Assembly (NCBI RefSeq): GCF_009914755.1
Contig: NC_060947.1
Origin: the human T2T-CHM13v2.0 reference genome, Homo sapiens
Reading direction: 5' to 3' (one strand)
DNA: 64,000 nt
A program made the position numbers and the translations under genes. This document shows positions 1-64,000 of the stretch, piece by piece (within the stretch, counting starts at the first letter, position 1; every line of letters starts with the position of its first letter). The notes below the pieces were generated by a model. The model did no database searches. It had not been told where the DNA came from and saw only the letters and a program-made list of their open reading frames with translations.

Positions 1-233
1 GCAGATTCCCACCACCACATCCAACCACCACACAGCATCTGTATCCACATACTCTGCCTTCTTCTCTGTACTACATAAGGTGCTCCTACTGTCGTCAAAA
101 TCCAGTCTCTCCCCTTTGGCACTCCATCCCATCCTCTCTCACCTACTTGAGGACATGGTTCCACCAGTTTTCCCCTCTCTCTACAAGATCATTCTTATTA
201 GCACACAGACATTCTATTACTTCTTCCATCTTT
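1..233 (+). mobile_element. L2 (L2a-like) LINE fragment, piece 1 of a split element
   Basis: CCATCCTCTCTCACCTACTTGAGGAC...CCAGTTTTCCCCTCTCT resembles the L2 ORF2 3' region; ends at CTATTACTTCTTCCATCTTT where an antisense L1 begins. Confidence 0.65.
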
Positions 234-281
234 TCGTTGCAACTTCATTGAGATGCATGTCGCATACCATCTAATTCACCT

Positions 282-730
<449 letters not shown>

Positions 731-1126
731 CATGATCAATTTTAGAACATTTTCACCCCCCGACCCCCACCAAAGAAGCTTCATACTCATTAGCAGTCAC
801 TTCCCATTAGTATTCTCCCCAGTCCTAGCCACCCACTAATATACTTTCTGTATCTAGAGATTTGTCTATTCTAGATATTCCATATAAATTAGATCGTACA
901 AGATACTGGTCTTGCTGGCTGGCTTCTTTCGCTGAGCATAATGTTTTGAGGTCCATCCATGCTGTTGCACGTATCATTCCTTCCTATTGTCAAATAATAT
1001 TCTGTCATATGGATCTACCTCCGTTCCTCAGTTGGTCAGTTCAGTTGCTTTCATGTTGGCCAATATGACTAATATTTCTCTGAACGTGGAGTGGAATTGC
1101 TGTCATATGGTGGCTCTATGTTTAAC

Positions 1127-1424
1127 TTTTTTTTTTTCTTTTTGAGACAGGGTCTCACTCTGTCACCCAGACTGCAATGCAGTGTCCCAATCTTGGCTCA
1201 CTGCAACCTCCACCTCCTGGGCTCAAGTGGTCCTCCCCCTTCAGCCTCCTGAGTGGCTGGGACCATGGGCATGTGCCACCACACCTGGCTAATTTTTGTA
1301 TTTTTTGTAGAGATGGGGTTTTGCCATGTTGCCCAGGCTGGTCTTGAACTCCTGGGCTCAAGAGATCTGCCCTCCTCGCCTCCCAAAGTGCTGAGATGAT
1401 AGGTATGAGCCATGGTGCCCCGCC
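1127..1424 (-). mobile_element. AluJ
   Basis: Poly-T then GAGACAGGGTCTCACTCTG...; AluJ-type CTGGGCTCAAG. Confidence 0.9.
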
Positions 1425-1573
1425 TTATGTTTTGAGGAGCTATCAAACTGTTTGCAAAAGTGGCTATGCCATTTTACAGTCCTATCAGCAGTGTATGAAG
1501 GTTCCAGTTTCTCCATATCCTCATCAACACTTTTCGTTTGTCTTTTTTATTATAGCCATCCTAGTGAGTATGA

Positions 1574-2395
<822 letters not shown>

Positions 2396-2649
2396 AGATA
2401 ATATGAATTATAAATATTTTCTCCCATTCTGTGGGTTCTTTTCATTTTATTGATGGTATCTTTTAATGTACAGTAGGTTTTAATTTCAGTGATGTCCAGC
2501 TTACCTATTTTGTTGTCACTTGGGCATTTGGTGTTATATCCAATAAATCATCGCCTAAATCAGGGTGACAAAGATTTATTCCTATGTTTTCTTCTAGGAA
2601 TTTTATCGTTTTAGCTCTTACATTTAGGACAGTGATCCATTTTGAGTTA

Positions 2650-5221
<2,572 letters not shown>

Positions 5222-5373
5222 CAGCTTTGTTCTTTTTGCTCCAGATTACTTTGGCTATTTGGTGTCTTTTGTGGTTTATACAAATTTTAGTATTTTTCTG
5301 TAAAAAATGACATGGAACTTTTATAGAGATTGCATTAAATTTGTAGATCACTTTGAGTAGTGTGGACATTTAA

Positions 5374-7566
<2,193 letters not shown>

Positions 7567-7919
7567 TAAAACATCTTGTAACTGGCTATTTTAAGCTGGT
7601 AACAACTTAACTTTGAGTGCATTAAAAAACTCTACACTTTGGCTCCACCCCCTCACCACATTTTATGGTTTTGATGGTATAATTTATTTCTTTTTATAAT
7701 GTGTTATCTGTTAACAAATTATTGTAGATATTATTTTAATAATTTTACCTCTTAACCTTTATACTACATGTATAAGCAATCTACACACCACCATTACAGT
7801 ATTATAGTATTCTGAATTTGACTGTATACTTACTTTTACCAGTGAGTTTTATACTTTCATATGTTTTCGTGTTACTAATTAGCATTCTTTTCTTGCAGCT
7901 TGAAAAACTCTCTTTAGCA

Positions 7920-8114
7920 CAGAGGTGTCCAAGGGAACGAATACAGTCATGAGTTCTTAGTTTCTGTTTCTGGTTGAGCCAGTTAAGCCCCTTCCTCATC
8001 CCTCTTTTCTGCTTATCACTAGATACAGAAACTAAAAACCGTGGCTTCAGGCTGCTAAAAACTTAAAACAAAACAGAACAACAACAACAAAATAAGGCGG
8101 GTTAGACAAGCTAA
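7920..8114. mobile_element. Non-autonomous hAT-Charlie DNA transposon (MER107-like MITE)
   Basis: Imperfect TIRs CAGAGGTGTCCAA ... TTAGACAAGCTAA; 8-bp TSD CTTTAGCA (7912-7919) and CTTCAGCA (8115-8122); 195 bp. Confidence 0.8.
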
Positions 8115-8204
8115 CTTCAGCATTTCTTGTAAGACAGATCTGGTGGCAATGAACTCCCTCAGCTTTTGTTTGTCTTGGAAAGTCTCTTGTCTCTCCTTCA
8201 TTTC

Positions 8205-8715
8205 TTGTTTTTTAATTATTTTTTTTTAATTTCAGTTGGTTTTTGGGGAACAGGTGGTGGTTGGTTACATGGGTAAATTCTTTAGTGGTGAATTCTGAGA
8301 TTTTGGTGTACCCATCACCCAAGCAGTATACACTATACCCAATGTGTAGTCTTTTATCCCTCACCCCCTCCCACCCGTTCCCCCAAGTCCCCAAAGTCCA
8401 TTGTGTCATTCTTATTGCCTTTGCATCCTCATAGCTTAGCTCCCACTTATGATTGAGAACATACAATGTTTGGTTTTCCATTCCTGAGTTACTTCACTTA
8501 AAATAATGGTCTCCGATTCCATCCAGGTTGCTGCGAATGCCATTATTTCATTCCTTTTTATGGCTGAGTAGTATTCCATGGTGTATATATTACCACAGTT
8601 TCCTTATCCACTCGTTAACTGATGGGCATTTGGGCTGGTGCCATGTTTTTGCAGGTGTGAATTGTGCTGCTATAAACATGCGTGTGCAAGTGTCTTTTTC
8701 GTATAATGACTTTTC
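8205..8715 (-). mobile_element. L1PB (L1PB1-like) 3' end, 5'-truncated
   Basis: TTTTTGGGGAACAGGTGGTGGTTGGTTACATG...CCCATCACCCAAGCAGTATACAC typical of the L1PB 3'UTR; TSD-like CTCTCC(TTC)ATTTCT on both sides. Confidence 0.85.
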
Positions 8716-9260
8716 CTCTCCATTTCTAAAGGGCAGCTTTGCTGGTACAGTCTTTTTGATTGGAAGGTTTTTTCCTTCAGCACACTGAATAGATCATTTC
8801 ACTTTTTCATGGCCTGTAAGGTCTCTGCTGAGAAATCTGCTGCTAGCCTTATTAGAACTCCTGTACCTGTTATTTGCTTCTTTTCTCTTCCTGCTTTCAA
8901 GGATCCTCTGCTTGTCCTTGATTTTTGACAGTTTGATTCTATGTTTCTGTATAGTCTTGTTTGCATTCAATTTGATTGGAGAACTTTGACCTATGCCTGG
9001 ATATTTTGTATCTTTCTCCAAACTTGGAAAGCTTTCTGCTATTACTTTTTAAAGTAAGCTTTCTGTTCCTTTGTCTTTTTCTTCTCCTTCATGAACTCTG
9101 TAATTCAAAAATTTGCTCTTTTGAAGCTATCCTGTAAATCCCATAAGCTGTCTTATTTCTTTTTCATTTTTCCCCCTATGACTGTATATTTTCAAATCTG
9201 TCTTCAGGTTCACAGATTCTTTTTTCTGCTTGATCAGTTCTGAGTGGGATATCCCACTCA

Positions 9261-9562
9261 GGGGATATCAACAGAGTACCTTGTGAGCATGAGATGATTA
9301 TAATTATGAACTTTAACAAGACTTTATCTTTGACCTTTTGGCGATCTTCTTCTTGCCCATGGGCAGCTGTCATTTGCGGGGATAGCAGTCAATTCCAGCC
9401 ATCAGAGCGTGGCTGTAGGGGAAGATTGAGGTGCCCTTATCAACGTTCTTCATGGTGACAGCTTTGTGTCCAGAGTAGCATTCAGCCAGGACCAGCACCA
9501 CTTTCCCAGGTTTCATGAACTTGCCCAAGCCTATAGCAACCAACCAAGCCTATAGCAGAAAA
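9261..9562 (-). pseudogene. RPL27: RPL27 processed pseudogene fragment (5'UTR plus about codons 1-90)
   Basis: Minus strand reads [80 protein letters not shown], matching ribosomal protein eL27; no introns; frameshifts and ATG lost. Confidence 0.92.
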
Positions 9563-9747
9563 CACACACACAAAAAAAAAACCCTAATTTTTAAAATAAT
9601 TTCAATCTCTCTGTTAAATGTTTCATTTTATTCATTTTTTCATGATATCATTGAATTGTCCCTGCATATTTTCTTGAAGTTCTGAGCTTCCTTTATATAA
9701 TTACTTTGAATTCTTTGTAAGCCACTTCATACGTCTCTTCTTTGTAG

Positions 9748-10592
<845 letters not shown>

Positions 10593-10699
10593 TCCCTGAT
10601 TGTTCTTGATCCTTGTTGCTGTGCATTGGTGTCTGCACATCTGAAGACGTGAAAACTCATTCTAGTCTTTGCAGACTGCCTTTGTCTGGGAAAGCCCCT

Positions 10700-11930
10700 C
10701 ACCAGTCAGCCTGTCCAGAGATTCTGGACTGGCCATCTGGCATGTTCTGTGGGCAGGCTTGCTGCTGGAGTCCTCAGGCAGGCTGGTCTGGTGTCTGGGT
10801 CAGCAGGTAGGTGGACCCGATGTCTGGGTCCATGGGGTTTGGCCTGGAGCCTGGATCCAAACAGATGGGCCTGTTGATTGGGTATGTGAAGGTGGGCCTG
10901 GAGCCTGGGTCCACAAAAGCACAGCTGGTTCCTGGATCTGCGGGAGCCAACTTCATGTCTGGGTCTACAGGGGCTGACATGGTGCTGAGGTGGACCTGAA
11001 GCCTAAATCTGCATGTCAAGCCTGGGTTCTGGGTCCATGGGGGCTGGCCTGGATCCTGGGTCTGCAAGGGTGGTCCTGGAGCCTCAGTCCACAGGAGTTG
11101 GTTTGGCACCAAAGCTTACTAGGGTGGGCCTGAACCCTGGGTCAGCTAGAGCCTTTGGCCATGAGGACCAGCCTGGAGCCTGGGAACTGTGTGGTGCTGG
11201 GGCCGGTGTGGAGCCTGGATTCTCTAGGCCCAGCCCAGTACTGGGATCTACTGGGATGGGCCTGGACCCTGGGTCTGTTGGAGCATGGGGCTGCAGGGAC
11301 CAGCCTGAAGGGTGGGGCCACAGAGATCAGCCCACCACTGGGCAGGCCTAGAGTCTGTGTCTGTGTGTGCCAACCTGGTACTTGAATCTAGAAGTGCTCT
11401 CCTGGTGTCGGGGCAGGCCTGCGGCCTAGGGCTGTGTAGGTCAACCTGGTTCTGGGCTGGGCTGGAACCTAAGGTGGGCCTGGAGCCTGGGACCACATGG
11501 CCTGGCCTGGCACTGGGTGGGCCTGGAGCCTGTGTCCACAAGGTCTTGCTGGATGCTGGTCTGCAGGTGCTGGCCTAATGACTAGTGCTGTGGAGGCTGG
11601 CCTGGTGCTGGGGTGGGCCTGAAACCTGGGGCCGGGGGGGCCAGCCCCATGCTGGGGATGGTCTGGGACCCACGGCCACCTGGGCTGGCCTGGCCCTGGA
11701 ACAAGCCTGGTACCTGAGTCTGTGGGGGCTAGCCTGGCACTGGGGTGGGTCTGGAGACTGAGACTGCCAGGCAGGCCTGGAGTGCGAGGCAGTGGAATCT
11801 GGTCTGGTGCTGGGGCAGGCCTGGAGGCTCGGTCTGCAGGTACCAGCCTAGAGGCTTGGGCTGTGGGTGCCTGCCCAGTGCTGGGTTTGACTGGGGCAGC
11901 CCTAGTGTTGGAGTCCAAGGGAAAGCCCAG
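10700..11930 (-). repeat. Degenerate GC-rich tandem array (core GGCCTGGAGCCTGGG) in the old L1 5'UTR
   Basis: Dozens of GGCCTGG(A/C)GCCTGG variants, positioned between ORF1 remnants and the L1 5' terminus. Confidence 0.75.
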
Positions 11931-12212
11931 TGCTTACTTCCTTTCTCTTCCCTGAAAAAAGTATCTCTTTTCCCACTGCACTGCCTGGGGTTGGGGGAGG
12001 GGTGGCATGGATAGTGTGTAACTTTTTTTCCTACCCTCTTCAATGTATCTTTTCTTATTTCCGTGCTACACCCAGGTGCTGTCAACTCTCACCTGGTTTC
12101 CTTAGCTCTGGTGAAGTATTTTCGTGTATGGATTGTTTTTCAAATTGATGTTTCTGTTGGGGAATGAGCACTGGAAAGTCCTGCTCTGCCATCTTGCTGC
12201 CATCTGGACTCC

Positions 12213-13052
12213 CAAGGTTTGTTGTTGGTCTGTTTTTGTTTTTGTTGCTGTCATAGTTCTTTTTCTTGTTGCTGTTTGTTTGTTCAGTGACTTTTCTGAA
12301 CTCATTTTGTGGATTTGGTCTCCCCCTGCATTATGTGGCCTCTGAGTTCCTGCTAGCAGCCTTTTTTCTTTTCAGTTCTTGTTTTTCTTTTTAAGCCTGG
12401 ATTCCTAGGGGTCACACCTGGTGAATAAATATAATTTGGTGGTCAGCCAGTGATTGGTCAGAATGTATCCTTAAATGCCTTGCCTGTACATCTTCCAACC
12501 CTTGCCAAGAGGATCTGCGTAAGAAAGCATTGCCTTCAAAGTCCAGCCAGTGTATGAGACAGCCTTTGCTTTCACTTTGTACTTGCACAGGGCCTCGCAG
12601 TCAGCCAGAAGTGAGTGGCTTGGATCCTCTCCTATCCCAGCTCTTTCCTTGGCGTGCATATAGCCTTGAGTATATGCACAGCCCTTTAGATCCCTAGGAA
12701 TATGTCAGAGCTTTTCAAAGTTTCCTATGGTTGTCTCATTCTCTAGGATTTCCTGTAAAATTCTCTAAGTGGTCAGATTTCTCTGTTGTCTGGAATTTGG
12801 TCACCTTTTGGATCCTGTACCACGGAGATAGGGAGGGTTAGGGAGGGAGGATGGGGATCACCACAAGTGAAATGTCGTAGACCTCACTGTCTTGCCAAGA
12901 TTCAGTAGTTTCTTTGGATGATGATTTTCACTTCATTCTGTGGCTTTGGTTAATTGCCAGAGTTCTAAAATGGTTGATTTGAGTTGGTTTGACCATCTTT
13001 TCATTGTTTTAGAGGGAAAGTGAGTTCATCAAAGTCCTCGCTCTGCCATTCC
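12213..13052 (-). mobile_element. Older L1M 5'-region fragment, probably the 5' remainder of the first L1
   Basis: GTTGCTGTTTGTTTGTTCAGTGACTTTTCTGAACT and TGGTCAGCCAGTGATTGGTCAG resemble L1M 5' ends; ends CTCTGCCATTCC just before the L2 resumes. Confidence 0.6.
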
Positions 13053-13057
13053 ATCTA

Positions 13058-13200
13058 TCTACTATTACTCCTGTCTTTGAAAAAAACTTTAAATCCTCTT
13101 CATCTCACATGCCTTTGCAGTTATGACTTCATTTCTCAATTCCCCTAACAGCAAAACTCTTCAAAGAGTTTTCCTTCCTCACGTTCTCTACTCTTCTCCT
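13058..13200 (+). mobile_element. L2 fragment, piece 2
   Basis: CCCCTAACAGCAAAACTCTTCAAAGAGTT is the L2 sequence expected after piece 1. Confidence 0.6.
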
Positions 13201-13245
13201 ATATGCTGTTCATATAACATATATTAGATATATGATAAAAGAATA

Positions 13246-17544
<4,299 letters not shown>

Positions 17545-17549
17545 CTAAA

Positions 17550-18582
17550 CTTATTTTTAAATAGGTTTTTATTCTGGAATAGTTTTAGATTTACAGAAAA
17601 GTTAGTTAAGAGATAGTACAGAGAGTTTCTGTATATTCCTCACTGTAGTACATTTATCAAAAATAAGAAAGCAACATTGCTATATTACTACTACCTAAAC
17701 ATCAGACTTTACATGGCTTTATCAGTTTTTTTCACTGGTGTCCTTTTTTTGTTCCAGGATCCAATTCAAAATATCGCATTTCATTCAGTTGTCGTGTCTC
17801 CATAGCGTCCTCTGGTCTATGACAGTTTCTCAGTCTGTTCTTGTTTTTTTTTTGTTTGTTTGTTTTTGGTTTTTTTTTCCCAGAAGTCCATTAAGCTGAG
17901 AATGACCTTGTTTTTTATGACCTAACAGTTTTAAGGAATACTGTTGAATGTTCCTCAGTTTGTATTTGTCTGAAGTTTTGCTTATATTTAGAGTGGAGTT
18001 GTGTTTGGAAAGAACACCAGAGTTTAAATGCCTTTCTTATCAGATCATATCAGAGGTACCTGGTATCCATTGGCATCCCTGGTTTTGTGAACCTTCATCC
18101 CTTGGTTAAGGTGATGTTTGCCAGGTTTTCCCCCTGGCAAGTTGCTGCCTTTCCCTTTTCATAGTCTGTTCTTTGGAAGACTCTAGCCCACCCTCAAGTA
18201 GGTGGGAAGAATTGAGCTATAGCTCCTGGAAGGAGGGGGTGTATCTCTGTATATCATTTGAAATTCTTCTGTAAAGATTTGTCTCTTATCCCTTATTTAT
18301 TTATTCAGTCACTTATATCAGTATGAACTCATGCATTTTTATTTAATAATTTGAGTTATAAATCTAATACTGTGTTCTTTGTTTTGTTGGTCAAATCAGT
18401 CCAGTTTTGGCCACTGGGGACTCTTGCCAGTTGGCTCCTGTGTCCCTTTCACATACTCCCATCCTTTGGTTTTGAGCACTGCTTTACTTGCCAGCACTAG
18501 GAAATGCTCCAGACTCGTCTTGTATTTTCCTCTCTTAGTCCTGGAATCAGCCATTTCTCCAAGGAACCCTGGTTCCTTTTAA
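17550..18582 (-). mobile_element. L1MC-like 3'UTR nested in the L1ME
   Basis: AGTTTTAGATTTACAGAAAAGTT..AGTACAGAGAGTTTC and CCATTTCTCCAAGGAACCCTGGTTCCTTTTA, typical L1MC/MD 3' motifs. Confidence 0.75.
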
Positions 18583-19282
18583 GGTGTCTGTATATTCTTT
18601 TATGTTTTCTATGGTGACAACCATATCAGCTATAAATAATGACAGTTTTGTCTTTTCCTTTCCAATCTTTATGCCTTTATTTTTCTTGTCGTACTGAGAT
18701 GACCAGGACATCTAGTACAATGATGACAGCATGCATCTGTGTCTTGTTGTGTATTTTAGAGGAAACACCACTAACTTTTCCCTATTAAGAATGATACTGT
18801 ATTTGCTATAGATTTCCTACGGGTTTTATCAGGTTAAGCAAGTTCCATCCTATTACTCTATACTAAGAGGCTTTTATTTTTTTAATAATGAAAGGGTGTT
18901 GAATTTTTACCAAATGCCTTTTCTGTTTCTTATGATAATTATATGTTTTTTCTCCAATAATCTGATATGTGGTAAATGACATTTATAGATTTTCCTCATG
19001 TTAGACCATCTTTGCATTTCTTGTATAAACACAACTTGGTCATGGTCTTTCATTTTTTATACAGGTTGGTGAACAAAAGTTTGGAATTTTGCAACTGTGT
19101 CCATGAGTAAAATTGGTCTTTTCCTTTCTCAGGCTGTTCTTATTGGCTTTTGGCATTAAGGTTCTGCTGGTATAGAATGACTCAGAGTGTTCCCTCTTTT
19201 ATAATATTCTGGAAGATGCTGTATAAGTTTGGAATGATTGGTTTGGTAGAACTTCTGCAAAACCATCTTGTCTAGTGTTTTC

Positions 19283-20295
19283 CTTTTTAATATTGAATTA
19301 GTGTTAAACTTATAAATTAAAATATTTTCAAAATTGTAAATAAGAAGGTTGAAATTTGCTTCCATGTTTATTTTATAAGCTTTATGCTTGAAATGGCTAC
19401 ACACAAATCCTGAGCAAGACTTTTTTTTTTTTTTCTGAGCAAGACTTTTTAATGATGCATTCTTCAAATTCTTAACAGTCGCCATCCATAAATGTCTTTT
19501 TTTGTACAAGTAGGTGATAAAATATTTAAAGCCAATTTTTAAATGTTTCAAAGATATTTAACAATTGGAATTATATCTAACAGCTTTTCTTTTTGTTTCA
19601 CTGACAAGTATATTGTTAAAACTTCTCATGATGATGTGAGTAGATTTCAAATCCAGTTGAACGCTTTCATATTAACAATTTCAAAATAATGATGAAGCTC
19701 TTATTTGCAGAACATGCATCATTATTAGAACCATCACCCTGCAGCTAGCTTGGATACCATTAAAAGGGCTCATCAGCTGCAAACGGATTAAAGTATCTGA
19801 TACTCGGGAAGACAGAGTTTCAGGGTTTCTACCTGGAGCTACACCCTCAGGAAGCCCCTCCTTGGCCTCCCTGCACCCAGTCCCATCCCAACCAGTCACA
19901 TCTTGGGCTGTGCGTGGTGTTTCTTGGAAACTGGAACACAGACTCCTCCAGCAGCTCCACAGGTCCCTTGTCCTCAATGAGCAGAAGACTACAGGAGCTG
20001 GCTACTGAAGAGGCTGTCCAAGTAATAGAGCACCTTCTTGGCCCTGCTTAGCACATTTACTGCAGAGCTGGATGCTACTTATTTGTGCTCACCACCTTCA
20101 GGGACTGCAGAGAGATTTGTCAGACCCTACTTCACTAAGGGCCACCCTCTAAGGATCTCCAGAAGAGGCTGCCCATAGAGAGAAGTGGCCTGCCTAGGGT
20201 CTCCACTTCCTCAGGTCCTACCCGGACACCTCTAGGGCTGAGGGGATCAGTATCTCTTCACCTGCCTGTAATCCACATACCAAGTGGAAGAATCT
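19283..20295 (-). pseudogene. INTS15: Decayed INTS15 (C7orf26) copy: 5' flank, first 64 codons (19902-20092), then non-coding sequence
   Basis: Minus frames give VLSRAKKVLYYLDSLFSSQL and IEDKGPVELLEESVFQFP..AQPK versus recalled INTS15 ALSAAKEVLYHLDIYFSSQL..IVDKGPVELLEEFVFQVPKERSAQPK; interrupts contiguous L1ME sequence. Confidence 0.85.
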
Positions 20296-20518
20296 GCCTG
20301 CTATTTTTTGTTTGTTTGTTTGTTTGTTTTGGCGGGAAGAGTTTTAACTACTGCTGTAATTCCTTTAGTAGCTATGGAACTGTTGAGGATTTCTTTTTCT
20401 TCTTGAGTCGATTTTGGTAAGATAACAGTTTTCTAGGAGTTGGTCCATTTTGTCTGCATTTTCAAATTCATTGGCATAAAGTTTCCTTTTTATTCTGTGC
20501 TGTGTATGAACTGTAACA

Positions 20519-20749
20519 ATGTCTCCTTTTTCATTACTGATATTGGTTATTTGTGCCTTCTCACTTTTTTTCTTGATCAATCTCACCAGAGGTTTATCTA
20601 TTTTATTAGTCTTTTCAAAGAACCAACTTTTGGCTTTGTTGCTCCTCTCTATTGTATCTTTGTTTTCTATTTCTTTAATTTCTGCTCTTATCTTTTTTGA
20701 TCTCCTTCCTTCCACATTTTTTGGGTTTATTCTGTTGTTCTTTTTCTAA
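20519..20749 (+). CDS. KANTR: KANTR integral membrane microprotein, 76 aa
   Basis: ATG with A at -3, TAA stop, almost all hydrophobic (MSPFSLLILVICAFSLFFLINLTRGLSILLVFSKNQLLALLLLSIV...FFGFILLFFF); sequence and length match my recollection of human KANTR; the nearby ACTG1 and U7 pseudogenes fit that locus. Confidence 0.8.
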   Translation: MSPFSLLILVICAFSLFFLINLTRGLSILLVFSKNQLLALLLLSIVSLFSISLISALIFFDLLPSTFFGFILLFFF

Positions 20750-22323
20750 TTTAACTGGACATTGAGCTCATTAGTTTTCATTCTTTCCCATTTTCTAATT
20801 TGTGCATTTAAGGATATAATTTCCCTCTAACTCCTGCTTCTCCATAAGTTTAGATATGTAGTATTTTCATTATTGCTCAGTTATAAGTACTTCATTTCTA
20901 TCAAGGTTACTTCTTTGACCTGTAAGTTATATAGAAATGTGTTTTTAGATTTCCAAATGTTTGGGGATTTAAAATTTTATCTCTTTGTTATTGAAATCTG
21001 TCTTAATTGCATTATGGTCAGAGGATGTGGTTTGTGTGACAACAACTCTGAAATTTTTTAGACTTGTTTTATGGCTTAGTATGTGACCAATATTTTTGAA
21101 TGCTTCCTGTGTGCTAATTTATAAGAATGTGTGTTCTCTAATTGTTGAATACAGAGATCTACATATGTCTATTATCAAGTTTGTGAACTATTGTTCAATT
21201 TTTACTTACCTATACTGATTTTTTTGGTCATTATCTACTGATAATTGAAAGAGGTGCGTTAATGTTCAACTGTAATGGTGGATTTGGCAATTTCTCCTTG
21301 TAATTCTATCTCGTTTCTTGCTTTATATATTTTGAGGGTGTTCATTAGGAATATTCAAATTAAAAATTGTTATATATTCCTGATAAATATGTAATGACCC
21401 TCTCTATTCCTGATAATGCATTTTTCTTTGAAACCTATTTTATCTTATATTAATGTAGTAACACAAACTTTTCTTGTTGGGATTTGTGTGGTATATAATT
21501 TTCCATCCTTTTACTTTTGAGCATTTTCATGCCATTATGTTTAATTATATCTCTTGGAAACAACATATAACTGGACCTTTTAAAAAATCTAATCTGATTA
21601 TCTCTTTTGGTTGGCAAGTTTAGTCTGTTTACATTTACTGTGATGTATTTGGGCTTGTTTCTACCATCATACTTTTTTATTTCTGTTTACCATCACTACC
21701 TTTTCTGTGCTTCATTTTCTCTTTTCTCGCCTGCTTTTTTAGTTTTGAGATTTGTTTTCTTATTCAATTTTTTTCCTCCCTATTTTTAAATTTTTTTCTA
21801 TTCTTTCTGTGGTTATCCTTGATGTTTTCCATATGTGTTTAACTTATAAAGTCTAAAGTTAAACAATATTTTAGCCCCCTTCTTAAAGAATGCAGGAAGC
21901 TTAGAAACCTTCAACTCTAGTCATTCCTCTCCTGATCACATACTGTTGTTTTCAAATATGTTAGTTTGTTCCTTTTTATAAACCTCACAATTTTACATCA
22001 TTGTCAGTGTTATTTTATATAGACAGTGTTTGTTTGGACTTACATGCATACATTCTTGTATCACACATCATCCTTTGGGATCATTTTCTTTCATTATGAA
22101 TATAGTGTTTAAGTGAGTTTTTTTTTTTTTTAGTACAGGTCTCTTGATGTTAAATTCTTCCAGTCTTTCTTATATGTAAATGTCTTTATTTTATCCTCAT
22201 TCTTAAAAGATAGTTTGTTACAGGTATTTTTACTCAACACTTAGAATATATGGTTCCATTCTCTTTTGGCTTTGAGATGTCTGTTGCTATTAAGAAGTCG
22301 ACTATCAGACTAATTGCTGGTTT

Positions 22324-22380
22324 TGTGTGTGTGTGTAGTAGTAGTAGTAGTAGTGGTAGTAGTGGTAGTAGTAGTAGTGG
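22324..22380. repeat. Compound microsatellite (TG)n(TAG/TGG)n
   Basis: Directly visible. Confidence 0.95.
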
Positions 22381-23059
22381 AATGTGCAGGGGGTCCTGCA
22401 GTTTTACTCTAACATGTTTACATATGTATTTTTTTTTAATTCTACTTTGGGAATGTCATGCTTCGTGGCTCAGTGAATTCATGCTTTTCATAATTTCTGG
22501 GAAATTCTCAACCATTATCTCTTCAAATATTGCCTTTCATTTTTTCTAGTTTTTCTTTCTTGGAATACAGTTAGTCATATTTTGGACCTCCTCATTCTAT
22601 CTTCCGTATCTCATAACATCTCTGAGATTTTCTATCTCCTTGTCTTTCTGCACTTCATTCTGGATAATTTCTTTAGGTATATCTTTCAGCTTACTGATTC
22701 TCTTTTCAACTATGTTTAATCTGCTCTAATCTGCCCATTGAGTTTTTTATTTCAAAAGTTATATTTTTCATTTGTACAAACCTCATATATTTTACTTGCT
22801 AATCTGCCTAGTCATCCCTAATAGTCTCTTATTGCTTGGTCATCTTAGTGATTACATCTGTTATTACTTCTTTAAAACATTTTATATAATTTTTGTTCAA
22901 CCAGTAGTCACTGTTTGCATGAGTATGACATTGTAAATATTGTTCACATCAAAACTACATAGTATATTCTGATTACATATCCTTCGTTGTATACCCTTTC
23001 GTTTTCCTTGGAGCTAATAATTGTGTATTTTGTTTTCTTTTGCTTAGTGTTCTAGTACC

Positions 23060-23700
23060 TATACTATTCTTCTCTGAAATTCTTTATACAATCCAAATCA
23101 GATCATGTCCTTCCACTATTCAGAATTCTCCCATGGCTCCCACCTCCCTCAACAAAAGCCAAAGCCCTCACCATGGCCCAAAGTCCCTACATAATCTGGT
23201 TCCCTTTACCTCTCTTACCTTGTCTCCTATCACTCTCAATATCACTCACTCTTCTCCAGCTACACTGGCCTCCTTGCTGTTCCCCAAGTGTGCTAGATAC
23301 CCTTCCTTTTCAGGGCCTTTGTACTTGTTCTTCTCACTGCCTGAAACACCCTTCCTCCTAAATAATCTGATGAGTTGCCCTAGTACTTCCAGTGTGCTCA
23401 AATGTCACCTCCCTAGAGAAGTGTTTCCTGATCAACATATCTAAAATCGCCCCATCACATGCATTTTATATCCCTTTATCCTATTTTATGTATGTTTTTC
23501 TACAAAGCACTGATCACCACCTGGTATATTTTATATTTATTTATTGTGGTTAGTGTTCGTCTCTCTTCAGTAGACTGTAAGCTCCATAAAGCAGGGACTT
23601 CTGTTTTGTTCACTGCTGTATCCCCAGTGCCAAAAACAACAGTGCATAGTAGATACTCAATAAATATTTGTGGAATAAACTGAATGAATGGATGAATGAC
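23060..23700 (+). mobile_element. L2a 3' end, piece 3
   Basis: AAATCAGATCATGTC, TAGACTGTAAGCTCCAT, CTCAATAAATATTTGTGGAATAAACTGAATGAATG terminus. Confidence 0.9.
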
Positions 23701-24459
23701 TTAATTGATTAATGTGGAGGATAGAGAAATAAAGGCCTTGAGGAGTAGGCTAGGCACAAAGGCCTTTAATGCCATGCTAAGGAACTTGGATATCATTTTT
23801 CATAAGGGTGGGGGCTGTGAAGAAGCAGTGAGGATAGCTCCTGAGTTCTTTTGGGAAGCAAGTTCTCAGTTGGTAGGGTTGTGGCAAAGCCCCATATTTT
23901 CTGACTGGCTGTACGCCCTAGGGCTCCTGAAGGCAGGCCTGCCTCTTACTCAAATAGCCCTCAAACTGCTGTGTTGTCGTGCTGCCTGTTACCTGGTGAA
24001 AAACAAAACCCCAACTCTCATTGGGCTTTCTGATCCCAGCTATCATCCCCCTTTCTCTTGCACGGTGAGGAACTGTTTCCTGGTCCCCAGGCCAAGCAGA
24101 CCACTCTCATTATACTTTACCTGTGGTACTTGGTGGTGGTAGGGGGGCTGCAGGGGATAGCGTGGAAGCTGGCATGATGCTGGGCTCATAGTAAGTGTTA
24201 TTATAATGGGAGATACCCATAGGAGGGTAAGTTACAGCTCAAAAAGAGTTTATTTCATTGTCAAAGTGAGAACAGGCTGTGTGGGGTTTTAGTCCTGACT
24301 TTGCCCCTAACCCTACTGGGGCCTAGTCTGGCTCCAGTGTTTCTGCCTGCCCATGACTCCGGATACTAATTCTGTTGTCTAATGTGTGACCTACTCTCCT
24401 GTTTTGGTCACCCACTAATTTCATCAGCATGCCATCAGAATTATACAGAATGCCATCTA

Positions 24460-24705
24460 TAAGTTCAGTTGAGCAAAATTTGACCACTTACTGTGTGTCA
24501 GGCCTCCTGCTGTACACTGAAGACACAGAGATGAACGAGGTGTGTTCCTAGACACAGAACCGTAATTTCAGGGCAGTGTGGTCAGTGCAGTAACACTGGT
24601 AGGAAGAATAGACTGTGAGAGCCCCTAAGGAATACACAACCCAGCTCAGGGGACCAAGGAAGCTTTCTTGGAAGAGATGGCATATGAACTAAATCTTAAA
24701 AGATT
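24460..24705 (-). mobile_element. L2 3' fragment, antisense
   Basis: TTTGACCACTTACTGTGTGTCAGGC..GAAGACACAGAGATGAA. Confidence 0.65.
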
Positions 24706-24709
24706 TAGT

Positions 24710-26436
<1,727 letters not shown>

Positions 26437-26644
26437 CTACATAATTTTTGTTTCCAAACATATATATTTCGTTGTCAGCAGTAGTGAGAAACTCACTGAC
26501 ACCAGATTTGGCCAAAGGCACCACAGATAACACAGGCATGACATATTCTGAAGCCTTAGAAAGAATTTGTATGAATAGTGGGCCAGGGGGGCCCTCTACT
26601 GTGTGCAAACATGGGTCAGTGCCACAGTTCTGTCACTTGCGAGT

Positions 26645-26968
26645 ATGGTAGTGCAGTGGACTTGAGACAGACTGCCTGGATTCAAATCCCAGAGCTGGTC
26701 AAGTCACTTGACCTCAATTTTCTGTAGTTTCTTCTGTAAAAATGGGGATAGTAGTGTTACAGCTGTTTTAGAATTTGTCTAGCAGGCATTCTGGTTTTTG
26801 CTGAAAGCCCCCTTAAAAATAAATAAAACAAAACTGGGGATAGTAGTAATATGCACTTCATAGGATTATTGAGGGTATTAAATGAGTTAATCTACATAAA
26901 GTATTTAGAATAATACATGGCATGTAGTAAGCACTGTATATGTGTTTGCTGTTACTACCATTATTACT
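26645..26968 (+). mobile_element. MIR SINE, interrupted by the U7 retrocopy
   Basis: CAGACTGCCTGGATTCAAATCCC, CAAGTCACTTGACCTC, TGTAAAAATGGGGATA, ATTAAATGAGTTAAT, GTAAGCACT. Confidence 0.85.
26752..26814 (+). pseudogene. RNU7: U7 snRNA retropseudogene (possibly RNU7-37P)
   Basis: AGTGTTACAGCTGTTTTAGAATTTGTCTAGCAGGCATTCTGG...GAAAGCCCCCT versus U7; Sm site AATTTGTCTAG (26772-26782); A-rich tail; TSD AAAA(A/C)TGGGGATAGTAG. Confidence 0.92.
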
Positions 26969-27599
26969 TTTGCGACGAGGGGATTGAAGGAAGAAGAGCT
27001 TCTATGCTGCAATGGGGAAAGGAGTATATCCTGCCCTGTGTGTTCCCCTAATATCTTGGATATAAAAGCCATCCACAAAAAACACAGGGTCAGGAATTTG
27101 AAGGTGTTATTTGGGCATCTTAGAGTGTGGGATATCAAGTAGGCAGTCAGAATGGGATAGAATTCTTCAGTGGGAAGTATTGGATATTTCCTTTTTGGAG
27201 CAGAGCAGTACCATATGGGGGAACAGTGACAGAGGGATAATCTAGGGTCAGGGGATTTCTTAAGCAGTTAATAATGCTTTTTCTCTTAGGAACTAACCTG
27301 TCAGGTACTGAGAGGCTTTGAAGATGGCTCTTCAGGTTGGGGACACACCTTTATTAAGGGGCAAGACTGCTGCCAGGAGTTGATTCACATACTCAGAGGT
27401 AGGATTGACCACACAAAAAAAATGCTTTCAAGTCTTTGTTCTAAATTTTCTTTGACCCTCCGTAAGTTTGGGGAAAGTCCCAGCCTCAGTAACCACCTCA
27501 GTAACCATCCCAGACACAGTCTAGAGGATATGAACAGGCAGAGTGGGTCATGTGGAAAACAGGCGCGTGGTGGGGAGGCCAATTTGAGGAGCCATTAGT

Positions 27600-28540
27600 A
27601 TTAAAATGGAAAGTTCAAGAGATACAAAAATTATAAACAAAACTTTATCAAATCAAATCCAATAATGTATTAAAAGGATAATGAATCATAACAAAATGGA
27701 TTTTATCCCAGGAATGCAGGATTGGCTTGGCATTAGAAAATCAATCATGCAGTTCAACATATTAACAAACCAAAAAGGAAAACCCATATGATTATTGCAA
27801 TAAATGCAGAAAAAGCATTTGACAACATCTAACATCCATTCCTGAGTTTAAAAAACAAAAACCTCTTGGCAAACTAGAAGTAGAAGGGAACTTCTTCAAC
27901 CTGATATAGGGCATCTGCAAAATAACCCACAGCTAACATTATATTTAGTGGTGAAAACTGAGTGCTTTCCCCCACAAGATCAGAAATCAAACAGAGATGT
28001 CCACTCTCACCACTTCTATTCAGCATTATACTGAAGGTTCTAGGCAGTGCAGTCAGGCAAGAAAAAGAAGCAAAAGGCATCCAAATTGGAAAGGAAGAAG
28101 TAAAACTGTATTTACAGAAAATGTGATCATCTATATAGAAAATCCAACTGAGTCCACCAAAAATAAAACCCTACTAGAACTAATAAGTGAGTCTAACAAG
28201 TTGCAGGTTATAAGATCAATATACAAAAATTAGTTGTATATCTATATACTAGCAATGAACAATTGGATACAGAAAGTTTTAAAATACCATTTACAATAAC
28301 ATCTAAAAATATGACTTAGGAATAAATCTGACAAAAGATGTGGAAGACCTATACACTTGTATTGCTGAGAGAAAGAGGAGCCAAATCAATGAAAAACATT
28401 CATAGGTTGGAAAACTTAGTATTGTTATGATGTCAGTTCTCCCCAAATTGATCCATAGATTAAATGTAATTCCTATAAAAATCTCAGCAGGCTTTTTGCC
28501 GAAATTTACAAACTGATCCTAAAATTCATATGGAAAGGCA
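27600..28540 (+). mobile_element. Old L1 ORF2 (RT region) fragment
   Basis: TTTATCCCAGGAATGCAGG, GCAGAAAAAGCATTTGACAA, CCACTCTCACCACTTCTATTCA. Confidence 0.85.
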
Positions 28541-28649
28541 CTACAGAGCCTGGTACAGTGTGTAGAAACCCTGGGTAGGGTTCAGCTTTCCCACAGGATT
28601 AGGACTATCAGTGGAGCACATGTAGAGAGGAAAAACAGTGACAGGGCCT

Positions 28650-29697
<1,048 letters not shown>

Positions 29698-30273
29698 CTA
29701 GTCACCCACTCCCCATGGCATCATCCTTTAGAGTCTGCTCTTCACTGAGGAGGAAACAGCCACACCTACACTCTGCTAACCTGAGGCCAGAATGCCCAGG
29801 TGAGCCTGGCGCAGACGGTCTGTACTTGGCTGGTTTTGAGTATGTGCTGGTGCGGCTCCTGCACACCCTCTCACCAGCACTGCAGCTGCCTGGAGCAGGT
29901 GTGGACATGCATTTCACCACACAGAAGTTGCCTGCTGTGATCTACTATTGAGGGTGGGGGCTGGTCACAGAGTTTGGAAGTGAAGAGTTAGAGCGGCCCA
30001 TTCCCTGTCAAACCATATGGTAACCAGACCATATGGTAACTAATTTCTGGTCCACATAACAGCCCTGCCAGTGCCCTGACTATGCTGAGACATGGGTGTA
30101 TTTTCCTGGCCTCATTTATAACCGTACCCTCTGACTTCCCCAGAAGCAGCTCTTGTAAACTCTTAGGGAAACTGAAGCCAGACTCACTATGACTGAGAGA
30201 TTCTCTCCAGCTTATCCTCTCCTGGAACTCTTCACCTAATTGTAGCAATACTGCTCCTTCCATAACCAGCTTA

Positions 30274-30645
<372 letters not shown>

Positions 30646-32169
30646 ATTTTTCCGCAAAAATCGAGGAAATGAGAACATAAAGGTCAAGGTAGTGGTTTCT
30701 TCTGGGCAGGGGAAGGAGATGAGGGATCCACAGTTGGCTTCTCAAACTCTATAATGTTCTAGTTCTTAAGCCAGCTGGTGGGTAGATGGGTGTCTTCTTA
30801 CATGTCTTTCAACTGTACATGGAAGTTTTCAAAACTTTTCTCTATGTTGAATACATTTAAAAGTTTGAAAGGAACACAAAGAGATTTCAAACCCGATAAC
30901 ATTTGCATTTATCAGAACACATAGAATAAAAGAGAATGACAATAATCACATTGGAATATCTGCCTATGAGGGGGTGGGTGTTGGAAACGGGAGTGAGGAA
31001 TGAAGGTAAAGTGGAGTCAATAAATGAATAAGTAAATAAAAAGGTAAGCATTTTACTGATCAAAGATAATAATGTAACATGACCAGTGGAGTATAGCTTC
31101 CTCCACCTGCACCTGAGATTCAAAGGAAAAATAAATACTGAGCGTGATCAAGAAACTGGTCCCTAATAAATCTGATTGATCCAAACCAACAGGTACAAAC
31201 TTAAATCACCTGAGTACTCAAAAGATTATTATAATCAAGTAAATCATTGCAACAGAGAGTTTTCTGAGGTGAAGGATTTTGAAAGCTCCTTCAAAAGTTG
31301 GTCATTTCTCCAAAGTTTTGTCGGGATTGCTTCCCAGCATTCCTAAAGGATTCAGATGCATCCCTCGGTTCATTAGCCCATTTCACAGTAAAACTCAAAA
31401 GCTAGTGGAGAAAGCAGGGGGCTGAACTCATGTCCCTACAAGAGCAAAAGACCAAACCTTCATACCTTGGAAGTACAGTCCCATGTTGAACCATGTCTTG
31501 GAAATTGCCTCTGTAGCTTCAACACAAACAAAAACCTGGCTGTTGGAAAAATGTGTGCTTGATTTAACCTCAGCCATCCTTAGACTAGAAAAGAATCGTG
31601 GGGGTTATATTGAGTCTGCTTGGATCACCCCTAGCCACACTCTCCCTCCTTTTGTCCCCCAGTCCTAGTGTCCCTATCTCCACTGATGGACAAATGGACA
31701 TTTCCCCTCAACACTGAGGTCACGAATTCTGCCTTGTCTCTGCACTCAGGTTGCCTTGCCAGATCTGCTGTGGGCTGCAGTTTTAGTTGAGATCATGTTA
31801 GTTAGCTCTTATTGTATGAAATGGCTTTCTGTTACCATAGGATGCTTCATTGAGGTATGTGCCTTCCTGCCTAACCTTGTACGTCTACTGACATATCAGG
31901 TAGACATGTTCCTTGCAAACTAAACATAGTAATGCGCTGCAGGCCAGTTGGAGTATAACCAGACCTCCCCATGCCATTTGTATCACCTGGGTCTGACCCA
32001 CAATAACTGTCTTTATGAGTTGAGCCCTTGCAGAAGTCCCAGCCAACTTGTGGACAGCTGACTTTAACAAGGGAGGGCAGCTGCTTAGGATGCTCCCATT
32101 AAAATCAAAATCACACAGCACCTGTTGCCATCTTCTAGCCCTAGTGTCCACTTTCCATACTGGCAGAAG

Positions 32170-33327
<1,158 letters not shown>

Positions 33328-33727
33328 CATTAGTATACTGTTGATGTTGAACCATAACATTCTAAGTGGCCCTAGGATTTTCTTTTCTTGGGTTCTCCCA
33401 TCCAGTTTTATAATTTAGGTTATACTAACCTCAAAAAGTGGAATAAATAGGTTTTACTTTTGTTATTGTGCATATGATTGGAATTAACTATACCTTGAAG
33501 GTTTGCTGCAGCTCACCTACAAAACCCACTGGGGTTTTGAGAGAGAACAGTTCTTTGACTACCATTTTTACTTCTTTAATACTTACTGGACTATTCAAGG
33601 CCTTTCTATTTGTGCCATTTTTAGCATGGTGTATTTTTCTAAGAATGTATCATTTATTTTCATCTAGGTTTTTTAATTCATTGGCATGTCATTCATAATT
33701 CTTCACTGTTAAAAAATCTATTTTTCT

Positions 33728-37452
<3,725 letters not shown>

Positions 37453-37959
37453 TAAAATTATTTTGAAATTATATTTGAACAGTGTGGTGTTTCACACAGT
37501 TCCCTCTTTGAACGTCTTGGTCCAGTGCAAGATCTAGTGCATGGCTCCTACTACCAGAGAGGGGCTGTGTGGGGGCTGCAGTATACAGCACTTCTCTGAC
37601 CTTCTGTGGGAATCATTCGACTTAACCTGATTTTTGCCTTCCTCCTGCTCATCATGATACTTTGTTGGTGTGCATATGTGTAGTATTTAAATACTTTATT
37701 AGATTCAATCTGCTCTTTTCACAATTTTTTCTGGTAACATGGAAGCTATATCTTTTATTATCAGAATCAGCATCTATTATTAGGTGCTGCTTTAAAGGAA
37801 CATAACTGATTTCATTTTCTTATTTGTTATTCCCCCATTGTTTTACCTTCCCTCCCTCCCTTCCTCTTTCCTTTTTTCTTTCTCTCTGTCCCTCATTCTT
37901 TCTTGCTCTCACTCTCCCTCTCCAGTTGCTCCTTCTCCCACTCTCTATTATTGGATTTT

Positions 37960-40265
<2,306 letters not shown>

Positions 40266-40396
40266 TATTACTGGATTTTGAAGTTAACAATTAGCCAAAT
40301 ACTGATTTTTGATGGAAATTTATTCTGAATTATTTTCTTTTAGAAAAAAATAGGAAAACATATAACAATAGAATTACTTAATTAAATTGATTCCTT

Positions 40397-40957
<561 letters not shown>

Positions 40958-41296
40958 GTCCATACATGAGTGTAGGGAATACTTTGTGAATTTTTAGACT
41001 TTTTATTAACCACCAGAGAATATTTACTACACCTGGGTGTTTTTTAAAGAATACTGTTCTTATTCTGAAATAAGTAGACCGTTTTGCATATGATCAGCCA
41101 GTGTCCCTTACACAATTTATTTCATGTAATTTTCATCTTTCCCATGTAAATCTCAGTTCAGCCACTTAGTGGATCCAAGTCTCCAGGCAGCTGCCTTAGT
41201 CGTTCTGTGTCTCAAGTACTTTTAATCCATATTGTACAGTAAGGTGAATTTATAGATTTCAAGATCTATAAATTCTATAGATCTATAAGTGAATTT

Positions 41297-46540
<5,244 letters not shown>

Positions 46541-46719
46541 GATCTATAGGTGAATTTATAGATTTCAGGATTACACCTGGGTTTTTTTTTAATGTTTCAG
46601 TGCAATTTATTTTAAAGCACTCTTAATGCATTTAAATTTTATTTTTAAATGCATTAAAATTTAAATTTTTTAACATTTAAAACATTAATTTTTTAACAAT
46701 TAAAATTAATTTTTCTGTT

Positions 46720-47020
46720 TGGTAGATACTGTGTCTATGTTGCCAGAGCTAGTCTTGAACTCCTGGCCTCAAGAGATCCTCCCGCCTCAGCCTCCCAAAG
46801 TGCTGGGATACAGGCACAAGCCACTATGCCTGGCCAAAATTAATTTTTGAGCCCAACACAGTGGCCCACACCTGTAGTCCCAGTTACTCAGGAGGCTGAG
46901 GCAAGAGGATTGCTTGAGCCCAGGAGTTTGAGTTTGTGGCATACGATGATTGTGCCTATGAATAGCCATTGTACTCAAGCCCGGGCAATATAACTAGACC
47001 CCATCTCTAAGTAATAATAA
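46720..47020. mobile_element. Two old Alu monomers head to head: 46720-46834 (-), 46849-47020 (+)
   Basis: FLAM/FRAM-like consensus. Confidence 0.8.
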
Positions 47021-47078
47021 TTTTTTAGAACCTAACATGTAAATAGATTTAATTTATACAAATATTTATTTTCAAATC

Positions 47079-47584
47079 TGTATTAGGTTTCTCCAGGGAA
47101 ACAGAATCAATAGGATATATATGAGACAGAGAGCAAGAAAGACAAAGATTCATTGTAGGGAGTCGGCTCACATGATTGTGTAGGTTGACAAGTCTTAATA
47201 TCTGCTAGTTGAGTTGTCAGGAGGAAGACCCAGGAGTACCAATGGTGTAGTTCCAGTTTAAAGGCTGGCAGACTCAAGACCCAGGAAGAGCTGATGTTTC
47301 CGTTTAAGTCTGAAGGGAAGAAAAAGCTGATGTTGTAGTTTGAAGGCAGTCAGGCAGGATAATTCACTCTTACTTCGGGGAGGGTAATCCTTTTTGTTCT
47401 ATTCAGGCCTTCAACTGATTGGGTGAGGCCTGCCCACATCAGGAAGGGCAATCTGCTTTACTCAGTCTACCAATTTCAATGTTCCTGCCACCCAGGAACA
47501 CCCCCAAAGAAACCCCAGAATAATGTTTGACTAAATATCTGGGTACCCCAAGACCCAGTCAAGTTGACACAATTAACCATCACA
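47079..47584 (-). mobile_element. MLT2B-type (MLT2B3-like) 3' LTR of an ERVL provirus
   Basis: TGTATTAGGTTTCTCCAGGGAAACAGAATCAATAGG ... AATTAACCATCACA. Confidence 0.9.
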
Positions 47585-50236
47585 AATCCATGCCTTGTGA
47601 ACTTGGCACCCATATACACCTCCTTAAACCACATTTAATCTTCAAATGAAGACCATAACAAGGTCATAATTCCATCTAACATGATACAACTGTTCTACCT
47701 ACAACTGAAAACGCACTAACCTTTTCCCCAGAAAAAGAGGTAAAGTCCTTCACTGATGTTAACTCTTTTCTTTGATATCCTGTAACTTAAATACTATGAT
47801 GTAAAGTTAACAATTCTTAAATACTATTATTTAAAGCCAATACATCTTATGTTACATGATAAGGGGATAAGAGAGGGAAGAAAACAAAAGTATTTGATAC
47901 ATACAAACAAATATATTCATAACAAAATAAGCAGGAAATATGACAATTACAGCCCTTGTTTCTCTAACTGGTCACATGATAACTGATATTTATAACTACC
48001 TTCTTCCACTACCCATTCCATATTCTGTTTGCCTTCAGCAAGCAACTCAACTAGTCATAGTTCTTTACTGGTAGGGTAACCCAAAGCTTCATTGTTGTAG
48101 AATCTGGGCCATTAGTAGTCCTGCCTGGGTTGGGTTGTTGTCGTTTTCCATTGACCTTAATCATAAGGGATGGTAACACTAAGAGATTCTCTAGAGTATT
48201 TCCTGTATTCTAGAATACTCTTCCTTCCCTCCATTGTAGAGTAGTATTCCAGTTTCCTCTTGGTAGACAGGATCAATCACTCCAACCAACACCACAACTC
48301 CCTTCTTTGCCTTAACTTCTAGCTCAATGGAATCGTTGTGTCTCCTGGCGGAAGCATTCCTCCCTTTGGAACTGAAACCTCTAGGCTAGCAGACCAAAAG
48401 ATCTCTGTAACAGGAGGAGAAATTTTGCTAGTGGGTCACTAGGGTTGATAGGGACCCATTGATTTCCACCCATTGATTCATGGATCTGTGAATCCTGGCT
48501 GTGGGAGAAACAGCACCATATATTAGATACAGATTCAGAGTATATACAGACTCCTGGAGAATCTTACCCTAGCCCTGCAAGGTATTGTAACCTAGTTGGC
48601 ACTGTAACTGAATCTTCCAAAGGCCATTCCACCATTCTTTCAAGCCAGCTATTTCAGGGTGGTGGGGAACATGGTGAGAGCAGTGAATTCCATGAGCATG
48701 GGCCCATTGCTGCACTTCTTTGGCTGTAACGTTAGTTCCTTAACCAGAAGCAATGCTATATGGAATATTATGATGGTGGATAAGGAATTCTGTAAGACCA
48801 TGGATGGTAGTTTAGGCGGAAGCTTTGTGTGCATGGAAGCCAGACCAGTATCTAGAGTGTCTGTTCCAGTAAGGACAAAACATTGCTTCTTCCCTGATGG
48901 AAGCAATCCAGAGTAATCAACCAGATAACTGATCTCCCCGGGAATGATGCCATATTGGAAACTCAGTGATAGTCTCTGCTGGTTGTAGATTAGACACTCG
49001 GCAGTGGTCATAGTCAGGTTGGCTTTTGTGAGTGGGGGTGCATGTTGCTGTTCCCATGCATAACCTCCATCCCTGGCACCATGGCCACTTTGTTCATGAA
49101 CCCATTGGGCAATGAGAGGATAGCTGGGGAAAGAGGCTAACTGGTATCCACAGAAACTATTATTCTGTCCACTTGACTATTAAAATCCTCCTCTGCTGAG
49201 GTCACCTTTGGTGAGGATTCACACAGGACATAAATGTCTTCACTTTTTTTGACCCACATAAGGAAGTCTATCCATCTACCTTTTCCTCAAATTTCCTTGT
49301 CACTAGTTTTCTAACATGTTCCTCCCAAGTTCCTGACCATCTAACCAAACCATTCATCACACCCCACAAATCAGTATATGATTGCATATCTATCCATTTC
49401 TCCTCCCAAGCAAAGTGAACAACTAGGTGCACTGCTTGGGAGTTCTACCCACTGGGAGGATTTCCTTTCACTGTCCTTCAGGGATGTCCTAGGAAGAGGT
49501 GATAGTGCTGCAGCTGTCCACTTTGGGGTGGTGCCTACATACCATGCAGAACCATCTGTAAACCAGGCCCAAGTCTTCTCTTCCTCTGTCAGCTGACTGT
49601 AGGGAACTCCCCATGAGGCCACAGGTGCAGACTGGGAGAGAGAAGACTGTGTATCAGGAGTGGAGACCATGAGCATTTGGGCCACTTCTTCATGTAGCTT
49701 GTGCCTTCAGGGCCTGCTCAGGCCCCATCACATATTTACCACTTCCATTTGGTGATGGAGCACTGGTGTGCACACCCAACTTTATGGCTTGGTGGGTCAG
49801 ATAACACCCAGATCATGATGGGCAGCTCAGGTCAAATGGTAACTTGGTGGCCTATGGTCAAGTGTTGTTTCTACTAAAACCCAGTAGCAGATCAAGAGCT
49901 GTTCTCAATAGGAGAGTGGTTATCTGCAGGAGATGGCAAGTCTTTGCTCTAAAATCCTAAGGGCCTGAGCTGTGGTTCACCTATGGGAGCCTGCCAAGAG
50001 CTCCAAACAACATCCCTAAATGCCACTGTCATTTCAAGCACCACTGTCATTGGATCTGCTGGATCATATGCCCCAAGTGGCAGAGCAGCTTGCAGAGCAG
50101 CCTGGAGCTGTTGCAGAGCATTTTCTTATTCTGGACCCCACTCAAAACTAGCAGCTTCTCAGGTCGCTTCATAAATAGGCCAGAGTAACAAAGCCATATG
50201 AGGAATATGTTGCCTCCAAAATCCAAGGAGGTCCTA

Positions 50237-50591
50237 TGTATTAGTCTGTTCTCACACTGCTAATGAAGATATACCTGAGACTGGGTAATTTATAAAGAAA
50301 AGAGATTTAATTGACTCCCAGTTCCACATGGCTGGGGAGGCCTCACAATCACAGTGAAAGGAGAATGAGGAGCAAAGTCACATCTTACATAGTGGCAGGC
50401 AAGAGAGCTTCTGCAGGAGAACTCCCATTGATAAAACCATCAGATCTCGTGAGACTTATTTGCTACCACAGAACAGTATGGGGGAAACTGCCCCCATGAT
50501 TCAGTTAGCTCCACCTAGCCCCATCCTTTACACGTGGGGATGATTACAATTCAAAGTGAGATTTGGATGGGGACACAGCCAAACCATGTTA
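50237..50591 (-). mobile_element. THE1 (THE1B-like) MaLR solo LTR
   Basis: TGTATTAGTCTGTTCTCACACTGCTAAT..GGGGACACAGCCAAACCATGTTA; 5-bp TSD TCCTA and CCCTA. Confidence 0.92.
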
Positions 50592-50657
50592 CCCTACTAG
50601 GTGTTGTGCCTCATTTTTTGGTTTTAGGAGGGCCCAGATGCAACAACTTACCCTTCA

Positions 50658-51665
<1,008 letters not shown>

Positions 51666-51983
51666 TCCCTGTGAACTAAATTATGACATAGTGTTGGAGA
51701 GTTGATGTACCCCTAATGTAGGCAGGGATGGTGTATTTCTGGCCTTTCCAAATGAAAGCAAACTACTTCTGATGGGTTTTATGGACAGGGATGGAGAAAA
51801 AGGCATTTGCCGGATCAATAGCTGTATACCAACAGCTCAAGCAGTGAAACCACATCTGGCACAATGTCTGCAATTAGAGACACCACCAGGTTAAACTTAA
51901 TCTAGTGTCATCCTCCAAGATCCATCTGTCTTCCGCACAGGACAAACAGGATGGTTCAATGGGGATGTGGTGGGAATCCCCAA

Positions 51984-52486
51984 TGTAAGAGTTAAAGAGG
52001 AAAGAAACACAAAATGTGGCTTAACAGTTAAAGACAGATTTATTGTAGAGAAAATAAACCTGAGAGGGGCTTCTGGCCGATTTCAGTCAGGAGCACTTTC
52101 TCTTACAGACTAAGAGTATATATTGGTTTTAGGGTGAAGGGGCTTATTACAAGCTTGGAATGTTTCTTTGTGGGGGAGAAGTTTTACGGTGGAGTTAAAA
52201 TGTCTCTGGGCAGAGGGGAGGTTATCTTGGGGCTGACATCTTTCCGGCCAGAAGAGGTTTATCTCGAGGCTGGCATCTTCCCACCCAGAGGGGGTTTATC
52301 TCAGGGCTAGCATGTCTCTGGTTGAGGAGGAGTTCGGGATGTTTCTGGTTGGAGATGTTGTTTGTGGTTTACAGTCGTGCTGCCTTAGCCATTACACTGA
52401 TGCCCTTTGGATTTAGGCAGTTTTTTATTAAGGTGAATTTAAAAATGACAGTAGTTGTTCAAGATGGCAGTACTCTTGCTCTGTCA
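51984..52486 (-). mobile_element. ERV1 solo LTR (LTR19-like)
   Basis: TG...CA termini; minus start TGACAGAGCAAGAGTACTGCCATCTTG; AATAAA near the 3' end; splits contiguous ERVL RT sequence. Confidence 0.8.
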
Positions 52487-54718
52487 ACCACCCCTGTATC
52501 TTTGAAGTCCTTAATGTTGGTACTAATTTCTGCAGTCCCCTAGGAACATGGTATTGCTTTTGATATATGATTTTCCTAGGTAGAGGCAGTTCTATTGACT
52601 TCCACTTGGCCTTTCTCACCACAATAGCCCTCACTCCACAGGTCAGAGAACCAGTGTGGGATTCTGTCAGCTGCTGAGTATATCGATTTCAATTACACAA
52701 TTTAGAACTGGGGAAATAACCACAGCATGGGCTTGGGTATCCACTTGGTCCACTGTGAAATGGACATGACCTAAATTTCCATTGATTCTGTGACCTCCAT
52801 AAGCCACTATTCTGACATGATCACAGTGATATTTTGGGTCTCCTGGAGTAAATGTCAAAGCCCGTGTCCAGTAATTCCCAAAAGGTCTATATTTCCTTTT
52901 CCTCAATGCAGTTATTCTAGTTAAAGGCTGTAGGTCCCTATGGTGAAGGCTGAAAGATACAGTATAGATTTTAGATAGTTTTCTGAAGTTCTTAAGGAAG
53001 ACTCAGTCTCCCCTTCATTCAAGGTGTTATAGGTCTCTAAACTGGCTCAAGCCTGGAAATAGTTTTTTTAATAGAACATCAAATACCAAACTAAATTTAT
53101 TTTGCTAAGAGAAATTGATGAACTAAAAGAGAAATAAGTACAGTCTAAATTTTTAGATATATGGGGAAAAACCCTGAGATTACTAATTGTGTATCACAGT
53201 CCTCTTATGTATATCCTGAAAATGATGGTATCAATATAATACGTACAGTGGATTTACATTTTAAACTTGATCTATTACTTTTGAATATTTGTCTTACACT
53301 GAAAATAAATTCTGACATCTTCAGGAAACCAATATGAATAAGCTAAATATTGACTTAAAATAGTTAAACCCCTTAATAACTTCCTTCAAATAATTTCTAT
53401 TATTTCACTGCTTAAGTTCAGCATTTGAATAACAAAGGTAACATAAGTACTTAAGATCTCAAAGGCCCATTACATTCTATTAATAATGACAAAACAACAT
53501 ATTTACTGAAAATAGTCTTTTTTCTTTGCCTTCCAGTTTTACACTTTTTAAAAAACACAAAATTGGACAAGATCAAATAACTAGGTGGTAAAACACTGAC
53601 TTTAAAAAATTACATCTTTAAACCCATGAGAATCATAATTCTAAGTATGGCCATTGGGGGCAACTTATAAACCTTTGACCCTTTCTTAACACTATGTGAC
53701 TGATTTTTCACAAAGAAAACACAAATGCCATTAAGAAAGTGTATTTTTCCTTGACACACTCTGCAATCTTGGTTAACAGACTCTGAGGCTCCAAACATGT
53801 AAACAATTTATCCTGTATTATGAAAGAGCAAAGTTGTGATAGCAATATAATGAACAATAAAGTATAGCTTCTCCCAAGAAAGAGCTAAAGATTAAGAAGT
53901 GCTGCATTCTTGAAGTCGGTTCAGTTTTACCCAAGCTTATTTTAGGTAATCAAAACCTAGAGCAATTAGCTTAGGTAAAACTTAATTAAGGAATACTGAA
54001 AGCTAGATTTATTTGCTGCATTTATCTTCATTGTGGACAACACGATTAGAAATCCCGGAATCACAGATGAAAGCATAGTTTTTCCTGAGATTTGATACTA
54101 TGCTGGAACCCCACCCCCATCCCCTTGAAAACCAATATATCCCATTTCAGCCTTCATAGGTAGACTAATAAAAAAGTCTCATAATTCAGGCACACACTTT
54201 GGCCAAGTTTAGCTTTATCACATCTAAAAAAAATTCATGTATAAAACAAATATCAGTTCAAAAGTATAGATTACTTTTTAAGAAGAACCTGCAGTTTCTT
54301 TCTGCAGTTTATATTTCTATAAAAATAATTAAATCTGGTAGAAAGGAACCTGCCTGAAATTGAGGAGGCCGAGGCAGGCAGATCATTTGAGCTAAAGAGA
54401 CCAGCCTGCCTAATGTACATTAGGTACAGCTGTTCTCCAGGCAGCTTGTTTTACTGTTTAGACTGAGGTACTCAACACAGATTTCCTAATTCATGTTACT
54501 AAGAGGCACCCTTAAAGTGCTCCATTTCCATAGCTTGGTACTCCAAAAAACCATCCTGGTCCCACTGCCCTGTCCTTTCAAAGAAGCATAATGGCCAGCT
54601 ATTCTGGACGAAGAGAGAGATCTTTGGAGATTTTTTCTTCTAGAAGATTAAGAAATCTTTAAGACTTATAGGTTCAGACTCATTACAGCAGTCTAGATTG
54701 CTTCAAAATATGAAATGA

Positions 54719-55388
<670 letters not shown>

Positions 55389-55392
<4 letters not shown>

Positions 55393-55821
55393 ATTGAACA
55401 AAGGGGGGCGAACGCAGGAATAAAAGACAAGAGGCAAAAGAGTATATTTGGAAGAAGGGGTCAGGGGGAACCTTGCCTCTAGTGGACAAGGGCCCTGGTT
55501 TACACAGCCCTCCATATTTATTAGGCAAAAGAGATAGCGAAAAAGCGGGGTTGGGGGCGGTGATTGTCGGGTAATTGTCAGTCAGCTGTTTGGTTCACAG
55601 CAGGCTTTGAACTACATGCTTTGAACAATAGGCGCTAATTTTCTCCGTAGATAACTTCAAGGAGCCATCAGGGAATGATGTCCCTCAGCAAACGTTTTGG
55701 TGGCAGGACAATGTGAGTTTGCCCACATCCTGCATTCATGATAAACAGTTTGCTGTTTGATCATATAGCCTCCAGCGAAATGCTGAGCTGGTCACGTCCC
55801 ACGGGCCTTCGGCTCCCTGCA
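55389..55821 (-). repeat. LTR3 3' LTR, terminal 13 nt or so of U5 missing
   Basis: Aligns to 59672-60103; lacks the TGCCGCTGACCTA end. Confidence 0.9.
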
Positions 55822-58800
55822 TATCCCCCTTTTTGTTTTATGTATTAATTGAAAGAATGTAAGTCCAGGCTGGGCAGCTCTTACTATCCAATTGGTGGTC
55901 CATCGAATTTTACAGAAAATGTAGCATTAGAGCTGTGTCGTGACTCCTATCGGCCCTCTCTCCATCTTTGCACTCAGGCTCAGCTGGCTCATGGCTCGTA
56001 CCGGAGGGACCGGGCTCATGGTTGGCCACCATAGGTTCCTCCAGTCTCCCGTTCCATGGTCGCACGCACAGTTTGTCCATCTCCTGTAAACACACAAGCA
56101 TACCATCTTCCCCATATCAGTAAGTCCACCACACCTTTCCATTGTCCTTCTTTTGGGGATTTCCATAACACTTTCGGATAAACTTTCCTCTTTTCCTCTA
56201 ACGCTTGCCAGTGTCTTTTTGCTGGAGTCTTAACCATTCATACCAGGAGTCAAAAAATTTACAGTAAATAAGGCTAAATGTAGTTTTGATTGAGGTGGTA
56301 GTTGGCCTCGTATACCCCCTTTTGTCTTTTCAACATGTGTTGTAATGTTTGATGTGCCTGCTCTATAATGCCTTGTCCTCTAGGATTATAAGGAATTCCT
56401 GTTTTATGGGTTATAGCCCAAAGCTGTAAGAAATTTTGAAAAGCATGACGAGTATAAGCGGGTCCACTGTTAGTTTTTAATTGTTTAGGTATCCCCATAT
56501 GAGCAAATGATGACAGACAATGTTGCTGTACATGACCAGCTGTCTCACCTATTTGGCATGTAGCATGCAGCATATGAGAATAAGTGTCTATAGTCACATG
56601 AACATAGCTAAGCTTGCTAAAGGTTGCTATGTGTGTAACATCCATTTGCCAAATTTCATTTGGAGCCAAACCTCATGGGTTACAGCCTTCTACAGGTGTG
56701 GCTCCAGGGACATGCTGGCAAATAGGACAGGCTTGTATTATAGCCCTAGCTTGTCGGCAAGATAAATGGAACATGCGAGTAAGGGCGGAAGTATTTTGGT
56801 ACAGAAGTGCATGAGACACTTGAGCTTGCTGAAACACAGAACCAATTAGTTTTTCTGCTTTCTCATTACTTAGAGATAGTGGCCCAGGAAGTTGTGTATG
56901 AGAGCGAATATGAGAAACATGAAAAGGAGCTGTATGAGCGCAAATAACTTATTGAAGTCTTAAAAATAAATTAAGCAGTTCTGGGTCTAGTGTACTTTTA
57001 ATTGTAGCAGTTTTTATGCAACTGGCTACATTTATAACCCAAGCTGAATCACAGTGTTGATAGGATCTGAAGCTATGAGCTGTAAAACCTGAATGACTGC
57101 AATTAGCTTTAAGCTTTGAGCTGAAACCCCAGAGGTCATTATTGTTTTTGGACCTTTTTGGAATAACAAATACCGGTGAATTTCAGGGGATAACTGACTT
57201 TTCTATATGTTCTGCATTTAATTGCTCTTTTACCAACAGATGAAGTTGATCTAGCTTCTTATGTGTTAGGGGCCATTGATCCACCCACACAGGTTTGTCA
57301 CTAAGCGATTCTAATGGTAAGGCAGTGGGTGGAGGAGAAATATCATGACCCCCGTCAGAAATCCTGACGTTCTAGCCCTTCTTTATTTGTTTTTCCAGTT
57401 ACTGATATCAGGTTAGGATTTCATTGTAGAAATTTTCTTAAACCTTTTTCCCTTTGATATCCCATGTCTTTCAACATTTTAAATCCTGGATTATTAAAGT
57501 TTTCATTTGTATGTCTCATATCCCATGCTGTAAGTCTCGACCCCATAAATTGATAGCTATATTTGCAACATAAGGCTGAAAAGTATATGACTGTCCATCC
57601 GGACCAATACAAGATAAAATCTCAGCGCTTTGTTGAACACTTTGAGCTGTTTACTCCCACTAGGGACGTAGAAGTTAATTGTAAGGGCCAGGATAGGGGC
57701 CAGTTGTCTTTAGATATTACTGATACATCAGCTCTCGTATTCATAAGCCCATAAAATTTCTTTTCTTTAATTTGTACTACACAGGTGGGTCTATTAGAGG
57801 CAATGGGTCAGGATAGATCGATTTCCCATATAGTTGTGCTCCCAAACCCTTTATTTCCTCGTTTCTCCTTTTGTTGAGAAGGGTGTAATTTGCAGGGAAT
57901 AAGCAATAATTGAGAAATATATTCTCCTGGTTCAAAACCCCAAAGATTTTGTGACATTAAAACTACTTGAATTTCTACTTCATAATAGGAGTCAGTCACT
58001 TCTGGGACTATAGTGATGCCTTGCAAATTAAGACGGCTTTTGCCTAAAATTAGTCCCATGTATCCTGTTGGTAAAGGTCCCCAAATACCAGTGGTAACTT
58101 TGATAGGTTTGTCTCCACCAACTAACATGATTTTTTCTCTGGTGGGTAGATTTAATTCTGCACTTCCTGGTGTTTCTGGGGTGAGGGAATCAATGGGCCT
58201 CCGGGAACCCATCCCTGAAACGGGGTTGAGGTCTGTACTGGGAAGGCCCTCATTGTTTGTGGGGCCCGGGTTCAGGCCCCCGTCTCACTTCCCGGCAGGG
58301 GGGTGCCATTTTGATGAAATTTTGAGCAGCACTGATTAGTCCAGTGATTTCCTTTGTTACAGCAAGGACAAAGTCCTGGCGTTTTTTCCGCTGGAGTCTG
58401 TTGGGGGGGCGGTGGACAGCATTGTAAGGTCCTTTCTGTCCTGAGATCTGGCAGCATTGCTTTTTAAAATGTCCAGTTTTTCCACAATTATAACATTTTC
58501 CCATTTTAGGGTTTGACCCTTGGCTTCTTTTAGATTTGTCAACTGCTAAATTAGCCATTGCTTGCGCTAACATTGCAGAGCGATGAAGCTCAGTTCCTAC
58601 ATCCTGACAAGCTCTTGAGAAAATTTCCCAAGTTTTTTGTACACCTCACCGGTGCCAGTGCACATTTGCATTCCCAAAAGCTAGAGTTAAGGTTTTTGCC
58701 AATTTAAATTCCATGTCAGATATACACTCACAGACAAGCAAGTTCGCACCAAGTGTTTCACATCAAAGGGCAAAAAATGCATAGCACCAAACACAGATTC

Positions 58801-59635
58801 TAGCAATCCTAAGGTGAATGGGCTTTGTACGCCATTATTTACCACACTCAGTTTTAATTCCTTTAACAACTTAAACTCTAGTGTGTGTTCATGAATAACC
58901 TGCTGTGGATTATTTGGATCAGGCCTTACAGAAATAGGAAAAGCGCAAGGTCCTAAGGGCTCTCCAGCTATGGCAGCAGAGTGTAAAATTCTTTGTATTG
59001 GGGTTTGTATTTCTGCTACTGAAGGAGGTGGTACAGATGTTTCTGCAATTGGAGGAAGTGGTATAGGCCAATTTTTATCTCCCTCTCCTGTTTTTTATTT
59101 TCAGTTGGAGCTGTGGGTGGGACAACAGATTCTTTCAGATTTTTAGACTTAGCCTGCTGTCCAGCAGAATAATGAGGAGATAATGGCACAAGTACAGTAT
59201 GAACTAAACTCCAAGTGGAGAAAACAGAAGAATCAACTTTAAGACCTTTTGGATGAGCCTGTTTTAATCCTTCTCCTGCCCTATCCCAATTTTCCACATC
59301 GAGAGTGCCTGCCTGTGGAAACCGTGGGTTATGTGTAATAACCTTTTGTGGCTTCTGCAGGAGGTTAGTGTCTGCGAATTAACCTGAGCTCTAGATTGTC
59401 TCAGCAGAACTTTAAGCAACTGCACATAATGTTTTTCTTTAATAGACGAATTCTTCCCCTTGTTACCCTGATTCAGAAAACTTCCCGTTCCCAGTACTTC
59501 TTTAAAGCACTGCTCCCATTACCTCTTTAGGGCACCGACCTTATATCCACTGCCGGCAGACTCGTCCTGGGGTCCCCGTTTGCCTTGTCAAATTCAGTTC
59601 CTCTGCTCCAGCAGACCTTCGTTCACGTCCTCGAA

Positions 59636-59655
59636 GTCCCTGTTCTGGGGCGCCA
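59636..59655 (-). promoter_or_regulatory. Primer binding site, tRNA-Lys
   Basis: Minus TGGCGCCCCAGAACAGGGAC versus canonical TGGCGCCCGAACAGGGAC (2-nt insertion). Confidence 0.9.
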
Positions 59656-59658
59656 CTA

Positions 59659-60103
59659 TGCCGCTGACCTATTGGACTGAACAAAGGGGGGCAAACACGG
59701 GAATAAGACAAGAGACAAAAGAGTATATTTGGAAGAAGGGGTCCGGGGTACCTTGCCTCTAGTGGACAAGGGCTCTGAGCTTTACACAACCCTCTGTATT
59801 TATTAGGCAAAAGAGATAGCGAGAAATGGGGGTGGGGGGGTGATTTTCAGGTAATTGTCCATCGGCTGTTTGGTTCACAGCAGGCTTTCAAGACTGCATC
59901 CTTTGAACAATAGGCGCTGATTTTCTCAGTAGGTAACTTCAAGGAGCCCAACGCCGGGGAGTGATGTCCCTCAGCAAACCTTTTGGTGGCAGGGCAGTGT
60001 GAGTTTGCCCACATCCTGCATTCATGATAAACTGTTTTTTGATCATATAGCCTCCAGCAGAATGCTGAGTTGGTCACATCCCACAGGCCTTCGGCTCCCT
60101 GCA
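59659..60103 (-). repeat. LTR3 5' LTR, complete TG...CA
   Basis: Minus start TGCAGGGAGCCGAAGGCC, end CAGCGGCA, followed by the PBS. Confidence 0.92.
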
Positions 60104-60444
60104 ATTGTATACCTTAAATTTCTGTATCACTAAGATGCCAATGTTTTAGTGAAAAAGAAAATAGAGTGTAAAATTCAATATCACCTATTTGTCTCAACTA
60201 CAAGTACAGTGAGTATTAAACAACAATGACAATATAGAAACAAAAACAGAACTTGTAGATTTGCCCAAATTAACTCTCTTTCTCCAAATTTGAGGTGTAT
60301 GGCAAGTTGAATGTTTGTTCTTTCAGCAATTGTTAGTTGCATTATCAGCTTAACACTTTCAAACAGTGCAGGAGGCATTTCTCCGTTCACATAGACTTAA
60401 GTACATATATACTGGGCTGTAAATAGTTTGCCTTCCATGTTTGG
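60104..60444. repeat. 341-bp direct repeat, copy 2
   Basis: Gap-free alignment to 55052-55392. Confidence 0.95.
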
Positions 60445-60854
60445 TCTCTAAGCACTAAATAGGTAGACTTCAAATCAGTCTATGTGACCCAGTGGCCCTC
60501 TCTTCAGAGGCATCAGTAATGCATTTGGCAAATGTCTTGAAACATGAATTGTAAATTGACATAGGTACAACCTTGATAATAAGAGTCCCAAATACGTAGT
60601 TTTTAAAATGTTAACCTTAGGGGGAAAAAATTATAATGATCATCAGCCCTATTTCCTGAAAATTCAGTTGAGGTAACCTCTGCAAGTCACAGCTCCACAT
60701 TTACATACAGTTCTGACCCTCTTTTTGGCTGGGCTGTGGTCAATAGAATCTGAAGATACATCTCCAGAACCTTTCATTTGATAATCAAAAGTCAGCTCTT
60801 CTCCAGCATTTTTGGTTCTCGTGGAAAACATTGCTATTCAGGGAAGACGAGTAT

Positions 60855-60987
60855 TGTTGTAGGAGTTATTAAGAAATTATTTTAGGCAGATAGAGAGGAA
60901 AAGGGGTCCTTGGGAAGTTTTCATTTTTTAAAGCATCTCCGGAAAAGTTTCTTGTAAAGCCCCAGCTCTTAGAGCCAGGCTGTGAAC
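60855..60987 (+). mobile_element. ERV1 LTR 5' part (LTR25-like), truncated
   Basis: TGTTGTAGGAGTTATTAAGAAATTATTTTAGGCAGATAGAGAGGAAAAGGGGTCC cuts the SUV39H2 coding remnant. Confidence 0.7.
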
Positions 60988-61121
60988 CTGACTCCTCCCA
61001 AAGTTGGTTCAGCCTACGCCCAGTGATTGGCAAGGACAGCTTGTGAGCTGGAAACAAAATGAAGTTGTTTGGGTTGGATCTTTTTCACTGTCTCAGTCAC
61101 AATTTTGCAATGACAGTTTCA
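60988..61121 (-). mobile_element. LTR8 5' fragment, antisense
   Basis: Minus TGAAACTGTCATTGCAAAATTGTGACTGAGACAGTGAAA..GGGCGTAGGCTGAACCAACTTTGGGAGG. Confidence 0.8.
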
Positions 61122-64000
61122 AAAGCTACCTATCACTGCTTTGAAAATACCTTGTACACTGGCGGTTAAGTCATAACCTAATTAAGGCTCGTTGGTTTCA
61201 CCTGTGAGGTTACTCTTTGTAACGTTCAAAAGCCAAAAATCTTAACTGCTTGGCGTGGCTGAAGTCAAGTAACAAGGGATTTAAAAAGAATTTCTTAAAG
61301 AGCGCTCAGCTTAATTAAAAGTGAATATTCAAGTTTTAGGTATATTTAAAAGGCCTTTATGTTTTTCTTTTCTTGGATCTTGTTTTCTGGAAAAAGGTTC
61401 TTCTCAGTCGGCTGAATTATTTTCTTCCATTTTTTTTTTTTTTTTGTCTTGCCACTCTTAGTGCATGCATGAAAGGCCCTGAGATAACTTCTGGTAGCAT
61501 GGGACTCCTTGGGAAAAATAGAGGAGGTGCCACAGACCCTGTTTTGGGGAAAAACCTGTTTTCCTCATGAAACCCCAGAAATTAAAAGCAAATAGTTCCC
61601 TCTCAAAATCAAAGGCTCTGTTCTGTTTTGCATTATCTGATGGTTTTGAGTTTTGCGGTATCAGAAATTACTCCGCATTGTAAGAGAGCTTTGGTGTATA
61701 ATAACTAGGTAAAAAATACCCTGTAAGGGGTGGCTAATAATAGTTATAAATCAGAAAAGCATGCTCTTGGCCACCTGAAAAATAAGGAAACATCCCCACC
61801 CCACACTGGGAGATGAGACTCCCATCAGAGATGGGCTAATTACAAAATAAGCCAGTTGGCTTTGGGTTGCCTTGCAATGAAATGCATGGTAGAAGCACTA
61901 TACTGTCTTCTCCTCTAGTATCTATATGGTCTTTTCATAAATTAAGCATTGAAATAAAAGCATAGCAAGGAGGTCTTAAAACACTACTCTGCCTTTTAGT
62001 AAAAGGGTTATAAAAAGTTTGTAGAAATTTCACTTCATGGTCAAGTTGGTTAGGATTAGATGGAATAATCTATAAGGTTTTATTTAAACAAATTAGGGTT
62101 AACATTAACAAACTAATACAAGGGTAAAATTTGGTTTTAAACAGGATTTCCATGTCATAGTAAAGGCTAATAAAAGGTTTTTGACTTTTAAGTCATCATT
62201 TGGGCAAAATAATCTATGGCAATCTGGGAACTGTCCTTCCTAATTGGCTTTTTGGATGGTTCATAGGGCCCCTGAAACATTTAAAAAAGAGATAAACAGG
62301 ATTATTTGACATGTTTAGTCACATGAGATTGCCAAAATGATGTCCAATCTTCTTTAAGTTATATTTTGGTGAATAATACTAATATATGTTCAAAAATTGT
62401 ATGGGATTTCTAAAATTCTAATGTCTAAGTATATGCTCTCAGTCATAATTAAAGGTAAAGTTATCGTAGACCATGGATATACACAAACTTCTTTGTCAGT
62501 CATGTTTTTAATTGTAACTACCCAGGAAATGTTGCCATTCGCAGACAAGTGTTTTGTTCCTTCTCAAAAGACGGTTTGTAATCAAGCTATATTAAGAACT
62601 TTAACAGGTGTTCTCAAATGCAGGTTTTAATAGCTTTACAGATTGTAACATTGGAACAGAGAAAGAACATAGAAAACTTTTAAAGAACTGACATGTTCAC
62701 AAATATCAAGCAAAACAAGAGTTAACTAAATGAGTTGCACTCAGAAAGTTAAAGCAAGTCTTTTATCTTTTGCTTGGAATACTGCTGATCCTTGTTTTGT
62801 TTTTCAGAGTCAAGGAGAAACTTATTTTAAACTATTTATGGCCTTTAATAATTGAGTAAGGTATATTCCTATGAACAAAATTTAGAGCATGTTTATTTCT
62901 CTGCCTGGTTCCTCTGGAATTTGGGAACTATCTGTGAATACTCTTAACTTATGGCAATATAGTTGTTTGCATCGGTGCAATAAGAATCCATTTTTCTTTG
63001 TCAGCGGGACACAATTGGAAAAACTGGTTATTTTACCAAGGCTTTAACTGAAAGGGTGTGTTTCTCTTTAAGGAATCAAGCTTGACATGCAGAGCCAATA
63101 AAAGCCCCTTGGGGAGAACTGGCCTCATACCTTGTCTACACAGTCCCTGCACAGGGTTCCTAACCTGTGGTTAGTAAAGAATATCACTTTCTAACAGGTC
63201 TGGAAGCTCCGAGTTTATCTTGGGAACTCAAGAGGAGAGGATCACCCAGTTCACAGGTATTTGAGGATACAAACCCATTGCTGGGCTCGGCTTTAAAAGT
63301 CTTATCTGAAATTCCTTGTGAAACAGAGTTTCATCAAAGCCAATCCAAAAGGCCTATGTAAAAATAACCATTCTTGCTGCACTTTATGCAAATAATCAGG
63401 CCAAATATAAGACTACAGTTTATTTACAATTTGTTTTTACCAAAAATGAGGACTAGAGAGAAAAATGGTGCTCCAAAGCTTATCATACATTTGTCATTAA
63501 GTCCTAGTCTCATTAATTGTTTTCAAGCTTTTCGCCTACATTTTAGACTAACCCTGCTTATTCCTGTGAATCAAGTAGTGATCTCCTGCAGCTTGGAAGA
63601 AAAAATAAGGGATGGGTAATGTAAAAATCTGGATCAATATACTGGTTCTGGGCAATTATCCTGCAAATTCTGCCAGGTAATAAAAGTGAGTAGGGTGCCC
63701 ATAATCCGGAAGTTTCTTTGTTTAGGAAAATAAAAACAAGGAACTTCATAGACCCCCCCAAAGGGGAATTCTATATCTTGACAAGTAAAATTTTAGATGG
63801 AAATTATCTACAACACCACACTTACGGAAATTGCTATCCTCACTCTATTATTTGCAAAAGGGTTATACACAGTAGCACCTTCTAACTGAAGTATTAAACA
63901 GAGTTTCCATTGCTGTCGTATTTTGCTTAATTATTATCCTTATAGCAGGGATAATAGTTACTAACAAAAAGGAAGCATGAAAGTTTTACTATCACTGAGC
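61122..64000 (+). mobile_element. MER4-group non-autonomous ERV1 internal sequence, runs off the window
   Basis: AT-rich MER4-int-type motifs (CAGCTTAATTAAAAGTG, GGAATCAAGCTTGAC, GAGCCAATAAAAGCCCCTTGGGG, GGCCTCATACCTTGTCTACAC); no coding frames. Confidence 0.75.

What the first reader, a model, noticed from the sequence alone, without database searches (positions are those of the whole stretch)
19283..20295. INTS15 exon-1-only retrocopy just upstream of the KANTR ORF, probably supplying its terminal-exon 5' part in antisense
Seen: a 1-kb insert splits L1ME (…CCATCTTGTCTAGTGTTTTC | … | TTTTGGCGGGAAGAGTTTT) with decayed TSD-like flanks. On the minus strand, 191 nt from a GTG (20092) to CAGCCCAAG (19902) match the first 64 codons (192 nt) of INTS15. 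Homology then stops: instead of RLNSLQEL the sequence continues ATGTGACTGG, GC-rich and then AT-rich, like a first intron. Inference: this is a retrocopy of an unspliced or prematurely terminated exon 1-intron 1 RNA, notable because Integrator itself terminates promoter-proximal transcripts. On the + strand the insert offers acceptors (GCTCTTATTTGCAG 19710; CCATCACCCTGCAG 19744). The KANTR coding exon would then be a mosaic of antisense INTS15 (5'UTR), antisense L1 (CDS) and possibly L2 (polyA).
Basis: partly seen in the sequence, partly recalled or inferred. Interest (0 to 1): 0.8.

Follow-up and report, generated by a model that had tools for sequence, protein, structure and literature searches.

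The report
Transposon copy carrying INTS15 exon 1
The INTS15-like stretch upstream of the KANTR reading frame is one decayed copy of an old dispersed repeat, most likely a cut-and-paste DNA transposon that once picked up the first exon of INTS15, and read in reverse it supplies the start of KANTR's last exon.

Summary
Window 20092-19902 (-) is a decayed copy of the 64 codons of INTS15 exon 1: 121/162 identical to the chr7 gene, E 7e-24. Codon 64 is the exon end. The 1-kb insert splits a LINE ORF2 fragment. RefSeq's KANTR exon starts inside it, at 19711.

This is not a one-off retrocopy of an exon 1-intron 1 RNA. Only about 216 nt match INTS15, from 5 nt before the ATG to 19 nt into intron 1. 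The AT-rich remainder, 19289-19849, matches nothing in 60 kb around INTS15.

The whole 1-kb arrangement recurs at 32 or more other places in the genome. A 1168-position family profile hits all of them. Every exon-1-like copy found outside chr7 has the same downstream sequence.

Across copies the two ends form a 14-nt inverted repeat, consensus CAGTGCTTCCCAAC. The ends are sharp, carry no poly(A), and 8-bp flank duplications show in 3 of 4 copies with both ends located. The exon-1 peptide is conserved down to sharks, so the gene is the donor.

Best reading: a non-autonomous hAT-like transposon family that captured the 5' end of INTS15. How this 3'-incomplete copy arrived is unresolved. I found no published report of the capture.

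The parts
19284..20296 (-). One copy of a roughly 1.17-kb dispersed repeat family, a hAT-like non-autonomous DNA transposon. The profile match runs 20283->19289 and covers family positions 40-986 of 1168. The last 180 or so family positions are missing or reduced to a short remnant.
   Evidence: Family profile hit, E 8e-193. Pairwise matches to 16 loci at 62-72%.
20284..20296 (-). Probable 5' terminal motif of the element, CAGATTCTTCCAC.
   Evidence: MAFFT places it on the 5' ends of five other copies. By eye it matches that alignment's consensus CAGAGCCTTCCAA at 10 of 13 positions. Against the inverted-repeat motif used, an ungapped scan scored it no better than 8/13.
20093..20283 (-). Upstream part of the family ('part A'), G+C-rich. 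It may derive from the INTS15 5'UTR or promoter, but this is not shown.
   Evidence: Shared with L006 (z 9.4, 0 of 200 shuffles reach the score) and L013 (z 4.9). No significant match to the chr7 locus beyond about 25 nt upstream of the ATG.
19883..20097 (-). INTS15-derived segment. The exon 1 CDS equivalent is 20092-19902, with ATG now GTG and three in-frame stops in the window copy. It also takes in a few nt of 5'UTR and about 19 nt of intron 1. The outer limits are extrapolated from the family profile.
   Evidence: window 20056-19899 against L007:1501-1661. (family positions 194-409 match chr7:6709452-6709667, E 2.6e-52).
19289..19849 (-). Transposon-specific part ('X'), AT-rich. It is absent from the INTS15 locus.
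19410..19450 (.). Later micro-insertion inside X: a run of 9 T on the + strand (19426-19434, 14 A in all on the - strand counting those inside the repeat copies) between two perfect 16-nt direct repeats.
   Evidence: family D7. Absent from the other eight copies aligned.
20292..20309 (-). Left copy of the LINE stretch that occurs on both sides of the insert, AAAAAATAGCAGGCAGAT. It is a candidate target-site duplication. An 8-bp reading gives ATAGCAGG.
   Evidence: Read by eye; not detected.
19265..19283 (-). Right copy of the same LINE stretch, GGAAAACACTAGACAAGAT. Part of it, GGAAAACACTA, can instead be read as the remnant of the element's 3' end.
20304..20331 (+). (TTTG)n microsatellite, which reads (CAAA)n on the - strand. 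It grew out of the A-rich stretch of the LINE at the junction.
20336..20760 (-). LINE ORF2 fragment lying between the endonuclease and reverse transcriptase regions, on the upstream side of the insert. Its antisense strand holds the KANTR CDS.
19100..19264 (-). The same LINE ORF2 fragment, continuing on the downstream side of the insert.
19697..19711 (+). Splice acceptor GCTCTTATTTGCAG|A of the KANTR terminal exon, which begins at 19711. It is the antisense of a conserved family stretch.
   Evidence: Hub annotation. The sense-strand CTGCAAAT is exact in 4 of 9 aligned copies.
20519..20749 (+). KANTR coding sequence: 76 codons, hydrophobic, antisense to LINE ORF2.
   Evidence: hub annotation.

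Best explanation
Window 19284-20296 (-) is one decayed copy of an old interspersed repeat about 1.17 kb long. The family is most likely a non-autonomous DNA transposon of the hAT kind.

Its founder already carried a piece of genomic DNA from the 5' end of INTS15. That piece is a few nt of 5'UTR, all 192 nt of the exon 1 coding sequence, and at least 19 nt of intron 1. It may extend to a CpG-island piece of about 480 bp. The founder was then copied by transposition to at least 33 places.

Shown:
- The family exists with a fixed architecture.
- Homology to INTS15 is restricted to that one piece.
- The family has inverted-repeat ends and lacks poly(A).
- The gene is older than the repeat.

Inferred:
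- The hAT assignment.
- The capture mechanism (copying of host DNA into an element during repair or replication).
- The age, roughly early placental mammals. This rests on 60-77% pairwise identity and on the element sitting inside an old LINE.

This copy landed in a LINE ORF2 fragment. It has since lost, or never had, most of the last 180 family positions.

It has no function of its own. Read on the + strand, its antisense sequence supplies the acceptor at 19710 and the first 580 or so nt (5'UTR) of the KANTR terminal exon.
For: Family and architecture:
- A profile of 1168 positions, iterated from one complete copy, hits 34 of 34 database entries (33 distinct places) at E <= 1e-3. The window is hit at E 8e-193.
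- A search with parent exon 1 as DNA and as protein found 16 further distinct places. All 16 have the X part directly downstream.
- 30 of 33 places keep at least part of the INTS15 piece. The other 3 start downstream of it. None joins part A to X without it.

Limit of the INTS15 homology:
- The family profile matches chr7 only at 6709452-6709667, E 2.6e-52. Nearly all consensus-to-gene differences sit at the gene's CpG sites.
- X has no hit in 60 kb of the locus.
- The chr4 copy continues GTGCGGCCAG..CGGTGGGG against the intron start GTGCGGCCTGAGACGGTCGGG.

Transposon features:
- Five 5' ends and ten reverse-complemented 3' ends align to one 14-nt consensus, CAGTGCTTCCCAAC.
- The 3' ends are sharp and lack poly(A) in about ten copies.
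- 8-bp flanks match 6/8 (L038), 5/8 (L037) and 5/8 (L032), against a control mean of 2.33.
- The flanks are recurrently CTAGA- or CTATAG-like.

Direction of transfer:
- The 64-aa exon 1 peptide is 75-92% identical in marsupial, platypus, bird, frog, coelacanth and shark INTS15.
Against: - repeat finder did not list terminal inverted repeats within single copies among its top 25 pairs (L038, L037, L013). The inverted repeat is seen only across copies.
- The automatic flank test was weak. Six pairs scored 1, 1, 2, 2, 5 and 6 of 8, against a control mean of 2.33 and maximum of 5. Several of those ends were probably mislocated. L013, whose ends are well located, gives 1/8 in register.
- No autonomous partner or transposase was sought or found.
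- No repeat library could be run, so the family has no name.
- The window's own copy has no clear 3' end and only a 4/8 flank match under the 8-bp reading.
- The origin of part A and of the G+C-rich spacer is unproven.
- The divergence calculation was lost with the script machine, so the age is a rough inference.
Confidence: 0.78

Rival explanations
1. Same family, different arrival. The window copy is a 'retro-DNA': an L1-mediated (target-primed) retrocopy of an RNA transcribed across a family member in the INTS15-sense direction. It is not a product of transposase.
For: - Both flanks align to the same 15-19 nt of the LINE, which uninterrupted relatives L052 and L057 carry once. This duplication is longer than 8 bp and starts A-rich.
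- The insert ends in A5 (19284-19288).
- The last 180 or so family positions, including the 3' inverted repeat, are missing.
- The phenomenon is described: 748 insertion events in primates lacking TIRs, with poly(A) and longer duplications (PMC11195612, abstract read).
Against: - The insert begins within 0-5 nt of the family's 5' terminus. For a retrocopy that would be a coincidence.
- The right-hand stretch AAAAAGGAAAACACTA aligns about as well to the family's 3' end ..GAAAAGGTTGGGAAGCACTG. That reading implies an internal deletion instead.
- CACTAGAC at the right junction fits the family's usual CTAGA-type target.
- The A run is only 5 nt.
- The flank repeat is not detected by the repeat finder.
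Confidence: 0.3
2. The family consists of L1-made retrocopies of an ancestral INTS15 transcript that read from exon 1 into an intron 1 then containing X and ended there. X was later lost from the gene.
For: - The copies are unspliced at the exon 1 donor.
- X holds an AATAAA.
- The G+C-rich then AT-rich profile resembles a CpG-island exon followed by intron.
Against: - The inverted-repeat termini are shared by both ends.
- The common 3' end is sharp and has no poly(A).
- The common 5' end lies about 190 nt upstream of the ATG and has no match in the gene.
- Short 8-bp flank repeats are present.
- X is absent from 60 kb of the locus.
- Every exon-1-like copy found outside the gene runs on into X rather than an exon 2 sequence. 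Only exon 1 was used as query.
Confidence: 0.06
3. One reading: a single retrocopy of an unspliced or prematurely terminated INTS15 exon 1-intron 1 RNA.
For: - Exon 1 homology and an unspliced donor.
- The insert is bounded within a LINE.
Against: - At least 32 other places have the same architecture.
- Only about 216 of 1008 nt match INTS15.
- The rest is family-specific.
Confidence: 0.02
4. Reverse direction: INTS15 exon 1 was itself derived from a copy of this repeat.
For: Only the shared 216 nt. Selection on the exon could keep it alignable while the flanks decay.
Against: - The exon 1 peptide is conserved in cartilaginous fishes at 75-77%. That is far older than a repeat whose neutral copies are still 60-77% alike.
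- The gene locus holds no other part of the element, although neutral copies elsewhere remain recognisable over about 1 kb.
Confidence: 0.02

Closest known systems
HelibatN3 and other Helitrons of vespertilionid bats that captured gene 5' ends (PMC4224331; passages read)
   Same: [quoted passage not shown] For NUBPL this reached about a thousand copies. That paper found captures of 5' ends to be the most frequent and the most amplified. Copies there also donate splice sites and exons to host transcripts.
   Different: - Here the carrier has 14-nt inverted-repeat ends and 8-bp flank repeats, which is hAT-like and not rolling-circle.
- The copy number is tens, not thousands.
- The family is old and present in human rather than restricted to bats.
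- Capture of the promoter is not shown.
Non-autonomous hAT (MER1/Charlie-type) DNA transposon fossils of the human genome. Features recalled from memory, not from a call.
   Same: - Ends beginning CAG.
- Short inverted repeats.
- 8-bp duplications at TCTAGA-like targets.
- No poly(A).
- 60-77% pairwise identity, typical of old families.
   Different: The internal part contains a host gene's first exon. I could not name the family or find its autonomous partner.
Transduplication: Pack-MULEs in rice (mentioned in PMC4224331) and Turmoil-1 in C. elegans (PMC2572040, abstract)
   Same: A TIR transposon carries a fragment of a protein-coding gene.
   Different: - The host is a mammal and the superfamily is different.
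- The 2008 abstract calls transduplication of coding genes 'unknown of in animals' before its own case.
SVA_F1 elements carrying MAST2 exon 1. Recalled, not from a call.
   Same: A CpG-island first exon of a host gene became the 5' part of a mobile family.
   Different: In SVA_F1 the exon is spliced onto a retroposon at RNA level. Here the donor is unspliced and the carrier is a DNA transposon.
Retro-DNAs (PMC11195612, abstract)
   Same: This may describe how the window copy itself arrived: transposon sequence without TIRs, a longer duplication and an A tail.
   Different: - The window copy starts at or next to the 5' TIR.
- Its tail and duplication are too decayed to decide.

Membership tests
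L1-made retrocopy (processed or semi-processed pseudogene) of INTS15 | Homology to the parent transcript along its length | tested here: not met
   About 216 of 1008 nt match. The rest is absent from 60 kb of the locus.
L1-made retrocopy (processed or semi-processed pseudogene) of INTS15 | Poly(A) tail and 7-20-nt target duplication | tested here: inconclusive
   A5 only. The 15-19-nt flank overlap is seen by alignment to LINE relatives but not by the repeat finder.
hAT-type non-autonomous DNA transposon | Terminal inverted repeats | tested here: met
   At family level, 5 five-prime ends and 10 reverse-complemented three-prime ends share the consensus CAGTGCTTCCCAAC. The repeat is not listed within single copies. 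In the window copy only the 5' motif is seen.
hAT-type non-autonomous DNA transposon | 8-bp target-site duplication | tested here: inconclusive
   6/8, 5/8 and 5/8 in L038, L037 and L032, but 1/8 in L013. The automatic test gave a mean no better than control for 4 of 6 pairs. The window copy gives 4/8 (ATAGCAGG against ACACTAGA, by eye).
hAT-type non-autonomous DNA transposon | Sharp common ends without poly(A) | tested here: met
hAT-type non-autonomous DNA transposon | Related autonomous element encoding a hAT transposase with the same ends | not tested
   Searches with the terminal 200 or so nt found only self and one local duplicate. No repeat library was available.
Transposon-captured gene fragment (transduplication) | Internal segment homologous to a host gene that predates the element | tested here: met
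   (E 2.6e-52). (peptide conserved down to sharks).
Transposon-captured gene fragment (transduplication) | The segment lies between element-specific sequence in the copies | tested here: met
   30 of 33 places keep at least part of the segment in the same position. None joins the flanking parts without it.
Transposon-captured gene fragment (transduplication) | Captured from genomic DNA (contains intron sequence) | tested here: met
   19 nt of intron 1 at profile level. GTGCGGCC.. in the chr4 copy. Anything beyond that is not demonstrable.
LINE-1 ORF2 (host of the insertion) | Protein homology to endonuclease/RT-bearing ORF2 and high copy number | tested here: met
   The subfamily (L1ME) was not testable. 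Pfam on short pieces was negative.

The most novel reading that the evidence does not exclude
In an early mammal, a hAT-like transposon picked up the CpG-island 5' end of INTS15: promoter-proximal DNA, start codon, first exon and splice donor. It scattered tens of copies of this 'portable first exon' through the genome.

This would be an old, human-genome counterpart of the Helitron captures known from bats, and a rare case of transduplication by a TIR transposon in mammals.

Some copies may still act. The chr4 copy keeps its CpGs, 63-65% G+C and an open frame, as an unmethylated island would. The X-linked copy gives KANTR its last-exon acceptor and places 191 nt antisense to INTS15 exon 1 in the KANTR 5'UTR.
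Probability: 0.3. Interest if true: 0.6.

Novelty: new member of a known kind. Interest (0 to 1): 0.42.

Why it matters
- It corrects a tempting story. A retrocopy of an Integrator subunit's own prematurely terminated transcript turns out to be an ordinary repeat copy.
- Any INTS15 'pseudogene' or 'TE-derived exon' call at these 30 or more places, or at INTS15 exon 1 itself, has a single cause.
- If the capture is unreported, it adds a mammal-wide example of gene-fragment capture by a TIR transposon. That process is documented mainly in plants, in fungi and in bat Helitrons.
- It explains the make-up of the KANTR terminal exon: antisense transposon (with the antisense INTS15 piece), then antisense LINE holding the coding frame.

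Tried and rejected
- X was searched against the INTS15 locus by BLAST, by a nine-copy profile and by the full family profile. Nothing turned up beyond exon 1 plus or minus about 20 nt.
- Part A compared with other copies by BLAST gave no colinear hit. A shuffle-tested local alignment supported only L006 and L013. Seven of 11 copies had z below 2, and L004 (2.3) and L015 (1.9) were marginal.
- Inverted-repeat search within single copies listed no terminal pair.
- Direct-repeat search for the window's flank duplication did not list it.
- Genome searches with the family's terminal 200 or so nt, done to find a progenitor or autonomous relative, returned only self and one 91% local duplicate.
Pfam on seven ORF pieces gave no LINE domain. 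A protein search settled the LINE identity instead.
- The divergence-from-consensus calculation never returned, and the script machine was then lost.
- A cat protein named ADGRL3 isoform that matched exon 1 is a full INTS15 with an insertion. It is not a chimera with the chr4 copy.
- Literature searches found no report of this capture:
  - C7orf26 + transposon: 1 paper, not titled on transposons and not opened.
  - INTS15 + pseudogene: 5 papers, judged by title only.
  - transduplication + hAT + mammal: 15 papers, 12 listed.
  - hAT-Charlie + captured + host gene: 10 papers, 7 listed.
  - KANTR + KDM5C: 10 papers, 8 listed.
  Repbase and Dfam notes are outside that library.

Full report
**What is in the sequence**

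On the minus strand, 20092 (GTG) to 19902 (..CAGCCCAAG) is 191 nt. A whole-genome search with the insert finds the INTS15 locus on contig C7, at 6709491-6709651, 75% identical, E 3e-18. A pairwise BLAST gives 121/162 identical, E 7e-24, for window 20056-19899 against L007:1501-1661.

In the gene, the ATG is at L007:1467 and codon 64 (AAG) ends at 1658, followed by GTGCGG. A 449-aa INTS15 protein from the protein library is colinear with the genomic translation for residues 1-64 only (62/64 identical) and then continues RLNSLQEL. The window copy is dead: GTG replaces ATG and three stops fall in frame.

**The host of the insertion**

The sequence on both sides of the insert belongs to one highly repeated element. 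The left flank has 2745 first-look candidates in the genome, and 40 of 40 scored match at 68-80%.

A 126-aa stop-to-stop ORF piece on the minus strand (20368-20745) has 28 relatives at E <= 1e-5. Three carry endonuclease domains and four carry reverse transcriptase. This places the flank between the two domains of a LINE ORF2. Pfam on seven short pieces showed no LINE domain. I could not verify the subfamily name L1ME.

Uninterrupted relatives from the same genome (L052, L053, L054, L057) read straight through the junction.

**The rest of the insert is not intron 1**

The same genome search showed that window 19432-19840 matches many dispersed places at 65-79%. Neither BLAST with nine copies nor a profile built from them finds this part ('X') anywhere in 60 kb around INTS15 (chr7:6690001-6750000), even at E <= 10.

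**It is a family**

When eight X copies were aligned with 150-nt flanks, several carried INTS15-like sequence just upstream of X. Seven of the 16 X-found loci hit parent exon 1 by BLAST at E < 0.05.

Going the other way, I searched the genome with parent exon 1 as DNA and as protein. This returned 16 further distinct places. All 16 have X directly downstream, starting at X-profile positions 2-25 in most. Outside the chr7 gene, every exon-1-like copy found is followed by X.

A profile iterated from one complete copy (L038, 1101 nt) reached 1168 positions. It hits all 34 database entries at E <= 1e-3. These are the window plus 33 loci, two of which (L015 and L030) are the same place, so 33 distinct places.

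- The window copy covers positions 40-986 (20283->19289), E 8e-193.
- Many copies start at positions 2-56 and end at 1105-1167.
- 30 of the 33 places keep at least part of the INTS15 segment. The three that do not (L010, L014, L019) begin downstream of it.
- None joins the upstream part to X without it.

The search tool scores only its best candidates, so 33 is a lower bound.

**How much is INTS15**

The family profile matches the chr7 locus once: positions 194-409 against 6709452-6709667, E 2.6e-52. That runs from 5 nt before the ATG to 19 nt into intron 1. In that alignment nearly all differences between the family consensus line and the gene sit at the gene's CpG sites, read TG or CA in the family. 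This is what decay of copies from a gene-like source predicts.

The best-kept copy (chr4, L027) is 83% identical over 205 nt. It continues after codon 64 as GTGCGGCCAG..CGGTGGGG against the gene's GTGCGGCCTGAGACGGTCGGG.

In L027 the G+C-rich block (63-65%) spans about 500 nt, from about 150 nt upstream of the ATG to about 130 nt past the exon, inside 25-30% G+C surroundings. The captured piece may thus have been a CpG-island fragment of about 480 bp. That is inference: beyond about 25 nt on either side no homology to the present human gene is detectable.

**Direction of transfer**

The 64-aa peptide is 91-92% identical in marsupials and 88% in platypus. It is 89-92% in birds, 80-84% in most frogs (88% in Ascaphus) and 91% in coelacanth. 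In chimaera, sharks and rays it is 75-77%.

The exon is far older than a repeat whose neutral copies are still 60-77% alike. The gene locus also holds no other part of the element. The gene gave the piece to the repeat, not the reverse.

**What kind of repeat**

- About ten copies share one sharp 3' end..GGTTGGGAAGCACTG, with unrelated sequence and no poly(A) after it.
- Several share one 5' end, CAGAGCTT(T/C)CC...
- Five 5' ends and ten reverse-complemented 3' ends align to a common 14-nt consensus, CAGTGCTTCCCAAC, and differ beyond it. This is a terminal inverted repeat.
- Four copies have both ends well located. Three of them have matching 8-nt flanks:
  - L038: CTCTATAG / CTCTTGAG, 6/8.
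  - L037: TTCTATAA / TGCTACAG, 5/8.
  - L032: TTCTAGAC / TTTGAGAA, 5/8.
  - L013: 1/8 in register.
- Mismatched pairs average 2.33 of 8, with 5 the maximum, reached in 2 of 30.
- Flanks are recurrently CTAGA- or CTATAG-like.

From memory, not from a call: ends starting CAG, about 14-nt inverted repeats, 8-bp duplications and TCTAGA-like targets are the marks of hAT (MER1/Charlie-type) elements.

Against this reading, the repeat finder lists no terminal inverted pair within single copies. The automatic flank test was good for only 2 of its 6 pairs. No transposase-bearing relative was found. No repeat library was available to name the family.

**How this copy arrived**

This is unresolved. The insert starts with CAGATTCTTCCAC (20296-20284). 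MAFFT places this on the 5' ends of five other copies, and by eye it matches their consensus at 10/13. The copy lacks family positions 987-1168.

Reading 1: a normal transposon insertion.
- The target was the LINE's CACTAGAC-like site.
- The 8-nt flanks ATAGCAGG and ACACTAGA match 4/8. Each matches a LINE relative at 7/9.
- Most of the 3' end was later deleted.
- The stretch AAAAAGGAAAACACTA aligns to the family's last 20 nt with one gap.

Reading 2: a 'retro-DNA', a target-primed retrocopy of a transcript of a family member.
- Both flanks align to the same 15-19 nt of the LINE: left AAAAAATAGCAGGCAGAT, right GGAAAACACTAGACAAGAT.
- The insert ends in A5.
- Such events are described in primates (PMC11195612, abstract).

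The start at the element's very end favours reading 1. The long overlap favours reading 2. I put them at roughly 60:30. The decayed overlap is not picked up by the repeat finder.

**KANTR**

RefSeq's terminal exon starts at 19711 (hub annotation), just after ..GCTCTTATTTGCAG. This lies in the antisense of X. The sense-strand CTGCAAAT is exact in 4 of the 9 aligned copies, so the acceptor is a latent feature of the family.

The exon then runs through the following, in order:
- the antisense INTS15 piece (19902-20092);
- part A;
- the (TTTG)n stretch at 20304-20331;
- the antisense LINE, where the 76-codon frame at 20519-20749 is open.

The mosaic picture of the exon is right. Its first component is a transposon, not an INTS15 retrocopy.

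The longest near-perfect antisense match to INTS15 mRNA is 30 nt with 2 mismatches (19931-19960), including 19 perfect. Any trans effect is speculation.

**Comparison with what is known, and novelty**

The closest described case is the Helitron captures of bats. [quoted passage not shown] In that study 5' ends were the most often captured and the most amplified parts (PMC4224331, passages read).

The kind of gene segment is the same here. The carrier (TIR, hAT-like), the lineage and the age differ.

Five literature searches found no report of an INTS15/C7orf26 fragment inside a transposon. Repbase and Dfam notes are outside that library, and the family itself is very likely already in repeat libraries.

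I rate it a new member of a known kind, of moderate interest.

**Limits**

- The script machine was lost, so divergence from consensus and the age were not computed.
- The age given (about that of early placental mammals) rests on pairwise identities and on the nesting inside an old LINE.
- No other vertebrate genome could be searched.

Noticed in passing
L027/L035 = G000:C4:64955145-64955349 and about 250 nt on either side: The chr4 family copy is much better kept than the others: 83% identical to INTS15 exon 1, against 70-78% elsewhere. Many CpGs are retained, G+C is 63-65% over about 500 nt within 25-30% surroundings, and an open frame of 93 aa has no stop. It looks like a copy that stayed an unmethylated CpG island. 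It could be an active promoter or first exon, or it could have been converted by the gene.
   Followed up: partly
window 19410-19450: Two perfect 16-nt direct repeats (CTGAGCAAGACTTTTT on the + strand) lie either side of a run of 9 T. The feature is absent from the other eight aligned copies. It is a young micro-event inside the old repeat, either a poly(A)-only insertion with its duplication or a slippage.
   Followed up: partly
L063/L064 = G000:C4:161763165 and 161772113: The complete copy L038 has a 91% identical duplicate of its first 199 nt 9 kb downstream. This is a later local duplication of the region, not a transposition.
   Followed up: no
L015/L030 = G000:C2:63842205-63842521: In this copy the INTS15 part (family positions 203-344) lies inverted relative to the adjoining X part (431-631). 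This is a small inversion within the element.
   Followed up: no
P0024 (protein library): A 498-aa cat protein named 'adhesion G protein-coupled receptor L3 isoform X26' is a full-length INTS15 with an inserted stretch. The source's name is wrong, and the protein is unrelated to the chr4 repeat copy.
   Followed up: yes
window 19697-19710 and family alignment: The KANTR acceptor is the antisense of a well-kept family stretch: CTGCAAAT is exact in 4 of 9 copies. Other copies of this family in introns, in the same orientation, could offer the same cryptic acceptor.
   Followed up: no
window 19931-19960: A 30-nt stretch has only 2 mismatches to INTS15 exon 1, 19 nt of it perfect. It is present in antisense in the KANTR 5'UTR.
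   Followed up: no
window 20304-20331: A (TTTG)n microsatellite sits at the left junction. By alignment with uninterrupted LINE relatives it is an expansion of the LINE's own A-rich stretch. It is not a tail of the insert.
   Followed up: partly

What the first reader, a model, noticed from the sequence alone, without database searches (positions are those of the whole stretch)
20365..20749. Membrane microprotein ORF (KANTR) born from the antisense strand of an ancient L1 ORF2, with three overlapping open frames
Seen: the 76-aa hydrophobic ORF is exactly antisense to the K/E/N/I-rich linker of L1 ORF2, whose A-rich codons read as F/L/I/S on the other strand. Over this stretch the L1 frame is still open for 116 aa (KSWFFEKTNKIDKPLVRLIKKK). 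A third + frame from a weak-context ATG at 20506 runs to 20700. The rest of this L1ME is full of stops and indels. Known (recalled): KANTR was described as a lncRNA next to KDM5C and later annotated with a 76-aa membrane protein. Inference: local absence of indels points to purifying selection on an exapted L1 segment, a route from LINE antisense strands to TM microproteins.
Basis: partly seen in the sequence, partly recalled or inferred. Interest (0 to 1): 0.85.

Follow-up and report, generated by a model that had tools for sequence, protein, structure and literature searches.

The report
KANTR microprotein from antisense L1
This is the annotated human KANTR gene, whose 76-residue membrane microprotein is read from the reverse strand of an ancient LINE-1 fragment; this origin was published in 2017, and the two other open frames are best explained as side effects.

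Summary
The KANTR CDS (20519-20749, +) lies antisense to LINE-1 ORF2. The minus frame is open for 126 codons, not 116, and matches human ORF2p residues 336-443 (E 5e-23), which is the tower domain. A third + frame (ATG 20506 to 20700) is also open. None of 29 paralogous L1 copies keeps comparable minus or second + frames.

Lagarde et al. 2017 describe a placental-conserved 76-aa, two-TM ORF "within and antisense to a L1".

Independent support found here:
- A vole orthologue is 73/76 identical.
- Human-lineage change in the CDS falls mainly on third codon positions.
- The CDS kept all 231 nt, while 29 paralogues kept 158-228.

Corrections:
- The stretch is not indel-free. There is a 15-nt deletion in the 5'UTR part and a probable +1/-4 compensated frameshift.
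- A plain inside-versus-outside divergence test was not an outlier (rank 4 of 29).
- The extra frames are best read as by-products of a T-rich codon set plus chance. The L1 frame has no usable ATG.

One addition: the start and stop codons are shared with many paralogues, so the L1 probably delivered a nearly ready-made ORF. KANTR-like frames are common genome-wide.

Novelty: already known. Protein function remains unknown.

The parts
20519..20749 (+). KANTR CDS: 76 codons plus TAA. The product is a hydrophobic two-helix microprotein.
   Evidence: ORF and translation; hub RefSeq table (coding 20519-20749); vole orthologue 96% identical. AF2 pLDDT 85, helices 3-32 and 36-75. GRAVY 1.96.
20365..20745 (-). 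Open minus frame of 126 codons, a relic of the L1 ORF2 tower domain. About 20365-20697 are true ORF2 codons (aa about 342-443). The last 16 codons are probably out of the ORF2 frame.
   Evidence: E 5e-23 to ORF2p 336-443; indels. The only Met is at residue 100 (my count on the translation).
20506..20700 (+). Third-frame ORF of 64 codons starting at a weak-context upstream ATG. It overlaps the KANTR start and is the codon-for-codon complement of the L1 frame.
   Evidence: Phase worked out from the coordinates. No Pfam match.
20404..21577 (-). L1 ORF2 relic covering the endonuclease and tower (ORF2p aa 35-443). It is in mixed frames with many stops outside 20365-20745.
   Evidence: phmmer against PDB ORF2p chains, with stops read as X.
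18604..19152 (-). L1 ORF2 reverse-transcriptase relic (ORF2p aa 518-710), on the same strand and colinear. It is probably the same element.
   Evidence: second matched stretch (query 1532-1714).
19286..20056 (.). Another old dispersed repeat lying between the two L1 pieces. The acceptor of the KANTR terminal exon (19711) lies inside it.
   Evidence: 26 further places in the genome at 65-89% identity, most of them (19 of 26 by my count) falling wholly within query 127-897. Exon start taken from the hub table.
19711..23684 (+). Terminal exon of NM_001397448.1. It holds 808 nt of 5'UTR with 5 upstream ATGs, the CDS, and a 2.9-kb 3'UTR that is mostly antisense L1.
   Evidence: Hub table; (upstream ATGs at 19714, 19977, 20072, 20374, 20506).

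Best explanation
The locus is the KANTR coding sequence. An ancient LINE-1 inserted in minus orientation. The + strand opposite its ORF2 tower domain (tower helix, tower lock, up to just before the PIP box) is thymine-rich, because ORF2 there is rich in K, E, N and I. In the register used, third codon positions of the two strands coincide and positions 1 and 2 swap. AA (Lys/Asn) therefore reads as TT (Phe/Leu), GA (Glu/Asp) as TC (Ser), and AT (Ile) as AT (Ile/Met). The result is two hydrophobic helices joined by a short SKNQ turn.

The start and stop codons were probably already present on the antisense strand of the source L1, so a nearly ready-made ORF was delivered. This one copy became part of a spliced, brain-expressed + strand transcript and has been held by purifying selection on the peptide since before the primate-rodent split.

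The open L1 frame is a passive consequence. In this register, antisense stops need Tyr, His or Gln codons in KANTR, and KANTR has a single Gln. The 51 further open codons in the 5'UTR part are luck. The third frame stays open over the CDS because only three KANTR codon junctions can create a stop there.

Inferred, not shown: the peptide inserts as a helical hairpin into an endomembrane and acts as a small subunit or regulator of a larger membrane protein. It is probably translated inefficiently, downstream of five upstream ATGs.
For: [quoted passage not shown]
- ORF2p domain map: (Baldwin 2024, passages read: tower 239-440, helices 301-370, lock 374-382, PIP 404-419).
- Selection across species: the vole protein is 73/76 identical, and the changes T23S, S33T and F74L are conservative.
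- Selection in the human lineage, from triplet terminal-branch estimates on L1 copies chosen by likeness to another paralogue: K's CDS codon positions 1/2/3 give 0.128/0.083/0.234 (ranks 10, 2 and 27 of 29). The same phases in the adjacent 5'UTR part are flat at 0.223/0.236/0.238.
- The fast third positions argue against a nucleotide-level element, and against coding in the third frame, where these sites would be position 1.
- The CDS kept 231 nt, while 0 of 29 paralogues kept that many (158-228).
- Ancestral start and stop: ATG in 14 of 29 paralogues (ATA in 7), and TAG in 22 of 29 at the stop columns. Paralogue peptides from that ATG resemble KANTR's N-terminus but end after 1-22 aa in 12 of 14.
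- By-product frames: simulations. The L1 frame has its only Met at residue 100.
- Fold: plus hydropathy.
- Expression: the lacZ knock-in reporter is seen in mouse embryo and adult brain.
Against: - The inside-versus-outside divergence ratio for K is 0.67, rank 4 of 29, so it is not an outlier. K's CDS branch (0.148) is about the median of neutral copies, and only its flanks are longer.
- The codon-position signal rests on about 34 substitutions (my arithmetic), and the phase is shared with the L1 frame. The FLANK control is not flat: K reads 0.186/0.178/0.257, also with a phase-3 excess. Pre-insertion ORF2 selection may therefore contribute to the signal.
- No nucleotide sequence from another mammal was available, so dN/dS and per-frame tests were not run here.
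- Lagarde 2017 found no peptide evidence.
- I found no paper in this library that shows the protein or its function. Some recent papers still call KANTR a lncRNA.
- Open KANTR-like frames are common. By my count, 51 of 145 scored paralogous matches have no stop inside. Openness in human alone therefore proves nothing.
- The hairpin model comes from a single sequence, and hydrophobic peptides fold as helices in such models by default.
Confidence: 0.8

Rival explanations
1. The conserved unit is an RNA or DNA element (lncRNA function, enhancer, or piRNA-precursor context). On this view the ORF is an incidental passenger that annotation promoted to a protein.
For: - KANTR was long treated as a lincRNA and is still called one.
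- Its transcript is a pre-pachytene piRNA precursor.
- No peptide evidence existed in 2017.
- The 5'UTR is long with 5 upstream ATGs.
- Open KANTR-like frames are frequent in L1 copies.
Against: - Third codon positions in the human lineage change at or above the neutral rate (0.234, rank 27 of 29), while position 2 is the second slowest of 29.
- All three human-vole differences are conservative at the protein level.
- Lagarde 2017 reports coding-type substitutions and a PhyloCSF-based reclassification.
Confidence: 0.08
2. The locus is dual or triple coding. The 64-aa third-frame ORF from ATG 20506, or the open L1-frame peptide, is also made and selected.
For: - All three frames are open together, which none of 29 paralogues achieves and 0 of 5000 shuffles achieve jointly.
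- ATG 20506 lies upstream of the KANTR ATG on the same mRNA.
Against: - The L1 frame is on the untranscribed strand in the hub table, and its only Met leaves 27 codons.
- Third-frame position 1 coincides with the fastest sites and its position 3 with the slowest, which is the reverse of a coding pattern.
- ATG 20506 has T at -3, and none of the 29 paralogues has ATG at those columns.
- Given KANTR positions 1 and 2, both frames stay open over the CDS in 3.5-19% of randomisations.
- No Pfam match.
Confidence: 0.04
3. It is a chance ORF in a decayed L1 with no biological role. It would be retained in a few species and over-annotated.
For: - The T-rich antisense strand gives long + frames by default: 8 of 29 paralogues have >=79 open codons, and 667 of 5000 shuffles reach 87.
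- The genome holds 23,951 first-look KANTR-like candidates.
Against: - 96% protein identity between human and a vole.
- Placental conservation is reported.
- No paralogue keeps the full CDS length.
- Only 2 of 14 paralogues with the ATG read beyond 22 aa.
Confidence: 0.03

Closest known systems
KANTR integral membrane protein (RefSeq NM_001397448.1), as described by Lagarde et al. 2017 (capture long-read sequencing paper)
   Same: It is the same locus, the same 76-aa ORF, the same two-TM prediction and the same L1-antisense origin (hub table).
   Different: Nothing differs in kind. Added here:
- the exact ORF2p region (tower, aa about 325-400 under the CDS);
- the frame register;
- the indel history;
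- a start and stop shared with paralogues;
- an explanation of the other two frames.
TM-first de novo gene birth from thymine-rich sequence (Vakirlis et al. 2020, PMC7005711; title and start of abstract seen in the listing)
   Same: A T-rich, previously non-genic reading frame yields a hydrophobic membrane peptide that selection then keeps. The stretch is 50% T and the peptide has GRAVY 1.96.
   Different: The T-richness here is not intergenic. It is the complement of an A-rich transposon coding region. The ORF was copied thousands of times by the L1 itself, and the case is mammalian and about 100 My old (the age is inferred).
LINE-1 ORF0 (primate L1 antisense ORF in the 5'UTR; recalled, not from any call)
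   Same: It is a peptide encoded on the antisense strand of an L1.
   Different: ORF0 lies in the 5'UTR of young primate L1s and depends on the L1 antisense promoter. KANTR lies opposite the ORF2 tower domain of an ancient, dead L1 and is driven by a host gene's promoter and splicing.
Small membrane regulatory micropeptides once annotated as lncRNAs (the phospholamban / sarcolipin / myoregulin / DWORF class; recalled)
   Same: These are very short, almost wholly hydrophobic products of transcripts first called noncoding. They are conserved although they have no domain.
   Different: Those are single-pass peptides with a known partner (SERCA). KANTR is a predicted two-helix hairpin with no known partner, and no sequence or fold relative was found.

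Membership tests
KANTR protein-coding gene (annotated CDS) | ATG-to-stop ORF of 76 codons at the annotated coordinates on the + strand | tested here: met
   hub table lists coding 20519-20749.
KANTR protein-coding gene (annotated CDS) | Orthologous protein conserved in other mammals | tested here: met
   one cluster of 21 member sequences. Its representative, from Chionomys nivalis, is 73/76 identical. The other members could not be listed. Placental conservation is reported.
KANTR protein-coding gene (annotated CDS) | Coding-type substitution pattern (positions 1 and 2 constrained, position 3 free) | tested here: inconclusive
   human-lineage branch 0.128/0.083/0.234, against flat values in the 5'UTR part. 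This rests on few substitutions and the phase is shared with the L1 frame.
KANTR protein-coding gene (annotated CDS) | The protein is actually made (ribosome footprints or peptides) | not testable with these tools
   Lagarde 2017 found no peptide evidence. No later report was found.
Two-pass integral membrane hairpin | Two hydrophobic helices long enough to span a bilayer, joined by a short polar turn | tested here: met
   (helices 3-32 and 36-75, pLDDT 85). (19-residue hydropathy of 1.6-2.6 except around residues 17-24). This is prediction only.
LINE-1 ORF2-derived sequence | Significant similarity of the minus frame to ORF2p, with colinear endonuclease and RT relics | tested here: met
LINE-1 ORF2-derived sequence | Many dispersed paralogous copies in the genome | tested here: met
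   (2719 first-look candidates; the best is 79% identical). (23,951 candidates at protein level).
   No Dfam or RepeatMasker library is held. The flanks differ from co-family copies by a branch of about 0.21-0.23, which fits an old mammalian-wide L1.
Overlapping (dual or triple) coding gene | A usable start codon and independent constraint in each extra frame | tested here: not met
   L1 frame: the only Met is at residue 100 of 126. Third frame: weak ATG, absent at those columns in all 29 paralogues. The rate pattern is opposite to coding.
L1 ORF0 | Antisense ORF inside the L1 5'UTR | tested here: not met
   The ORF lies opposite ORF2p aa about 325-400.

The most novel reading that the evidence does not exclude
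The antisense strand of the L1 ORF2 tower region may be a recurrent, ready-made source of hairpin membrane microproteins. On this reading the source L1 already carried the ATG, the stop and a KANTR-like reading. Tens of thousands of copies were scattered through mammalian genomes, and about a dozen of the 145 best-scoring human copies still hold an uninterrupted near-full-length frame. KANTR would then be only the first recognised member, and a few other copies embedded in transcripts would also be translated and selected.
Probability: 0.12. Interest if true: 0.55.

Novelty: already known. Interest (0 to 1): 0.27.

Why it matters
KANTR is a clean, old example of a transposon's non-coding strand becoming a conserved host protein. 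It shows why this can happen: an A-rich coding strand has a T-rich complement that encodes membrane helices and rarely contains stops.

That point, and this gene, are already published and annotated, so the finding adds no new entity. What this analysis adds is practical:
- Simultaneous openness of overlapping frames in such T-rich codon sets is weak evidence of function.
- The open L1 frame should not be read as a surviving L1 protein.
- The protein has only one tryptic peptide of convenient size (residues 25-34, between R24 and K34; my reading of the translation). This may explain the missing mass-spectrometry evidence.

Tried and rejected
With copies chosen by likeness to K, the comparison is biased: searches gave 70-80% identity inside and 65-75% in the flank, but the copies were picked on K itself. 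I re-did it on 28 copies chosen by likeness to a paralogue. K's ratio was 0.67, rank 4 of 29. This is suggestive, not decisive.
- A second paralogue query hit a larger, different subfamily. K was not among the 41 listed matches and the loci could not be cut, so it was not used.
- Frameshift check by protein. A 67-aa read through 20660-20860 in the alternative minus frame found nothing in the PDB at E<=10. 16-aa peptides of the two candidate frames scored alike on the paralogues. The +1/-4 claim therefore rests on the alignment, which is ambiguous in a T-rich run, and on my by-eye match of the translation to the ORF2p line.
- Pfam gave nothing above cut-off for any of the three peptides.
- The ESM Atlas gave no usable hit.
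- Foldseek against the PDB gave 0 matches at E<=0.001 and 5 weak rows.
- Literature. 'KANTR' with the default word-start matching pulled 4,149 papers, including unrelated words such as Kantrowitz, and a six-term search returned no KANTR paper. CORDAX was listed for KANTR, but the term is not in its main text. The mRNA kinetics paper only drops Kantr from its analysis.
- No complex prediction was run, because no binding claim is made.

Full report
**What is there**

Window 20365-20749 is 50% thymine on the + strand (T 192, A 70, C 67, G 56). Read from stop to stop, three frames are open:
- + 20510-20749, 79 codons. ATG 20519 gives a 76-aa peptide, which equals the RefSeq CDS in the hub table.
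- + 20437-20700, 87 codons. ATG 20506 gives 64 aa.
- Minus 20365-20745, 126 codons.

The ATG at 20519 has A at -3. The ATG at 20506 sits in tgtATGa. The terminal exon holds five ATGs upstream of the CDS, and the last of them is 20506.

**The L1**

The minus peptide matches only LINE-1 ORF2p chains in the PDB: 5 of 5 distinct sequences at E<=1, with 8uw3 at 5.1e-23. Residues 12-114 align to ORF2p 336-443, with two short gaps in the query.

I read 17365-23745 in the three minus frames with stops as X:
- The same frame carries ORF2p 60-443 down to window 20404, with about 15 stops upstream of the open stretch (my count).
- The endonuclease aa 35-236 (about 20996-21577) fits better in another frame and has 9 stops.
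- An RT piece, aa 518-710, lies at 18604-19152 on the same strand.
- The third minus frame gave nothing relevant.

Between the two L1 pieces lies about 1.2 kb of other DNA. Its stretch 19286-20056 is itself an old dispersed repeat (26 further places at 65-89%, most of them inside that stretch), and it holds the exon's acceptor site.

By the domain map of Baldwin et al. 2024 (passages read), the KANTR CDS lies opposite the second tower helix, the tower lock (374-382) and the residues up to about 400. The PIP-box helix (404-419) lies opposite the KANTR 5'UTR.

**Register of the frames**

This follows from the coordinates.
- KANTR codon position 3 and L1-frame position 3 are the same nucleotides, and positions 1 and 2 are swapped.
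- AA (Lys/Asn) therefore reads as TT (Phe/Leu), GA (Glu/Asp) as TC (Ser) and AT (Ile) as AT. The residue-by-residue map is printed. This explains the composition of L 22, F 14, S 11 and I 9 out of 76.
- A stop in the L1 frame needs a Tyr, His or Gln codon in KANTR. KANTR has one Gln and no Tyr or His.
- The third frame is the codon-for-codon complement of the L1 frame.

**Is it more than chance?**

Against dinucleotide shuffles of the 385 nt:
- a minus frame of >=126 codons appears in 1 of 5000;
- a best + frame of >=87 in 667 of 5000;
- a second + frame of >=79 in 54 of 5000;
- all together in 0 of 5000.

A better null is other L1 copies. To avoid picking copies that resemble K (this locus), I searched the genome with a paralogue (L008:1480-2130; 2914 first-look candidates, 40 scored, 30 cut as loci). 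K itself came 10th among non-self hits. The remaining 28 copies plus the query paralogue make up the set, and they are aligned.

Over the homologous 385 nt:
- the longest minus frame is median 53, max 92 (K has 126);
- the best + frame is median 61, max 107, with 8 of 29 reaching 79;
- the second + frame has max 77 (K has 79).

A long + frame is therefore ordinary for this region. K's minus frame, second + frame and their combination are not.

**Selection**

1. Across species. The large protein database returned one cluster (21 members) whose representative, from the vole Chionomys nivalis, is named 'KDM5C adjacent transcript'. It is 76 aa long and 73/76 identical to human (T23S, S33T, F74L). 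The other three hits are L1-antisense readings from short ENA contigs. Lagarde et al. [quoted passage not shown]

2. Human lineage, by triplet terminal-branch estimates (p-distance; K plus 28 copies).
   - K is 0.233 in the 5'UTR part, 0.148 in the CDS and 0.207 in the 3' flank.
   - The ratio is 0.67, rank 4 of 29, which is not an outlier. Some copies with inflated flanks are truncated there.
   - By KANTR codon position, K is 0.128/0.083/0.234 (ranks 10, 2 and 27 of 29), against medians of 0.148/0.145/0.176. The same phases are flat in K's 5'UTR part (0.223/0.236/0.238). In the 3' flank they are 0.186/0.178/0.257, so that control also shows a third-phase excess.
   - Fast third positions speak against a nucleotide-level element and against coding in the third frame.
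   - The signal is small (about 34 substitutions, my arithmetic) and its phase is shared with the L1 frame.

3. Indels.
   - K's CDS kept 231 nt, while the 29 others kept 158-228.
   - K does have a private 15-nt deletion in the 5'UTR part.
   - It probably also has +1 nt near 20699 (in the Asp61 codon) and -4 nt just past the stop.
   - Between those two points the true ORF2 frame would be a different one, so only about 111 of the 126 open codons are ORF2 codons.
   - Protein-level checks of this frameshift were inconclusive.

**The other frames as by-products**

I kept KANTR codon positions 1 and 2 fixed and drew third positions among synonymous codons.
- The L1 frame stays open over the CDS in 50% of draws (uniform) or 24% (flank base composition).
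- The third frame stays open up to 20697 in 38% or 15%.
- Both stay open in 19% or 3.5%.

The further 51 open L1-frame codons lie in the unconstrained 5'UTR part and are best read as luck. The L1 frame's only Met is residue 100. The ATG at 20506 is found in none of the 29 paralogues at those columns.

**Birth of the ORF**

- At the KANTR start columns, 14 of 29 paralogues have ATG and 7 have ATA. At the stop columns, 22 of 29 have TAG.
- Column-wise, 14 of the 29 carry no stop triplet in the KANTR phase across the CDS.
- Their own indels end the real ORFs from that ATG after 1-22 aa in 12 of 14 copies; the other two read 51 and 74 aa. Their N-termini are visibly KANTR-like.
- A different L1 in this window (44392-44565, minus) gives a KANTR-like reading that is 59% identical over residues 1-58, with two stops and Ile in place of Met.
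- Genome-wide, the peptide has 23,951 first-look candidates. 150 were scored and 146 reach E<=0.001, at 46-69% identity. By my count 51 of the 145 non-self matches have no stop inside, and about a dozen of those span nearly the whole peptide.
- The L1 therefore probably delivered a nearly finished ORF. What is special about this copy is its retention.

**The protein**

- AlphaFold2 on the single sequence gives two helices (3-32 and 36-75) at pLDDT 85. GRAVY is 1.96.
- No Pfam family, Atlas neighbour or PDB fold match was found.
- The mouse reporter is expressed in embryo and adult brain. The human gene is weakly expressed and X-inactivated, and its read-through transcript is a piRNA precursor.
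- I found no functional study of the peptide.
- A role as a small membrane-embedded partner of a larger protein is my inference only.

**Verdict**

The feature is real, correctly identified and selected, but already published and annotated. The three-frame feature is explained rather than mysterious.

Noticed in passing
window 19286-20056: An old low-copy dispersed repeat (26 other places in the genome at 65-89% identity, most of them inside this stretch) sits between the tower and RT relics of the L1. It contains the splice acceptor (19711) of the KANTR terminal exon. The adjoining 20057-20300 found no other copy.
   Followed up: partly
window 20304-20331: A T-run followed by a (GTTT)n microsatellite lies exactly where recognisable L1 ORF2 similarity ends (aa 443) on the 5'UTR side.
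   Followed up: no
window 44392-44565 (minus strand) inside the long repeat block 41295-46549: A second L1, from a different family and in + orientation, gives a KANTR-like antisense reading that is 59% identical over residues 1-58. It has two stops and no ATG. The motif around 'GLSILL.FSKNQLL' is the complement of the conserved ORF2p tower-lock region.
   Followed up: partly
own genome, one search list (for example C12:4464122-4464343, C19:37788622-37788840, C8:78282724-78282942): About a dozen L1 copies elsewhere in the genome keep an uninterrupted KANTR-like frame across nearly all 76 residues (51-61% identity). A large uniform group matches residues 2-60 within a 154-codon open frame interrupted by 1-2 TGA, and probably belongs to a younger L1 family.
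   Followed up: no
protein P0004 (ENA, 124 aa): A predicted protein whose first half is a KANTR-like L1-antisense reading and whose second half reads like L1 ORF2 sense sequence. This suggests an inverted L1 junction or an assembly artefact in a 654-nt contig.
   Followed up: no
window about 17450-17560 (minus frame): An Alu-type reading matched a PDB chain named 'cDNA FLJ55172' (E 2.6e-5). This is consistent with the masked repeat at 16936-17630 and is ordinary.
   Followed up: no
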